Below are positions 1-64,000 of a DNA stretch of 64,000 nt, piece after piece. A program made the position numbers and the translations under genes. The stretch's first letter is position 1; every line of letters starts with the position of its first letter. Origin of the DNA: an uncultured Candidatus Micrarchaeota archaeon (GTDB lineage: Archaea > Micrarchaeota > Micrarchaeia > Anstonellales > Bilamarchaeaceae). The stretch lies in contig CAWDBH010000010.1 in NCBI GenBank assembly GCA_963800555.1, positions 24,765 through 88,764 of the forward strand, given 5' to 3'. The notes under the pieces were generated by a model. The model had not been told where the DNA came from, made no database searches, and worked only from the letters and a program-made list of their open reading frames with translations.

Positions 1-1
1 T

Positions 2-274
2 ACGAAGAACTTCAAGCTCATCTATGCCCACTTCCCGATCTCGATAGAGGTCAAGGGCAGCGATGTCACGATAAAGAACTTCCTTGGCGAGAAGATGGCC
101 AGGAAGACGGTCCTTATCGGAAACACGAAAGTCCAAGCCAAGGGCCAGAGCGTAACTGTCTCGGGTGCGGACAAAGAGGCGGTCGGACAGACGATCGCGA
201 ACCTCAGGACCGCCATGAAGATAAAGGACAAGGACTCCCGCATCTTCCAGGACGGAATTTACGAGGTTGATTAG
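2..274 (+). CDS. rpl6: 50S ribosomal protein uL6, C-terminal fragment (5' end outside window)
   Basis: Frame-2 translation TKNFKLIYAHFPISIEVKGSDVTIKNFLGEK...KDSRIFQDGIYEVD* reads as a uL6 C-terminus. It lies directly upstream of eL32-eL19-uL18, as in archaeal spc clusters. It is absent from the ORF track because there is no start codon in the window. Confidence 0.85.
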   Translation, partial: TKNFKLIYAHFPISIEVKGSDVTIKNFLGEKMARKTVLIGNTKVQAKGQSVTVSGADKEAVGQTIANLRTAMKIKDKDSRIFQDGIYEVD

Positions 275-296
275 TCCTCTCAACAGGTGTATGATT

Positions 297-770
297 ATGG
301 AAGTCAAAAGGAAAAACAAACCGAAATTCAATGTCCCGAACCTGGGATTCTTCAAGAGCGTCAAGGCGCGGTGGAGGAAACCGAGGGGAACCCACAACAA
401 GAAGAGGATGAAAGCGAGCTTCATGGGCGCTTCCCCGAAGATCGGCTACCGCAACCCGCCATCGATCCGCGGGCTGCACCCCAGCGGCATGAAAGAGGTA
501 ATCGTGAACAATGTCAAAGAGATCGAGAACCTCAAGGACGTGGTCGTGAGGATCGCATCCTCCGTAGGTGGCAAGAAGCGCGCGCTCATCGAGGAGAAGG
601 CGAAAGCCCTTCATCTCAGGATAGTCAACATGGTTTCTGCCAAGGACGCTCCGAAAGAGTGGAAGGCGAAAGAGCCATCCAAGGACGTTAAAACCGTGGC
701 GCAAAAAGCTCCGAAAACCGAGGGCCAGAAGAAAGCCGCCAATGCAGAGAAGATTCACAAAGCGAAGTGA
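297..770 (+). CDS. rpl32e: 50S ribosomal protein eL32
   Basis: ORF 267..770. MEVKRKNKPKFNVPNLGFFKSVKARWRKPRGTHNKKR is an eL32-type N-terminus. Start placed at in-frame ATG 297. Lys-rich tail. Synteny between uL6 and eL19. Confidence 0.9.
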   Translation: MEVKRKNKPKFNVPNLGFFKSVKARWRKPRGTHNKKRMKASFMGASPKIGYRNPPSIRGLHPSGMKEVIVNNVKEIENLKDVVVRIASSVGGKKRALIEEKAKALHLRIVNMVSAKDAPKEWKAKEPSKDVKTVAQKAPKTEGQKKAANAEKIHKAK

Positions 771-775
771 TCAAT

Positions 776-1327
776 ATGACGATTGCAACTGTACGGAGAC
801 TCGCCGCTGACATAATGGACGTGGGCGAGAACAAGGTGAAGATAAGCCCGGACGGGCTCAAGGAAGCGGAAGGCGCGCTCACGAGGAGCGATGTCCGGGG
901 CCTAATAAGCAAGGGGATAATAAAGAAGCTCCCGCCCCAGGGCAGGGCTAGCACCAAGCGAGTCGGCCGAACTGGCCACGGCCGCAGGCGCGGCACTCCG
1001 ATAAGCCACAAGGACGCTTGGATGCAGAAGATACGCTCGCAGAGGAATGTCTACCACATGCTCGTCGAATCCGGCGCTCTGAAGCAGGAATCGAAAAGGG
1101 TCGTCTACAGCAAGATAAAGAGCGGCATGCTCAGGAGCAAGAGGGCGCTACTGATATATCTCAAAGAGGCGAACCTGGTCCCGAAGGATCTCGAGCTCCC
1201 CAAGAAAGAGTTCAAGCAGAAAGTCCAGAAGAAGGCGGTCGCCCCAGCCAAGGCTCCAGCACCGGTAGCGAAACCCGCAGAGCAGGCGCGCAAGCCAGAG
1301 AGCAGCAAGAAAGGTGAACGAAAATGA
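776..1327 (+). CDS. rpl19e: 50S ribosomal protein eL19
   Basis: MTIATVRRLAADIMDVGENKVKISP...GHGRRRGT. GTG 767 overlaps the eL32 stop; ATG 776 was chosen as the start. Confidence 0.9.
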   Translation: MTIATVRRLAADIMDVGENKVKISPDGLKEAEGALTRSDVRGLISKGIIKKLPPQGRASTKRVGRTGHGRRRGTPISHKDAWMQKIRSQRNVYHMLVESGALKQESKRVVYSKIKSGMLRSKRALLIYLKEANLVPKDLELPKKEFKQKVQKKAVAPAKAPAPVAKPAEQARKPESSKKGERK

Positions 1328-1821
1328 CGGAAGCCACTGGTCCTAGTTTCAGGGTCCATTTCAGGAGAAGGAGAGAGGGCAAGACCAATTTCGCCAAAAG
1401 GCTCGCTCTGGTCAAAAGCGGCAAGACCCGCATGGTCGTGCGCCGGAGCAATTCCGGAGTCCTGGTCCAATTCGTGGATTTCGATCCGAAAGGGGATAAG
1501 ACCATCCTCACGATAAGCGGCGTCCACCTCACGAAAGGATACAAATGGCCTTCGAGGAGGAACGTCTGGACGGCGTATCTGGCCGGACTGATGGCGGGGA
1601 AGCTCGCACACAAGAAAGGCGTGAAGGAGTTCGTGCTCGACATGGGTATGTACACCCCATCCAAAGGCTCGGTGATATTCGCTGCACAGAAGGGCGCCTC
1701 GGACGCGGGCTTGATAACCAAGATCGACAAGGACAAGGTCCCGGAGCAGAAGATCTCCAACCCGCCGGACAAATACAAGTCCATGTTCAGCGAGGTCAAG
1801 AGCAAGATAATCGCAGGGTGA
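1324..1821 (+). CDS. rpl18: 50S ribosomal protein uL18
   Basis: FRVHFRRRREGKTNFAKRLALVKSGKTRMVVRRSN is a typical archaeal uL18 N-terminus. The start overlaps the eL19 stop. Confidence 0.9.
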   Translation: MTEATGPSFRVHFRRRREGKTNFAKRLALVKSGKTRMVVRRSNSGVLVQFVDFDPKGDKTILTISGVHLTKGYKWPSRRNVWTAYLAGLMAGKLAHKKGVKEFVLDMGMYTPSKGSVIFAAQKGASDAGLITKIDKDKVPEQKISNPPDKYKSMFSEVKSKIIAG

Positions 1822-1822
1822 A

Positions 1823-2455
1823 ATGCTTATGGTGGAAAAAGTCAGGACAGTAGACAAGGAATCATGGAAGCCCCGCACTTTGATGGGCTCCAAGGTCAAG
1901 AACGGCGAGATCACTACGGTCGAAGACCTGCTCAACCTGGGGAAGCCAGTCCTCGAGCCGGAGATCATCGACGTTCTCCTGCCGGACATGGAATCGGAGA
2001 CCCTGCAGGTGAAGACGACCCAGCGTGTCACCGACTCGGGCAAGAGGACGAAATTCCGCGTGGTCACAGTCGTAGGGGACAGGAAAGGCCATGTCGGACT
2101 CGGCGTAGGGAAGAGCGACGAGCTCAAGCCTGCTATGGACTACGCTGTCCGGAACGCCAAGAAGCACATGATCGCGATCAAGACCGGATGCGGCAGCTGG
2201 GAATGCAAATGCTCAAATAAGCATTCAGTCCCGTTGAAATCCGTCGGGAAGGAAGGAAGCACGCTGATCACGCTGAAGCCGGCTCCGCGCGGAGTCGGAC
2301 TCGCAGGCAACGATGTCGTGCGGAAAGTGCTCGGCATCGCGGGAGTGAAAGACGTCTGGAGCTCCATGCAGGGCGGCAAGAACGTCTATAACATGGCATC
2401 AGCCACGATGAAGGCGCTCGACAGCCTGAACCTGCTCAAAGCTAAAGCAGAATAA
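1823..2455 (+). CDS. rps5: 30S ribosomal protein uS5
   Basis: VVGDRKGHVGLGVGKSDELKPAMDYAVRNAKKHMI and GVGLAGNDVVRKVLGIAGVKDVW. Position after uL18. Confidence 0.9.
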   Translation: MLMVEKVRTVDKESWKPRTLMGSKVKNGEITTVEDLLNLGKPVLEPEIIDVLLPDMESETLQVKTTQRVTDSGKRTKFRVVTVVGDRKGHVGLGVGKSDELKPAMDYAVRNAKKHMIAIKTGCGSWECKCSNKHSVPLKSVGKEGSTLITLKPAPRGVGLAGNDVVRKVLGIAGVKDVWSSMQGGKNVYNMASATMKALDSLNLLKAKAE

Positions 2456-2466
2456 ACACGGTGATT

Positions 2467-2901
2467 ATGATGAAAATCGCGGTATTGCGCATCCGGGGGG
2501 TCCGGAATGTGAAGCCAAACATACGGAAGACATTCGAGCTTCTCCTGCTCTTGAAGCCGAACAACTGCATACTCGTGGAGGACACCCCGCAGAACATGGG
2601 GATGGTCGAGCTGGTGAAGGACTATGCGACCTTCGGCCCGGTCAGCGAGCCGACGGTGCTCTCGCTCCTGGAGAAAAGAGGCATGAAAGGGAGCGCGCAC
2701 CTTAAAGCGGTGCTCAAGCCCGAAGAGATCAAGAAGGCCGCCAAGGAGATATTCGGGGGTAAGAAATCCTCCGAGTTCGCGAACCCGGTCTTCAAGCTAT
2801 CGCCCCCGTCCAAAGGATTCGGTGACAAGAAAGCTCCATATCCTAACGGCGAGCTCGGCAGAAGGGGAGAGATGGATACGATCCTGAAGCGCATGATTTG
2901 A
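2467..2901 (+). CDS. rpl30: 50S ribosomal protein uL30
   Basis: IAVLRIRGVRNVKPNIRKTFELLLLLKPNNCILV. GTG 2461, ATG 2467 and ATG 2470 are all possible starts. Confidence 0.85.
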   Translation: MMKIAVLRIRGVRNVKPNIRKTFELLLLLKPNNCILVEDTPQNMGMVELVKDYATFGPVSEPTVLSLLEKRGMKGSAHLKAVLKPEEIKKAAKEIFGGKKSSEFANPVFKLSPPSKGFGDKKAPYPNGELGRRGEMDTILKRMI

Positions 2902-2915
2902 ACGGTGATTCTCAT

Positions 2916-3344
2916 ATGATAAAAAGGAAAGAGAGGCAGAAAAAAGGGTATCTGGGCCACCGCTCCCACGGGAGAGGCAACGTCAAGAACAGGAGAGGCA
3001 GCGGGAACCGCGGAGGCCGCGGCATGGCTGGCATCGACAAGCACAAGTGGAGCTGGGCCATGGTGAACGCGCCGAATTATTTCGGCAAGTTCGGCTTCAA
3101 AAGGCCGGTCCAGTCGAAGAAGGTCCCGATCGTGCATCTCTTCGAGATAAACCAGCAGGCGATAACGAACAAGCTGGAGAAGAAGGGGGGCAAGTTCCAC
3201 TTCGAGTTCAAAGGGAAGGTGCTGGCGAGCGGGAACGTCACAGTCCCGCTGTCCATACGCGCCGACTCGTGGAGCAAGAACGTGGAGAAGAAGGTCGGCG
3301 AAGCTGGCGGCGAGATCTCGAAATTGGAGACCGCCAAGGCATAG
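2916..3344 (+). CDS. rpl15: 50S ribosomal protein uL15
   Basis: GHRSHGRGNVKNRRGSGNRGGRGMAGIDKHKWS is the Gly/Arg-rich uL15 N-terminus. ATG 2916 chosen; the ORF opens at TTG 2898. Confidence 0.85.
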   Translation: MIKRKERQKKGYLGHRSHGRGNVKNRRGSGNRGGRGMAGIDKHKWSWAMVNAPNYFGKFGFKRPVQSKKVPIVHLFEINQQAITNKLEKKGGKFHFEFKGKVLASGNVTVPLSIRADSWSKNVEKKVGEAGGEISKLETAKA

Positions 3345-3349
3345 CAGCA

Positions 3350-3357
3350 TTTATAAA
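3350..3357 (+). promoter_or_regulatory. putative TATA box (TTTATAAA) upstream of secY
   Basis: Palindromic 8-mer TTTATAAA in the uL15-secY spacer, about 66 nt upstream of the secY ATG. The same 8-mer recurs before other genes in this window. Confidence 0.35.
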
Positions 3358-3419
3358 TCTTTAAATCCTTTTCAGGAAGCAATCGCATCAGAAATGATAA
3401 TAGGTCGGGGTTCATATTC

Positions 3420-4910
3420 ATGGGATTAATCGACATATTGCACTCGATAGCCGGCTATCTTCCCGAGATAAAAGCTCCGGAGAAGCCGATCGGCACCAGG
3501 GACATGCTGATCTGGACCGGCCTGGCCTTGATATTGTATTTCATGATGTTGGAGACGACAGCATTCGGTGTCATGCCGCTGACTGGCGGCACGGACTTCC
3601 TCCAGACGATCACGGCATCCAAGGTGGGCAGCCTCCTTACGACGGGTATCGGCCCCATAGTGCTCGCGAGCATATTCCTGCAGCTGTTCGTGGGGGCCGG
3701 CTTCCTCGACATGGACCTCAAGGACAAGACGCAGAGAGCCAAATTCCTCGAGGTGCAGAAGATCCTCGCGATCATGCTCGCGATAATCGAAGCCCTCATA
3801 TACGTGGTTTTCAGCGGCATGGTCCCTGTCGCGACGGTGCCCGGAATGAGCCACGGCCTCGTGGTTGGCCTGGTGGTCCTCCAGATCACGCTCGGTTCGG
3901 TGTTCGTCCTCTACCTGGATGAGCTGGTGACGAAATACGGGATAGGGAGCGGCATAAGCCTGTTCATCGCTGCAGGCGTGGCATTGACGATATTCACAGG
4001 CCTCTTCGGTCTCATCTTCGGTTCCGGCGGCTTCGTGCCTACGATCGCGGATGGCGGCGCCGGAGCGCTTCCAGACGGCCTCATCACCCTGCTCCCGTTC
4101 GGCTTCACAGTCCTGGTATTCCTCGTAGTGGTCTACATGGAATCCGTCAAGGTAGAGATACCCATAGCCTTCGAGCGCGTCCGCGGCATGGCCCCGAAGC
4201 TTCCGCTCAAGTTCTTCTACACCTCTAACATCCCGGTCATATTCGCCTTGGCGCTGATCACGAACATGCAGCTTTTCTCAGGCACCATCCTCATCGGCCA
4301 ATATTGGAATGGGACCACCAATGCGCCCATGCCGGCATACTTGAACCTCACTAACACGAATGATTACAATATGAGCAGGGATGGGATCCTGCCTTTGATA
4401 GGGCATGTGAGTTCGCAGCGATATCTTGACGATGGTATCCTCTATCTATTAAGCCCCATGCGCCTGTCTACAGTCACGACAGAGCATTGGTCGTTCCTCA
4501 CAACCGATACGCCATATCTGCATGTCCCCGAATGGATGCATGCGATCATATACATAATATTCCTTTCCAGCGTATCGGTATTGTTCGGCCTTTTCTGGGT
4601 CGAGACATCCAACATGGATGCGAAGAGCGTAGCCAAGCAGCTCTCGGAGTCGGGCATACAGATACCCGGTTTCAGGCGCGACCCTAGGATGCTGGAGATG
4701 ATCCTGAACAAGCACATATTCCCGCTGACGGTGATGGGTTCCGCTTGCGTCGGCATCCTCTCGGGCGTCGCGGACCTCACAGGCGCGCTGGGCACTGGGA
4801 CGGGAATCCTCCTTACGGTGGGTATCCTGCACAGGATGTACGAGCAGCTCGAGCAGATGAAGACGTTCGAGATGTATCCGAGCTTCAACAAGATTTTCGG
4901 AGAAGGATAA
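3420..4910 (+). CDS. secY: protein translocase subunit SecY
   Basis: 496-aa multi-TM ORF directly after uL15. It carries an Asn/Thr-rich insertion (QYWNGTTNAPMPAYLNLTNTNDYN...) between TM segments. Confidence 0.9.
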   Translation: MGLIDILHSIAGYLPEIKAPEKPIGTRDMLIWTGLALILYFMMLETTAFGVMPLTGGTDFLQTITASKVGSLLTTGIGPIVLASIFLQLFVGAGFLDMDLKDKTQRAKFLEVQKILAIMLAIIEALIYVVFSGMVPVATVPGMSHGLVVGLVVLQITLGSVFVLYLDELVTKYGIGSGISLFIAAGVALTIFTGLFGLIFGSGGFVPTIADGGAGALPDGLITLLPFGFTVLVFLVVVYMESVKVEIPIAFERVRGMAPKLPLKFFYTSNIPVIFALALITNMQLFSGTILIGQYWNGTTNAPMPAYLNLTNTNDYNMSRDGILPLIGHVSSQRYLDDGILYLLSPMRLSTVTTEHWSFLTTDTPYLHVPEWMHAIIYIIFLSSVSVLFGLFWVETSNMDAKSVAKQLSESGIQIPGFRRDPRMLEMILNKHIFPLTVMGSACVGILSGVADLTGALGTGTGILLTVGILHRMYEQLEQMKTFEMYPSFNKIFGEG

Positions 4911-4952
4911 TCCTATTTTTTCCCCTCAGCGCTGGATAGCGGAGATTTACCA

Positions 4953-6227
4953 ATGGCGCGGATCTATCTGGAAACCTACGGCTGCACCCTCAACCAGGCG
5001 GACAGCGACATCATCAGGGCATTGCTGATCGGCAAGCATTCTTTCACCGAGAGCGAGGATGGCAGCGACGTAGTGATAATAAACACCTGCACCGTCAAGG
5101 GGGCGACAGAGGATAAGATAACCCAGAGGATAAAGACCCTGCGTTCCCTAGGCCATCGTATCATAGTGGCAGGCTGTCTCGGCGTGAACGAGAAGAAGGT
5201 AAGGCGGATCGCGCCGGAAGCGCCGATAGTCGCCCCATCCTCGCTCGTCCATATCAACGATGCCATAGATGACGCGCTTTCCGGCCGCATCAGCGTTTAT
5301 CGGGATCCGGACGGAAAGGACGGATTGCCGATACTCCTCACTGCGCCTATCGCGCGCATACCCATAAGCGAAGGATGCACCTCTTCCTGCTTCTTCTGCC
5401 AGACCAAGCTCGCGAGGCCCTATCTGCGCAGCTTCTCGCCTAAGACAGTGGTGAAATGGATGAATGAGGCTGTCCGCAAGGGAGCCAAGGAGATCCAGCT
5501 GACAAGCCAGGATTCAGGGGCGTATGGGCTGGACATCAAGACCGACCTAGCATCTCTCCTGGATCTGATCTTGAACGACGACAGCTCATCGAAATCGGAC
5601 GGCGAGTTCTTCATACGCCTGGGCATGATAAATCCCAACCACGCGAAGCGGATGCTCCCCGGCCTTATAAGAGCGCTCAAGAATAAAAAATTCTACAAAT
5701 TCCTCCACATACCAGTCCAGACCGGAAGCGAGAGGATATGCAAAGCTATGAACCGCGACCACACCGTGAAGGATTTCATCGATATCGTGGACGCCGTGAG
5801 GACGGAGATACCAGAGGTCACCATCATGACGGATGTCATAGTCGGCTACCCGGGTGAGAGCGAAGAAGATTACAAAGCCACATTGAAGCTCTTGGAGCGT
5901 ACCAAACCGGACGTGACCAACGTATCAAGATTCAGTCCCAGGCCAGGAACGAAGGCGGCCGAGATGGAGCAACTGACGAATGCCGTCGTGAAGCGTCGGA
6001 GCACCGAATGCTTCGCACTGGTCAGGAAGATAAGCTCTGATTCGAACCAGCCTTTCGTTGGCAGGACGATCCGGGTGATGATGACCGAGAAGGATAGGGA
6101 TTACAAAGGAAGGGACATCAACTACTGCCAGGTGGTTGTGAAAAGATTTAAAGGCAATATCGGAGATACTATAAATGTAAAGATAACTAGCGCCAACCAC
6201 GGATCGTTATTCGGAGAGTTGGCCTGA
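4953..6227 (+). CDS. MiaB/MtaB-like tRNA methylthiotransferase (radical SAM, archaeal CDKAL1-type)
   Basis: UPF0004-type N-domain (IYLETYGCTLNQADSD), radical SAM motif EGCTSSCFFC, and a C-terminal TRAM-like region. Confidence 0.8.
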   Translation: MARIYLETYGCTLNQADSDIIRALLIGKHSFTESEDGSDVVIINTCTVKGATEDKITQRIKTLRSLGHRIIVAGCLGVNEKKVRRIAPEAPIVAPSSLVHINDAIDDALSGRISVYRDPDGKDGLPILLTAPIARIPISEGCTSSCFFCQTKLARPYLRSFSPKTVVKWMNEAVRKGAKEIQLTSQDSGAYGLDIKTDLASLLDLILNDDSSSKSDGEFFIRLGMINPNHAKRMLPGLIRALKNKKFYKFLHIPVQTGSERICKAMNRDHTVKDFIDIVDAVRTEIPEVTIMTDVIVGYPGESEEDYKATLKLLERTKPDVTNVSRFSPRPGTKAAEMEQLTNAVVKRRSTECFALVRKISSDSNQPFVGRTIRVMMTEKDRDYKGRDINYCQVVVKRFKGNIGDTINVKITSANHGSLFGELA

Positions 6228-6238
6228 AGGTGCATGGC

Positions 6239-6769
6239 ATGATTATCGCGTTGGGAGTTCCGGGAGCGGGAAAGACGACTGTCCTCAAAGGGCTGAAGGG
6301 CGAATACAAGGTTGTCAACTACGGCGACCTGATGCTCGAGATCGAGAAGAAGGAGTTCGGCATCAAGGAGCGGGATGAGATGCGCAAGCTCCCTATAGAG
6401 AAGCAGAAGCTGGCGCAGAAGCTCGTCGCGGAGGCGCTCGCTAAGATGCACGGCAAGGTCATACTCGATACACATTGCTCGGTCGCGACGCCTTCAGGCT
6501 ACTATCCGGGGTTGCCATTCGAGTTCCTCAGGCTCTGGAAAGTCGAGGCCCTGGTGTATGTCACAGCCGGAGTGGACGAGCTGAAATCCAGGCGGGAGAA
6601 CGACCCGACCAGGAAAAGGGACGTGGACGACATAGCGCTGCACGACGAGATGAACAAGGGATATCTAGCGGCTTATTCGGCATTCACCGGAGCGCCCGCG
6701 GTCGTCATCTACAACCACAACGGGAAGCTCGAGGAAGCGATGGCGAAGTTCCAGGCGATCCTGAAATAA
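6239..6769 (+). CDS. adkA: archaeal-type adenylate kinase
   Basis: N-terminal P-loop GVPGAGKTTV, ~176 aa, located downstream of secY as in archaeal spc clusters. ATG 6239 preferred over GTG 6230. Confidence 0.8.
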   Translation: MIIALGVPGAGKTTVLKGLKGEYKVVNYGDLMLEIEKKEFGIKERDEMRKLPIEKQKLAQKLVAEALAKMHGKVILDTHCSVATPSGYYPGLPFEFLRLWKVEALVYVTAGVDELKSRRENDPTRKRDVDDIALHDEMNKGYLAAYSAFTGAPAVVIYNHNGKLEEAMAKFQAILK

Positions 6770-6840
6770 TCGTCCCTTGCAAGTGCTAGTTGGTTGCCGA
6801 TAGCTGGCGCACGCCCTGGCCCTTCTGCAACAAGAAGAAC

Positions 6841-7887
6841 CTAGGGCTCGTTCCGAGCCCATTCAGAAGCCACGAGGCCCGGAGGCATGTATTCTAACGG
6901 CTCGAAACCCATTTTCGTCAAATCAGGGAAATGATCTACGATGTAGAGGTCCGTTATCAGCGTCTTAGGTTCCGGAAGCGACCCTAGCAGTTCTTCAATC
7001 AATACAAAACGTTCGGTCCGGCCGAAGAAATCTTTTGCTGGGCACTTTAATTCTGCCAGCAACTTACCTGCATCATCCTCGGTCGACGCCACTTTCCTAA
7101 GAATCCCTTCGAGTCCTTCAGGCCAAGTTCTTTCTTCATACCTGTCATCGAGCTTTACGGAAGCCAATTCCAACATTTCCAGCGCTGGTTTCATGAAAAT
7201 CAGCGGGAATCCACGCGAAACACGATTGGCTCCGAACCGTTCGTAGAACCAGTCACGCACCCGCTCGATTTTTCCCCAATCCCCCATTTCACGCAGAAAA
7301 ACCACGTCGTCCTTTAATCGGGGTTCTAGTTCTAACATATCATCCTCTCCGGTTTCCCTCATTCTATCCATGAGATTCTGAAGGAGTTGCGCGCATTGGT
7401 TCATGCGTGGGATGCTGCTTCCAACCAAGAGGGCTTCAGTCACCCATCCGGGCCTGTCTTGATTACCAATCATGCTGGGAATCATGCTGGGATGGGCAAG
7501 GAGAACCATCAGCGTACGAATAACATACTCCGCACCAAGGGGAGTCGATGAATCCTCATCCCTCAACTTTATTGCTGCATCCAATATATCCAGAGGAAAA
7601 TAAGTCGTGGTCATAGGCACTATGCCATCTGTTTCCATCTCTTTGCGCATACGAAATTCATATCGTTTCATTATTTCATCTAAACTGGCAACCCCTACGA
7701 TCTCGGGCAGGTCCGGTACTCTCTCCCTTAATGTCGCATAGGCCTCTCTCATAGCATTCGTTTCAGGGTCTCCTCTGTATTTGGAAAAGATGCTCGAAAT
7801 GCTATTAAGCCTGAATTTATCGGCATATGGCGTATAGATTATCCGTAGTGGTGGCATAGTTTCGATAAATATTCGTAGTAAATGCAT
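6841..7887 (-). CDS. hypothetical protein (ORFan, lower GC than its neighbours)
   Basis: 348-aa uninterrupted ORF with no motif I recognise. One 60-nt line hand-counts to about 42% GC against the mid-50s of flanking genes. Confidence 0.55.
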   Translation of the reverse strand: MHLLRIFIETMPPLRIIYTPYADKFRLNSISSIFSKYRGDPETNAMREAYATLRERVPDLPEIVGVASLDEIMKRYEFRMRKEMETDGIVPMTTTYFPLDILDAAIKLRDEDSSTPLGAEYVIRTLMVLLAHPSMIPSMIGNQDRPGWVTEALLVGSSIPRMNQCAQLLQNLMDRMRETGEDDMLELEPRLKDDVVFLREMGDWGKIERVRDWFYERFGANRVSRGFPLIFMKPALEMLELASVKLDDRYEERTWPEGLEGILRKVASTEDDAGKLLAELKCPAKDFFGRTERFVLIEELLGSLPEPKTLITDLYIVDHFPDLTKMGFEPLEYMPPGLVASEWARNEP

Positions 7888-7985
7888 TTATATGTTTGCA
7901 AAAACGTTTTTCCCCAGCTTCTTGGTCTGGTCAGTTTTGCGTGACCGGCGCAATAATCTTAAACTCTTTTCAACAACTGATACTT

Positions 7986-9263
7986 ATGCTAGACATCAAG
8001 CTCATCAGGGACTCTCCGGCCACGATACGCGCTGCCCTGGAGAACAGGAACTCATCGCAAGACACTTTCGACTTATTGAGCAAGATAGAATCATTGGACA
8101 CCCAATGGCGCTCGATCAAGAAGGAGGAGGAAATCCTGCGCTCCGAGCGCAACAAGCTCAGCCTCATCATCAACGAGAGGAAGAAGAAAGGCGAGACGAT
8201 AGAAGCCGAGATCGCGCGCTCAGGGGAGATCGCAGCGAGGATCAAGCAGATCACGATAGAGACCACCACCCTCGAGGACCAGATAAAGATAGAGGCGCTC
8301 ATGATCCCGAACATCCCGGACGCATCCGTGCCGATAGGGAAGGACGAGACTTGCAACCCCGTGGTCAGGAAATGGGGCGAACCGTCGAAACGCTCGGCCG
8401 ATGTCCTCGACCACCACACCTTGGGGGAGAAAAGCGGCATGATAGACTTCGAACGAGGCGTGAAACTCGCCCAGCACCGCTTCTCCGTGCTTTCCGGCCC
8501 TTTGGCCAAGATGGAGCGCGCCCTCACAAATTTCATGCTTTCCGTGCAGGTATCCAAAGGCTACAAGGAATATTCCCCGCCTTATCTGGTGAACACCAAG
8601 ACGATGACGGGCACGGGCCAGCTCCCCAAATTCGCCGAAGAGCTATACAAGACGCAAGAGGATCTATGGCTGATCCCGACAGCGGAGGTTCCGCTCACCA
8701 ATCTCTATGCAGGGGAGGTCGTCGAAGAGAAATCCCTTCCAGTGAAGATGACCGCATATACGCCGAGCTTCCGCAGGGAGGCCGGAGCCTATGGCAAGGA
8801 CATCCGCGGCCTCATCCGCCAGCATCAGTTCGACAAGGTCGAGCTGGTGAAGCTCTCCCACCCGGAGCGCAGCTTCGAGGAATTGGAGGCCATGACGAGA
8901 GATGCGGAGAACATCCTCCAGCTGCTGGGTCTCCCGTACCAGGTGATACAATTGTGCACCGGGGATATGGGCTTCGCGAGCGCGAAGACGTACGATATCG
9001 AGGTATGGCTTCCGAGCCAGGACCGCTATCGCGAGATATCCTCCTGTTCCAATTGCACCGATTTCCAGGCGAGAAGGGCCAATATAAAATTCCGGAACTC
9101 AAAAAGCGGCGGTTTGGATTTCGTCCATACATTGAATGGCAGCGGTCTCGCGGTCGGGAGGACTCTCGTCGCGATTCTCGAGAACTACCAAGAGGACAAG
9201 AAAATCATTCTGGTGCCGAAGGCCCTGCAGGACTTCATGGGCCAGGAATCGATAGAGATATGA
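7986..9263 (+). CDS. serS: seryl-tRNA synthetase
   Basis: Class II motifs FRREAGAYGKDIRGLIRQHQFDKVE, TAEVPLTNLY and GSGLAVGRTLVAILENYQ, plus an N-terminal coiled-coil arm. Start set at MLDIKLIR; the in-frame upstream extension from 7896 looks non-homologous. Confidence 0.9.
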   Translation: MLDIKLIRDSPATIRAALENRNSSQDTFDLLSKIESLDTQWRSIKKEEEILRSERNKLSLIINERKKKGETIEAEIARSGEIAARIKQITIETTTLEDQIKIEALMIPNIPDASVPIGKDETCNPVVRKWGEPSKRSADVLDHHTLGEKSGMIDFERGVKLAQHRFSVLSGPLAKMERALTNFMLSVQVSKGYKEYSPPYLVNTKTMTGTGQLPKFAEELYKTQEDLWLIPTAEVPLTNLYAGEVVEEKSLPVKMTAYTPSFRREAGAYGKDIRGLIRQHQFDKVELVKLSHPERSFEELEAMTRDAENILQLLGLPYQVIQLCTGDMGFASAKTYDIEVWLPSQDRYREISSCSNCTDFQARRANIKFRNSKSGGLDFVHTLNGSGLAVGRTLVAILENYQEDKKIILVPKALQDFMGQESIEI

Positions 9264-10481
9264 TCATCTCTTCTGCCTTAATATCTCCTTTCTTATCCTT
9301 TCGCGAATCTCCTCCGGCGCCGCTTTGGGTGTATGGCCCGGAATCTTGCCAGCTACGATCACGGTCGCGAAATCGCTTTGCGGGAAGAGGTTCTTTATGT
9401 TGCCGTCCGATGTCACGAACGCCCTATGCTTGCCGCGCAATTCTTCGAAATCGGTCTCAAGACCGGACTTCTCGAGCTTCAGCATGCGATCCTCCAGAGT
9501 CTCATGGCCTTCGAGGAAGTACAGCCTTGAATTAGGGGCTATCTTCCGGAATTCATCCGCTATAGCCACCCCGTAATCCACCATCATCCTGTTGGATTGT
9601 ATGTGGTACGGCTCCAGCGTTTTCAAAGCCGTGGAGACATCCCCCTTCTTCACTCCGAATTTATGCATGAACATCTCGAGCAGGTGAGGGCTCATCCCGA
9701 GCCGCTCCAAGAGTTCTGTGACGAAAGCAGGTTGCTTCCATATCGCGGTGTACCAGTCCCCGAGGACCATGACCCCGTCCGCAGCCATCTTCTGGCGGAT
9801 CTCCATGAGGTGTTTGGTGAACGTCATATGATGGAATACCGCGCTCGATATCACCATGTCGAAAGCGCCATCCGCGAGCATCCGTAAATGCTTCTCCTGG
9901 CATGATGTGACGAGCGTGAAATCCACGCTGCAGTGGGCGTTCGCGCTGTGGCTCTCCAGGGACTCCTTAGCATTCGCGAGCCTTGAATGCGACGGCTCAA
10001 GGAGATAGAAATGGCATTTCTTCAATATATCGCCGGCTCCATCAATTATATCCAGGAATGTGAGCACTGCCGCGGTTGTGTCTCCAGCACCTGCGCCTAT
10101 GTCGCAAATGAGTATCTCGTCCTTGTAGCGCGCCATGGCGCTCAGGAGATCTGCAGCCATGATGCCGACATCATGATTCAATTCTTCGTTCCCGAATTGA
10201 AGGCTCGCGTTGGATGTTGCTTTCTCTATGGCATCATTGCTCGCCTTGGTGCCACGTTTCCATTCCTCCAAATAACTCTCGCTGGCCATCCTTTCTATGA
10301 ACGCGGCGTTCTCAGGGGTGACATCTATCCCCCAGTTCACGAGGTACTGGGACGCGATCCTGAATAGGCTTCCAGGCGGATAAGATAGCCCAGAGCAAAT
10401 TCTCTGGAATTCCCGGTCTATCTCTTCAATATCCGATCGTGTTTCCTTGAGCGGAGCGGGTGCCATCGGCTCACCTCGCAT
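9264..10481 (-). CDS. class I SAM-dependent methyltransferase, paralogue A
   Basis: Motif I ICDIGAGAGDTT, later DMVISSAVFHH and GDWY. N-terminal region RICSGLSYPPGSLFRIASQYLVNWGIDVTPEN is shared with the adjacent paralogue. Alternative start at ATG 10466. Confidence 0.7.
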   Translation of the reverse strand: MRGEPMAPAPLKETRSDIEEIDREFQRICSGLSYPPGSLFRIASQYLVNWGIDVTPENAAFIERMASESYLEEWKRGTKASNDAIEKATSNASLQFGNEELNHDVGIMAADLLSAMARYKDEILICDIGAGAGDTTAAVLTFLDIIDGAGDILKKCHFYLLEPSHSRLANAKESLESHSANAHCSVDFTLVTSCQEKHLRMLADGAFDMVISSAVFHHMTFTKHLMEIRQKMAADGVMVLGDWYTAIWKQPAFVTELLERLGMSPHLLEMFMHKFGVKKGDVSTALKTLEPYHIQSNRMMVDYGVAIADEFRKIAPNSRLYFLEGHETLEDRMLKLEKSGLETDFEELRGKHRAFVTSDGNIKNLFPQSDFATVIVAGKIPGHTPKAAPEEIRERIRKEILRQKR

Positions 10482-11643
10482 GCGGTTTAATGCCCATCAT
10501 GACCGATGCCCGATCTGATCCAGGGACGATCCATTTCGGAAGAACAGGGAGTTTCGCTTTCGGGAATGCTCTCGATATGTCCGCATTGTCTATACTGAAT
10601 CCGGCATCCCTCAATTTCTGCTCTCTGGCCTGAGTGGTGTCGAAAGCCCCCAGCACGAATATCCTGGGTTGTGTTACCTGGGTTGGCGATGTGATGATCG
10701 CATGGTATACGTCGGCCCAATGTGTCTGGTGGTCATGAATGCTTTTTATCTGCTCAATCGACATAAATGGGCAGGTGACCGGGTCAACCAGGTTTCCCAT
10801 AAGTTCCTTGAACATATCCAGCCTCCTGCTCTCGATGCGCATCTTCTCTAAAAGCTGGTATACGCTGGAAGGGTGATTGCACAAGGATGAATGCCAGTCC
10901 CCTGAGACGAGGGCCCCGCCTTCCCTCAAGGCTGAGAACACCTTGCCGTATATATCCGGAAACGGCTTTTTATGGAAATGACAGAGCGATACGATGATGT
11001 CGAACTGGTCTGCGTGGTCAGCCAAGAAATCCTCATCCTTCATCGAGTGGGCTCTCACTTCCCCCGGCCTGAATTGTTCGAGGTTCGCGGTGGCGCTGGG
11101 CAGATTCACGGCGTTGAAGTCTACGAGATTGAAGGACGTCCTCTCGATTATGCCCTCCGTAATCCTATCGCTCCGCAGGGCAGTGGCTATCGCTGTCAAC
11201 GCCCTTCCCCTCCCGGTAGCGATATCGCATATCCTGAATGACCGTGTGCCGTCATCGAGGGATTTCATTATCTCTTTGACGACAATCCCGATCATCCTGG
11301 CCAGGTTGGTTTTCACGGTCCTGGTGAATGGCGTATCCTCATACTGGTTCGTAGGGCCGTAAAGCTTCCGGTAATCGTAATCCTTTCTCCTGAATCCTTC
11401 TGACATCTCTGCCAGGGCTTGTCTGTTCTCAGGGGTGAGCCCTATGCCCCATCTATGATAGACTTCGCTAGGGACCCTGCTGATGCTGCCTGTCCTTATA
11501 GGAAGCCCTTTAGTGACTTCGCAGAACCTCTGGTCGAATCGTTTTATGTCATCCATGAAGCTATATCTGGGGATATTGGCTTCCGTGGCAATCGTTTTAG
11601 CAGAAGTAGGATCGCCATCTTCATTTTTCGTTCCATCACCCAT
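10471..11643 (-). CDS. class I SAM-dependent methyltransferase, paralogue B
   Basis: Motif I ICDIATGRGRALT, DIIVSLCHFH and GDWH. N-terminal RFCEVTKGLPIRTGSISRVPSEVYHRWGIGLTPEN aligns by eye with paralogue A. Its stop overlaps or abuts the start of A. Confidence 0.7.
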   Translation of the reverse strand: MGDGTKNEDGDPTSAKTIATEANIPRYSFMDDIKRFDQRFCEVTKGLPIRTGSISRVPSEVYHRWGIGLTPENRQALAEMSEGFRRKDYDYRKLYGPTNQYEDTPFTRTVKTNLARMIGIVVKEIMKSLDDGTRSFRICDIATGRGRALTAIATALRSDRITEGIIERTSFNLVDFNAVNLPSATANLEQFRPGEVRAHSMKDEDFLADHADQFDIIVSLCHFHKKPFPDIYGKVFSALREGGALVSGDWHSSLCNHPSSVYQLLEKMRIESRRLDMFKELMGNLVDPVTCPFMSIEQIKSIHDHQTHWADVYHAIITSPTQVTQPRIFVLGAFDTTQAREQKLRDAGFSIDNADISRAFPKAKLPVLPKWIVPGSDRASVMMGIKPHAR

Positions 11644-11666
11644 ACTTTTATTTATACTACCATATA

Positions 11667-11674
11667 TTTATAAA
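11667..11674. promoter_or_regulatory. palindromic TATA box shared by divergent genes
   Basis: TTTATAAA centred about 27 nt from both ATG 11643 (minus strand) and GTG 11697 (plus strand) within a 53-nt divergent spacer. Confidence 0.5.
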
Positions 11675-11696
11675 CCGTGCCGTCGTATTCAAGTCT

Positions 11697-12554
11697 GTGA
11701 AACCCAAACCCGGCAAACGCGAGCCGGAACCGTTGTTCAAGCACGGCTCCATCCAATACCTAACAGACGGCAATTTCATCTATGCCGACAAGGACGGCGC
11801 AAGGATGCGGCTGGACCTGTTCGCAGGCCGCTACTACAAGCTGCGCCCGGTCAACGGCGTGCCGATCCTTGAAGTCGACGGGCTCAGGATGCACCTTGTG
11901 AGGGATTTCAAGACGCCTCTTGATTATTCCGAGGAAGTCGTCAAAGAGCTCGGCATACCGGCGCAGCCGGGAGAATCCGTCGTGCTGGACACCTGCATGG
12001 GGCTTGGATACACCGCGATCGCGGCAGCGAAACGGACTGGCGTTTCCATGGTGGTGAGCTGCGAGATCTCCGACGCGGTGATAACGCTATCCCGTTGGAA
12101 CCCCTTCAGCGACGCTCTCTGGGAGAAAGGGGGGAAGATAACCGTTCTCCAGGGGAGCTCTGCCGAACTGGTCAAGACATTCGGGGACTCCATGTTCTCT
12201 TTCGTGATACACGACCCGCCACGCCTTTCGCATGCCCCCGAACTCTATTCCGGTACGTTCTATGGCGAGCTTTTCAGGGTCTGCAAATACGGAGCGAAGA
12301 TCTTCCATTATGTCGGCAGCGTCGGGGAGAAGAAAGGACGGCGCATAGACAGGGAAGTGGCCAACCGGCTTCAATCCGCCGGTTTTGTCGGAATCCGATA
12401 CCATCCGCGCCTCCAGGGGCTGATTGCATCCAAGCCGCAGCCAAAGGCGATGCCTCGTAAATCCATAATACCGGCATCATTGAAGTTCCAGCCCGTCGGA
12501 CGTCCGCTTCCATCATTCATACGGCCTCGCGTTTCTGAGGATAAATCCGTATGA
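11697..12554 (+). CDS. SAM-dependent methyltransferase (predicted archaeal methyltransferase, COG2521-like)
   Basis: GTG start. VLDTCMGLGYTAIAAAKR (motif I-like) and FVIHDPPR (DPPR motif IV-like). ~285 aa. Confidence 0.6.
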   Translation: MKPKPGKREPEPLFKHGSIQYLTDGNFIYADKDGARMRLDLFAGRYYKLRPVNGVPILEVDGLRMHLVRDFKTPLDYSEEVVKELGIPAQPGESVVLDTCMGLGYTAIAAAKRTGVSMVVSCEISDAVITLSRWNPFSDALWEKGGKITVLQGSSAELVKTFGDSMFSFVIHDPPRLSHAPELYSGTFYGELFRVCKYGAKIFHYVGSVGEKKGRRIDREVANRLQSAGFVGIRYHPRLQGLIASKPQPKAMPRKSIIPASLKFQPVGRPLPSFIRPRVSEDKSV

Positions 12555-12617
12555 TATATCACAACCGTGGCTTGGAAGCCTGATAGATTATTATATCTCA
12601 GATGCGTGGTGCGCACA

Positions 12618-13199
12618 ATGGAAAGAAACGCCCGATATAGATATATAGACGAATACCTGGCTGCGGTACCTGAAGATTCGCGCGTTGCGCTCGAGAGGTT
12701 GCGCAGGATAATAAAGGCTGTATCACCAGAGGCGACAGAACTAATCAGCTACGGTATCCCTACTTTCGATTACCGCGGGAAGCATCTCGTCGGATTCGCC
12801 GCGTTCAAAAACCACTGTAGCTTTTTCTTCATGAGCCATATCAGCAGGCTCGGCGCTGTGGCCTCGGAACTGAAAAACTACCAAACATTCGCCAGCGGCA
12901 TCCACTTCGCTGCCGGAAAGCCATTGCCCGCCAAGCTCGTGAGGCTGATAGTAAGGACGCGCATGGCCGTGGTCGAAAGCTCGATAAGCGCTGTATACCC
13001 GGCATGGGTGATACCATTCATCCGTCTGCTCCCGAGCGTCCATGCCTTCGATCTCCTCAAGGCGATGGTGGGCATCGGGCAGGCCGAGCCGGTGATGCTC
13101 GTTGCCACAACCGCCTTCTGGCTGGCAGCCGCCTACCTCTCCAATGGTTGGATGTACGAGAGGGCGAGGAAAGCAGGAAAGCTAACCCGTTTGGGCTAG
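12618..13199 (+). CDS. DUF1801 (YdhG-like) domain protein with C-terminal hydrophobic extension
   Basis: IDEYLAAVPEDSRVALERLRRIIKAVSPEATELISYGIPTFDYRGKHLVGFAAFKNHCSFF is the DUF1801 pattern as I recall it. Start set at MERNARY. Confidence 0.6.
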   Translation: MERNARYRYIDEYLAAVPEDSRVALERLRRIIKAVSPEATELISYGIPTFDYRGKHLVGFAAFKNHCSFFFMSHISRLGAVASELKNYQTFASGIHFAAGKPLPAKLVRLIVRTRMAVVESSISAVYPAWVIPFIRLLPSVHAFDLLKAMVGIGQAEPVMLVATTAFWLAAAYLSNGWMYERARKAGKLTRLG

Positions 13200-14413
13200 A
13201 AAACGTTGAGCACTTGGTTTATCTTTTTCATTGCAGGCAATATGGCCCGGGTATCCTCTTTGGTTAGTTTTCCGTTTTTCATATCCCTATCGATATCGCG
13301 GAAAATCCGGAATATCCTGCGGAACGCCAATCCCGTGTTCAGGTCGTCGTCCATAGCGTCCTCGAATCCGTCTAGCAGCTTTTTGGCGAATTTTTTGCCT
13401 GCCATTCCGTCTCCTCCCAGTCTGATCCCCCGTATCCTGGATAGCAAACCACGGACGTTCTTGCAGTAACATATCTCATTCTCGAATGCCTGCATATTGA
13501 AATCAAGGGGGCTGCGGTATTTCTCAGATAGCAGATAGAACCTGAGGCATCTGGATGGGACGCCATTTTTTCTGAGCTGGCTGACATAGAATACGTTACC
13601 GGTTCGTTTGGACATCTTCATCTTATTGATCGTCAGGTGCCTCGCATGCAGCCAGAAGTTGGCCATCCTCTTCCCGCTCGCGGCTTCGCTCTGCGCTATC
13701 TCGTTCTCGTGGTGGGGGTAGATATTGTCGCTGCCGCCGCAGTGGATATCAAAGCTTTCTCCGAGATATTGCATGGCCATCGCACTGCATTCGATATGCC
13801 AGCCTGGCCTTCCGTCCCCGAAACTGCTCTTAAAGCGGACATTTCCATCGATTTTCGTCCATCTTTTCCATAGCCGGAAATCCCACAACCCCTCTTTGGA
13901 ATAATCGTCGTTCCTGGCTATCCCCAGGTATCTGCGGTTCCTTAGTTTACGAAGATCGCCATACTGCTTGAACTTCCTCACATCGAAATAGATGCCATCT
14001 CTCTCTTCCTTGCAGAATCCTCTCGCGCAAATCCTGCGGATCAGCCTTTCCATAGAAGGGATATTCCGCGATGCCTTGGCTACGACATCCGGCCTCCGCA
14101 TACCCAGGCTCTTCCAATCAGCGAAGAACGCTCTTATCTTGTCTTTCTGGAGCGCATCGAGCGATTTCCTTTCCCGTCTCGCCGCTTCTATCGCCTTATC
14201 TTCGATATCCGTGATGTTTATGACTCGCTTCACTTTGTATCCTTTGAAGATGAGATACCGAACTAAAACGTCCTCGAAGAGGTATGTCCTGAAATTGCCT
14301 ATATGCGAGTAGGCATAGACCGAAGGGCCGCAGGTGTACATCCTCACGGTGTTGCCCCGAAGCGGCTTGAATGTCCGTTTCTTCCCATCCAACGTGTCGT
14401 AGAGCCTGAGCAT
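13196..14413 (-). CDS. cysS: cysteinyl-tRNA synthetase (short form, 405 aa)
   Basis: [20 protein letters not shown] (HIGH-type motif) and KMSKRTGN (KMSKS). Only ~130 aa follow KMSKS. Confidence 0.85.
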
Positions 14414-14466
14414 ACGGAATCAAATCGGAGATATGCGTTATATAGTTTACGCGAGCATGATAAAAC

Positions 14467-14793
14467 ATGGTCACCGAACTCACAGCGGATCCAAAAACCG
14501 CCTTGAAAGCAGTGCCAGCGGGCGTCGTCGTTTTCTATGCTCCTTGGTGCGGGGATTCCATTAAATCAGAGGACTACGAGAAGGCGATGGAAAAGGAATT
14601 CGAGGGCAAGGTGGAATTCTTCCGCTTGGATGCCACGGAATACGAGAGCATCTCGGATGTCTACAATGTCGAGCGCTACCCCACATACATATTCTTCAGG
14701 AAAGGGAAACCGGTCCGCGGAACCCTGGTCGAGCCATGCGCCGAAGGAGAAGTCAGGAACTGGATTGAGATCAAGCTGGGAAGGACGAGATAG
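14467..14793 (+). CDS. thioredoxin-fold protein with CxxS active-site variant
   Basis: VVFYAPWCGDSIK sits where thioredoxins have WCGPC. 108 aa. ERYPTYIFFRKGKPV matches the thioredoxin cis-Pro region. Confidence 0.7.
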   Translation: MVTELTADPKTALKAVPAGVVVFYAPWCGDSIKSEDYEKAMEKEFEGKVEFFRLDATEYESISDVYNVERYPTYIFFRKGKPVRGTLVEPCAEGEVRNWIEIKLGRTR

Positions 14794-14834
14794 AAAAACT
14801 TCCTGGCCGAGCGGCATTGATATACATCAGTTTT

Positions 14835-15032
14835 TTAATAATCTTCCAGTGCCAGCCCTTGTCCGGCCCGACATGCCGGAGCTGGCCATCTTTTTTTGAG
14901 CGTGCGCAGCCTGGATCGGATGGTGCCTAGCGGCTCGTGGAGTCCTCTCGCGATCTCTTTCTGAGAAATGCTTGACTTGGTAATGATCAGTTCCATGATT
15001 TTCAGGTACTTTTCTGGCATTTTTTCTGGCAC
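14835..15032 (-). CDS. small winged-helix/HTH protein (AsnC/Lrp-type HTH only)
   Basis: YLKIMELIITKSSISQKEIARGLHEPLGTIRSRLRTLKKR resembles an HTH_24-type DNA-binding domain. The N-terminus has an MPEK repeat. Confidence 0.45.
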   Translation of the reverse strand: MPEKMPEKYLKIMELIITKSSISQKEIARGLHEPLGTIRSRLRTLKKRWPAPACRAGQGLALEDY

Positions 15033-15124
15033 TTTTCTGGTACCTGCTTACACCATCCGATTGGAACGATGAATGGCACCATTATTAAACAAACTTTAGT
15101 AAATTATGGTTGAGGGTGATAATA

Positions 15125-15826
15125 ATGCAAAAACTTAAAGTCGCTGCGGTGGTTTTGACAGCGGGACTCGCGACGTCTACATTCTACAATTATGCATTCA
15201 AGAGCGGACGCGAACGCCTCATAAATTCTGAGGTGGACCGGCTAGGAAGTTATGGAGCTTGTAACGATTACCGAATCGAGCAAACAACTGCAGAAAATGT
15301 ACTTGTTGCTAATGGCTCGGATGCTGTTCCTGCTTTGATAAACGGCTTGGGGAACTGGTGGAATAATGATAGGCGGATGAATGCCATCAATGCTCTTTCC
15401 AAGATCGTAAGCAAGAATCCTGACAATGTACCGCTTGTTGTTGCGGCTTTGATCGGAAGACTGGATGATTGGAATAGTGGCGTGCAAAGTACGGCTGCCG
15501 AGGCACTTGGTCGCATAGGAGATCCCACTGCCGTTCCTGCTTTAATGAAAGCATTGGAGGATGATGGTTTCTGGAATGGGGCGCAACGGAATGCCGCTAG
15601 GTCGCTCGGTTGGATCGCTTCGAAGTATCCGGAGTATGACTGGGGGCCCGTCGTTCATGCTTTAATAGGAAAGTGGGGGGAGACTTGGATGCGTATGGAG
15701 ATCTCTGGCGCGCTTAATGACATTGCACGAGGTAATCCGCAATATGACATACCTCCCCGTATGCGAAGCTATTACTGGTCAGATAAAGCAGAGCGGGATA
15801 AAGAAGATCAAGCGAGCGAGAAATAG
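15125..15826 (+). CDS. HEAT/PBS-lyase-repeat protein with N-terminal TM anchor
   Basis: Repeats such as VQSTAAEALGRIGDPTAVPALMKALEDD and AINALSKIVSKNPDNVPLVVAALIGRLDD. Hydrophobic N-terminus KVAAVVLTAGLATS. Confidence 0.6.
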   Translation: MQKLKVAAVVLTAGLATSTFYNYAFKSGRERLINSEVDRLGSYGACNDYRIEQTTAENVLVANGSDAVPALINGLGNWWNNDRRMNAINALSKIVSKNPDNVPLVVAALIGRLDDWNSGVQSTAAEALGRIGDPTAVPALMKALEDDGFWNGAQRNAARSLGWIASKYPEYDWGPVVHALIGKWGETWMRMEISGALNDIARGNPQYDIPPRMRSYYWSDKAERDKEDQASEK

Positions 15827-16091
15827 TGAATCCTGTTGAACCCCAAAAAGACCAATAGCATGAGTGCTAGGGGAGACAAGATCGTAGATCCACCATTATA
15901 TGGACCCGGGTATCCCTCAATAACCATCAAGCAGCATTATCGTCAGGCTGCCTTCTTCGTTTACCCTCGCTCAGACCTCATGCCCGGAGTCGCCCGTGCG
16001 AGAAGGCCCGTCTGATAGCTTTTTATATACAAATAACCACAATAGAACTGTGCAATCGCGGAAGGAGCAGCCAGGGATACGCGTCAGGGCT

Positions 16092-16877
16092 ATGGCCAGC
16101 GAAATCGAAGCGCCGAACCGGAAGATGGTCCGGGTCGAGCCCGTGGCAGAGCAGCTGGAACTGAAAGCCAGGGACATAGCAGAGAAAGTGAGCGGCGTGA
16201 TGGGGATCGGGTTCAGGAACGGTTTCGACATCCACATCCATGACACGCCAGGATACTTCGATGAGCACCGTAAAAGGGGGTATCCGGAGCCGGAAGCCGA
16301 GTTCGGGCTGGCACTGCCGCGCGAGAACCTGGTCCTGATAGATGGGGGCAGGCTGTTCAGCAAGGGCATCGGACCCGATGCAGATGTGGGGGTCCTCGAA
16401 ACGGACCTGCTCCTCGGCGTTGCATGCATGGTGCCGCACGAGCTCGCCCACCTGTTCCACTCTTGGCACGATTCGCGGATTTTCACTAGGATGGAAAAAG
16501 CGAGGGAAGTTTTTGGGAAGGGCGGGCAAGCCGCGGCGCAGGCGCTACTCAGCAACCCTTACGAGATGATATTCGCGCTGAGGATGGACAAGACCCTGAG
16601 CGAGGGCATCGCGATTTACGCAGAGAACGCGGTCTGGGCGAGCTACGGGGGGAAGAACAGAGCGAAGGAACTGACGCTGGTCGAAAGGGCCAGAATATTC
16701 TTCGATTTGGCGTCTTACCTTGAGCTTTACGACCTGGGCGCATGGTTCATGAATCGGATAGAGGGGCTGCTCGGAGGCAATCCGGTGAAGATCGTCATCG
16801 AGAACCCGCCGAGCAATCCAGTCGAACTTCTCTCGCCGCAGATATACGCCGCGAGGCTGAGGTGGTGCGGCATATGA
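16092..16877 (+). CDS. putative zinc metallopeptidase (HExxH)
   Basis: VPHELAHLFH motif. Start set at MASEIEAP, about 70 nt downstream of a TATA-like CTTTTTATATAC. The stop overlaps the next ATG (ATGA). Confidence 0.5.
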   Translation: MASEIEAPNRKMVRVEPVAEQLELKARDIAEKVSGVMGIGFRNGFDIHIHDTPGYFDEHRKRGYPEPEAEFGLALPRENLVLIDGGRLFSKGIGPDADVGVLETDLLLGVACMVPHELAHLFHSWHDSRIFTRMEKAREVFGKGGQAAAQALLSNPYEMIFALRMDKTLSEGIAIYAENAVWASYGGKNRAKELTLVERARIFFDLASYLELYDLGAWFMNRIEGLLGGNPVKIVIENPPSNPVELLSPQIYAARLRWCGI

Positions 16878-17875
16878 GCGGGCCGGACTCGACCAAAGCG
16901 CTGCTGTTCAGGCAGTCGTGGACGAAACCGGAGATCGTCCGCGCCTACGAGAGGACCCGGGGACCGTTCAGGGGCTGCGCGTCGAGAATCGTGAGGAGCG
17001 CGCTCGGGAAGCATTTGCAGGCATCGGACAGGATCCTCGAGGTCGGGAGCGGATTGGGCGAGCTGCTCGACCTCGCGCCGGAGCTTGAAGGCAGGCTGGT
17101 GCAGAGCGAGCAGAGCGCGGCGATGGCGAAGGAGAACAGGTGGCTGCACCCTGACTCGAGAATGGTCGTAGCTGACGCGCATGCGCTTCCGTTCCGAGAC
17201 GGAAAGTTCGACGCCGTTGTAGGATTCTCGTCTTTCGACACGTTCGGGGATTTGCCGACCGCGGTGAAGGAAACAAGAAGAGTCTTGGCCCCAAGAGGAA
17301 AATTCATGCATTTCCTGGACATGATAGCGTGCGAGAACCCGCTGATGCACAAACTGGCCTGCGAGGGTCGGATCGGGTTCCCGTCATTCGAGACCGCCCC
17401 GGACGGGAAGAGGGTGCATACCGGGTTCCTTGCGGTGAGCCAGGAAGAGGCGGAGCGGGTGGCTGGGGAGATCGGGGAGCTAGCCTTTAGGGATTTGTTC
17501 TCGGCCTATGCCTCCAACCCGATTGACATGTACTGGCTGATATCGAGGCAGGATATGCGCTTGTTGGCGGTGATGGACGCCATGCTCAAGGTCGTCGGTG
17601 CGAGGGGGGAAGTGATCCCCCACACGGGATTCTTCACCGATAATCTGACCTCCGCGCTCAGGGAGAGCGGTTTCTCGGTCCGGACGTACAAAGTCTATGA
17701 CGAGGAAATCGTGGAGCACAGTGTCGAGCTCGAAAGCCTTGGGAAGCTTCCGTTGCACAATTCCTACCTCAACGACGTAGGCGTGCTGATGAGCCGGATC
17801 GAGGGTGGCTTGGGCTTCGGCAAAGCGAGGGTCAAATTAGGGATCCAGGTAATATCGGCGGAAAGGACGGATTGA
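16874..17875 (+). CDS. class I SAM-dependent methyltransferase
   Basis: ILEVGSGLGELLDL (motif I) and DAHALPFRDGKFDAVVGFSSFDTF (Methyltransf_11-like). ATG 16874 overlaps the upstream stop. Confidence 0.7.
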   Translation: MSGPDSTKALLFRQSWTKPEIVRAYERTRGPFRGCASRIVRSALGKHLQASDRILEVGSGLGELLDLAPELEGRLVQSEQSAAMAKENRWLHPDSRMVVADAHALPFRDGKFDAVVGFSSFDTFGDLPTAVKETRRVLAPRGKFMHFLDMIACENPLMHKLACEGRIGFPSFETAPDGKRVHTGFLAVSQEEAERVAGEIGELAFRDLFSAYASNPIDMYWLISRQDMRLLAVMDAMLKVVGARGEVIPHTGFFTDNLTSALRESGFSVRTYKVYDEEIVEHSVELESLGKLPLHNSYLNDVGVLMSRIEGGLGFGKARVKLGIQVISAERTD

Positions 17876-17879
17876 AAGC

Positions 17880-18677
17880 TTATCTCTGGGGTCCCACGGG
17901 AAGGGTTGAATCCCACCGGAACATCTGCTCGATTATGGAGAGCGTGTTCTGCATGTCTTTCCATGCTTCTTCCACGTCCCTGAAGTAGTCCCACGAATCG
18001 GAGAACTGGCCGGGATAAAACCGCGGTCCCATGCCCTTCCTTTCCATTACGAGCATGGCGCCCAGCGCCAGGAAGAGGGTCCCACCCTCTATGGCCGACT
18101 TGATGAGCCCGATCCTTAAGTCTCCCTTTCCGTAGATCGTGTTGTAGAGCGTGATGCCGGAGGCGAGAGCGACGAACGCGCCGATACCTGTCGGATTGTC
18201 TATAGCCCTCCTAGGCAACGCCCGAGGCGTGTTCTTGATGGTGGAATACTTGGGATGCTCCTTGTCCCCAGGCTCTGGGCTGTCCGGGATGATGATGTAC
18301 CTTTTCCTCCCATCGCGCACTATGGCGTCGGCTTCGTTACCCAGCACCCTCACCATGATGTCCGGATACGTCCCCTCGCCGAACCACCACGACTTCTCGT
18401 TCAGCTTCTCGGCCAGGTGTTCAGCGCATGCCAGCTTGTAATTCACCATCGCCATGTCGAACTCGTAGGAGCGCCGCACCCCGTCGACCGCATCCTGCAG
18501 CCCCGGTTTGTGCAAGATGTCCAGCAGAGGCTCGAAGGAGGCGAGTCTCAGACTGAGCGTGTCAATAGATTTGAGCGTCCTTTTCAGGGCGTAGCAGTCG
18601 GCTTGGGACTTGGCGCGCTGTAGCGCCATGTTTATAGGACTATTCGTGGGAAGCATGAAACCATATTGTGCGACCAT
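17880..18677 (-). CDS. hypothetical membrane-associated protein
   Basis: 265-aa ORF with hydrophobic segments (GIGAFVALASGITLY, GGTLFLALGAMLVM). No recognised motif. Confidence 0.5.
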   Translation of the reverse strand: MVAQYGFMLPTNSPINMALQRAKSQADCYALKRTLKSIDTLSLRLASFEPLLDILHKPGLQDAVDGVRRSYEFDMAMVNYKLACAEHLAEKLNEKSWWFGEGTYPDIMVRVLGNEADAIVRDGRKRYIIIPDSPEPGDKEHPKYSTIKNTPRALPRRAIDNPTGIGAFVALASGITLYNTIYGKGDLRIGLIKSAIEGGTLFLALGAMLVMERKGMGPRFYPGQFSDSWDYFRDVEEAWKDMQNTLSIIEQMFRWDSTLPVGPQR

Positions 18678-18699
18678 CTTTTTATATCTTCTGCAATAT

Positions 18700-18846
18700 C
18701 GCAGTCAAAAAGGAGAATAGAAAAAACGGAAAGTAAAATAGAAAAAAGGGAGATTCGAAAAGAACCGTTCAAATAAAAAAGGGAAGTTGGAAAGAAACCG
18801 TAGGTTCTAATAAAAAGGAAGGTGAAAGGGAACCTTGGTTCCCTTT
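18700..18846 (-). terminator. tandem hairpin plus oligo-T terminator array downstream of aEF-2
   Basis: On the minus strand, the EF-2 stop is followed at once by hairpin AAGGGAACC/GGTTCCCTT (18826..18845) and then several T5-T6 tracts. These correspond to A-runs at 18812-16, 18775-80, 18742-47, 18721-26 and 18707-11 on the plus strand. Two weaker hairpins are also present. Confidence 0.55.
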
Positions 18847-21034
18847 ACTCCATGAAGAACGCCGCAGTCGGTGGGTCCGGCTTCTCGCCTTTCCTCTCCC
18901 TGATCTGCCTCACGACCTTCCCTACGAGTTCCTTCGGCATCGGGTGGTATCCTGCGTATTCCTGGTACCAGATGGCCCTGCCTTGGGTCACGCCTCGCAG
19001 ATCGTTCGCGAAACCGAACATCTCGGCAACAGGCAGCAGCGTCGTGATGACCGTGTTCTCGCCTTCCTGCTGCATGTCCAGGAGCTGTCCGCGCCTTCCG
19101 TTCGTGAGGGTGATGACCGCGCCCGCATATTCCTGCAGGGTGTTTATCAGCACCTTCTGCTTCGGTTCGAGGAGGCTGACTCCAGCCGTCAGCATAGCGG
19201 CGTAGATGGCCCTCTTCGCCGTGGGTATCATCTGTGCCGGTCCGCGGTGGATGTTGTCCTCGTGCAGGGTCGCATCGACGATCTTGACCTTGACGCCGCT
19301 CATCTTCTCTTTCGCGAGCGGGCCCTGGTCGAGGGCCTCTTCGAATCCCTGTATCATGAGTTCCTCGACCTCGTTCAGGTATTGGACACCTTTCGTGGCG
19401 TTGATGAAGACGCTCGCGTTATGGATATCGTAGATGGCTTTGGCATCCTCGCGGTCCATCCCGAGTTCGACGAGCTTCTCCCAGACTTCCCTCCCTTTCG
19501 GGCGTCCTTCCTTTATTGTGCCGTCCTGGATAGCCGCGATGATCGCCGGCTCCAATGGTTCCACGAACACCTTGATCTTGTTGTGCTTGTTCGGGGACTT
19601 CCCTTCGACCACCGGCGAGCCTGCGAGCAATGATTCGCGGTAGACTACAATCGGAGGCGACGTGATGATCGGCACCTTCTTCTCGTTCCTGATCTTGTAC
19701 TCGATGATCTCCAGGTGCAGCTCACCGTTGCCGCTGATCAGGTGCTCTCCCGTCTCGGCCAATGAGATCTTGATGGTCGGGTCTTCCTTCGAGATGGACC
19801 TGAGCGCTTCGATCAGCTTCGGGAGGTCCTTCTGCTCCTTGACCTCGATCGATTTGGTGATGACCGGCTCGGAGTAGTGCTTTATCTGCTCGAATGGCTC
19901 CATAGGCTCGAGCGATATCGTCTCTCCGACATACACGTCTTTGAGACCGACGACCGCACCGATGTTGCCCGCGCTGATCCAATTGGCAGCGACCCTGTCC
20001 GGGCCCATATATATGCCGACAGACTGGACTTTCGCATAGACCTTCTTGGATGAGATGTAGAGCTGGACTCCTTTCTCCACCTTTCCGGAGAAGAATCTGA
20101 TGACCGCGACCTCGCCTGCATGCTCGTCGTAAACGACACCGAAGCACACGCCGATCGGTTTGCCGTTCGGGTCGCAGGCCAGCATGCTCTTGCCGTACTC
20201 GGTCGTGAGGTCGCCGTGCTTCCAAAGGACCGGGATGCGGTATGGCTGCGCGACCTTCGGCGATGGGAGGTGCGTGATTATTATCTCGAGGAGCACATCG
20301 TCTAGCGGGCTCCTTTCGACCAGGTATTTGTGGTCTTCGGCGACGCACCTATCATACATCTCCTTGAACGTGATGCTGAACTTCTTCATCGATTTGATCG
20401 AGATCGCCCATTTGTTGTATGCCGTGCCGAATGCGACATTCCCCTTGTTGACATCGATCAGCCAGTCGTCCACCATCTCGGGCGGCGCGTTACCGGCGAT
20501 TATCTTGTTGACCTGGTTGATTATCTTGAGGAACCTCTGCTGCATGCCGTTGGAATCCAGCTTCAGTTCGTTGATGAGACGGTCTATCTTGTTGATGAAC
20601 AGGACCGGCTTAGCCCTCTCTTTGAGCGCCTGCCTCAGGTTCGTCTCGGTCTGGGGCATGACACCTTCGACCGCATCCACGACGAGGCAGATGCCATCTA
20701 CGGCGCGCATGGCACGGACGACGTGGAAACCGAAGTCGACGTGGCCCGGCGTGTCTATCAGGTTGATGAGGTGGTCCCTCCCTTCGAAGTTGAAGCTAAG
20801 GGAAACATCCGCCGACTTGATGGTGATTCCCCTCGCCTGCTCCTGCGGGTCGAAATCCGTCCATCTCTGCGCTCCTGCGAGCTCCTTGGATATCAGGCCT
20901 GCCCTGGCTATCAGCGAGTCGGTGAGCGTCGTCTTTCCGTGGTCTACGTGGGCCACGATAGCGACATTGCGGACATTCTCGATGTTCTCCATCATCTTCT
21001 GGACTTCTTCAACGACGAATTCCTTTCGTGCCAT
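18845..21034 (-). CDS. fusA: translation elongation factor aEF-2
   Basis: AHVDHGKTTLTD and DTPGHVDF GTPase motifs, 729 aa, full-length EF-2 architecture. Confidence 0.95.
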   Translation of the reverse strand: MARKEFVVEEVQKMMENIENVRNVAIVAHVDHGKTTLTDSLIARAGLISKELAGAQRWTDFDPQEQARGITIKSADVSLSFNFEGRDHLINLIDTPGHVDFGFHVVRAMRAVDGICLVVDAVEGVMPQTETNLRQALKERAKPVLFINKIDRLINELKLDSNGMQQRFLKIINQVNKIIAGNAPPEMVDDWLIDVNKGNVAFGTAYNKWAISIKSMKKFSITFKEMYDRCVAEDHKYLVERSPLDDVLLEIIITHLPSPKVAQPYRIPVLWKHGDLTTEYGKSMLACDPNGKPIGVCFGVVYDEHAGEVAVIRFFSGKVEKGVQLYISSKKVYAKVQSVGIYMGPDRVAANWISAGNIGAVVGLKDVYVGETISLEPMEPFEQIKHYSEPVITKSIEVKEQKDLPKLIEALRSISKEDPTIKISLAETGEHLISGNGELHLEIIEYKIRNEKKVPIITSPPIVVYRESLLAGSPVVEGKSPNKHNKIKVFVEPLEPAIIAAIQDGTIKEGRPKGREVWEKLVELGMDREDAKAIYDIHNASVFINATKGVQYLNEVEELMIQGFEEALDQGPLAKEKMSGVKVKIVDATLHEDNIHRGPAQMIPTAKRAIYAAMLTAGVSLLEPKQKVLINTLQEYAGAVITLTNGRRGQLLDMQQEGENTVITTLLPVAEMFGFANDLRGVTQGRAIWYQEYAGYHPMPKELVGKVVRQIRERKGEKPDPPTAAFFME

Positions 21035-21215
21035 ATATACACCTAAGCTGGACTAGATTCTATAGACTCTAGTAGTAGTGGTGTGAATGAGGTTGGAAAA
21101 GAATATAAATATAGGCAACTGGTGGTTCCTGCATCTTATGCTGAAATATGTCTGGTCGAATCCCTTTTAGGTCCCGCCCGCAACAATATGGATTTCATTT
21201 AAATACCCGCTGTGT

Positions 21216-22163
21216 ATGCCATTCATGACTGAAAACTCGATGCTCGTCATAGGGATAATCGCATTGGTGCTCATCACGGCTGGCCTGACCTATTATATCG
21301 TCAAAGTCAGCACCCTTGCCGTTCCGCCGCTGAACGTCAGCGGGCAACCTCCTACGATAACCGTCACCGGAGAGGCGTCTAGAAGCGTGACCCCGGATCT
21401 GATGACCGTAGGGCTGACGATAAGCACAATGGGATCGGATACCGCCGCTTCGCAGTCGAAGAACGCCGTAGAAGCCGCCAGCGTCAAAGCGGCGTTGCTC
21501 GCCTCCGGAGTGAACGAATCAGAGATCCAGACAGTCTCATATAATACGTATCCGGTTTACAACGAATCCTGCTCTTCATGCTATTCACAGCCATATTATA
21601 CCTATGGAACCAATTCCGGCGGCGTGGAAATCCCTGCAAACAGCGCTTCTCCGCCGACCGTATCCGGTTCAGCCTCAGGCGGAGTCGCCTCTTCCGGAGT
21701 GATCGTATCTCCCGGATACCCATCGATGGTCCCGCCCTATCCCTGCGTAAATAACTGTTCCATCGTCGCATACGAGACATCCAATTCCATCATGATAAAG
21801 AACGGGAAGACCGGGGATGGCGGCAAATATATCGAAGCCGCGCTCAACGCTTCGAATTGGACATCCGTGGATTATGTGTATTTCTCGCTCAGCGATGCGG
21901 CAAGCATCTCTGTGGATTCGGAGCTCCAGGCAGAAGCTGCGTCAAACGCCAAAACTACCGCAGAGAGCATCGCCAACGGCCTTGGCGCGCATCTCGGGAA
22001 CATAGTATCTGTAAACCCGAGCTACCCGTTCCCCTATCCTGTCTACGCCTATCAATCGGCGAACTCCGGAACCGCCGCGCCAGCCGCTCCGCCGACCGAT
22101 ATCTTCCCGACGACAACGGATATGAGCGGCTCGATCACGGTCGTGTATGCGCTGGTGCAATAA
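21216..22163 (+). CDS. SIMPL/DUF541-domain secreted protein
   Basis: N-terminal TM, then TITVTGEASRSVTPDLMTVGLTIST (DUF541-type start) and C-terminal GSITVVYALVQ. A Ser/Gly/Pro-rich insertion lies in the middle. Confidence 0.6.
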   Translation: MPFMTENSMLVIGIIALVLITAGLTYYIVKVSTLAVPPLNVSGQPPTITVTGEASRSVTPDLMTVGLTISTMGSDTAASQSKNAVEAASVKAALLASGVNESEIQTVSYNTYPVYNESCSSCYSQPYYTYGTNSGGVEIPANSASPPTVSGSASGGVASSGVIVSPGYPSMVPPYPCVNNCSIVAYETSNSIMIKNGKTGDGGKYIEAALNASNWTSVDYVYFSLSDAASISVDSELQAEAASNAKTTAESIANGLGAHLGNIVSVNPSYPFPYPVYAYQSANSGTAAPAAPPTDIFPTTTDMSGSITVVYALVQ

Positions 22164-22177
22164 GCGCCTTCGGCGGA

Positions 22178-22543
22178 TCAGTCTCCCGCGTAACAGACGA
22201 CTGCCGAAACCTCACTCCTATTACGGTTCATGAAGGCACCGACGCAAACGAATCCGATCAGCGCTCCCGAAGCGCAGCAGCCCGAAGACGGATTGGTTGC
22301 GCTTTTGCAGCAGTCCTGCTGCTGCTCGCAGCTCATCGCGGAATTCCAGTCCGAGCTATCCGTCACCGAGCACGTCTGATCCGAATAGGAGTAAGTCCCC
22401 CCCACACCTTGGCAGCACTGCGCGGCGCATTGGGAATCCTCCACCTGGCCCGAAGGGCAGGAGAACGTTCCCAGATCGCTTCCCTGGGCAAAAGCCATAC
22501 TAGCGAATAATCCCACGATCAGACAAAGGAATATTTTCATCAT
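22178..22543 (-). CDS. Cys-rich secreted protein with C-terminal hydrophobic anchor (family member 1)
   Basis: Signal peptide MMKIFLCLIVGLFASMAFAQG, module CAAQCCQGVGGTYSYSDQTCS, and C-terminus SGCCASGALIGFVCVGAFMNRNR. Start set at MMKIF inside ORF 22178..22612. Confidence 0.6.
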   Translation of the reverse strand: MMKIFLCLIVGLFASMAFAQGSDLGTFSCPSGQVEDSQCAAQCCQGVGGTYSYSDQTCSVTDSSDWNSAMSCEQQQDCCKSATNPSSGCCASGALIGFVCVGAFMNRNRSEVSAVVCYAGD

Positions 22544-22882
22544 AATCCCGATAAGCCTGATGATACGATATTTATAATGCGCTAGGCCCGGGAAAAATAG
22601 AGCGAGCGACAAGAAATGAATCGCCTTCCACGGAAGGGATAACTGCCATCCGGTTGGACCCGAAAGACGCGGATGATTGGCTTTGGCGCCGAGAAGACGG
22701 ATCGAAATGCTTACTGTCTGGGCGGAACCGGAATCCCGTTCGGCCAGAGGCGGGCTCCTTGGTCCGGTACATGGTGCGTCGTCCTTCCTTGGAAGATGAC
22801 ATTACCAGCGCATGTTCGGATTTCATGTTGATGTTGTTGTATGAAAAATAAGGCGGGGAAGAACGAACCTTGTTTCCGCATA

Positions 22883-23380
22883 TCAATGATTTTTATCAGA
22901 GTTTTTGATAGTCACGATTACTGTTTCTGGTTTCGGACCTTTTTCTGCCTTAATGGAAAATGCAACATCCGGTTCCCCGAACGTTCTTGTTTCCCCGAAG
23001 TTTATTCTAATCGGCTTGGAACGCAGCAGATGTCCGCTCGTGGATATCTTGACTTCGGTGCCGACCTCGATTCCCTTGCCATCAACCTTTGTGACTTTCA
23101 TGGCAAAACCATTAGACTCTTCTGTCAGTATCGGATCGCCGGCTTTGAGCGGGGTTTTGTTTGCTTTGCAAATTCGTTGACCAGATGAAAAACGGCAGTC
23201 AAGCTTGGCTTGGGTGGCTTCCTGCTTCCCGGAACCAGATGCGCCCTGAGGACTTGCCTGTGCTGGACCGAGCAGGACTAATCCGCAGGCCAGAACCGCT
23301 CCAAGCGCGAATGCACGCGGCTTTGCCGCGCTCGACTTCAAGTCCATTCTTCGCTTGGCATCGTCATGTTTCAGCTTCAT
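22883..23380 (-). CDS. hypothetical secreted protein
   Basis: Signal-like FALGAVLACGLVLLGPAQA followed by a beta-rich region. No recognised family. Confidence 0.5.
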   Translation of the reverse strand: MKLKHDDAKRRMDLKSSAAKPRAFALGAVLACGLVLLGPAQASPQGASGSGKQEATQAKLDCRFSSGQRICKANKTPLKAGDPILTEESNGFAMKVTKVDGKGIEVGTEVKISTSGHLLRSKPIRINFGETRTFGEPDVAFSIKAEKGPKPETVIVTIKNSDKNH

Positions 23381-23744
23381 TTTCCCATCTGCAGGTATTG
23401 TTTAGTACAACAAATGATAAAGATAAAAATGTTTTTAATGATGCTGCTGGGAGCGACTACGACATGGCGGAACGGCTCAAAGAGGCTGGCTGAAGGGACG
23501 GCTGGCACGGGTCCGGTCTTGTCCGAGAGGGAGATAGGAGTGGCACCGGACCGCGCGCGGGATCCGTATAGGGGAAATGAAGTTTTGGATTACGCACGGC
23601 GTGTGCCTCCATTTATTGCGCTATGCAAGATACTGGATGCACACTGGAGTACGGAACCTAAAAAGCAGAAGTTTGGCCGCAAAAACGCGCATTTGTCGTG
23701 GATTATGGCCCTCCGCATACGGGGGCGAGCAACAATAAGTGTAT

Positions 23745-23906
23745 CGCCCTCGACGGGATTTGAACCCGCCCATCAACCTTTCCCTACTGCGACCTTTCTT
23801 TCCGATGCGCTCATGTATCTCAAAATTCCTTTTTTTGAGCGCGGCTTTTTTCGGGAAAAAGGCGCAATCGGAGGGTTGCGTCCTATCCAGGCTAGACTAC
23901 GAGGGC
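23745..23906 (-). tRNA. tRNA-Arg(CCG) with ~88-nt intron at the canonical 37/38 position
   Basis: Minus strand: GCCCTCG TA GTCT AGCCTGGATA GGAC G CAACC CTCCGA[intron]A GGTTG ATGG GCGGG TTCAAAT CCCGT CGAGGGC G. All four stems pair. CCA is not encoded. Confidence 0.85.
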
Positions 23907-23954
23907 TTGAAACCGATTCAGCCAAGGACAATATATAAAACTGCAGGGCGGCAG

Positions 23955-24275
23955 ATGAACGCCTATTATATATTTAAGCCGCTTAATCGCGGCATGAAAA
24001 CTTTCAGTATGAATGTCCCGTACGCGGAAAAGGCCAGCCGGCTGGAGCTCATTATACGGTTTTTATGGAGCATCCCAGTATTGATCGTCACGATAATATT
24101 TAGCATCATCTGGTGCATAGCTTGGTTACTGCAATTCCTGCACATCCTAGTATTCGGCAAGAGGAACAGGACTTTGCACGACTGGCTTCTCAAATACGTC
24201 GTCTACAGCACGCAATATACCGTTTATATAAGCCTGCTCACTGACGAAAGGGACCCGATCCTGCCGGAAAGCTGA
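23955..24275 (+). CDS. DUF4389-family small membrane protein
   Basis: YAEKASRLELIIRFLWSIPVLIVTIIF...FGKRNRTLHDWLLKYVVYSTQYTVYISLLTDERDP fits the DUF4389 pattern as I recall it. The upstream part of ORF 23739.. overlaps the tRNA and was discarded. The start is uncertain (23955, 23994 or 24009). Confidence 0.55.
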   Translation: MNAYYIFKPLNRGMKTFSMNVPYAEKASRLELIIRFLWSIPVLIVTIIFSIIWCIAWLLQFLHILVFGKRNRTLHDWLLKYVVYSTQYTVYISLLTDERDPILPES

Positions 24276-24291
24276 GACCTGAAGGGATTGC

Positions 24292-24939
24292 ATGCGCACG
24301 CTGCTCGCTTTGCTCGCCATCTCGTTGCTCAGTCTATACGCTTGCGTAGGAATGCAAGGTCCAATCCAGCTCAATGGCACCGAGGTGCGAGAATACAATG
24401 GCACCAATCTCTCACCCATCAATGGCGTCTATGAGAACGCCATCAAAGGGACCCAGTATATCGACCAGAACACTTATCAGCTGAAGATGACGGGATTGGT
24501 GGCGCATCCTCAAGCATACACCTATAGCCAGGTCCTTGGCCACCAGCATTACACGAAAGTGGTGGAAATAGATTGCGTGGAGGGCTGGAACGCGACAATA
24601 CTCTGGGAAGGCGTGCTGGTGAAAGACCTGATCAATGAAGCCGGCCCGGAACCCAGCGCCAACACGGTCATCTTCAAGGCCTCTGACAATTACACGACGT
24701 CATTCCCGCTATCGTATGTCGAAGACAATGACATCATTATGGCCTACAAGATGAACAACGTCACCCTCCCGCCAGAACAGGGATTCCCGTTCATGCTCGT
24801 GGCCGAAAGCAAATGGGGCTACAAATGGATCAAGTGGATAACCGAGATCGAGCTGTCGAACGACACCAGTTACCAAGGATACTGGGAAAGCAGAGGCTAT
24901 TCTGATTCTGGAAACCTGAACGACACATTTATCAAGTAA
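24292..24939 (+). CDS. molybdopterin-binding oxidoreductase domain protein (sulfite oxidase/MsrP-like), lipoprotein-type signal
   Basis: VVEIDCVEGWNATILWEGVLVKDL and GFPFMLVAESKWGYKWIKWITEIEL. N-terminal LLSLYAC lipobox-like signal. Confidence 0.65.
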   Translation: MRTLLALLAISLLSLYACVGMQGPIQLNGTEVREYNGTNLSPINGVYENAIKGTQYIDQNTYQLKMTGLVAHPQAYTYSQVLGHQHYTKVVEIDCVEGWNATILWEGVLVKDLINEAGPEPSANTVIFKASDNYTTSFPLSYVEDNDIIMAYKMNNVTLPPEQGFPFMLVAESKWGYKWIKWITEIELSNDTSYQGYWESRGYSDSGNLNDTFIK

Positions 24940-24961
24940 TCACGAAGAAGGGTAGGGAGGG

Positions 24962-25447
24962 ATGTCTATGCGCATGATGCTCGTTTTGGTCTTGGTGCTG
25001 TTCATGGGTTCGGTCATCTTCGCCGCTCAAAGCGACATAAAAGCGGAAGCGTATGCATGCAAGGAGCAATGCTGCGTAGACAACGGTGGGACCTATGATT
25101 CTTCGACCACCGTCTGCTCGGACTCGGCCGATGCGAGCGGCGCGTGCATCGATGATTGCTATTCCCAATCGATCATCACCGCCGCAGAGCAGTCTGGAAA
25201 ATCCTCTTCAGAAGCCAACTCGCTGGCAGACCAGGATACGCAGTGCATGAGGGACTGCTGCGGGTCGGCTGGTGGGACATTGGATAGCGATAACTTCTGC
25301 AACGGGGATCGTCCTGATGGGGACTTGGGCGGTTGCTACAAGGACTGCTTCGATTCAACCTTGGATAAAGCATCGGCAGGCTCAAGCTGCTGCGCCCCGT
25401 CCTTTCTTCTGCTAGCGATTATCATCGGCGCTTTCATCAGGAGATAA
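24962..25447 (+). CDS. Cys-rich secreted protein with C-terminal hydrophobic anchor (family member 2)
   Basis: Signal peptide, modules CKEQCCVDNGGTYDSSTTVCS and CMRDCCGSAGGTLDSDNFCN, and C-terminus SSCCAPSFLLLAIIIGAFIRR. Confidence 0.65.
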   Translation: MSMRMMLVLVLVLFMGSVIFAAQSDIKAEAYACKEQCCVDNGGTYDSSTTVCSDSADASGACIDDCYSQSIITAAEQSGKSSSEANSLADQDTQCMRDCCGSAGGTLDSDNFCNGDRPDGDLGGCYKDCFDSTLDKASAGSSCCAPSFLLLAIIIGAFIRR

Positions 25448-25511
25448 TCTGGGGAATCGGTTTATTCATGCTCTCAAAATCAGGAATAAAATATAAGATA
25501 AAATAAAAAAT

Positions 25512-26117
25512 TTACCTGGCGCTTCTCGACATGCGTTCGGTCTCGTCGCGTTTCTTTATCGCGTACGATGCCTGCATATCGCCTTTGGCCGTGGACATTA
25601 TCTCGTCCGCGAGGGCCTTGGAGAGCGTCTTCGGCTTGTTGAACGCGCCCATCAGGGCCGCGAGGGCCATGTTGCGCAGTGCCATATCGAGCCTCCTCGT
25701 AGCGGATATGTCGACCGCTATCTGGTAGCTCACACCGCCGTGCGACACCCTGGTCACGTCTTCGCGGGGCGCGGCGTTCTCGAGCGCTCGTATCAGGACC
25801 TGGACCGGGTTCTCCTTGGTCTCGGCCTCGACTATCGCGAACGCTTCCTCCACAACGCGGAGCGCATGGAGCTTCTTGCCCTGCATGCGGCCGTGCGTCC
25901 TGATGACCTTGCCCGAGGTCTTCTCGCCGGTTCCGCCCCTCATGAGCTTGTTCGCGAGGCGTTCGACCACGTTGACCTGGGTCTTTCCCAGCCCTTTCTT
26001 GACGTGCCTCCCGAATGTGTGCGGCACGAGCAATGGCTTGAGCGAGACGGTCTGGGCTATGCTCAGATCCTTGATCTGGATGTTCTCCAGAGAGTATTTT
26101 CCGAAAAGCTTGTCCAT
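25512..26117 (-). CDS. rps7: 30S ribosomal protein uS7
   Basis: VERLANKLMRGGTGEKTSGKV...NAAPREDVTRVSHGGVSYQIAVDISATRR. Directly downstream of uS12. Confidence 0.9.
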   Translation of the reverse strand: MDKLFGKYSLENIQIKDLSIAQTVSLKPLLVPHTFGRHVKKGLGKTQVNVVERLANKLMRGGTGEKTSGKVIRTHGRMQGKKLHALRVVEEAFAIVEAETKENPVQVLIRALENAAPREDVTRVSHGGVSYQIAVDISATRRLDMALRNMALAALMGAFNKPKTLSKALADEIMSTAKGDMQASYAIKKRDETERMSRSAR

Positions 26118-26121
26118 CAGA

Positions 26122-26550
26122 TTACCTCTTGGGTTTCTCCTTCCTGCCTCTTCTCAGCATCTGGAGATCCGTGTTGTTGACCGCGATTATCTTGTAGCGC
26201 ACACCAGGTATCGAACCCATCTGGCCTCTCTGGGAACCTCCCAGGCCGGCTATGATGACTTCGTCGTGCTCATCGATGAAGCTTATCGCCTTGTCTCTGA
26301 CCGCATGGGCGCTGACGACCTTGCCGTTTTTCAACAGCTGGACCTTAGCGCATTTGATGAGGCCCGAGTGGGGCTGCTTCTGCTCGAGGACTATCTTCTC
26401 CAGGACGATTGCTTTCGCCTGTGGAGCGCCTTCGAGCGGGTCGAATTTCTCCTTCAACCTGAGTGTTCTCCTCTTCCATCGTTTGGAGAGCCATTTGTGC
26501 TTCTTGCGCATCCTTTGCATATTCCTTCCAGCAAATTCTCCGTTCGCCAT
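26122..26550 (-). CDS. rps12: 30S ribosomal protein uS12
   Basis: [46 protein letters not shown]...[13 protein letters not shown]. Confidence 0.9.
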
Positions 26551-26608
26551 TAATCCACCTAAGTAAGATAACTACTATCGAGTAGGGATTGAATCTTACT
26601 GAGAAGTA

Positions 26609-26616
26609 TTTATAAA
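26609..26616 (+). promoter_or_regulatory. putative TATA box (TTTATAAA) for the 26640 gene
   Basis: 8-mer centred about 27 nt upstream of ATG 26640, which implies a leaderless transcript. Confidence 0.45.
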
Positions 26617-26639
26617 TATACTGACCGGTTTCTGCCTAT

Positions 26640-27527
26640 ATGCCCCAAAAGACCAAGATGGCCGGTTTCTCGTTCTCCGAGACTGAGCTGGCGCCGATAC
26701 TCCTCATGCAGCAGGTGGCGCGGCAGGATATCGCCGTCCGGTCCTTCCAGGAGCAATCGGTCATGAATGAGCGCATCATGCAGCGCGGCGAGGAGCAGGC
26801 CTGGGTCATGGCGATCGCTTCAGCCGAAGCCGGGGAGAAGGCGAAGAATATCCGTTCCACGGAAGGGAAAGAGGTCCGCGATAGCACCACCTATACTATA
26901 ACATACTACAATCCCGAGACGCATAAGGCCGAGGTGCTCTCGGAGAAGAGCGACATCCGCATCAAGGATGAAACCACAAAGAGCATCGAGGAATCCGTGG
27001 CGTCCCAATCATTGTATCCGATATACAGGTATATCGGTTTCCCGCTCATGAAGACTGAGGTGGTGCCCTGGAAGCTCGAGCAGATACTCTCAGAGCGGGA
27101 TTATGGGACGCCTCCGCCCAGCGGCGGCGCGTCTGTCGTTCCGGTCAAGCTGGTGGCGCTAAAGGAGAGCGAGATCGCGGCGCAGAAGAAGCTCGAGGAG
27201 AATGTGAGGTCCGCGCTCGAGATATCTATCGTCAGGAAAGAGAAGAGCGAGATCAAGCTGGGCGAAGAGATAATGGTTATGGAAGAGGCGGTGGAATTGC
27301 TGCGCAGGGGAGAGGATATAGACAAGGTGCTATCCCGGCTCCCCCCGCTGTCTCGCATGCGTTACATACTCCTCCTGAGGAAGAGGAAAGTCCCGGTGCA
27401 GATAATCATCCGCATGATGCAGCGTGAAGCGGAGTTCCTCAAGTCCTCCAAGAAGAAGCTCTCGTTTTTCAGCACCGACGACCTGGTCAGCATGCTGAAG
27501 GCCCTCCGCGCCGTGCAGAAAAAATAA
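26640..27527 (+). CDS. hypothetical protein
   Basis: 295-aa ORF, charged and coiled-coil-like C-terminal half. No recognised motif. Confidence 0.5.
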   Translation: MPQKTKMAGFSFSETELAPILLMQQVARQDIAVRSFQEQSVMNERIMQRGEEQAWVMAIASAEAGEKAKNIRSTEGKEVRDSTTYTITYYNPETHKAEVLSEKSDIRIKDETTKSIEESVASQSLYPIYRYIGFPLMKTEVVPWKLEQILSERDYGTPPPSGGASVVPVKLVALKESEIAAQKKLEENVRSALEISIVRKEKSEIKLGEEIMVMEEAVELLRRGEDIDKVLSRLPPLSRMRYILLLRKRKVPVQIIIRMMQREAEFLKSSKKKLSFFSTDDLVSMLKALRAVQKK

Positions 27528-27560
27528 TGGCTCACGCTGTTTATGGTGATGATACTGCGA

Positions 27561-27713
27561 TTACTTCTTGGCCCGGATTTCCCTTCTCTTGGGCCTCATG
27601 TACGGGGAGCCGCATTTCCTGCATTTATCGACGTTCTTGCTGTTTCTGCTCTTGCACTTGCGGCAGATCATTACCTTGGCGAGTCTTGCGTCTCCTTCTG
27701 GAAATTTTCCCAT
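27561..27713 (-). CDS. rpl40e: 50S ribosomal protein eL40
   Basis: Manual minus-strand translation gives MGKFPEGDARLAKVMICRKCKSRNSKNVDKCRKCGSPYMRPKRREIRAKK*. This is 50 aa with a CxxC...CxxC zinc ribbon typical of eL40. It falls below the ORF-track length cut-off. Confidence 0.8.
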   Translation of the reverse strand: MGKFPEGDARLAKVMICRKCKSRNSKNVDKCRKCGSPYMRPKRREIRAKK

Positions 27714-27843
27714 TTGCTTAACACCTTAATTAGCGTGATTTATGGATATTGGATACCATACTATTAAAAACCGTGCCCTGCTCTCGACGACAGGATCAAT
27801 GCCATTATGCAACAATTATATTGCTTCTCGGAGCAGTCATTGC

Positions 27844-28254
27844 ATGAATGAAGAGAAATCCTGCGGGATCGTGGTTTTCCGGGAAGATCCAGGTCGCAGG
27901 TTCCTGCTCCTCCATTACGAGGAAGGGCATTGGGACTATCCGAAAGGCCACGTGGAGAAGGGCGAGACCGAGCTCGAGACCGCGCGGCGCGAGACGAAAG
28001 AGGAGACCGGGATGACCGAATTGGATATAATCCCCGGCTTCCACGAAAGCATGGGTTACTTCTATAAGCGGGATAGGAAGACATTCCATAAGGAGGTCAT
28101 CTATTTCCTAGCGAAAACGAAACAGAGCACCGTGACTCTTTCCAGTGAGCATATAGGTTTCGAGTGGCTCGGCTACGAAGACGCATACGCGAGGCTCACG
28201 TATCCGAATGCGAAGGAAATGCTGAAGAAAGCCGAATACTTTTTGCGAAAATGA
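27844..28254 (+). CDS. Nudix hydrolase
   Basis: Nudix box GHVEKGETELETARRETKEETG. Start set at MNEEKSCGIVVF. Confidence 0.85.
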   Translation: MNEEKSCGIVVFREDPGRRFLLLHYEEGHWDYPKGHVEKGETELETARRETKEETGMTELDIIPGFHESMGYFYKRDRKTFHKEVIYFLAKTKQSTVTLSSEHIGFEWLGYEDAYARLTYPNAKEMLKKAEYFLRK

Positions 28255-28260
28255 AAAAAT

Positions 28261-28683
28261 TCAGAGCTGCGCCCGTATCTTGGCCGCGGCGTCTTCGAGC
28301 TCCTTCCTGCTAGTCTCCCTGTCGTAGTTCGGAGGCATGTGGAGGTAGAAGCCGTCGCTCCTGTACCTGGGGATGATGTGCATGTGCGCATGGAACACGT
28401 CCTGCCCGGCTTCTGCGCCATCGGCCATGAAATAGTTTATGGCCTTCACCCGGAGCTTAGACTTCTTCATCGCGATTGCGATCTTCTTCGCAGCCATCAT
28501 GATCTCTCCGGCGATGTTGTCTTCAAGGTCGGTGAGCAGTTCGGCGTGCCTCTTGGGTACTATGAGCACATGACCCGAGTTGATGGGTTTGATGTCCATC
28601 ACGGCTATCAGGTGCTCGTTCTCGTAGACTTTCGTCGCAATGGATTTGCCCCTTATCATGCTGCAGAAAACGCATTCAGACAT
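28261..28683 (-). CDS. HIT-family (histidine triad) protein
   Basis: HVLIVPKRH and the histidine triad HAHMHIIPR. Confidence 0.85.
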   Translation of the reverse strand: MSECVFCSMIRGKSIATKVYENEHLIAVMDIKPINSGHVLIVPKRHAELLTDLEDNIAGEIMMAAKKIAIAMKKSKLRVKAINYFMADGAEAGQDVFHAHMHIIPRYRSDGFYLHMPPNYDRETSRKELEDAAAKIRAQL

Positions 28684-28779
28684 GATGATGATATGTTTGA
28701 TTGGATATTTAACCTAATTCTTTTTGCCCCCCCATTCCCATTCCAAAAAGCTTATTACCAACATTGGAGAATCATCATC

Positions 28780-30697
28780 ATGCGTTTTTCCCTAGAATCA
28801 CCATACAAGCCTGCAGGCGACCAGCCCCAGGCCATCGACAAACTCATATCTGGGGTGGAAACCGGCGGAATGCAGACGCTGCTCGGAGTCACGGGCTCGG
28901 GGAAGACTTTCACTATGGCGAACGTCATCGCCCGCAGCGGCAAGAGCGCCATCATCATCTCGCATAACAAGACGCTCGCAGCGCAGCTCTATGCAGAGTT
29001 CCAGCAGTTCTTCCCGAAAGACAATGTCGGATATTTCATATCCTATTACGATTACTACCAGCCCGAGAGCTACATCGCTTCGACGGATACGTACATCGAG
29101 AAAGAGGCCGAAAGGAACGAGAAGCTTGAGGAGTTCCGGCTGCAGGCGACGTCCTATCTGCTCTCAGGGATGCCCACCGTGATCATCGCTTCGGTCTCAT
29201 GCATCTATGGCCTCGGCAACCCGAGCACGTATTCGGAGCTCGGCCTCGAGCTCAAGAAAGGATTGCGCATGGCCAGGAAAGAAGTGATGCATTCGCTCGT
29301 CAAGATGCAGTATGAGAGGAACGAGGCGGTCCTGGAGAAAGGATCCTTCCGCATGCGGGGCGACATGCTCGAGGTCTTCCCCCCTTTCTCGGACTCCGCG
29401 ATAAGGGTGTCGTTCGAAGACGACGTCCTCCAATGGGTAGAGTCCTTCGATGTGCTGAGCGGCCGAAGGAAGCGGGCTCCGAGCTACATGCTCCTTCCCG
29501 CGAAGCATTTCGTTGTCCCCGAGGAGACGAAGAACGATGCGCTCGCCGCGATATCCGCCGAGCTTGAGGAGCACGCGCCGTCCCTGAAGCCGCTCGAGAG
29601 GCAGCGGCTGGAGCAGAGGACGCGCTATGACCTGGAGATGATCCGGGAGCTCGGCTATTGCTCCGGCATCGAGAACTACTCACGGCATTTCGATGGCCGC
29701 AAGGTAGGCGAGAAGCCATATTGCCTTCTCGATTATTTCCCCAAGGACTTCCTCATGTTCATAGACGAATCCCATGTCACCCTGCCGCAGGTGCACGGCA
29801 TGTACAAGGGGGATTTGTCAAGGAAGAGGTCCCTCGTGGAGAACGGATTCCGGCTGCCGTGCGCATATGACAACCGCCCGCTCAAGTTCGAGGAGTTCGA
29901 GAGATACATGAAGGATGTCATCTTCGTCTCGGCCACTCCGGCGCAATACGAGCTGGCCCATTCATCGCAGGTGGTCGAGCAGAATCGTGCGGCCCACTGG
30001 CCTCGTGGACCCGGAAATCGAGATACGGAAAACCAAGGGGCAACTGGATGATCTGCTTTCAGAGGTTAAGGCAAGAGCCGAGCGGAACGAGCGCACTCTG
30101 GTCACCACACTCACGAAACGGATGGCCGAGGACCTCGCATCTTATCTCCACGACAAGGGAGCCCGGGTCAGATATCTCCATTCGGAGATCGAGACGCTCG
30201 AGAGGACAAAACTCATACGCGCGCTGAGGGCCGGGAAATTCGACTGCCTGGTCGGGATCAATCTCCTGAGGGAAGGCCTCGACATCCCGGAGGTTTCCCT
30301 GGTCGCCATATTGGATGCCGACAAGACCGGATTCCTCCGATCATCGCAATCTCTCATCCAGACCATAGGGCGCGCTGCAAGGAATGTCGATGGCAGGGTG
30401 ATCATGTACTCGGACACCATGTCCGATGCGATGCGCGACGCGATCAATGAGACGGATAGGAGACGGAAGAAACAGGTCCTGTTCAACAAGGCGCACGGGA
30501 TAACCCCCAAGACGATAATCAAGCCGATACCGCCCGAGGACGGCGATGTCGAAGCGGCGATCCCCAAGAGCATGAACGAGAAGCAGAAGGAGGAGCTCAT
30601 CGCGATGTTCGAGGAGCAGATGATGGCCGCGGCGGAGCGGCTGGATTTCGAGAAGGCGATCGCGCTGAGGGACAGGATACGGCTCCTAAGGAAGTGA
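28780..30697 (+). pseudogene. uvrB: excinuclease subunit UvrB, interrupted by a 1-nt frameshift near 29983 (sequence error or pseudogene)
   Basis: GVTGSGKTFTMA, YYDYYQPE, DESH...; the frame ends after VVEQ. The next frame continues [24 protein letters not shown]...[30 protein letters not shown]. Deleting one A of gagcagAAtcgtg restores VVEQIVRPTGL. Confidence 0.9.
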
Positions 30698-30725
30698 TAT
30701 ATTACTTTCTTGGGATATCCTCATC

Positions 30726-31043
30726 ATGCAGAAATTCACTTTGAAGCATATCGGGGCAGTTTCTCTCGGAAGGCTGCTAGCGATCTGGTCGTTCGTGCTC
30801 GGATTGATCTTCCTGGTCGTCTGGGGCGTGGTAAGCCTGATACTTGGCATCGTTGGTCTCGCGTCAGGGGCGGACCTGGTCCAGGTGGTCATAGGGCTCG
30901 GCGCAAGCCTAGTGCTAGGCGTGGTCATGCTGGTGGTCGGCGCCATAGCAATGTTCATCCTGGGATTCCTCAGCGCCATCGTCTATAACATCATCCTCGG
31001 CCTCGGAGGCGGGATAGACTTCGATGTCGGAGAGAGGACCTGA
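30726..31043 (+). CDS. small integral membrane protein, hypothetical
   Basis: 105 aa with three Gly/Val/Leu-rich TM segments, located between uvrB and uvrA. Confidence 0.5.
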   Translation: MQKFTLKHIGAVSLGRLLAIWSFVLGLIFLVVWGVVSLILGIVGLASGADLVQVVIGLGASLVLGVVMLVVGAIAMFILGFLSAIVYNIILGLGGGIDFDVGERT

Positions 31044-31119
31044 TTCTTTTTTCTTCATAATCGCAATCAATAAATACCTCATTCGTCATAAATAGCATAT
31101 CTGGAATCCAAATCCTCAG

Positions 31120-33965
31120 GTGAAACCATCTCGGAGAAAAACATCATCATCAAGGGCGCGAGAGAGCACAACCTCAAGAACATAGACGTAGATATACCCA
31201 GGGGGAAGATAACCGTGGTCACCGGGCTCTCGGGCTCGGGAAAATCCACCCTCGCGTTCGACACGCTCTACGCGGAAGGCCAGAGGCGCTACGTGGAATC
31301 GCTTTCAGCTTACGCCCGCCAGTTCCTGGGCATCATGAACAAGCCGGATGTGGATTCGATAGAGGGCCTGTCGCCGGCCATATCGATAGACCAGAAGACC
31401 ACTTCGCGCAATCCACGTTCGACTGTGGGCACTGTCACCGAGATATTCGATTACATGCGCCTGCTTTTCGCGAGGGTGGGGCAGCCGCATTGCCCGGTGT
31501 GCAAGAAGCTGATATCGAAGCAAGGGCCTGATGAGATCCGCGCGAACCTCTTCTCAAGTTTTTCCGGGCAGAGGATCGAGCTCCTCGCTCCCGTGGCGAG
31601 GGGGGAGAAAGGCAGGTTCGAGAACGAGTTCGCGGAACTCAGGAAAGCCGGTCTCTACAAGGTCTATGTGAACGGCGACCTCCTGGACATCAGCAGGAAA
31701 AACCCGAAACTCGACAAGAACAAGAAGCAGATTATTTCTGTTATCATAGACAAAGTGGCCGTTGAGACGGCATCCAAAGAGCGACTCCACGAAGCGATCG
31801 AATCCGCGCTGAAGGAAGGGGACGGGGTGTTGATCGCGAAAAGCGGCAAACGCGAGACGCTCTATTCGAGGAGCAACTCATGCCCTGAGCACGGCATATC
31901 GCTCGGAGAGATACAGCCCAGGGACTTCTCGTTCAATTCGCCCTTCGGTGCCTGCCCGGAATGCCACGGCCTGGGGTTCAAGATGGAATTCGACCCCGAT
32001 CTGGTTATCCCGGACCGCTCGCGTTCCATCATCGGAGGCGCGATAACCTGCTACAAGGGCCTCATGGAAGGAGGCTGGCGCATGCACCAGATACGCGAGG
32101 TCGCCACCAACAACGGCATCGAGCTCGACATCCCGGTGTCCGAGATACCGAAGGAAAAACTCGACATCATACTTTATGGCACGAAAGACAAGATGAGATT
32201 CACATACGAGGGCAAGAGCTCGAAATACGAGTACGAGAGCGATTTCGAAGGCATAATCCCGCAACTCGAGCGACTCTTCCGCCAGACGAAATCCGAGAGC
32301 AGGAAAGAGGAGATAGGCAAATTCATGCTCGAGAGATCCTGCCCGAAATGCAAGGGCATGCGCCTCAAGGAGGAGATGCTCAACGTCCTTGTTGGTGAGA
32401 AGAACATCATGGACATCTGCCATCTCCCCATATCAGACGCGAAGAGGTTCCTGGCGTCTCTCGAATTGAACGAGAGCGAGAGGAAGATATCGGCCCCCAT
32501 ACTCAAGGAGATAGGCGCGCGGCTCGAATTCCTCGAGAACGTCGGATTGAACTATCTGGACCTTGCCAGGGAAAGCTCGACATTGTCTGGAGGCGAATCC
32601 CAGCGCATCCGCCTCGCCACGCAGATAGGCTCCAATCTGACAGGGATAATCTACGTCCTTGACGAACCGTCGATCGGACTTCACCAGCGCGACAACGCCA
32701 AGCTCCTCGCGACATTGAAACGGCTCCGCGACCTCGGTAACACGCTCGTGGTCGTGGAGCATGACGAGGAGACGATGCGCGAATCCGATTATCTGATAGA
32801 CATGGGCCCTGGCGCCGGATTGCTCGGCGGGGAGATAGTCTCAGCCGGCACGGTGGGAGATATCATCAGCAACAAAAGATCCGTCACAGGGGATTACCTC
32901 TCAGGCCGGCGCACCATCGCGCTTCCTGACAAACGGAGGACGCATAAGGGCCGCATCATCCTCAAAGCAGTCGCCGAGAACAACCTCAAGGGCATGGACG
33001 TCGTTTTCCCGCTCGGAATCTTCACCTGCATAACCGGGGTATCCGGTTCGGGCAAGTCATCCCTCATAGCGGAAACGCTCTTCCCCCTCCTGTCCAACAT
33101 CCTGAACGGGTCGAAGCTCAGGGCTGGGAAGAGCAAAGGGGTGGATGGCGCGTATGAGCTAGACAAGATAATCGCCGTGGACCAGTCCCCGATCGGCCGC
33201 ACGCCGAGATCGAATCCGGCAACTTACATAGGGGCATTCACGCCGATACGGGACCTTTTCTCCAGGACCGAGGAAGCGAGGGCGCGCGGGTACGGGCCCG
33301 GACGGTTCTCCTTCAACGTCCCCAACGGAAGGTGCGAGAACTGCGAGGGCGACGGATTGATCAAGATAGAGATGCATTTCCTCGCGGACGTCTATGTGCC
33401 CTGCGAAGTCTGCAAGGGGAAGCGCTACGATTCCCAGACCCTGGAGATACTGTACAAGGGGAAGAATATCGCTGACATCCTGGACATGAGCGTGGACGAG
33501 GCGCAAGAGTTCTTCGCCAACATTCCTGCCATCAACCGGAAGCTCGAGACTATCAAGGAGGTCGGGCTCGGATACATGAAGCTCGGCCAGCCGGCGACCA
33601 CCCTCTCAGGAGGCGAGGCGCAGCGCGTGAAGCTCGCGAACGAGCTCTCCAGGCGCTCCACCGGGAAGACGATGTACCTGCTCGACGAACCCACCACCGG
33701 ACTGCATTTCCATGATGTGAAAAAGCTCCTCGAGGTGCTGCAGCAGCTGGTCAACCGCGGGAACACCGTGGTGGTGATAGAGCACAACCTCGACGTGATA
33801 AAGAGCGCGGACTGGGTGATCGATCTGGGCCCTGAAGGTGGGGAGGAAGGCGGGAGGATCGTGGCGGAAGGGACGCCGGAGTCCGTCGCGCGCAGCGGCA
33901 CATATACCGGTGCTTACCTCAAGAAGGCCCTCGCGGCCTCCAAGAAGAAGGTTGTGGACGAATGA
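31120..33965 (+). CDS. uvrA: excinuclease subunit UvrA (no canonical start codon in frame)
   Basis: [32 protein letters not shown] and LSGGEAQR, plus zinc fingers. The conserved N-terminus [20 protein letters not shown] is encoded upstream of the first in-frame start (GTG 31215). That frame is open from 31092 without ATG, GTG or TTG. GTG 31120 comes into frame if the A5 run 31135-31139 is really A6. Confidence 0.9.
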
Positions 33966-35521
33966 TGTTCGAGCGCGGCCGCTATCCCGAAGCGCCTGGC
34001 GTCTACCTCATGAAAAGCGGCGATGGCACGGTGATATATGTCGGGAAGGCGTCATCGCTGCGCAACCGGCTCTCGCAGTATTTCTCCAAAGGCAGGGACA
34101 TCAAGACCAGCGCGCTCGTCTCCCATATCTCTTCCATAGATTTCGTCATCACGAAGGATGAGAAGGAAGCCCTGATACTGGAATCGAACCTCATCAAGAG
34201 CTATCAGCCGAAATACAACCTCTGCTTGAAGGACGCGAAGCACTTCTCATACCTAGCGCTCAGCGGAGAAAAATTCCCGCGGCTCCTCCTGGCGAGGAAG
34301 AACCCTTCCGGCGCCTTCCGCATCAAAGGGGCGCAGTTCTACGGCCCTTTCGTGGAAGGCTCCAAGCGCGCTGTCTCGGCCAGATACCTCAGGAAGCTCT
34401 TCAGGATACGGATATGCGGTACCAAGATGCCGAAAAAAGCGTGCCTGCAGTTCCATCTCGGGAACTGCGACGCTCCATGCGTAGGGAACATAAGCGAGGC
34501 CGAATATCTCAAGAACGTCGAAGCGCTACGCTCGATATTGGAAGGTAAGGGCCAGGCCGGCGTGTTGATCGGATCTCTCCGCACGCGGATGGCCGAAGCG
34601 TCGGCAGCGATGGATTACGAGCGCGCGATGTCGCTGCGGGGCCAGATGGAGTCGCTCAAGATATTCTATGACCGGCAGAGAGTGGAGAAGAAGCATGGAT
34701 ATGACGAGGATTACCTCTGGTTCCAGAAGATCGGTGCCAATCTGCACGTGCAGGTGCTGCGGAGCCGCCATGGCGTGATCGGTAAGGTAGAGAAACATTC
34801 CATGGCCATGAAGGAGCAGGAGGATCCAGAAGTCTCCTTCTGCATCCAATATTACTCCGAGATCCCAGACCGCATCTATTCGAACCTATCCGATCAGACG
34901 ATCAAGCTGCTCAATATCGCGCTGGGCACCGAAGCGTTCTCGCATCCCGGGCGGGAGAATGCCAAAGTGCTGGAAATCGCTGCGCGTTCCCTGATCCTGG
35001 GGGAAGTGGACGCTTCGGTCCTCAGACTACGGGAGAAACTCGATCTCGACAACAACCCCATAACCATAGAGACGTTCGATATATCCACGCTTTTCGGGGA
35101 GGAGTCCGTGGGTTCGATGGTCAAATTCGTGAACGGCAAGCCGGACAAGGAAGGCTACCGCAGGTTCAAGATCAAGACCGTCTCGGGCCAGGATGATTTC
35201 GCTATGATGAAAGAGGTCGTCTCCAGGCGCTATGAGCGGCTTATGAAAGAAGGGGGGTCGTTGCCCGATCTCGTCCTGATTGATGGAGGGGCGGGCCAGT
35301 TGCACGCTGCGATGGACGCGATGGAGGAAGCCGGCGTCCGCATCCCGGTGGCCGCGATCGCGAAGAAAGAGGAGGAGATCTATCTCCCTAACCGGATGGA
35401 GACGGTACGCATGGAACGTTCTGATTCCGCGCTCAAGCTCCTCCAGCGCTGCAGGGACGAGGCGCACCGGTTCGCGGTCACTTACCAGCGGTTGAGGCGC
35501 GGGAAGAAGGCGAAAGAGTGA
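33962..35521 (+). CDS. uvrC: excinuclease subunit UvrC (519 aa, apparently lacking the C-terminal HhH2 domain)
   Basis: GIY-YIG GVYLMKSGDGTVIYVGKASSLRNRLSQYF...EALILESNLIKSYQPKYN. It ends just after CRDEAHRFAVTYQRLRR. The ATG overlaps the uvrA stop (ATGA). Confidence 0.85.
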   Translation: MMFERGRYPEAPGVYLMKSGDGTVIYVGKASSLRNRLSQYFSKGRDIKTSALVSHISSIDFVITKDEKEALILESNLIKSYQPKYNLCLKDAKHFSYLALSGEKFPRLLLARKNPSGAFRIKGAQFYGPFVEGSKRAVSARYLRKLFRIRICGTKMPKKACLQFHLGNCDAPCVGNISEAEYLKNVEALRSILEGKGQAGVLIGSLRTRMAEASAAMDYERAMSLRGQMESLKIFYDRQRVEKKHGYDEDYLWFQKIGANLHVQVLRSRHGVIGKVEKHSMAMKEQEDPEVSFCIQYYSEIPDRIYSNLSDQTIKLLNIALGTEAFSHPGRENAKVLEIAARSLILGEVDASVLRLREKLDLDNNPITIETFDISTLFGEESVGSMVKFVNGKPDKEGYRRFKIKTVSGQDDFAMMKEVVSRRYERLMKEGGSLPDLVLIDGGAGQLHAAMDAMEEAGVRIPVAAIAKKEEEIYLPNRMETVRMERSDSALKLLQRCRDEAHRFAVTYQRLRRGKKAKE

Positions 35522-35658
35522 AAAGCAAACCATTAATAATACAGTTATACATAATTTAGTTATAAAACAAGAAAAATTCTGGTTTTTGTTATCCTCAAGT
35601 CCTAAAGAGATCAGAAGATAATCGAAATCGATTTTTCCTAACAACAGGTGAAAATAGG

Positions 35659-36817
35659 ATGAAATTCAGTGATATGAGCATCAGCGCTAGGACTATGTCT
35701 GCGCTCAATGAGATGGGATATATCGAAGCGACAGAGGTACAGGAAAAAACCATACCACTTATGCTTCAAGGCGAGGACGTCATAGTCCGGAGCCAGACAG
35801 GGACCGGTAAAACAGCCGCGTTCGGAATAAGCCTCATCGAGATAATCTCGAAAGACAAGATAAGGAAGGGGCTCATACTCGCACCCACGAGAGAGCTCGC
35901 GGTCCAGATAACGAACGAGATCCGTTCGATAGCCAAGAACCAGAACCTGCATATATTCGCGATATACGGCGGCCAGGGTATGGGCGGTCAGAAAGCCCTC
36001 CTCAGGAGGGGCTATGACATAATCGTCGCGACCCCGGGTCGTCTTCTAGATCATGTGCAGCAGGGCACCATACGCCTCGGCAACATGAATTGCATCGTGC
36101 TCGATGAAGCCGATCGCATGCTCGATATCGGTTTCAAGCCTGATATCGATAGGATAATGGGGATGGTGAGCCCCGAGCGCCAGGTCGTGCTCTCATCCGC
36201 CACCATAGATTCGGCCATAAAGCAGATGGCGAACAGCTACATGGAGACTCCGCAGGTGGTGGAGATCGGCCCGGTCGGGAAGGTCGGGAAGATCGAGGAG
36301 GAATACATCACATTGACGCGCGCCGAGAAGCTGCAGAAGCTGAAGGAGATACTGATGCGCGAGCCGAATTCCAGGACCATCGTGTTCGTCGCATCGAAAC
36401 GCGGCGTCGAATACGTATGCCACAAGCTCAATGAACACAACATCGAGGCTCAATACCTCCATGGCGGCAAGAGCCAGAGCCAGAGGGAGCGCGTGATGCG
36501 CGATTTCCAGGAAGGCATGTTCAGGATACTTATCGCCACGGATGTCGCGGCGCGCGGGCTCCATGTCGAAGATGTCACGCACGTAATAAACTACGACAAA
36601 GCCGATTCCGCGGATACCCATACCCACCGCATAGGCAGGACAGGGAAGGATGGGCAAGACCGGAAAGGCCATAACCTTCATGGAGACGGACCCGATAGTC
36701 CGCGGCAATCGCGGCGGGAACCGCGGCGGATACGGCCACCGGGCAGAGGACCGGAGACCGCGCACGCAAGGGCACGGGAGCTACAGCCGCGGCAGGCCTC
36801 CAAGGCGCAGGTATTAA
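35659..36817 (+). pseudogene. DEAD-box RNA helicase, 1-nt frameshift in motif VI near 36646 (sequence error or pseudogene)
   Basis: SQTGTGKTAAF, PTRELA, DEAD, SAT and HRIGRTG, then the frame is lost. The +1 frame reads MGKTGKAITFMETD followed by an RGG-rich tail GNRGGNRGGYG...RPPRRRY*, ending at 36817 directly before a T7 run. Deleting one A in gggAAgg gives GRTGRMGKTGKAITF. Confidence 0.85.
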
Positions 36818-37004
36818 TTTTTTTAATTCTACATATGATGGTGGATTCGATGAAATTCAAGGCGAGCCATATCAAGCATATGAAATCCAAACGGATCTTC
36901 CTTCAGGACCAGGCCCACATGAAGACGCAGCAGAAAGTCTCCAGGCAGGATCCGAGGAGGAAGAAGATCATTTCTGAGAATGCAACCGATTGACTAACTT
37001 CAAA

Positions 37005-37026
37005 CCTGCCAGTTCCGACTGGCAGG
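37005..37026. terminator. perfect 9-bp hairpin between convergent genes
   Basis: CCTGCCAGT-TCCG-ACTGGCAGG, between the helicase region (plus strand) and the ABC-2 permease (minus strand). Confidence 0.45.
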
Positions 37027-37097
37027 GGTTGTTTATATTCATCCCTCCCGGGATAACCATTTCCTAACCAGCGAAAGCAGTACCTTGTACTGCAGGA

Positions 37098-37842
37098 TCA
37101 CACCTGTATCTTGGAGAACAGGTAGCTGCCTATCGCCATAATTATCACGGTCAGGATGCCGAGGACCGCAAAATCCGTGGTCATGCCGAATTGCGATACG
37201 CTGCCGAGCGCCCCGCGCAATCCATCCACGCCATAGGAAAGAGGGTCCACCTCCGCGACGAAGGTTATAATCGCGGGCAACCCGGCAAGCGGGAACAATG
37301 CGCCTGAAAGGAAGAACGTGGGCATCACCAGGAAGTTCATGATAAGCTGGAATCCTTGCATATCATCCAGCAGCGATGCTATCGCGGTACCCAGCGCGGT
37401 GAAGAACAACGCTATGAGGATCGCGAACAATATCGCGAACGGGAGCATTGCGAGGTTCGGTGAAAAACCCAAGGAAGAGGGCGATGATGAATATCAGCGC
37501 GCCTTGGAGCACGGCTATCGTGGCGCCGCCCAATGTCCTCCCGATCATTATCTCGTACCTCGAGACCGGGGCTACCAGCGTCTCTTTCAGGAATCCGAAT
37601 TGCCTGTCCCAGATTATCTCAATCCCGGAGAATATGGCGGTGAACAGTATCGTCATCGCTATGATGCCGGGGACCAAGAAATCGATATAATTGCCCCCGC
37701 CGGCCTTAGCGAATATCGGCCCGAAGCCGAATCCCAGCGCGACAAGGAAAAGCAAAGGTTGCCCTATGGAGCCTATGATCCTGGCTTTGGAACGGAAGTA
37801 TTTTTTCAGTTGCCTGAGCCACAGTACAGTCAGAGTGTTCAT
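37098..37842 (-). pseudogene. ABC-2 type transporter permease, 1-nt frameshift in a T5 run (plus-strand A5 at 37463-37467)
   Basis: ORFs 37363..37842 and 37098..37472 are consecutive halves of one ABC-2 permease. ...ALIFIIALFLGF then continues SPNLAMLPFAILFAILIALFFTALG in the other frame. Removing one T restores continuity. Confidence 0.85.
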
Positions 37843-37843
37843 G

Positions 37844-38632
37844 CTATCTCCTCATCCGCCGCATCATGCGCATACGCTGGTTAGGGGCCGCCTCTTCATG
37901 GCGTATCTCGTGGCCGGTCAATTCGATGAACGCCTCTTCCAATGAGCTGGTCTTCGTTTTCTCCTGCAGCTCCTTGGAAGTCCCTTGCGCTATGATCTTG
38001 CCGTGGTCTATCACCGCTATCACATTAGCGACCTTGTCGGCTTCATCCATGTAATGCGTCGTGAGAAATATCGTAGTCCCCTCATCCTGGTTCATCTGAA
38101 CGATGTATTTCCATATGTGGTTTCTCGTTTGCGGATCCAAGCCGACCGTAGGTTCGTCCAGGAACAGGACTTTCGGATGATGCAGCAATCCGCGTGCTAT
38201 CTCCAGCCTGCGTTTCATCCCTCCTGAGAAGGTTTTCACAAGGTCGTTTTTCCTGTCCCACAGCTCCACGAAACCGAGCAGCTGCTCTATCCTCTTCTTC
38301 ATCTCATTCGTCGGTATATGGTACAATACCCCGTGGATCTCCATGTTCTCGTAAGCGGTCAGGTCATCATCCAAAGAAGGGTCCTGGAACACGATCCCGA
38401 AGTTTTTCCGGACCTCGTTGGGGTCTTTCATCACATCATGCCCATTGAGAGAGATCTTTCCGCTCGTGGGCGTAAGGACAGTGGTGAGCATCTTGATCGT
38501 GGTGCTTTTCCCGGCCCCATTCGGTCCAAGGAAAGCGAATATGCTCCCGTGCTCGACTTTGAAGGATATGTTATCCACTGCGGTGAACTCGCCGAATTTC
38601 TTGGAAAGATTTTCGACTTCGATAGCTAACAT
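37844..38632 (-). CDS. ABC transporter ATP-binding protein (ABC-2/DrrA-like)
   Basis: Walker A GPNGAGKST, signature FSGGMKRRL and Walker B VLFLDEPT. Its stop lies 1 nt from the permease start. Confidence 0.9.
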   Translation of the reverse strand: MLAIEVENLSKKFGEFTAVDNISFKVEHGSIFAFLGPNGAGKSTTIKMLTTVLTPTSGKISLNGHDVMKDPNEVRKNFGIVFQDPSLDDDLTAYENMEIHGVLYHIPTNEMKKRIEQLLGFVELWDRKNDLVKTFSGGMKRRLEIARGLLHHPKVLFLDEPTVGLDPQTRNHIWKYIVQMNQDEGTTIFLTTHYMDEADKVANVIAVIDHGKIIAQGTSKELQEKTKTSSLEEAFIELTGHEIRHEEAAPNQRMRMMRRMRR

Positions 38633-38772
38633 AAGGATCGCTCATCCTGCGAGTTTGCATGATGCGTCAACATATATAACCCAGTATGGCTGGAAAAATA
38701 TCGCTTAAGAATCCTCAATTTCGAAAGATGATTTTTGGCAAAGCTAATAAATATTTACGGTTTCTTTCAGTC

Positions 38773-39157
38773 ATGGCGGAGCTGAAAACGAAGCTGGTTG
38801 ATGCCTTCGGATTGGGGATCGGTTTCTGGTTGATGGGGTTTATCGCATCATTGATACTTTTCTTCATACATGCCAGCCAACCTCCTCGGGTGGGTCTTGT
38901 TCGTCATCTTCACCCCCATTTGCATATACATATCATTTCTGAGATTCAGGAAAAGAACCGAAGATATATCGTATTATCTGGCTATCGCAGCGATCTGGGC
39001 CGTCATCGCCATGGTACTGGATTACATATTCATCGTGACCGCATTCCATTCCCTGGGATACTACAAGCTCGATGTCTTCGTATACTACGCGACGACTTTC
39101 ATCATCCCGCTATTAATCGGATGGAAGTACGGGATGAATCAAAGCGAGAAAAAATAG
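38773..39157 (+). CDS. small multi-TM membrane protein (possibly frameshifted near 38858-38869; otherwise 38870..39157 alone)
   Basis: ORF 38870..39157 encodes 3 TM segments. An upstream frame encodes MAELKTKLVDAFGLGIGFWLMGFIASLIL, which could be a first TM if one T of the T4 run is spurious. Confidence 0.4.
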
Positions 39158-39423
39158 ACGCAGAGAGCAAACGCTCTGATCATATCTGAGGACGCACACC
39201 TGCTTTTGCCCTCTTTGTCGAGGTGAATTTTGCATTAATTCTATATAACTGCTGCCATGAAAGAGGTTAGACGAGCGCCTAAGCTCAATTAATAAAACCA
39301 CGATAGGAGCAGACTTCTCCTAACTAGGGCGGGTATAGATGCTTAAACAAACTGTAACTAAGCGTACTTATCCTGCTGTTTGCACTTGGGCACTGAACTT
39401 TAAAGAAAATGATTACTTTGCAG

Positions 39424-40068
39424 TTATTTGTTCTTAAATACTAAAACGTGGCTATGATCGCCTTCCGTCGAGCAATAAATCATTTCTTGTTCGAAAAATA
39501 ATATTTTCGAAATTTCTCTCCCGATGTCCCAAGCTAAAGGAGTCATAGGGCGGCCCTCACCAATCGTATTTGACACTTCGATTATGATTGTGGCATTTTT
39601 TTTCATTACCTTTTTGATCTGCCGATATATTCTTCCAATATCTTTCAAATATTTTGAGTAACTCCCAGTTTTTGTATAATTTGTAAATGGATCTTCATTA
39701 TCAAAGTATCTCATATAGGGCGGAGAAGTTATGGAAAAGTCGAACTTTGGCAAGTTATACGATCCGAGTTTTAGGGAATTGCCATGAATGATTTTACAGG
39801 GCTCTTTAATCCTGTCGTTAATGTATTCATACTGGCTTTCATCGTATTCTATCCCAAGAACTGTTCGTCCCAGTCGTTGGCCTACAAACAACGTTGTACC
39901 AAAACCAGCAAAAGGATCTAAGATTCTATCCCCTCTTTTTGTAAATTTAAGGACGAACATTTCAACAAATTCTTCCGTATACCGAATATCCGTATCTCCA
40001 TTGAATTTAATTTTTTTCAGTTTGCTAGAGATTAAAAACCAGGAATTTTCCATGTGTAGTTCTTTCAT
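39424..40068 (-). CDS. small N4/N6-type (SPPY) methyltransferase with motif I preceding motif IV
   Basis: ILDPFAGFGTTLFVGQRLGRTVLGIEYDE (motif I region as in N6_N4_Mtase), followed by IIHGNSLKLGSYNLPKFDFSITSPPY (motif IV). 214 aa. Confidence 0.7.
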   Translation of the reverse strand: MKELHMENSWFLISSKLKKIKFNGDTDIRYTEEFVEMFVLKFTKRGDRILDPFAGFGTTLFVGQRLGRTVLGIEYDESQYEYINDRIKEPCKIIHGNSLKLGSYNLPKFDFSITSPPYMRYFDNEDPFTNYTKTGSYSKYLKDIGRIYRQIKKVMKKNATIIIEVSNTIGEGRPMTPLAWDIGREISKILFFEQEMIYCSTEGDHSHVLVFKNK

Positions 40069-40333
40069 GTTTACTAATTAGAATATGTCATTTTAATGTT
40101 CTCCTAACCTTCCCACATTTTCAAGTTAATATCTAGGAAAATTTCTGATGGCGAGTACAATACGCTAGATGTCTACCAATCAGAATAACTTGCAGGGAGC
40201 AAAAGATCCTGCTCAGCTTCAGGTCCTCAACCACGGAAAATCATGTCGATATCAGCAAATCAATGCCGATTTCCTCAAAAGCGTGAGGGTATTAACGAGG
40301 AGAGGTTTATAATCGCTGCCTCGACTTATTTCG

Positions 40334-41681
40334 CTAAACCAGCAACAGGAAAAGCCAAGCAGGCACATAAAGGATCTTTTTCCCGTCCTTCTGGATTTCC
40401 TTAAAATCATCCCGAGTCACAATTACCCCAAAAGAGAGGGACTTGAGGTTCATGAATTTGATAAGCGAACTGGCGTCCTCAGCGTGGATGGAAGACTGGA
40501 ATTTGACTTCTATCGGAATGATGTTGCCTTCTACATCTGCCACCAAGTCCACTTCATCCTTCTGGGGACTGCGCCAAAAAGTTATTCTGTCAGATAATTG
40601 GCTTACGTGACCAAAAACAATGGTTTCAATATATTTTCCAGCTTGTTCGTGCTGCTCCAGTATGTGATTCGGGGATCTTGCGAGTGCCAATGTAATGCTC
40701 GGATGTGCGATATGGATTTTTTTGTTTTTGCGCAACTGTTTTGTAAAGCTTTTTGATGTGTTATATAATAGGCTAAGCGCAAACGAGTGTTCTAAATAAA
40801 ACAGGTAAGTTCTTGCTGTCCTGTAATTAACCTTAAGAAGTTCTGCCAGATTCTTGACTTCGAGCAGATTTGACGTTTCTCTTGCGCAGTATTCGAGCAT
40901 GGAATACAGAACGTCCTTTCGAGTTACTTTGAATGCAGATGGGATGTCTTCGTATATTATTTTATCAGTCACCGAGTTACGTATGTATGAGTAAATTATT
41001 TCGCGATCATTCTCTTTTGCGATTTCTGGGAACGCCCCGTGTTCCATATACTTTTCCAGCAGATCCAGCATCTGGGGTTTTTTGTGTAGGTTCTTTTCGT
41101 AGATCGCTTTCAGTTTGGAATATTCCAGAATACCCCTCTCCATTTTCAGATCATTTAATTCTAGGAACTCTCTGAAACTCAGAACAGGCACGTGAAAATC
41201 ATATATCCTGCCTGCCAGACTTTCCTTTGATTTCTTTATATTAAGTGAAGCGGATCCGGAAACAATAAATTTGAGGTCTTCATTAGTATCATAGTATCTC
41301 TTGACGATATCTTGCCAATATGGAACTTTTTGTATTTCATCAAGAAAGAGGTACTTTCTGCCATCTTTAGCCAGCACTTTTAGATAATACTCTATCACAT
41401 CCTCAAGGATATCGGGATTCTGGGTTATAAGGTCGTCAAAGAGAAAATATACGATATTTTCTGGTTTTGTGCCGTTTTCAAGTAGCTCGGACATAGTCTG
41501 ACGCATCAGGACGGTTTTACCAACCCTTCGCAAACCGACGATTGCTAGAATCTGTTTGGTCTTCATATACTTCTCGATTTTAGAATATACATGGCGATGG
41601 TAGACTCGGTACGTTAGGTTTGTTGCCTTCCCACCAGGGATTGAAGTACCTCAACATTGCGATATATTTGTCTGCGATCAT
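40334..41681 (-). CDS. AAA+ ATPase (AAA_14/DUF4143-type); N-terminal ~35 codons are in another frame
   Basis: ILAIVGLRRVGKT (Walker A) and YLFLDEIQ (Walker B). Upstream, ATG 41681 encodes MIADKYIAMLRYFNPWWEGNKP, the NPWW N-terminus typical of this family. It is out of frame by one base with RVYHRHVYSKIEKYMKTKQ. Confidence 0.75.
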
Positions 41682-41842
41682 AAGAACACCTTAATATTAG
41701 TTGTATTCTAATGCAACTAATTTATAAAGTTAGTTGTAGTGAAAGTATACTTTAAAACCGATTGAACTACAACTTTTTGATGTGATTCTGATGCTCCCGA
41801 TTATATCTACTCGTCGATATTCTTTAGTTCCATATGCTCCCC

Positions 41843-42445
41843 TCAAATAAACTCATTCAGCTTCCGGTTCTCATGCTCCAGCAATTGTCTGGTAATCCGA
41901 CTCATGCGATATCCGTATTCGAGGGCATTCCTGGTCCACTCCTGTTCTGGTTTTCTTGAGCTCACGAAGCCGAACAATCCACTCAGATATTTCCTGTCCA
42001 TCCTAAATGAGGCCGTTTTCCCAAGGCCGAGAAACGCAATGATATTCGTATCTCCGCTACCCTTACCTCGCATTTCCCGCGTAATCTGGTTTATCCTGCC
42101 TTGGTTGAATCTGGATTCCCGGTATAAATACACGACTTCCTGGATGATGCAACCTTGGCCCGCATGCATTATGAGATTGCACATCGGACAGATAGTTTCG
42201 AGATTGCCTTTATCGTTGTTATTCGGGTTTCCATCAATGTGATGAACGATCTGCCAATGCATAGCGCGAAAATTGCAGTATTGGCATGTGTAATCATCTC
42301 GTTTCAGTATCTGTTGCCTGATCCGCCGCCACATTTCATTGGCGGTGCGATCCGGGCAGTTAGTTCTCCATCTATTCGAGTCGGCAAACGACGGATAAAG
42401 TATTTTTACGTTTCCAATCAAATATCTCACCACAACCTGAACCAA
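41843..42445 (-). CDS. HNH endonuclease with unknown C-terminal domain
   Basis: RDDYTCQYCNF...HHIDGNPNNNDKGNLETICPMCNLIMH (HNH with two CxxC pairs). A ~110-aa C-terminal region is unassigned. An alternative start is MWRRIRQQ (42334). Confidence 0.75.
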   Translation of the reverse strand: MVQVVVRYLIGNVKILYPSFADSNRWRTNCPDRTANEMWRRIRQQILKRDDYTCQYCNFRAMHWQIVHHIDGNPNNNDKGNLETICPMCNLIMHAGQGCIIQEVVYLYRESRFNQGRINQITREMRGKGSGDTNIIAFLGLGKTASFRMDRKYLSGLFGFVSSRKPEQEWTRNALEYGYRMSRITRQLLEHENRKLNEFI

Positions 42446-42822
42446 GGATTATGCTCCATGGAATTGATACAAGTTTCCAAAGGCATGTCGACTTCTATAG
42501 GCATCCAATTTCCAGTATGTCTCATGGCGAATAATTGATAGTGATCGTTTCCGATATGTTCGAGTCTTGCAAACTTTTCAATAAAATACGGGGATATTGC
42601 TCGCGGACCTTGAGAGTTGTATTTTGCGCATAGATAAAACCTGTCTTTTGTCCATTCGTAATATACATCAGCGACATAGTTTTGATTTTTCGGGGGCTTT
42701 TTTGTTATGTTGGCGCTTCGAAGTTTTTCAACATGTGATTCTGCCCATTTATTGATTTGCAATTTAACGTTTTCAGGCATTGGTTGTTTTGAGGGTTTAA
42801 AGACCCAGATTCCGCTTCGCAT
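42427..42822 (-). CDS. DUF3024-like protein
   Basis: VYYEWTKDRFYLCAKY...FARLEHIGNDHYQLFAMRHTGNWMPIE resembles the DUF3024 pattern as I recall it. Its 3' end overlaps the longest HNH ORF by 19 nt. Confidence 0.45.
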   Translation of the reverse strand: MRSGIWVFKPSKQPMPENVKLQINKWAESHVEKLRSANITKKPPKNQNYVADVYYEWTKDRFYLCAKYNSQGPRAISPYFIEKFARLEHIGNDHYQLFAMRHTGNWMPIEVDMPLETCINSMEHNPWFRLW

Positions 42823-42857
42823 ACAGGAATTTCAAAAGCAATATCTTTAATGCTGGC

Positions 42858-43058
42858 TTGAGACCTCATGACAAACTAGAAAATCAAGAACGGAAGTGCC
42901 AATTAAGAACAGAAGCCGAGCTGGAGTTCACTAAAACTGCATTTCGGAAAAATCCGGATTTTTATCACGTCGAAGAATACCTCAAAAAGCATGAAAAAAA
43001 GATGCAGGGAGCAGGATTTTCAGTCCATGCCTTCTTTATTGAAAAGATTTCAACATGA
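42858..43058 (+). CDS. hypothetical small ORF (weak)
   Basis: 66-codon ORF at the island edge with a non-ATG start. No motif. Confidence 0.2.
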   Translation: MRPHDKLENQERKCQLRTEAELEFTKTAFRKNPDFYHVEEYLKKHEKKMQGAGFSVHAFFIEKIST

Positions 43059-43247
43059 AAGGCCGGCCCTCGGATCTGCCAAACGCCAATGGCGGACGGC
43101 GATAACCTCGGAGCGCATCCCGCAAGCGGGATACGCACGTTTGAACCTGCGCAGGCACTAAGCCACAGCGTTTCATAAGGCCGTTAAGCCTTCCTAAGCG
43201 CTGCACATTTGACCGGGCTCTGTCATCCCTGCAATATCTCTCATCCT

Positions 43248-44360
43248 TTATCTGCCATCTTTTTTATTCCTGCCTTCAAGATAAGCGAGCGTCTCTTCCG
43301 GTCCAGCGACCAGCTTCTCGAACAATTCCGAGGAATCGAACAGGGTTATCCTACCGGCCGTCTTCCTCTCCAGCTCCCTCAGCGCCAGCTCCTTGGTCGA
43401 GAGCAGCGCATCCCGATTCTCCCTTATCTTCGCGAGGCGGACGCTGAGGCTCTGGACGTTCAATCTGCTGTCAATGAACACGCCATCCGATTCCTCGATC
43501 TTCAGGTCGGATGATGACAACCCTTCCTTAAGGGTGCCGTCGATCTTTATTGCTATAATGGCATCCGGATTGGTGTTCCGAATACGGTTGATTCTCTCCG
43601 ATACGCGCTCACGGACCTCTTCGATCCCGGCTCCCTTGAACTCCAGGCTCTCGTAGAAGAACGGCCTCGAAGGTATGGTGATGAATTCTGCCTTCCGGGT
43701 GCCGGTGTCATAAAGGAAGTATCCTTTGCCCTTGGTTTCGTTCTCTTTAAGCTGCGTCATGACCGTGCTTCCCGGGATGAGGAACCGGCCATCCAGCTTC
43801 ACTGTCGTGTCATGGATATGCCCATCCACTATGAGGTCGAATGGCAAGGCCTCGAGGGATTCGAGCGTGAGCTCGTCGGTGCCTCCAGGCGTGAGCTCTT
43901 TGATGGATTGGTGGATCATCAGTATCGTGAACGCGCCATCCAGTCTCGTGAATTTCCCCATCGCGCGTTTCACGGCCGTATCAGCATACTCCTCAGGGAC
44001 GCTTCCGATGCCAAGCACCTGCGCCTTCTCCCCGTTCTTCTCGAACACTCCGGTTTCCAGGTGCAGGAGCTTGAAATTCGCGCTCAGCGCAAGGAGCTGC
44101 GCGGGATTCACCTCGTCCTTCGGCCTGCGCTCATGATTTCCATAAATGGCGAAAACCGGGACCTTGGCCCGCCTGAAGATCTCGACCGCTCTCTTGAGGG
44201 TCTCTAGCTTCGGGACCTTCGTGTCGAAGATATCCCCGGCGCAGAGGATGAGATCCGCTCTCTCGGATGCGCTATCGACCGCTTTCTCGGCCTGGGAATA
44301 GGAATCAGCCTCGAATCTGGCATACCCCAGGTGTGTATCCGAAAAAACGGCGATTTTCAT
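43248..44360 (-). CDS. mre11: Mre11-type DNA repair nuclease (calcineurin-like phosphoesterase)
   Basis: MKIAVFSDTHLG, CAGDIFD and IYGNHE motifs. Start set at MKIAVF inside ORF 43248..44426. Confidence 0.8.
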   Translation of the reverse strand: MKIAVFSDTHLGYARFEADSYSQAEKAVDSASERADLILCAGDIFDTKVPKLETLKRAVEIFRRAKVPVFAIYGNHERRPKDEVNPAQLLALSANFKLLHLETGVFEKNGEKAQVLGIGSVPEEYADTAVKRAMGKFTRLDGAFTILMIHQSIKELTPGGTDELTLESLEALPFDLIVDGHIHDTTVKLDGRFLIPGSTVMTQLKENETKGKGYFLYDTGTRKAEFITIPSRPFFYESLEFKGAGIEEVRERVSERINRIRNTNPDAIIAIKIDGTLKEGLSSSDLKIEESDGVFIDSRLNVQSLSVRLAKIRENRDALLSTKELALRELERKTAGRITLFDSSELFEKLVAGPEETLAYLEGRNKKDGR

Positions 44361-44456
44361 CGTATGATAAAGGATAGGAAAAAGTTTAATTCTGATGGCG
44401 CTCATCGGAAAACGTTTAAAAGACAATGTTCAATCAATCTCTCGCTTAAGCAATAC

Positions 44457-44572
44457 GGGCCCGTAGCTCAGCCAGGCTAGAGCGTTCGACTGATAGGAAC
44501 TTTTTGCGAAAAAGTTTCATCAAAAACTTTCTGGAAATCGAAAGGTCATGAGTTCAAATCTCATCGGGCCCA
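44457..44572 (+). tRNA. tRNA-Ile(GAU) with 41-nt intron at 37/38
   Basis: GGGCCCG TA GCTC AGCCAGGCTA GAGC G TTCGA CTGATA[41 nt]A TCGAA AGGTC ATGAG TTCAAAT CTCAT CGGGCCC A. The intron contains the perfect hairpin AACTTTTT-GCG-AAAAAGTT. Confidence 0.85.
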
Positions 44573-44578
44573 TTCTCT

Positions 44579-45313
44579 TCATCCGCCGATGAGCATCTTG
44601 ATGACGAGGAGGGCACCGACTAATACGAGCTGGTGCACGAGATATATCGATAGCGAGTTCTTCCCGATGAATGCCAAGGCATCGTAGGCTTTAGAGTTCC
44701 CGAGCCTTATCATATCCCTCCCTCTCTCGAATGCCATCTGGCCCGCGCTGATCCCGATAAGGACGAAACCGAACCACGGCAGGAGCGGGTAATAATCGAG
44801 CGCCGTGTATCCCGGGTATGTGATGCCCAGCCAGAAGAGATTGTGCGAATCTGTCTGCATGCCGCCTAAGAAGATCCCAAGAACCATGATCATGAGCCCG
44901 AGCAGGATATTCAGCTTCCCGAATCTGAGGAAAAGCGGCGCGATCAAAGTGGACAAGGCGATGAGATGGATTATCCCGAACGTTATGAAGCCTTCATGCG
45001 GATAGACCCACGTGGCTATCGTGATAAGCGCAGCGACGCCAGCGAGGAAAATGCCCCGCTTGAAATGATGGAAGTATCCCTCCTTCTTGCCTTCCTTGTC
45101 ATGCTTATCGCTCAGCACCAGCGAGACGCCCACAACGAACAGGAACGTGGCGCCGAGTGCCCTGGGGAAAAAGAACCAGAAGCCGCTTTCGAGATTGATG
45201 CTGATGAACGAAAGGTAATTGAGGTCGAAGATGAAATGGAACGCCACCATCAGCACGATGGCTATCCCGCGGAGGCAATCCACCCAAAGTACCCTGCTTT
45301 TATCGACCGTCAT
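44579..45313 (-). CDS. DUF1624/HGSNAT-like membrane acyltransferase-family protein
   Basis: RVLWVDCLRGIAIVLMVAFHFIFDLNYL N-terminus, followed by multiple TM segments. Confidence 0.6.
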   Translation of the reverse strand: MTVDKSRVLWVDCLRGIAIVLMVAFHFIFDLNYLSFISINLESGFWFFFPRALGATFLFVVGVSLVLSDKHDKEGKKEGYFHHFKRGIFLAGVAALITIATWVYPHEGFITFGIIHLIALSTLIAPLFLRFGKLNILLGLMIMVLGIFLGGMQTDSHNLFWLGITYPGYTALDYYPLLPWFGFVLIGISAGQMAFERGRDMIRLGNSKAYDALAFIGKNSLSIYLVHQLVLVGALLVIKMLIGG

Positions 45314-46134
45314 CTCGCATACTCCGCATGCTCGATGATCTCTCTGGATCTCGCTAGGGGGATGTCCGCGATCTCGGCGAGCTTCTCTGCGTTCTCTGGG
45401 ATATCCGACACCGTCACGATCTTCTTGATGAGGAGGCGCTTGAGGATGTCATTGCTCATCTTTATGACGCTCACAGGATAGCATTTGGTCCGGTCTATCA
45501 TGGCCTCGAGGCTCTCCTTGAACGGATAGCGCCAGCCAAGGAGCGGGATGTCCATGCATTCTGCGTAGGCGATCACGTCCTCGGAGAATTTAGTGTTCGT
45601 TATGAGCCATGGCCTCGTGAAATCCATGCACCTGCCGATCTTCGCCCCTTCCACGAGGTCGAGGTAGCGCGCATAGACGTAGAGAACCGTCTGTATCCTG
45701 CATTTCGTCCCTGGCTGGTTGTGGAATTTGCATTCCACCATGTAATTCTTCTTCCCCTTGGATGCGATGACGTCTATCTCATGGGTGACGCATCTTCCAG
45801 GCACTATCTGGCGCAATGCGGTGCCATAGCCTTCGATCGAGAGGAGCTTCGCCATGAAATCCTCGAATTCATACCCTTCCGGGCCGATGTCGGTCAGGGC
45901 GCGCTTCAGGTTATACTTGTGCGAGACCTCCGGCTTCATCTCTTCCAGGAGGTCATATGCCAGTCCGTATATCTTCTTGGTGGATATGCCGTTGTAGAGC
46001 TTCGGCCGCAGCTGAGCGAGCGCTTCCTTCACCTCTTTAGGACCGAGTCCAGCCCTGCGCAATGCGTTCCCGACCTTCTCCTCGCTGAATTGCTCCTTCT
46101 CGCCGCCTTCCTTGACAACGAATATCTCGTCCAT
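45310..46134 (-). CDS. ATP-cone domain fused to PD-(D/E)xK (Mrr-cat-like) nuclease domain
   Basis: N-terminus MDEIFVVKEGGEKEQFSEEKVGNALRRAG (ATP-cone). Mid-region GYEFEDFMAKLLSIEGY...HEIDVIASKGKKNYMVECKFH (D...ExK). Confidence 0.6.
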   Translation of the reverse strand: MDEIFVVKEGGEKEQFSEEKVGNALRRAGLGPKEVKEALAQLRPKLYNGISTKKIYGLAYDLLEEMKPEVSHKYNLKRALTDIGPEGYEFEDFMAKLLSIEGYGTALRQIVPGRCVTHEIDVIASKGKKNYMVECKFHNQPGTKCRIQTVLYVYARYLDLVEGAKIGRCMDFTRPWLITNTKFSEDVIAYAECMDIPLLGWRYPFKESLEAMIDRTKCYPVSVIKMSNDILKRLLIKKIVTVSDIPENAEKLAEIADIPLARSREIIEHAEYAR

Positions 46135-46138
46135 GGCG

Positions 46139-46456
46139 TCACTTCTTCTTCTTCGCATCTTTCTCGTCGGGCTTGCTGATGGGCCTGCTGAGTATGTATA
46201 TTATGACAGCTGCGAGCATTGTGACTACGACAGCCACAACCACCTCGTACTGCCACGCCCCGCTAGTGGGGATGAAATTCTTTATCGTATCGGTTATCGC
46301 CGTCTGCCAGAAAAGCGCGGCCACGAGGGCGAGAGCGGTGGTTATCGTGGTTATGGCACGGGCCGCTATCTCCTGCCTCGCCTCTTTCGCCCGCTGGGCC
46401 CGCAGCTCCTTTTTCTCGGATACCTCTCCCTTCTTGAATTGAGATTCTTCTGCCAT
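46139..46456 (-). CDS. small membrane protein, hypothetical
   Basis: 105 aa with two TM segments and Lys-rich termini. Confidence 0.5.
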   Translation of the reverse strand: MAEESQFKKGEVSEKKELRAQRAKEARQEIAARAITTITTALALVAALFWQTAITDTIKNFIPTSGAWQYEVVVAVVVTMLAAVIIYILSRPISKPDEKDAKKKK

Positions 46457-46487
46457 GAATGGGCTAATGGGAGGGGAATGGTTTTAT

Positions 46488-46546
46488 GGGTTTCCAAACC
46501 CGGACGCCCCCCGCGGAATTCCGCGATTTCCGCGCACAATATATAA
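46488..46546 (+). promoter_or_regulatory. orc1/cdc6 upstream region: two 14-nt palindromes plus a TATA-like box
   Basis: GGGTTTCCAAACCC (46488-46501), CGCGGAATTCCGCG (46512-46525) and ATATATAA (46539-46546). The TATA-like box is ~30 nt upstream of ATG 46572. Confidence 0.4.
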
Positions 46547-46571
46547 TCGTTTCCCGACAGATTACGAGACG

Positions 46572-47639
46572 ATGACGAATTATTTCGATGGCACGGGCCG
46601 GGAGCAAGGCATAATCACTGACGAGTCCGCGCTTCTGCCCGACTATATGCCGGATGAGCTGCTCCACCGGGAGCAGGAGCTCCAGATGATCGCGGATTCG
46701 ATAAAACCTTTGCTGGACAAACGCACTCCGGACAATCTCTTCATCCATGGCAAGTCAGGCTCCGGGAAGACCACCTGCGTGAAATACATCCTGAAGCAGC
46801 TCGCGGAGCATTCATCCAATGTCCTTCCGGTCTATGTGAACTGCTGGGAGAATCCGACGCAGGCTGCCGTCTACAACAAGATAATCGAGGAGATGCGGCT
46901 CCCCATCCCCCGGCGGGGTCTCGCTACGGACGAGATGTTCGACCGCATCATGGAGTACGCTAAGAACTACGATAAGCCCATCCTGCTCGTCCTGGATGAG
47001 ATGGACGGCCTCCGCCACGACCAGCTCCTATACGTGGTCGCACGCTCCAATGAGCAGCGTCTGACGTTCGGCATAATCGGCATCTCGAACAACAAGTCGC
47101 TCCTCTCGCACCTGGATGCGCGCGTGCGGAGCTCGCTCCGGTTCTCGGAGCGGGAGTTCAAGCAGTACAGCGAAGAGCAGCTCCTCTCCATAGTCCGGAC
47201 TCGCGCCGAGAGGGCGCTGGCCCCGCGCAGCTATGACGAGCGCCTCCTCATGAAGATAGCGGATTCCGTGCAGGACGGCTCAGCTCGTGTAGCTCTAGAG
47301 CTCTTATGGAAGGCGGCCAAGCACGCGGAGAAGGCCGAGCGGGAGAAGATAATGATACAGGATCTCGAGGATGCGCTTTCGACGGCTCCAGCATCCAAGA
47401 TGCCCGAGCTCAAGCTCACAACCGAAGAGGAGCTGATAGTGGAGCTGCTGAAAGACGGCCAGCTGTCGTCCTCGGAGCTCTATAACAGGTTCCTTAAGAA
47501 GATACCCAAGACCAAGAGGCAGATACGCAATTACATCGAGCTCCTGGAGAAGAAAGGGCTCGTGGAATCCGAGCATGTCGATACCGACGGGATGATCAAG
47601 CCCCGCGTGCTGAGATTGAAGCCGTTCAAATCCGGATGA
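46572..47639 (+). CDS. cdc6: Orc1/Cdc6 replication initiator
   Basis: LLHREQELQMIADSIKPLL, Walker A GKSGSGKT, Walker B LVLDEMD, and a C-terminal winged helix. Start set at MTNYFDG on the basis of TATA spacing. Confidence 0.85.
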   Translation: MTNYFDGTGREQGIITDESALLPDYMPDELLHREQELQMIADSIKPLLDKRTPDNLFIHGKSGSGKTTCVKYILKQLAEHSSNVLPVYVNCWENPTQAAVYNKIIEEMRLPIPRRGLATDEMFDRIMEYAKNYDKPILLVLDEMDGLRHDQLLYVVARSNEQRLTFGIIGISNNKSLLSHLDARVRSSLRFSEREFKQYSEEQLLSIVRTRAERALAPRSYDERLLMKIADSVQDGSARVALELLWKAAKHAEKAEREKIMIQDLEDALSTAPASKMPELKLTTEEELIVELLKDGQLSSSELYNRFLKKIPKTKRQIRNYIELLEKKGLVESEHVDTDGMIKPRVLRLKPFKSG

Positions 47640-47649
47640 AGGTGATGCC

Positions 47650-47892
47650 ATGACGTTGAAGGACATTCTCAAGTCACCGGAATACGATGATGCGAAGCGC
47701 AAGGTGGTATTCTGGAAGCAACAGCTCACAGTTTCCGATAGGGCGGAAGCCCTCGCGGTACGCGATGAGAAGGATGAATTCTTCGGGCAGATGCGCGCCT
47801 CGCGGCCTGACATGTACGCGGTATTCGAGATCGAAGACAAGTCCCTTAGCGAGACCATAATCAAGAAGGTGCTAGGTAAGACCATCGGATGA
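47650..47892 (+). CDS. hypothetical small protein
   Basis: 80-aa ORF packed tightly between cdc6 and the PRODH-like gene. Its stop overlaps the next ATG. Confidence 0.45.
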   Translation: MTLKDILKSPEYDDAKRKVVFWKQQLTVSDRAEALAVRDEKDEFFGQMRASRPDMYAVFEIEDKSLSETIIKKVLGKTIG

Positions 47893-48824
47893 TTGAAATG
47901 GGCATGTTCTCGTCCCTTGTCCGGGATTTCGGCAATTTCTTCTTCCTAAAGGTGATGAGCAGGTGGGTGGCTGGCGCGAAGGCCGCGGATGCCATCACGT
48001 ATTGCAAAAACCTCAATGCAAAAGGCTCGTCCTGCGTGATCAACTACCTTGGCGAGCACTACCACGAGGCGGCCGAGGCCGAGGGTTGCGTCCTGGAATA
48101 TAAGCGCCTGCTGGACATGATCTCTAAAAGCAACGTCCGGGCCGCGGTGACGATAAAGCCATCGCAATTCGGTTTCAATGCGCGGGTTCCAAAACCATCA
48201 GGATTCTGCGAGAAAAAGATGGTGGAAGTCGTCAGCTACGCGGCCGGATTGGGCATCATGAGCTGGCTGGACATGGAGAGCTCGGAATACACGGATTTCA
48301 CGATCGCATTCTACAAGAAATACGCTGCGAAGTATCCGATGGGAATCTGCCTGCAGGCAAGTCTCAGGCGCACGGAGAAGGACCTGGACAATCTGATCGC
48401 ATTCCCAGGTGCTAGGATACGCCTCGTCAAGGGGATCTATCTGGAGAGCGGAACCATCGCTTTCACCGGCCCGGCAGATATCCATAAACGGTTTCTGGCA
48501 CTGATAAGGCGGGCGTTCGAGAGGAGCCCGGCAAGCTTCGGTATAGCGGTAGGCACACATCACACCGAAGCGGTATCTCTCGCGTTGTCTCTCCAGAAGA
48601 AATACCCGAAGAAGTTCTTCGAGATCGAAGTGCTCAAGGGCGTGCTCCCGCAATACTACGACGAATTGCGTAGGCAGGGCATAAACCCGACGGAATACGT
48701 CCCGTATGGGGAGGACGCATTCGCCTACTCGGTCCGCAGGGCGATGAAGAACCCGCGCTTCGCCTCCTTTATCCTCTTCGCGCCGTTCTTCGATGCCTAC
48801 GGGAAGCTCTACGCGAAATCATAG
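47889..48824 (+). CDS. proline dehydrogenase-family protein
   Basis: VAGAKAADAITYCKNLNAKGSSCVINYLGEH...VTIKPSQFGF...IRLVKGIY resembles the PRODH (PF01619) barrel. Confidence 0.6.
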   Translation: MIEMGMFSSLVRDFGNFFFLKVMSRWVAGAKAADAITYCKNLNAKGSSCVINYLGEHYHEAAEAEGCVLEYKRLLDMISKSNVRAAVTIKPSQFGFNARVPKPSGFCEKKMVEVVSYAAGLGIMSWLDMESSEYTDFTIAFYKKYAAKYPMGICLQASLRRTEKDLDNLIAFPGARIRLVKGIYLESGTIAFTGPADIHKRFLALIRRAFERSPASFGIAVGTHHTEAVSLALSLQKKYPKKFFEIEVLKGVLPQYYDELRRQGINPTEYVPYGEDAFAYSVRRAMKNPRFASFILFAPFFDAYGKLYAKS

Positions 48825-49442
48825 CCGTACAAGGAACGTCGTCCGGTAGAGCTGCTTCCCCTCGTCCCTTCCGACGAGTTTCTTGCTTATCAAAGTCCGC
48901 AATCCCAGCTCCCCCATAAGTCCCACGACCGCTTTGGAATCCCCGGCGTAGATGTCTATGCCCTCTTCCTTCTCCTCGGTCTTCGAGATGAATGTGAGCT
49001 TCTCCAGCCTCTTCATGATGGTTTCGGCGTTTTTCGCGACCTTCTTAGGATCGCCCCTGAGCTGGATTATCGCTTCGAAGTACCCGCCGCTTATCCTAGA
49101 GCATCTGGGGCATGTGGTGACATTCTTCTCGAGCTTCACGAAGCGTTCCGCATCGATCTTGTTGTCGCCCTTGACTATCACGAATTTGACGACTCCGTTG
49201 TCCATGTCATAGGTAGCCTCTGTGAAATCGCCCTTGCATTTGGAGACTATATACGTGGATATCTTCTTCGCATTGTACGGCATCCACTCTCCCTTGAGGT
49301 ACATCATGCCGCAGCTCTTGCATAGTTGAATCCCGAACTTGGAAGGCGCTTCGACCCTGATGGGGTAGCAGTCCACGCAGAACGCGTCTATGAATTTGAC
49401 CTGGGAATCGCTTCTTCCGCATTTGGGGCAGATGATTGACAT
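48819..49442 (-). CDS. NMD3-family protein (archaeal)
   Basis: Zinc clusters at the N-terminus (CPKCG...FCVDC...LCKSCG) and later TCPRCSR. 207 aa. Confidence 0.65.
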   Translation of the reverse strand: MSIICPKCGRSDSQVKFIDAFCVDCYPIRVEAPSKFGIQLCKSCGMMYLKGEWMPYNAKKISTYIVSKCKGDFTEATYDMDNGVVKFVIVKGDNKIDAERFVKLEKNVTTCPRCSRISGGYFEAIIQLRGDPKKVAKNAETIMKRLEKLTFISKTEEKEEGIDIYAGDSKAVVGLMGELGLRTLISKKLVGRDEGKQLYRTTFLVRL

Positions 49443-49446
49443 ATCG

Positions 49447-49454
49447 TTTATAAA
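49447..49454 (+). promoter_or_regulatory. putative TATA box (TTTATAAA) for the 49479 gene
   Basis: 8-mer centred about 28 nt upstream of ATG 49479. Confidence 0.45.
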
Positions 49455-49478
49455 CTATGGAGAACGATATTAAAATAC

Positions 49479-51245
49479 ATGTCGAAGAACATCAACCGCG
49501 CTGTCAATCTCACATCCTATTTCATATCGCTTCCCCCAGCCCTGAATATCGTCGCGGCGATAGTGGTCCTCGGGTTGCTATTCGGCTTCATCATAAACAT
49601 CGGCCATAGCGGCATCATCCAGAATTCGGTCATCGACGGCCTGATGCTGCTGGTCCTCCCGGCCCTCCTTTCCTGCGTCATAGTCAAGCTTATGATCCGG
49701 AGCATGCCGTTCCGCAGAATCGCGGCGACCGCATTTGCCGGAGAGGTCGTATATGCGCTCGCTTACGGGATAAGCCTCGCGCTCTCCATGCTCGGGGTGG
49801 ACCAGATCTGGGTGCGATCGGCCATACTGGTCGGCTCTGCGATCGTGTTCGTCATATGGTACGTGATCGCGCGATTCATTTTCACCCTCAAATACCGCTC
49901 CGTGCTCTTCGCCATGATCCAGCTCCTCCTATACCTCATATTCCTCCTGAGCAACCAGGCCCTATATACGACCAACGAATCGTTCATCGGCATCGCGGCG
50001 AAATTCTACGTGTCGTCATTCATCCTCCTGGGATCCCTAGTGCTATTCTTCGCGATTATAAACGCGCCCATGAAGACGAACCTGGGTTTGAGCAGCACGG
50101 ACGCGATGTCCTATGTCTTCAGTGCCTGGCTCTATCATAACAAGGAGGTGGAGAAGGCGTTCGATCGGGTGGGCGAGGATGCCAAGACGATGATATCGCT
50201 CATGGGTTTCAAGCGAAAGGATGATACCGTGTTCTTCGTAACGCCGTATGTCCATTACGGGCCTTTCGGCAACCTGGGCGGAAGCGAGTTCTCGTTCCTG
50301 ATAGCCGATGCGATAGACGCCAAATACAAATCCAAGACATTCGTATTCCATGGGACCGTGACGCATGATCTCAATCCCGTCGCGAGCTCTGAGATAAGCA
50401 AGATACTTTCGGCTTTCGACGCCTCGCTCAAGAACGCGGTCTTCAAGGACGCGAAGGTCTCGCTCTCCCTAGGGAAATCCGATGAATGCAGGGCAGAGGC
50501 GCTCTCGTTCAACGATGCGGCGATGATAGGGATCAGCCGCGCACCCGAGACGACAGAAGACGTCAATTTCGGATTGGGCCTCGCCTTCATCGCGGAGGCT
50601 GAGAAGAAGCTGAGGTTAGGCATGGTCGTGGACCAGCACAACGCCGAGACTGGGGATATAACCAGTTTCGAGCCAGGCAGCAAGGTGGGTTTCGGATATA
50701 TGGACGCCATAAGGGATGCGCTGTCCAGGAATCCGCAGAAGAAACCCCTCAAGATCGGCGTCTCCTTCCGCTCGGTGGATTCCGGCGTGCTCGGCAAGGC
50801 CGGCATAAAGGTAGCCATCTTCTCCTCTTCTCCCGAATACGTCGTGGTCCTGATAGATTCCAATGGCGTGACACCCAAATTCCGCGACCAGCTGGAAGAC
50901 GACATAAAGAAGCAGGGCAAGCGCGCGGGTCATGACTTCACAGTGGGCATATTCACCACGGATACCCATCAGACGAACATGGTGCGCGGCGTGCTCAATC
51001 CGCTCAAGGAAGAGGAGAATATCCGGAAAGCCATATCAGAGGCTTGCGCAGAGGCATTGGATGACATGCAGGACGCGAAGTTCTTCGCGGACAAGCGATG
51101 GTTCGATATCCGCGTCATAGGCGCCAAGCAGTCGATAGAGGTGATATCCACGATAAATTCGATAGTGGCCGTTTCCAAGATAATGCTGCCTCTCATCCTG
51201 CTGGGGGGGCTGCTCCTGCTCATCGCCATAGCCACCAAACTGTGA
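49479..51245 (+). CDS. large membrane protein (DUF2070-like architecture)
   Basis: N-terminal ~200 aa with multiple TM segments, a soluble middle region and a C-terminal TM. The family assignment is from memory of the architecture only. Confidence 0.4.
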   Translation: MSKNINRAVNLTSYFISLPPALNIVAAIVVLGLLFGFIINIGHSGIIQNSVIDGLMLLVLPALLSCVIVKLMIRSMPFRRIAATAFAGEVVYALAYGISLALSMLGVDQIWVRSAILVGSAIVFVIWYVIARFIFTLKYRSVLFAMIQLLLYLIFLLSNQALYTTNESFIGIAAKFYVSSFILLGSLVLFFAIINAPMKTNLGLSSTDAMSYVFSAWLYHNKEVEKAFDRVGEDAKTMISLMGFKRKDDTVFFVTPYVHYGPFGNLGGSEFSFLIADAIDAKYKSKTFVFHGTVTHDLNPVASSEISKILSAFDASLKNAVFKDAKVSLSLGKSDECRAEALSFNDAAMIGISRAPETTEDVNFGLGLAFIAEAEKKLRLGMVVDQHNAETGDITSFEPGSKVGFGYMDAIRDALSRNPQKKPLKIGVSFRSVDSGVLGKAGIKVAIFSSSPEYVVVLIDSNGVTPKFRDQLEDDIKKQGKRAGHDFTVGIFTTDTHQTNMVRGVLNPLKEEENIRKAISEACAEALDDMQDAKFFADKRWFDIRVIGAKQSIEVISTINSIVAVSKIMLPLILLGGLLLLIAIATKL

Positions 51246-51370
51246 AAAACCCGATTTGGACCACATTACATCGCTTTTTATGCCTTTCCACGCATCAATT
51301 AGTTACTTAGCGCCCAGTTCTATCCTTGAGATTTCTGGCTTAGACGGCGCGCTGGGAAAAAGGTGGAAAC

Positions 51371-51655
51371 ATGAAGAAACTCATATTCAATGAAAAAGGC
51401 GTCAATCACGATGGACTAAGCACGCTTTATAGGACAACCAATGCTGTCCGGATGGATCAGAACCGGGAGCCGATGGGTATTCTCGCGTTCACTGCCGTCC
51501 TGGTCAGTCATATGAATGCGATCACCGAGCCTGATTCGAAGGGCGGACCGAGAGAGCCTGGCAGACATAGTAAATCTTTAGCCACGGCAGTTAGACAGCT
51601 TGCTGACAAAAATCCTGCCCCGGCAGAACCGCTCGAAGAAGCAAGGTCTGAGTAA
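51371..51655 (+). CDS. hypothetical protein
   Basis: 94-aa ORF with no motif. Confidence 0.35.
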   Translation: MKKLIFNEKGVNHDGLSTLYRTTNAVRMDQNREPMGILAFTAVLVSHMNAITEPDSKGGPREPGRHSKSLATAVRQLADKNPAPAEPLEEARSE

Positions 51656-51672
51656 ATTTTTTATCTCTTTTT

Positions 51673-52293
51673 CTAATCATGGTGTCCGATAGTTATGAAT
51701 CTCTGGATAGTACGGCTGCATTCATCGCATAAATCTCGGGCTAGCCTGGCGAACCTTCGGACGAAATCGTTCGCGTCCTGGTAATCTCCCATTAGACATC
51801 CCCGAGTATTACATTTCCCCTTTACGCCGAGAATATTGCCTGCCACGCGCGCAGCCAAGGCCTCTATAGCCGCTATCTCTATATCAGGAAACGCTTTCAG
51901 TGCGAAGAGAGACATGATGCCGCTCCGCCCAGTATATGATGTACCTAAGATCGTAGATGCCTTACCGGCTGAGTTGTCCGGCATTTGGAGAAGATTTCTG
52001 TTTGTGATGCCAAGTCCGAAGACAGTTTTTTCCTTTCCAAACATAGCCAATATGTTTTCACAGTGCAAATCAAGCGCCTGGACAATCGGTGCATCAGCTG
52101 TCACGAGTTCGACGAGTCTTTTACCAGAATATACATCCCCTGCACTTTTTGCACCATCCTTTCCTGTCCATACTGAGGCTACATCGACCTTCAATCCGAA
52201 TGACGAGAATCTGTTCACGCCCCTAACCGCTGCGTCTGCCTCTATACGGCTGATTCCATTTGAATGAAGTACTCTAAGTGTTGGTTGTGTCAT
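51673..52293 (-). CDS. archaemetzincin-like protein lacking the HExxH catalytic motif
   Basis: C-terminal CNTRGCLM-x20-CDEC matches the Cx4CxM...CxxC zinc-ribbon part of the archaemetzincin signature. The position of HExxHxxG reads RVAGNILG. Confidence 0.5.
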   Translation of the reverse strand: MTQPTLRVLHSNGISRIEADAAVRGVNRFSSFGLKVDVASVWTGKDGAKSAGDVYSGKRLVELVTADAPIVQALDLHCENILAMFGKEKTVFGLGITNRNLLQMPDNSAGKASTILGTSYTGRSGIMSLFALKAFPDIEIAAIEALAARVAGNILGVKGKCNTRGCLMGDYQDANDFVRRFARLARDLCDECSRTIQRFITIGHHD

Positions 52294-52370
52294 TTGTATC
52301 GTTATATAATATGGTTAAAGGTATATTTAAATATATCTTTTTGACGCTATAATCTCCCGTCGATCTCCGT

Positions 52371-52841
52371 TCAGTACGTTTTCCCCTTCCCCGCCTTCCA
52401 ATCCGCGAGCAGTCCGAGGCATTCCTTCCTCATGAAGCCCCCTTCGATTTTAAGGCGCGACCCGCCCTTCCGTTCCATCTCCATGTCGCTGATGGTCAAT
52501 TCTTTGAAGCCGAGCCTCTTGACATCTCCGATAGCCGTGCCGAAGACGATTCCATTCGCCTTAGCCCAGTGGATCGCGGAGAAGCACATCGGGCATGGTT
52601 CTGTCGTTGAATAAATAGTGCAGCCTCTGAGTTCATGGCTCTTTAGCTTCTTGCAAGCGAGCCGGATGCCGTTGATCTCCGCATGATTGGTGGCATCCCT
52701 CTTCGTGAGGACCGTATTATGCGCTACGGCAACAACCTTATCGTTCTTCACTATGCAGCATCCGAAGGGCGAATTTCCTTTCTTGATGCCCTTCTCTGCT
52801 ATCTCTATCGCGAGCCCCATGAATCTTTTCTCAGTTTTCAT
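52371..52841 (-). CDS. cytidine/deoxycytidylate-type deaminase (TadA/guanine deaminase-like)
   Basis: HAEINGI and PCPMCFSAI zinc motifs. Alternative start GTG 52850 overlaps the upstream stop. Confidence 0.8.
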   Translation of the reverse strand: MKTEKRFMGLAIEIAEKGIKKGNSPFGCCIVKNDKVVAVAHNTVLTKRDATNHAEINGIRLACKKLKSHELRGCTIYSTTEPCPMCFSAIHWAKANGIVFGTAIGDVKRLGFKELTISDMEMERKGGSRLKIEGGFMRKECLGLLADWKAGKGKTY

Positions 52842-52846
52842 CCAAA

Positions 52847-53713
52847 TCACGTCCCGGCCACCATCCTCAGCATGTCTCTGATTCCCGGAGCGAAACCGAT
52901 TATCATGAGGACGAGGGCGATGAAATACTTGTCCATGACGATGTCCCTGCCGAAAAGCCGCATCAGAGGGATCTCGTTCTTCTCTTTAGATAATACATAC
53001 GCTGCAGCGAGGGCGATCCCAGATTTGATCAGATAGAAAACGAAGAAAGTGCCGAATATCTGCCCGATCGCGTTCGAGACCACGTGCTGCTCGAAATAAT
53101 CCATCCCAGATATCTTCGAGAAAACATCTATTACGAAGAATGTGGCGGCGCCATCCAGCGCTTGCCCCGCGACAATCAGTACCAGAAGGTCATCCTTGAT
53201 GAACACCCAAGCGATTAGTGTGGGTATTAGCGCGAGGGCCAAGACCGGGATGGCATATATCGCGTATTTCATGAACGGTATAAGCAGTAGGAAGAGCGGA
53301 AGCCATAGGATAAGCCCGATGAATATGGGCAACCTGGGTTTCTTGAGCTTGTAAGACGCATATAACGAAATGAGGTAGAGCGCTGCAGTGACGACGTATA
53401 TGCCCGGCGTCACAGTGAGATAACCGTAATCGAAGATATGGCTGTCCAGGACGATCTTGTGCATGAATGTGACCGGTGTGAACACTCCCTGGTTGATAGA
53501 ATCCGTGACCACGCGCATGGTAGAGCCGAAGAGCACGAAGGCTAGCGCCCCTGCTATGAAATTCCGGTCGATGCGGATCTTCCCACGCAATGCCTGGTTG
53601 ATGAGATAGACCGAAATCAGGGCTATCGCTACGTATATGATCGTGTTGACGATATTGTATCCGGTCTGGTCCCAGATCGGGGCGATAAAGTAATCGTATA
53701 TAAAGTTATCCAT
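52847..53713 (-). CDS. DUF63-family archaeal membrane protein
   Basis: MDNFIYDYFIAPIWDQTGYNIVNTIIYVAIALI N-terminus and ~7 TM segments. Confidence 0.55.
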   Translation of the reverse strand: MDNFIYDYFIAPIWDQTGYNIVNTIIYVAIALISVYLINQALRGKIRIDRNFIAGALAFVLFGSTMRVVTDSINQGVFTPVTFMHKIVLDSHIFDYGYLTVTPGIYVVTAALYLISLYASYKLKKPRLPIFIGLILWLPLFLLLIPFMKYAIYAIPVLALALIPTLIAWVFIKDDLLVLIVAGQALDGAATFFVIDVFSKISGMDYFEQHVVSNAIGQIFGTFFVFYLIKSGIALAAAYVLSKEKNEIPLMRLFGRDIVMDKYFIALVLMIIGFAPGIRDMLRMVAGT

Positions 53714-53725
53714 CGAACCAACTGC

Positions 53726-54028
53726 ATGGATATTCGGCGTAAAAAGGTTATTAAGGCGAGCGTCCGCTCCTCATTGGAGAAACTGCTCAGCCTCGCCACT
53801 AAAGCCTATGAAGCCGATAAACCGGAGCGTTCAGCCAGATATGTCAAGATGGCCATGGATCTCCTCAAGAAACATAAAGTCAAGCTCCCGAAAGAGCTTA
53901 AGAACAGCTTCTGCAGGAAATGCATGAGCATCTGGATACCCGGCAAGACCGTGACCGTGGCATACGAGAGGAAAACAGATTGCCTGCGCGTGAGATGCAA
54001 CCGCTGCGGATACTCCAAACGGCTCTGA
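53726..54028 (+). CDS. rnp4: RNase P protein component 4 (Rpp21/Rpr2)
   Basis: ERSARYVKMAMDLLKKHKVKLPKELKNSFCRKCMSIWIPGKT...VRCNRCGYSKR (Rpr2 zinc ribbon). Confidence 0.8.
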   Translation: MDIRRKKVIKASVRSSLEKLLSLATKAYEADKPERSARYVKMAMDLLKKHKVKLPKELKNSFCRKCMSIWIPGKTVTVAYERKTDCLRVRCNRCGYSKRL

Positions 54029-54052
54029 TCTGGCGCTTAGCATAATATTTTA

Positions 54053-55062
54053 ATGATAACCGATAAACCTTTTCCCATGGAAATGGCTTCTTATCTCACC
54101 CCGAATATCCAAGATGTGGAACGCATCATGGAAGATGCCCTCGCCAATGAGGACGGGAGGGTCTACGGGATGCTGATCCCGTTCCTCAAGAGGGGAGGCA
54201 AGCGGATAAGGCCGATGCTGGCGATCGCAACCTGCGGGGCGGTCGGAGGCGACCGAAAGGCTGCGGTGGAGCCCGCCTCTGTCATAGAGCTTTTCCATAA
54301 TTTCACGCTCATACATGACGATATCGAAGACGATTCTCGTTACAGGCGTGGTGAGCCGACGCTTCAGATAACCCACGGCATACCCATCGCCCTCAATTCG
54401 GGGGATGCGCTCTATACGCTGCTATGGAGGAAGCTGATATCGATCAAGATGCCCCCCCGCGATTGCTCCGGATGCAGGCCCTTTATGTGGATGCATTCAA
54501 ACGCGTGGTGGACGGGCAAGGGCTTGAGCTCTCCTGGATACAAGAAGGCAGATTCGATGTCAGCGAAGAGGAGTATTTCCAGATGATCGGGGGGAAGACA
54601 TCCGCGCTCATGGGTCTTTCGTGCGAGATGGGCGCCATAATGGGAGGCGCTACGCGGAAGGAGCAGAGAGCGATGCGCGAATTCGGGGAATGCGTCGGCA
54701 CGGCATTCCAGATACAGGACGATGTCCTCAACGTGTCCGGCGAATTCGAGAAATACAAGAAAGAGATCGGCGGCGATATCTCGGAAGGGAAACGAACGCT
54801 GATGGTGGTGTACTGCCTGGCCCACGCATCCGCGCAGGAGAAGGAGAGGCTGATATCCATCCTGTCTTCGCATTCGAGGGAACCTAAAGACATAAGCGAA
54901 GCGATATCCTACCTTAACAAGTACGGCGCGGTCGGATATGCCCGTACCCGCGCAGCGAGCTTGGTCAGTAAGGCGAAATCATTGCTCGATAGATTGCCTG
55001 ATTCGGAGGATAAGGCCGCCTTGCTGTCGCTCGCGGATTATATCGTGAATCGCGAGAAATAA
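54053..55062 (+). pseudogene. idsA: geranylgeranyl diphosphate synthase (polyprenyl synthetase), frameshift in the C7 run 54452-54458 (sequence error or pseudogene)
   Basis: FARM LIHDDIEDD lies in ORF 54053..54586 and SARM FQIQDDVLN in ORF 54424..55062. The frames join at atgCCCCCCCgcg. A C8 (or C5) run would give ...KMPPPRLLRMQALYVDAFKRVVDGQGLEL. Confidence 0.9.
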
Positions 55063-55064
55063 AA

Positions 55065-57200
55065 ATGAAAAAGTATTTAAATCACGCGTCAGGATATCAT
55101 CTAATGACCTCCCTCAAACCGTTCGTCCTGCTAATGCTAGCGTTCGGAATAATCAGCGCTTTCAGCGTTTCGGATTATCTTCATCCAACTGAGGCGAAAG
55201 CGGTCGTGCAATACACCAATTTCACTTTGGGAGGAACACCCTACTCCATCATAAGCATCAATGGAGCAGACACGTTCCTTCTCAGCGGAGGGAATCCTGT
55301 TTCTAAAAAATCGGATATCGAAGCGATATTGAACTCCTACTACTCCACGTTCTATCTCCCGTCGTCAGCGGATCTAGATAACCTCGAAAACCTCCTCCAG
55401 TTGTATAACGCCAGCAGGAACGACGGCGGGTTATTCAAAGGCGAAGAGGAATACGCCTGCCGTAACATCCTATTCATAGATGGCAAGCAGAAATCTCCGA
55501 CAGGCCAGACGATAGTCTGCCGCAACGAAAGCGATGATATCCTCTGCCAGGACGCGGCTAATCTTATGTTCGAGTACCTCATGAACGCCCCGTCAGGTCC
55601 TCCTGTAAGTTCTGCCGGTGATTTGACCCCTATGATCGAGCAGTTCGGATTCGCTAGCTATGGCACCGACGCTATCCTGTCGAACGACGTGTCTCTGCTG
55701 GGAGCGGCCCAGAGCGATCCTACGCAGACGCCTGCCGCATTGACTTACCTTCAGAATACGACCCCGCAGCTCTCTATTTTCGGATCGCAGATGGAAAGCA
55801 GTATCTTCACCATGAATCCAAACGGCACGACCTGGGGGCTCTGCCCCGATATATCTTTCAACCACGCTGCACTCACCACCATCAATTCATTAGTCACGAA
55901 CCTGAGCGCCAAGATAGCGCCATACCAGAACCTGGATTCCGTCTCCACGTCAATCGCGAACAATACCGCAACCCGGCTCGCGTATTTCAACGACAAAACC
56001 CAGGCCGTGATGTATAACAATGAATTCGCCAGCCTAAACACAAGCGGCGCCGCAGCGATCTCGCTCGGTCAATCCACCGTAGTGCACGTAAGCGACGGTG
56101 TTCTATCATCCGATCTGGACAATCTCACGGCCCTCCAGTCTGATATCCCGCAGGACATATACACGAACGATTTCACCAATTTAGCTTCGGAGCTATCGCA
56201 ATACGGCAATCTGACGATCGTGGTCCGAAACCTATCGTCTACAGATATGGATTCTTACAACCGGGCCCTAAATGCCAAGACTTCGGTCAATTCGATGCTC
56301 CTGATGATCGAGACATCGGATTCAGATTTCGTCACATTGAATACGCTTGGTGCCCTCCAGAACGAGACGCAGGATCTCGATGCCCGTTTCCGGGACGGCC
56401 TTACCCCCGCGGAGTTCGATGCCCTGGCTTCCAACTACACCGCCATAGAAAGCAGCGCCACCCCATTGCTGAACAACAGCGAACAGCCGCCTGCGACGAG
56501 GCTCTTGACCTTGTTCCGGGGCTTCACGAGAAGGGTTAATGTAGGGATCGACAATCTGGCTTTGCAAACCAATATCACCACACAGAGCATTCCGAAAGGG
56601 TTCATACCTCTCGGAGCGTTCTCAGCACTGGTTTTCCTGTCATTCTCATCAATCGCAATAGTGGTCTTCCTCTTCATCTTCTCCACATTGAGGTTCAGCG
56701 TGCCCAAGACCGGTCAAATACTAGCGGTGGCGTTCCTATGCGTTATGATCGCGTTGGCGAGCTTCACCGTCTTCATGTTCATTTTCCTCGGTAAAACTTC
56801 GACCGATGCGAACCTGCAGGAGTTCATGGGGGATTTCAGCTCCAAGAACAGCACCGCCATCTTCCTTGATCTTACGAACACATCATCCGTCTCGGACGCG
56901 AGCGCCATGCAATCCTGCGCGAACATCCTGGCGGATTCGCTTGAGGCTCAGAATAAGACGTGGTCCATGTACACCATCTCCCAGACCGCATGCACCCTCA
57001 CGCCAGAAAAAGGCGCTAACTCCAGCATGGCCGTCGGCGATTGCATGAACCTGAGCGAAAACGCGCCATCCTCATTCGTCCTGGATTACTCTCCGACCGA
57101 CCAAGTCCCCAAATTCACGATCATCTACCAGGATAAGGCTCTAATCAGTGGTAATTCGGATTATTATAACTCATGCCCGCTGGTGGCATTCTTCAACTGA
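55065..57200 (+). CDS. large surface-exposed membrane protein, rich in N-glycosylation sequons
   Basis: N-terminal TM, a ~480-aa Ser/Thr/Asn-rich ectodomain with about 20 NxS/T sequons by eye, then two TM segments and a further domain. Confidence 0.55.
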   Translation: MKKYLNHASGYHLMTSLKPFVLLMLAFGIISAFSVSDYLHPTEAKAVVQYTNFTLGGTPYSIISINGADTFLLSGGNPVSKKSDIEAILNSYYSTFYLPSSADLDNLENLLQLYNASRNDGGLFKGEEEYACRNILFIDGKQKSPTGQTIVCRNESDDILCQDAANLMFEYLMNAPSGPPVSSAGDLTPMIEQFGFASYGTDAILSNDVSLLGAAQSDPTQTPAALTYLQNTTPQLSIFGSQMESSIFTMNPNGTTWGLCPDISFNHAALTTINSLVTNLSAKIAPYQNLDSVSTSIANNTATRLAYFNDKTQAVMYNNEFASLNTSGAAAISLGQSTVVHVSDGVLSSDLDNLTALQSDIPQDIYTNDFTNLASELSQYGNLTIVVRNLSSTDMDSYNRALNAKTSVNSMLLMIETSDSDFVTLNTLGALQNETQDLDARFRDGLTPAEFDALASNYTAIESSATPLLNNSEQPPATRLLTLFRGFTRRVNVGIDNLALQTNITTQSIPKGFIPLGAFSALVFLSFSSIAIVVFLFIFSTLRFSVPKTGQILAVAFLCVMIALASFTVFMFIFLGKTSTDANLQEFMGDFSSKNSTAIFLDLTNTSSVSDASAMQSCANILADSLEAQNKTWSMYTISQTACTLTPEKGANSSMAVGDCMNLSENAPSSFVLDYSPTDQVPKFTIIYQDKALISGNSDYYNSCPLVAFFN

Positions 57201-57841
57201 TGTCTATGGCAAAAAAAGGAACCACTAAAGCGAAATCCGCCTCGTCCAATAAACCGGTGCGGTCTGGCAGCGATAATCCATCCGAAGGCTCTGATATCCA
57301 GAAGAAACCCGAAGAATATTCGCTGGATATCCCGGAGGCTCAGGAACCGAAGAAGGCGGGGCAAAAGAAGCCCTCATCGGATCGGTGGAAATATGTCGCG
57401 GTGTTCATCCTCGCGGTATTGGTCATAATCTTCGCGGTCTTTTACTTCATATCTTCATCAACCGACTTTGTGCCGGGCCAGAGCGTTACGCCCGCCCAAT
57501 TCCAGAATGAACTCGTCTCTGCCGGAAAAGTATTTATCTTGATGGACGTGCGCGGAGCGCAGAATGCCAGTGTCAGGGGTAGCATCATGCAATGCGGGGT
57601 CGACTTCGCTGAGAGCACATATCTTGGAAGCAAGAATGTCAGTCCCCTCTCTTTCGATAATAAGGAATGCACCGATGCGAACGGGACCCGTCCGCTCTCC
57701 GAATGCGCATCCGAGCTCAAGGACGGCATCACTATAGACATACGCGCGGGCCAGCCCGCGGTCAGGTACTTCTCAAACGGGATGCTCGTGACCGTCGGTC
57801 CGGAATACACGCTCGGCAGCTGTGGGATAAACTCGTCCTGA
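57200..57841 (+). CDS. membrane-anchored hypothetical protein
   Basis: ATG overlaps the upstream stop (TGATG). Lys/Ser-rich N-terminus, a single TM (YVAVFILAVLVIIFAVFYFI) and a Cys-containing ectodomain. Confidence 0.5.
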   Translation: MSMAKKGTTKAKSASSNKPVRSGSDNPSEGSDIQKKPEEYSLDIPEAQEPKKAGQKKPSSDRWKYVAVFILAVLVIIFAVFYFISSSTDFVPGQSVTPAQFQNELVSAGKVFILMDVRGAQNASVRGSIMQCGVDFAESTYLGSKNVSPLSFDNKECTDANGTRPLSECASELKDGITIDIRAGQPAVRYFSNGMLVTVGPEYTLGSCGINSS

Positions 57842-57842
57842 G

Positions 57843-59048
57843 CTACCTTGTCTTGTATCTCAGGAAAGCCCCGATGCCTCCGAAGCCCGTGAAGAACTGG
57901 TTGCCTTCCACGGTCTCGGTGGAGATTATCTCGACTTCGATGTCGCTCTGCCTTGCCAGGTCAGTGAGCTCGTCTATGAGCAGCTCCTTTGTCTGGAGCT
58001 TGGCCTGCCCGTTGCATTTCGGGCAGATGATCGTGTCATCAGGCCTCTCGCGGAAGACCTTTTTCGTTTCCTCGCCGCACGAGGGGCATTTATACACCCC
58101 GGTGAGATGGGTGAGCCCTTCAGAGAGCAGGATCTTCTCGGCTTGCCGGGAGGCTATAGCTTCGCGCACCTGCTTCTCCCCGTAGGTCGCAAGCCCCTCG
58201 TTGACCACGCTTTTTATGAAACGGTCGACCAGAATCTTCTCTTTCACGGCTTCCTGCTCGGCGAGTATATTCTCGCTTTTGGCCAGCACTTCCCGGACGC
58301 CGTATTCGTCGGTATAACCCGTATCGACGACCCCAAGCACCTTTATCTGATAGTTGAAAGGGCTCATCTTCATGAAGAACTCCTTGGTGGGGCCTGGTCC
58401 GCCCACGATGACGCCTTTCACGCGGTTCAGGAATGCGGCGTCCATGGCGACTCCGACGCGTTTGTAGTAGACCTCTATCGCCTCTTCGATCAGCCTCTCA
58501 TAACGGCGAGCCGATTGCCCTCCCTTCCTTATCTTCGCATGGGCTGTCGAGTTCAGCTTCTTGATGATATTGATGTTGGTGCCTTTCACGATTGCGACGC
58601 ACGCCTCCCTTCCGTCCATGACCACGATCCCGTACGAATCCTTGGTGCCCATTATCGCCTGGAGCGGTTCGAGGAAGAAGCGGCTGTCGCACCGGTACGC
58701 CCCGATATTGAGGGGCTCGGGGGGTTCTATAGCGAAAAGCGCGATATCCACCTTCGCCACGTTATCCGATATGTTCCCGCAAAAGACGGCGAGGCCGTTT
58801 GCCGGAGTCCTCTTATAGAGCTTGAAATGGTTCATGATCCTTTCCAGGGCCCCGAGCACGCTCAGCTTGGTGGATTTGGATTTGATGTTGCTCGCTTGGC
58901 TGGCCTCTTCGCGCAGCTTGTTGTTCATCTCGTGGATAGGCGAGCCTGCCGGTATGTAGACCGAGATCAGCTCGGTACCGTTGCCATGGTACTCCTCGAG
59001 CTTCCGGAGCTGTCTCTTGAGCTGGAAAATCTTTTCGCTATCAGCCAT
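57843..59048 (-). CDS. prf1: peptide chain release factor aRF1
   Basis: NIKS (ASNIKSKS) and GGQ (KGGQSARRY) motifs, plus a C-terminal zinc ribbon CPSCG...CPKC. 401 aa. Confidence 0.9.
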   Translation of the reverse strand: MADSEKIFQLKRQLRKLEEYHGNGTELISVYIPAGSPIHEMNNKLREEASQASNIKSKSTKLSVLGALERIMNHFKLYKRTPANGLAVFCGNISDNVAKVDIALFAIEPPEPLNIGAYRCDSRFFLEPLQAIMGTKDSYGIVVMDGREACVAIVKGTNINIIKKLNSTAHAKIRKGGQSARRYERLIEEAIEVYYKRVGVAMDAAFLNRVKGVIVGGPGPTKEFFMKMSPFNYQIKVLGVVDTGYTDEYGVREVLAKSENILAEQEAVKEKILVDRFIKSVVNEGLATYGEKQVREAIASRQAEKILLSEGLTHLTGVYKCPSCGEETKKVFRERPDDTIICPKCNGQAKLQTKELLIDELTDLARQSDIEVEIISTETVEGNQFFTGFGGIGAFLRYKTR

Positions 59049-59162
59049 TTTTCTTCTTCACCTTGACTGCACTGGCAGTATGAACGTGTATATGTCACCA
59101 TGAAAAGTTTTAAAGAGAAGCTGGATGGGGCAGAAGAAAAAAATATTAAAAATTTGAAAAAA

Positions 59163-59732
59163 TCAGACTGATTCTACTCGTCCGTCAAGATAATATTTCA
59201 AGCCCACGATTTTGAGCTCTCCCTTCTCGAGCTTCTCCTTCACTACCGGGCTCTTCTTGAGCTTCGAGATCATCTTCTTGACGTTTATCGAAGCGGCTTG
59301 CTCTATCTCAGCGCCCTTCTCGCCTCCTTTCTTGGCTCTCTTGATGGCAGGTGCGATTTTCTTGATTATAGCTCCGATGCACCCTTCGGCATGGCCGCCA
59401 TCGTACGCCGCAGTGACCGCGCCGCATTTCTCATGCCCCAGTACTATGAGCAAAGGCGTATGGAGATGGCCTACCGCATACTCCACGGAGCCTATCCCTA
59501 TCTTATCCACGACGTTGCCCGCGCTTTCGACCTTGAACACCTCGCCCAGGCCGACATCGAATATGAATTCAGGCACGACCCTGGAATCCGAGCATGACAC
59601 CACCGTCGCGATCGGCTGCTGGCCGTTCTTCAGCTCTTCCCTTCTCGCTGCGTGGTTCCTGGCTTCCATTGTGCCGGCCAAAAACCGTTTGTTGCCATCC
59701 ATCAGCTTCGCTAATGCTTCTTCTCCGTTCAT
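59163..59732 (-). CDS. beta-class carbonic anhydrase
   Basis: VVSCSDSRVVPE (CxDxR) and LIVLGHEKCGAV (HxxC). Confidence 0.85.
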   Translation of the reverse strand: MNGEEALAKLMDGNKRFLAGTMEARNHAARREELKNGQQPIATVVSCSDSRVVPEFIFDVGLGEVFKVESAGNVVDKIGIGSVEYAVGHLHTPLLIVLGHEKCGAVTAAYDGGHAEGCIGAIIKKIAPAIKRAKKGGEKGAEIEQAASINVKKMISKLKKSPVVKEKLEKGELKIVGLKYYLDGRVESV

Positions 59733-59797
59733 GGTTTCACCCTTGTTCGTCCCCCAAAGGTGAAATGCTTCTAGAGTTTAAAAGCCTTGGGCCTGGC

Positions 59798-61003
59798 TCA
59801 GAACTGATGCCCCTTCATATGCGGGGTCACGGCGCATATCGGCACTGCTGGTTTGTATTCCACGTGCCAATCCACGCCCAGAGCCGGATTGAGCATCCTC
59901 AGGGACCTGCCATCGAAAGCGGTCGCCGTTATAAGATCGGGATCTATATTGTTAAGGGCGACGCGCGCTTCTTTGATGTTCATAGCGAAATCCAAGCTCG
60001 TGGCCACCGTAACGACATGGCCGTTGCCATCGGCATGCCCTTCGGTCCTTGTGCCAAGCACATGCTTCCTGCGATAATCATCAGAACCTTTGTCTCCTGT
60101 AGACATGATGACCTCACCGGTCTCAGTGAGATCCACGGTTATGTCGAATGTCTGGTTCGGAGGCACTCTGAAGAGGTATTTCGGGCTGTCAGGGGTATTC
60201 GGTTTCAACCTCGCGTCCACGCAGCAGATGCCGCCTACTTCAAGGAGAGAGACTCCTGGATCGAGGACGGTCCTCAGGTCGAGTGGATCGTAGATGAACG
60301 CACTATGAGCGTAGTGCGCATTAAGATCTATCCCTTTCTGAACCACCCTTTCAAGGCCTCTTGAGAGCTGGAGTTTCAGTGCATAGAGCTTGGAGTGGGC
60401 TCCAAACAATTTATCTTCGGTCCAGTCCACCCTGTTCATCGGGAAATACTGTATCTCTTTGCAGTTCGAGCATATGGCGACCAGCACCGTAAGGTTAAAT
60501 CTCTTTATCAAATCGGAGAATTCGGGATCATCCAGTATCTTCTGTGCCTGGAATTTGGCGTTTTCGAATTCGGCGGCTGGAGAATCCAGGCCGTGCACAT
60601 CAGGCGAAATCCGATTGAGCAGGTCCAATACCGGCTGGGTTTCATCAAGCTTTTTGCCTTTCGCGGCGGCTTTTATGGCCGCTTTCTTAGCGCCCACCGC
60701 GCCGCATGGAATGATGCCGCCATGACCCAATACCACGAATGCGCCACCCGGGCGGATGGACCTCAGCATCCTGCCGACCTCTTCGCGGGATTCCTTCTCA
60801 TCCAGGCCTATAGCCTGACCGGCGATGCGGTTGAAGCTCACTGCCGTGAGGGTCGAAGGATACGTCCTTTCCTGGAAATGGATGAAGCCTTCGACAAGAA
60901 GGCACGCAGAATCGAAAGGGGAGATGGTCTTCGCGTTCTTCACCGCTGCGACGACTTCGGGTTTTCTGGTTTCTCTCCATTTTGTCAGGTTGGGCTGAGC
61001 CAT
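59798..61003 (-). CDS. two-domain beta-carbonic-anhydrase-like protein with split or degenerate zinc ligands
   Basis: The N-half has VVLGHGGIIPCGAV but SFNRIA where CxDxR is expected. The C-half has ICCVDARL (CxDxR) but no HxxC. The by-eye alignment to the adjacent CA is colinear. Confidence 0.45.
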   Translation of the reverse strand: MAQPNLTKWRETRKPEVVAAVKNAKTISPFDSACLLVEGFIHFQERTYPSTLTAVSFNRIAGQAIGLDEKESREEVGRMLRSIRPGGAFVVLGHGGIIPCGAVGAKKAAIKAAAKGKKLDETQPVLDLLNRISPDVHGLDSPAAEFENAKFQAQKILDDPEFSDLIKRFNLTVLVAICSNCKEIQYFPMNRVDWTEDKLFGAHSKLYALKLQLSRGLERVVQKGIDLNAHYAHSAFIYDPLDLRTVLDPGVSLLEVGGICCVDARLKPNTPDSPKYLFRVPPNQTFDITVDLTETGEVIMSTGDKGSDDYRRKHVLGTRTEGHADGNGHVVTVATSLDFAMNIKEARVALNNIDPDLITATAFDGRSLRMLNPALGVDWHVEYKPAVPICAVTPHMKGHQF

Positions 61004-61141
61004 ATAATCACTATTGCTGGTTGTATTCTATTTATATTATAATTTATGTATAATAGTGCTTATAAATCTTTTCTGCTTTGCTGCATGGTCCCTGATAGCA
61101 ATTCGTCGGTAACATTTTTTAACCTTTTTGACGCCATCGGG

Positions 61142-61507
61142 TTATTTTTCCCTGAGCTCTTGGACAGATGCGTTAAGAATCCTGCTGCTAGCTAGGCTGA
61201 GCCTCAGCCTGATGATGGTTTCATTCCTGGGGTCAATGCATTTCCCGCTAAAAAACCTGCCAACTGTAGCGCGCTCCGCGACTACCGACCCATCGCCGGA
61301 CCTAGTTATTTCGACTGTGTATCCACTCGTTTCAGTTCGTTCCTTAAACTCTAAATTATAATTCCCTACGCGTTCAGGGCTCGGAAGACCAAGCGGATGA
61401 TCGTTCAATGGATTTCTTGATTGGAAATCCAAAACCTTGCCGGGGCTAGTAGTGAAGGTGGTGACGTACGCTGTTCTCTTTCCAATACTTTTAGTGTGGG
61501 GGTTCAT
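61142..61507 (-). CDS. hypothetical protein
   Basis: 121-aa ORF with no motif. Confidence 0.4.
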   Translation of the reverse strand: MNPHTKSIGKRTAYVTTFTTSPGKVLDFQSRNPLNDHPLGLPSPERVGNYNLEFKERTETSGYTVEITRSGDGSVVAERATVGRFFSGKCIDPRNETIIRLRLSLASSRILNASVQELREK

Positions 61508-61621
61508 GAATATCTATTATGCCCAGAGCAGTTTAAATAGTGTGCGTTTTAATCACATATATCCATTTTACAACAATATATCCTTATCTAGACGTCCGAT
61601 GAGTATGATTATTATTTTGGG

Positions 61622-64000
61622 ATGGTCTATCTGCCCATGGCAAGAATGCTGGCGAAGAGTCTTGGGGGTGGCGTGGTCAGATGCCTGGCATGCAACCGCT
61701 ATTGCGTAATAAAAGAGGGGAATGCCGGTTTCTGCGGAGTCAGGGCCAATGTCAAGGGGAAGCTCACTTTAACCGTGCATAGCAAACCCGCAGCGGTGTG
61801 GGTGGATCCGATCGAGAAGAAGCCGTTCTTCCATTTCCTCCCAGGCAGCACGAGCTTCTCGCTCGGCACGTACGGATGCAATTTTGCATGCGACTTCTGT
61901 TTCGTCCCGGATACCAATATTGTAAACGACGATTCCATAAAACGGCTCGATGAGGCGTTCGAAGAATGCACGAAGAAAATCCAGAAACCGGATGGCGAAA
62001 TCGGGTTCGCGAACGGCAGAAAAACGATAACTGCCAAAGGAATAAGAAAAAATATTGATAAGGTGTTCATGCACCATTATGATGGCGATATGCTTACAAT
62101 CAAGCCTAGGCACGCACCGTCGGTGACATGCACACCTGAGCACCGTTTCTTTGTTTACAAGAATGCTGTTGTCGGGAAAGTACCTGCCGCAGATCTGAAG
62201 ATCGGAGATCTTTTGCTGGTTCCTAAGCTCAAGCCAAAGAATGAGGATACGGTGATTGACGCAAGGAAAATCCTCGAGAATCACATCTCCAGGATAAAGA
62301 AAGCAAGAAAGCTGGACAAAAATGGTCTGAATAAGCTGCTCAAGCTGAAAAAATCTGGGAAGACTTCTAGAGAGATAGGTAAGATACTTCGTATGCATCC
62401 AGCCTATTTGAGGAAACTTCTCGGCAATTTGAAAAGAACTGGGATAACTGAGGATACATTCTCCCACGACAATATCATCATAGAAGATGGGGCCCGTCTC
62501 CGCTACAAGATGGAAAAAGGGAATGGTATACCATCATTCCTCGATGTAAACGAGGAATTCGCAGAGTTGCTCGGTTACTATTGTGCCGAAGGAAATACCG
62601 CGAAACCACGTGCAAGACCTAGTTCATATAACGTCGTTTTCTCTTATGGTAAGCATGAAAAACATCTCATAGAAAGAACTGCGGTCCTACTGAATAAAAT
62701 ATTCAGAGTCAAGCCTAAATTACTCCGCAGGAGGACTACGATCACGGTAGAAGTTAGCGGGTCTTCGCTTGGTATATTGTTCAAGGAACTCTGCGGAGAA
62801 AGAGCGAAACACAAAAAGGTGCCGTCGCAAGTCGCGCGTTCGAGAGTGGCTGTGATTAACTCGTTCATGAAAGCCTTTCTGGCAGGAGACGGCTGCATCA
62901 TGAAGGACAAGATAGCATTCAACAGCGTCTCGAAGAAACTGGCTCTGGGGTTATACAATCTCCTCCTCCTTCTCGGTTACCTTCCCAGTTTCTACGAATG
63001 GGTGCCTCCCAAGAAAAAGATGATCGAGGGAAGAATCGTCAACCAGTCCACGTTATACTATGTAAAACTGCAAGCCGAGAAATTCAGGAATGGTTTCCTT
63101 GGAAACGATTGCAAACCTCGGAAAAAAAGCGAAGAAAACTTGAAATTCAAGGAAACCGATAGCCACTGGTTAGTCCCGATATTCAAGATAGAAAAAAGCC
63201 GTTACCATGGTCCGGTTTATAACTGCGAAGTTGACGGGGATCATTCTTATCTGGCTAATTTCATAGCTGTATGCAACTGCCAGAATTGGGACCTCAGCCA
63301 GGCACCCGCGGAACTGCGAGCGAAGAACCCGTCCAAATGGAAGGAGTACTTCAAGAACCTCGTGGATAAGGTGGAAGCCTGGCCGCCGGAACGCGTTGTG
63401 GAAGAAGCAATCCGGAGCGGATGCCGTTCAATCGCGTTCACCTACAGCGAACCCACGATATTCACGGAATACGCGCTCGATGTTATGAAGCTAGCTCGGA
63501 AAAAAGGCCTGAAGGGAGTATATGTCACGAACGGATACGAGTCGTCCGAATGCTGGAAGGCGATCAAAGGTCACATCGATGCGGCGAACATAGATCTCAA
63601 GGCCTATAACCAGAGATTCTACACGGAACTGTGCAAAACCCCGAATTTCGAAAAGATCAAAGAGTCCATAATACTCGCCAAAAAACTCGGCATCTGGGTG
63701 GAAGTGACCACTCTCATAGTGCCTGGTTGGAACGATAATGAGAACGAGCTCAACGAAGAGGCCAAGTGGCTGACATCCGTGGACCCTCTGATGCCTTGGC
63801 ATGTGACCGCATTCCATCCCGACTACAAGATGCGCGATACCGAGGAAACGACCCCGGAAAGCCTCGTTAGGGCGCGCGAGATAGCCAAGATGGCCGGTCT
63901 CAAATACGTCTATTGCGGTAACGTCTCCCTGGCATATTCGGAATACGAGACTACGGCCTGCCATAAATGCGGGAAAACGCTGGTTTCGAGATACGGATAC
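61622..64000 (+). CDS. PflA/AmrS-like radical SAM enzyme containing an intein (3' end outside window)
   Basis: The frame is open from ATG 61622 to the window end and is not in the ORF track because it has no stop. Exteins: VRCLACNRYCVIKEGNAGFCGVR...DPIEKKPFFHFLPGSTSFSLGTYGCNFACDF + CQNWDLSQ...IAFTYSEPTIF...VTNGY...TACHKCGKTL. Confidence 0.85.
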   Translation, partial: MVYLPMARMLAKSLGGGVVRCLACNRYCVIKEGNAGFCGVRANVKGKLTLTVHSKPAAVWVDPIEKKPFFHFLPGSTSFSLGTYGCNFACDFCFVPDTNIVNDDSIKRLDEAFEECTKKIQKPDGEIGFANGRKTITAKGIRKNIDKVFMHHYDGDMLTIKPRHAPSVTCTPEHRFFVYKNAVVGKVPAADLKIGDLLLVPKLKPKNEDTVIDARKILENHISRIKKARKLDKNGLNKLLKLKKSGKTSREIGKILRMHPAYLRKLLGNLKRTGITEDTFSHDNIIIEDGARLRYKMEKGNGIPSFLDVNEEFAELLGYYCAEGNTAKPRARPSSYNVVFSYGKHEKHLIERTAVLLNKIFRVKPKLLRRRTTITVEVSGSSLGILFKELCGERAKHKKVPSQVARSRVAVINSFMKAFLAGDGCIMKDKIAFNSVSKKLALGLYNLLLLLGYLPSFYEWVPPKKKMIEGRIVNQSTLYYVKLQAEKFRNGFLGNDCKPRKKSEENLKFKETDSHWLVPIFKIEKSRYHGPVYNCEVDGDHSYLANFIAVCNCQNWDLSQAPAELRAKNPSKWKEYFKNLVDKVEAWPPERVVEEAIRSGCRSIAFTYSEPTIFTEYALDVMKLARKKGLKGVYVTNGYESSECWKAIKGHIDAANIDLKAYNQRFYTELCKTPNFEKIKESIILAKKLGIWVEVTTLIVPGWNDNENELNEEAKWLTSVDPLMPWHVTAFHPDYKMRDTEETTPESLVRAREIAKMAGLKYVYCGNVSLAYSEYETTACHKCGKTLVSRYGY
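61898..63277 (+). mobile_element. intein with LAGLIDADG homing-endonuclease domain (460 codons)
   Basis: Starts CFVPDTNIV (block A), then TPEHRFFV (block B), LLGYYCAEGN and FLAGDGCI (LAGLIDADG motifs) and GPVYNCEVDGDHSYLAN (block F). It ends FIAVCN, followed by Cys. Translation was checked codon by codon. Confidence 0.85.

What the first reader, a model, noticed from the sequence alone, without database searches (positions are those of the whole stretch)
61898..63277. Intein inserted inside the CX3CX2C iron-sulfur motif of a radical SAM enzyme, in an ORF missing from the ORF track
The plus-strand frame from ATG 61622 runs open to the window end, so it has no stop codon and does not appear in the ORF track. 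The 92 N-terminal residues end in GCNFACDF. The sequence after 63277 starts CQNWDLSQ. Joined, they give a canonical radical SAM CNFACDFCQNW in a PflA/AmrS-like protein. Between them are 460 codons with intein blocks A (CFVPDTNIV), B (TPEH), F (VYNCEVDGDHSYLAN) and G (FIAVCN|C), plus two LAGLIDADG motifs and an HTH-like segment (SGKTSREIGKILRMHPAYLRKLL). The +1 splicing nucleophile would be the third cluster-ligating Cys, so 4Fe-4S assembly should depend on splicing. The penultimate residue is Cys rather than the usual His. The intein DNA is more AT-rich than the exteins (one line each by hand: ~45% versus ~55% GC). I do not know whether this insertion site has been catalogued.
Basis: partly seen in the sequence, partly recalled or inferred. 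Interest (0 to 1): 0.85.

Follow-up and report, generated by a model that had tools for sequence, protein, structure and literature searches.

The report
Intein inside radical SAM cysteine motif
A self-splicing mobile protein element (an intein carrying its own homing endonuclease) sits directly in front of the third iron-sulfur-binding cysteine of an archaeal radical SAM enzyme. It is real, but it belongs to a widespread intein family already present in public genomes, and an intein of this kind has been studied in Pyrococcus.

Summary
An ORF open from 61622 to the window end encodes an AmmeMemoRadiSam radical SAM enzyme (AmrS, TIGR04337). It is interrupted by an exact 1380-nt, 460-codon in-frame insert (61898-63277) between GCNFACDF and CQNW. 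The insert is a canonical class-1 intein with a LAGLIDADG homing endonuclease, supported by Pfam and TIGR hits above cut-off. An AlphaFold model (pLDDT 92) matches PI-PkoII, Tli/Pho VMA, PI-PfuI and PI-SceI. The in-silico spliced product aligns without a gap to intein-free homologues of 77-91% identity. A 91%-identical relative supplies the empty site at DNA level.

It is not unique. At least 81 public proteins and 47 GTDB species-representative loci, archaeal and bacterial, carry homologous inteins. Every junction that could be read (81 proteins, 41 loci) is CX3CX2|C. Hosts include AmrS, PflX-like, B12-type and SPASM-type radical SAM enzymes. NCBI has a curated model for an intein-containing Tes. 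Reviews describe the Pyrococcus abyssi MoaA intein, whose Cys-3/Cys1 disulfide acts as a redox trap; that spacing fits this site.

The non-His penultimate residue is typical of the family (His in 10 of 82). I classify it as a new member of a known kind. Splicing-dependent or redox/cluster-gated activation is plausible but untested.

The parts
61622..61897 (+). N-extein of the AmrS radical SAM gene (aa 1-92). It ends in GCNFACDF. The real start may be ATG 61637 or 61646.
   Evidence: Translation. TIGR04337 hit on the spliced product, residues 14-333. Homologues begin at MARML... or MLAK....
61877..61897 (+). CNFACDF: the first two cluster cysteines (C86, and C90 = Cys-3) plus two spacer residues. 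Together with intein Cys1 they form a CX3CX2C and a CxxC in the precursor.
   Evidence: The motif is invariant in intein-free homologues.
61898..63277 (+). Intein: 460 aa, Cys1 to Asn460, class 1, with a LAGLIDADG homing endonuclease.
   Evidence: PF14890 47.9 bits, PF14528 38.1 bits, TIGR01445 29.4 bits. The insertion is exactly 1380 nt relative to the empty allele L001. AlphaFold2 model with pLDDT 92. Foldseek top hits are PI-PkoII, Tli/Pho VMA inteins, PI-PfuI and PI-SceI.
61898..61936 (+). Intein block A (CFVPDTNIVNDDS), with the Cys1 nucleophile at 61898-61900.
   Evidence: Cys1 is present in 82 of 82 family members. TIGR01445 covers residues 1-86.
62117..62155 (+). Intein block B (TCTPEH): Thr79 and His82 of the TxxH motif.
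   Evidence: Thr79 and His82 are present in 82 of 82 family members.
62318..62440 (+). Three-helix, HTH-like insert (intein aa 141-181) between the N-terminal Hint part and the endonuclease domain. It is probably an accessory DNA-binding module.
   Evidence: The model shows helices 141-152, 157-164 and 168-181. The G-x-[TS]-[ST]-[RK]-x-I...P-x-[YF]-x-R segment is conserved across most of the family. Pfam HTH hits are weak (HTH_Crp_2 E=0.16, Rrf2 E=0.24).
62531..63097 (+). LAGLIDADG endonuclease domain. Motif 1 is at 62552-62596 (…LLGYYCAEG, Glu231). Lys306 is at 62813-62815. Motif 2 is at 62861-62899 (…FLAGDG, Asp331).
   Evidence: PF14528. Family conservation: Glu231 75/80, Lys306 76/80, Asp331 76/80. 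The domain matches I-DmoI with TM about 0.7 of target.
63209..63277 (+). Intein blocks F and G (GPVYNCEVDGDHSYLANFIAVCN). His449, penultimate Cys459 and terminal Asn460 lie here.
   Evidence: TIGR01443 covers residues 439-457 at 14.5 bits, just under its 15.6 cut-off. His449 is present in 73 of 82. Asn460 is in all 82, but a terminal Asn was a selection criterion. The penultimate position is variable.
63278..64000 (+). C-extein of AmrS. It starts with Cys+1, the third cluster Cys (CQNWDLSQ...). The window end cuts off about 24 codons before the stop.
   Evidence: homologues extend about 24 residues further. TIGR04337 match.

Best explanation
The window comes from an archaeal chromosome, probably a Micrarchaeota (DPANN) archaeon. 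It carries the gene for the AmmeMemoRadiSam-system radical SAM enzyme (AmrS).

This gene has been invaded by a full-length class-1 intein. The intein has a Hint splicing domain, an HTH-like insert and a LAGLIDADG homing endonuclease. It sits exactly between the second spacer residue and the third cysteine of the CX3CX2C [4Fe-4S]/SAM motif.

The gene is translated as a precursor of about 815 aa. The inferred splicing pathway is the standard one:
1. N-S acyl shift at Cys1.
2. Trans-thioesterification to Cys+1.
3. Cyclisation of Asn460.
4. S-N shift.

This would excise the 460-aa intein and restore GCNFACDF-CQNW, giving a normal AmrS of about 355 aa.

The excised intein is inferred to be an active endonuclease. 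It would cut intein-free amrS alleles at the motif-coding DNA and copy itself in (homing). That accounts for the sporadic distribution and the mismatch between intein and extein similarity.

The intein belongs to a large family that occupies this same motif position in several radical SAM subfamilies in both archaea and bacteria.

Shown here: the sequence anatomy, the fold, the exact insertion, the empty alleles and the family distribution. Inferred: actual splicing, endonuclease activity, and any regulatory role.
For: - Profile hits are above curated cut-offs for the intein N-terminal region, the splicing domain and LAGLIDADG. TIGR04337 gives 322.8 bits on the spliced product as one colinear stretch.
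- The spliced product aligns with no gap across GCNFACDF|CQNWDLSQ to intein-free homologues of 91, 83, 79 and 77% identity.
- blastn against the contig of the 91% homologue (L001) shows the two flanks abutting at one Cys codon, so the insert is exactly 1380 nt.
- L001 has a Memo gene immediately downstream. L002 and L003 have Memo and AMMECR1 nearby.
- The AlphaFold2 model has pLDDT 92 and pTM 0.88. Foldseek hits are PI-PkoII (1e-25), TliVMA, PhoVMA, PI-PfuI and PI-SceI, with I-DmoI matching the endonuclease domain.
- Catalytic residues are conserved in 82 family members: Cys1, Thr79 and His82 in 82/82; Glu231 75/80; Lys306 76/80; Asp331 76/80. Asn460 is present in all 82, but a terminal Asn was a selection criterion.
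- 48 homologous intein-bearing proteins were found, and 70 representatives at E<1e-30. All 81 proteins with both junctions resolved have CxxxCxx|C...N|C. There are 47 GTDB loci, and all 41 checked have the same junction.
- Intein and extein identity disagree. L006 is 65% identical in the intein but 45% in the extein, while the closest exteins have no intein.
- The intein's GC content is 8-11 points below its exteins.
Against: - No experiment: splicing and DNA cleavage are inferred from conserved residues only.
- The penultimate residue is Cys rather than His. In many inteins the His assists Asn cyclisation. Most of this family lacks it, so this is weak evidence against activity.
- TIGR01443 (intein C-terminal region) scores 14.5 bits, just below its 15.6 cut-off.
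- The gene is cut by the window end, so its 3' end and the expected Memo/AMMECR1 neighbours are not visible. None is found elsewhere in the window.
- The GC drop is not exceptional for this window: lowest 6%.
Confidence: 0.88

Rival explanations
1. The intein acts as a conditional switch, not only as a selfish element. In the precursor, Cys-3 (C90) and intein Cys1 form a CxxC. Together with C86 they reconstitute a CX3CX2C. A disulfide, a bound metal or an Fe-S cluster at these thiols would block the first splicing step. The oxygen-labile radical SAM enzyme would then be released only under reducing, cluster-competent conditions.
For: The sequence shows C86-x3-C90-x2-C93 (Cys1), followed 460 residues later by Cys+1. 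Reviews report that the P. abyssi MoaA intein has a native Cys-3/Cys1 disulfide that controls splicing, and interpret it as protecting an oxygen-sensitive enzyme (PMC3922620; PMC10663303). The arrangement is retained in 81 of 81 family members with both junctions resolved and across several radical SAM subfamilies.
Against: The arrangement follows automatically when a Cys1 intein inserts before the third Cys, so its conservation needs no selection for regulation. The conserved endonuclease residues and the patchy distribution fit a plainly mobile element. Nothing here measures redox or cluster dependence.
Confidence: 0.3
2. The insert is a decaying or splicing-dead intein, and the interrupted amrS is effectively a pseudogene.
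For: The penultimate His is missing. The C-terminal splicing-region model scores just below its cut-off.
Against: All 460 codons are open. Cys1, the TxxH motif, His449, Asn460 and Cys+1 are intact and conserved family-wide. The exteins are 91% identical to an intein-free homologue with no lesions. The model folds with high confidence. The family's predominant lack of a penultimate His, alongside intact ORFs in 47 species, argues that it splices without it.
Confidence: 0.05
3. The 460 residues are a fixed, non-mobile accessory domain of this AmrS lineage, or an assembly chimera.
For: None beyond the fact that many MAGs show the same architecture.
Against: The four closest extein homologues (77-91% identity) lack the insert, and the empty site is exact. 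The insert has an intein fold and intein motifs. The same architecture occurs independently in 47 species representatives from many assemblies, which rules out a chimera.
Confidence: 0.02

Closest known systems
Pyrococcus abyssi MoaA intein (redox-trap intein; Callahan et al. 2011, as described in PMC3922620 and PMC10663303)
   Same: An intein in an oxygen-sensitive enzyme annotated as MoaA, which is a radical SAM protein. It has a Cys1 nucleophile and an N-extein Cys at -3, giving a CxxC. That spacing equals the second-to-third Cys spacing of CX3CX2C, which is exactly what is seen here (C90-D-F-C93).
   Different: The host protein differs (MoaA/Tes-like versus AmrS), and so does the organism (Thermococcales versus probably Micrarchaeota). 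I could not retrieve the Pab sequence, so the identity of the site is inferred from the Cys-3/Cys1 description and from NF045703. The redox behaviour of the window's intein is untested.
NCBIfam NF045703, 'tetraether lipid synthase Tes, intein-containing' (curated exception model)
   Same: It is the best NCBIfam hit of the intein (E = 1e-18). One HMM stretch runs from the N-extein motif (residue 83) through the intein into the C-extein (residue 633), matching model positions 146-675. The same pattern appears for PflX-like and B12-type hosts. The intein therefore occupies the homologous position of the radical SAM core.
   Different: The score is 66-78 bits against a family cut-off of 1700, so the window protein is not Tes. 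Only the intein and the immediate radical SAM core are shared.
PI-PkoII, Tli/Pho VMA inteins, PI-PfuI, PI-SceI (solved LAGLIDADG inteins)
   Same: The overall architecture is the same: a Hint domain plus a LAGLIDADG endonuclease domain. Foldseek E-values range from 1e-25 to 1e-11. phmmer gives 7e-15 to PI-PkoII.
   Different: Sequence identity is only 11-17%. The hosts differ (DNA polymerase, V-ATPase, RNR). The window's intein has its own three-helix HTH-like insert in place of their stirrup or DRR modules.
Mycobacterium tuberculosis SufB intein (an intein in the Fe-S assembly machinery, reported as stress-sensitive; PMC8891592 abstract)
   Same: It links protein splicing to iron-sulfur metabolism. 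Related LAGLIDADG inteins in SufB and NifU-like proteins appeared.
   Different: It sits in a scaffold protein, not inside a cluster-ligating motif of a client enzyme. It is a different intein lineage and a different site.

Membership tests
Intein (class 1, canonical splicing) | Hint-fold splicing domain | tested here: met
   PF14890 47.9 bits (GA 35.8). TIGR01445 29.4 bits (cut-off 24.5). AlphaFold2 model with pLDDT 92 matches solved inteins.
Intein (class 1, canonical splicing) | Cys/Ser at position 1, block B TxxH, C-terminal Asn, and Cys/Ser/Thr at +1 | tested here: met
   Cys1, Thr79/His82, Asn460 and Cys+1 are present. Cys1, Thr79 and His82 are invariant in 82 family members; Asn460 was a selection criterion.
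Intein (class 1, canonical splicing) | Penultimate His (common, but not obligatory) | tested here: not met
   The residue is Cys459. Across the family this position is G22, S20, A19, H10, K5, C4, R1, E1. This is not a defining feature, since many active inteins lack it (general knowledge).
Intein (class 1, canonical splicing) | In-frame insertion in a conserved host protein, a colinear spliced product, and intein-free alleles in relatives | tested here: met
Intein (class 1, canonical splicing) | Demonstrated protein splicing | not testable with these tools
   Requires expression of the precursor, or proteomics.
LAGLIDADG homing endonuclease | Two LAGLIDADG motifs with terminal acidic residues, and the alpha-beta-beta-alpha-beta-beta-alpha fold | tested here: met
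   PF14528 38.1 bits. Glu231 and Asp331 are conserved in 75/80 and 76/80 members. I-DmoI matches with TM about 0.7 of target.
LAGLIDADG homing endonuclease | Site-specific cleavage of the intein-free allele | not testable with these tools
   The candidate substrate is the empty site in L001.
AmmeMemoRadiSam system radical SAM enzyme (AmrS, TIGR04337) | Score above the curated cut-off, with an intact CX3CX2C after splicing | tested here: met
   322.8 bits against a cut-off of 220 for the spliced product, although about 24 C-terminal residues are missing. The motif CNFACDFC is restored.
AmmeMemoRadiSam system radical SAM enzyme (AmrS, TIGR04337) | Genomic association with Memo-like (AmrB) and AMMECR1 (AmrA) genes | tested here: inconclusive
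   The window ends inside the gene, and no Memo or AMMECR1 is found in the 61 kb upstream. In the syntenic contig L001 a Memo gene follows directly. L002 and L003 have Memo and AMMECR1.
Radical-SAM-motif inteins of the Pab MoaA / Tes type | Insertion immediately before the third Cys of CX3CX2C (Cys-3 / Cys1 CxxC) | tested here: met
   Met directly for the window and for 81 relatives. For Pab MoaA and Tes themselves it is only inferred, from PMC3922620 and from NF045703 alignment coordinates.
Radical-SAM-motif inteins of the Pab MoaA / Tes type | Redox-controlled splicing through a Cys-3/Cys1 disulfide | not testable with these tools
   Sequence prerequisites are present. The behaviour has not been measured.

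The most novel reading that the evidence does not exclude
The CX3CX2C loop of radical SAM enzymes is a superfamily-wide intein hotspot, occupied by one ancient intein lineage. That lineage has moved between AmrS, PflX-like, B12-type, SPASM-type and Tes enzymes in both prokaryotic domains, and in some proteins a second mini-intein sits three residues away. Because intein Cys1 mimics the third ligand, the precursor would bind (or fail to bind) a cluster, metal or disulfide in a way that gates splicing. Activation of these oxygen-labile enzymes would then depend on redox state or Fe-S supply. That would make this a general post-translational control layer for radical SAM enzymes, rather than a curiosity of one Pyrococcus protein.
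Probability: 0.3. Interest if true: 0.6.

Novelty: new member of a known kind. Interest (0 to 1): 0.4.

Why it matters
For annotation, the gene should be called as one amrS ORF with an intein, not as a fragment or a 'LAGLIDADG endonuclease'. Several database relatives are mis-split or mis-named.

Biologically, it adds AmrS to the radical SAM hosts that carry an intein in the cluster-binding loop. AmrS is widespread but has no known function. Set beside its relatives, this example shows that one motif position is used across several radical SAM subfamilies and across archaea and bacteria.

This gives a simple natural system for asking whether Fe-S cluster or redox state gates protein splicing. 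The precursor offers two alternative 'third cysteines', Cys1 and Cys+1. It also offers a family of endonucleases that target radical SAM motif DNA.

It does not open a new category. Inteins in catalytic motifs, Cys-rich redox-sensitive inteins and an intein in a radical SAM protein are all on record.

Tried and rejected
- **Non-mobile conserved domain.** Rejected. The nearest exteins lack the insert, and the empty site is exact.
- **Penultimate Cys as a special feature.** Rejected. This position is variable across the family.
- **GC drop as strong evidence of recent transfer.** Only moderate. The intein is in the lowest 6% of windows, and a lower-GC island exists elsewhere in the window.
- **Direct confirmation of the Pab MoaA / Tes site.** This failed on several routes:
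  - Callahan 2011 is not held.
  - No paper in the library joins 'intein' with 'tetraether' or 'Tes' in a relevant way.
  - Nine candidate proteins of about 1,000-1,150 aa were not Tes.
  - A profile search seeded with B12-type inteins returned SufB, NifU and other hosts but no Tes.
  - The same-site statement therefore rests on NF045703 alignment coordinates and on two reviews.
- **Novikova et al. 2016 survey.** The main text does not mention radical SAM, and no supplements are held.
- **Other literature searches.** Searches for intein with radical SAM, AMMECR1 or DPANN found nothing about AmrS inteins.
- **GTDB scan.** It was repeated with 5 sequences.
- **Rest of the window.** No second intein and no Memo or AMMECR1.
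- **Cross-family transfer.** Nearest-neighbour identities show that inteins mostly group by host family. Two PflX-like inteins are closest to AmrS inteins, but at only about 41% identity, so recent jumps are not shown.
Full report
**1. The observation**

The + strand frame from ATG 61622 stays open for 793 codons to the last base of the window. It is absent from the ORF list only because ORFs that run off an end are not listed.

- Residues 1-92 end in GCNFACDF.
- Residues 93-552 (nt 61898-63277, exactly 460 codons) run from CFVPDTNIV to FIAVCN.
- Residue 553 begins CQNWDLSQ.
- GC content is 55.4% (N-extein), 44.5% (intein) and 52.8% (C-extein), against 52.7% for the window. The intein is in the lowest 6% of 1380-nt windows. 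That is low but not unique, since a stretch near 39 kb reaches 38%.

**2. What the insert is**

- Pfam gives Intein_splicing at 47.9 bits (cut-off 35.8) and LAGLIDADG_3 at 38.1 bits (cut-off 22.5).
- NCBIfam gives intein_Nterm at 29.4 bits (cut-off 24.5) and intein_Cterm at 14.5 bits, just under its 15.6 cut-off.
- An AlphaFold2 model built on 15 family members has mean pLDDT 92 and pTM 0.88. It shows a beta-rich Hint domain made from the two ends, a three-helix insert (aa 141-181) and an alpha/beta endonuclease domain.
- Foldseek against the PDB returns full-length LAGLIDADG inteins first: PI-PkoII (1e-25), Tli and Pho VMA inteins, PI-PfuI and PI-SceI. I-DmoI matches the endonuclease domain and mini-inteins match the Hint domain. 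phmmer against PDB sequences agrees.
- In an alignment of 82 family members, Cys1, Thr79 and His82 are invariant. Asn460 is present in all, though a terminal Asn was a selection criterion. The endonuclease residues Glu231, Lys306 and Asp331 are kept in 75-76 of 80.

This is the pattern of an element whose splicing and homing functions are both under selection.

**3. What the host is**

- Removing the insert gives a 333-aa product, truncated by the window end. It scores 322.8 bits on TIGR04337, the AmmeMemoRadiSam radical SAM enzyme (cut-off 220), in one stretch. The precursor matches in two stretches.
- The closest homologues in a 5.8-billion-protein collection are intein-free proteins of about 350 aa at 91, 83, 79 and 77% identity, many of them from Micrarchaeota MAGs.
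- The spliced product aligns to them with no gap across GCNFACDF|CQNWDLSQ.
- The contig of the 91% homologue (L001) supplies the empty site. By blastn the two flanks of the window meet at a single Cys codon, so the insertion is exactly 1380 nt.
- L001 has the same upstream gene as the window and a Memo gene directly downstream. Two other relatives have Memo plus AMMECR1 nearby.
- Those partner genes would lie beyond the window end. None is found in the 61 kb upstream.
- Window genes such as aRF1, aEF-2, DUF63 and DUF2070 show that the window is archaeal.

**4. Distribution**

- The intein alone finds 48 public proteins at 30-68% identity. Nearly all are 'radical SAM + LAGLIDADG + intein' proteins of about 800 aa. 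Some are already auto-annotated, for example 'pyruvate-formate lyase-activating enzyme/intein/homing endonuclease'.
- An exhaustive phmmer search over 1.84 billion cluster representatives gives 70 hits below 1e-30.
- In all 81 proteins where both junctions could be located, the context is CxxxCxx|C...N|C.
- Hosts include AmrS, PflX-like enzymes, B12-binding HpnJ/BchE-like enzymes and a SPASM-type maturase-like protein.
- A scan of one genome per GTDB species returns 47 loci, and all 41 that were checked have the same junction. They come from Micrarchaeota (61-69% identity, sharing the penultimate Cys), Woesearchaeota, Promethearchaeota, Thermoproteota, Nitrososphaerota and Bathyarchaeota. Bacterial loci come from Patescibacteria, Acidobacteriota, Chloroflexi, Planctomycetes, Omnitrophota and Clostridia.
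- Intein and extein similarity are decoupled. L006 has a 65%-identical intein in a 45%-identical extein, while the four nearest exteins carry no intein. This is the sporadic pattern expected of homing with gain and loss.
- Inteins mostly group by host family. Hints of AmrS/PflX-like exchange rest on only about 41% identity.

**5. Mechanism**

- Shown: the anatomy, the fold, the exact insertion and the empty alleles.
- Inferred from established intein chemistry: an N-S acyl shift at Cys1, trans-thioesterification to Cys+1, Asn460 cyclisation, and an S-N shift. This restores the CX3CX2C motif.
- Also inferred: the freed LAGLIDADG enzyme, probably helped by the HTH-like insert, cuts intein-free alleles in the motif-coding DNA and homes.
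Because the intein starts with Cys, the precursor still shows C86-x3-C90-x2-C93 (Cys1) and a C90-x-x-C93 CxxC. The precursor is therefore not simply 'missing' the third ligand. A disulfide, a metal or a cluster engaging Cys1 would block step 1 of splicing.
- Reviews describe just this kind of Cys-3/Cys1 disulfide redox trap in the Pyrococcus abyssi MoaA intein (PMC3922620; PMC10663303).
- Whether the window's intein behaves this way is untested. I give the regulatory reading about 0.3.

**6. Comparison with what is known**

- The nearest NCBIfam hit of the intein is NF045703, a curated 'exception' model for intein-containing tetraether lipid synthase Tes, which is a radical SAM enzyme.
- A single HMM stretch runs from the N-extein motif through the intein into the C-extein (residues 83-633 to model positions 146-675). 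The same is true for PflX-like and B12-type hosts. The Tes intein therefore occupies the homologous position.
- I could not obtain a Tes or Pab MoaA sequence to read the junction directly. That link is an inference.
- No paper in the held library mentions an intein in AmrS/AMMECR1-system proteins, or surveys radical SAM inteins.
- The penultimate Cys is not exceptional. His occupies that position in only 10 of 82 members.

**7. Verdict**

- It is a new member of a known kind, not a new kind. The intein class, the endonuclease type, insertion in a catalytic motif, an intein in a radical SAM enzyme and a Cys-3/Cys1 arrangement are all on record. Dozens of database sequences already carry this very allele.
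- What may be under-described is the breadth. One intein lineage sits at one motif position across several radical SAM subfamilies and both prokaryotic domains. There are mini-intein derivatives (P0265, P0274). There are also proteins with two inteins inside the eight-residue motif (P0191, P0213).
- Interest: 0.4.

Noticed in passing
P0191 (aa 98-280) and P0213, relatives: Two inteins sit inside one CX3CX2C motif. The layout is GCNWL | 170-aa mini-intein (C...VVHN) | CRY | large LAGLIDADG intein (C...AVAN) | CQNF. The middle extein is only three residues long. Pfam sees Hint_2 as well as Intein_splicing and LAGLIDADG_3.
   Followed up: partly
P0265 (intein 176 aa) and P0274 (intein 207 aa), relatives: These are mini-intein derivatives at the same AmrS site. 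They have lost the endonuclease domain, which fits the decay stage of the homing cycle.
   Followed up: partly
window 44457-44572 (+): Rfam finds a tRNA (59.2 bits) that spans 116 nt, so it probably contains an archaeal intron. ARAGORN reported no tRNA anywhere in the window.
   Followed up: no
window 54053-55062 (+): A polyprenyl synthetase gene is split over two overlapping frames. ORF 54053-54586 matches profile positions 8-101 and ORF 54424-55062 matches 105-250. This indicates a frameshift near 54.4-54.6 kb: a sequencing error, a pseudogene, or recoding.
   Followed up: partly
window ~38000-42500: A low-GC island (down to 38% against the window's 52.7%) carries a DNA methylase fragment (39424-40068, -), an AAA_14/DUF4143 ATPase (40334-41566, -) and a weak HNH-like ORF (41843-42445, -). 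It may be a mobile or restriction-modification island.
   Followed up: partly
proteins P0313-P0355: A profile of the B12-type radical SAM inteins also retrieves LAGLIDADG inteins in other iron-sulfur-related proteins, mostly from candidate-phyla bacteria and DPANN archaea. These include SufB and NifU-like scaffolds and a CoA-substrate-specific enzyme activase.
   Followed up: no
window 55065-57200 (+), 57173-57841 (+), 59798-61003 (-), 61142-61507 (-): Several sizeable ORFs next to amrS have no Pfam hit, including one of 711 aa. The 121-aa ORF just upstream of amrS is conserved and syntenic in L001.
   Followed up: partly
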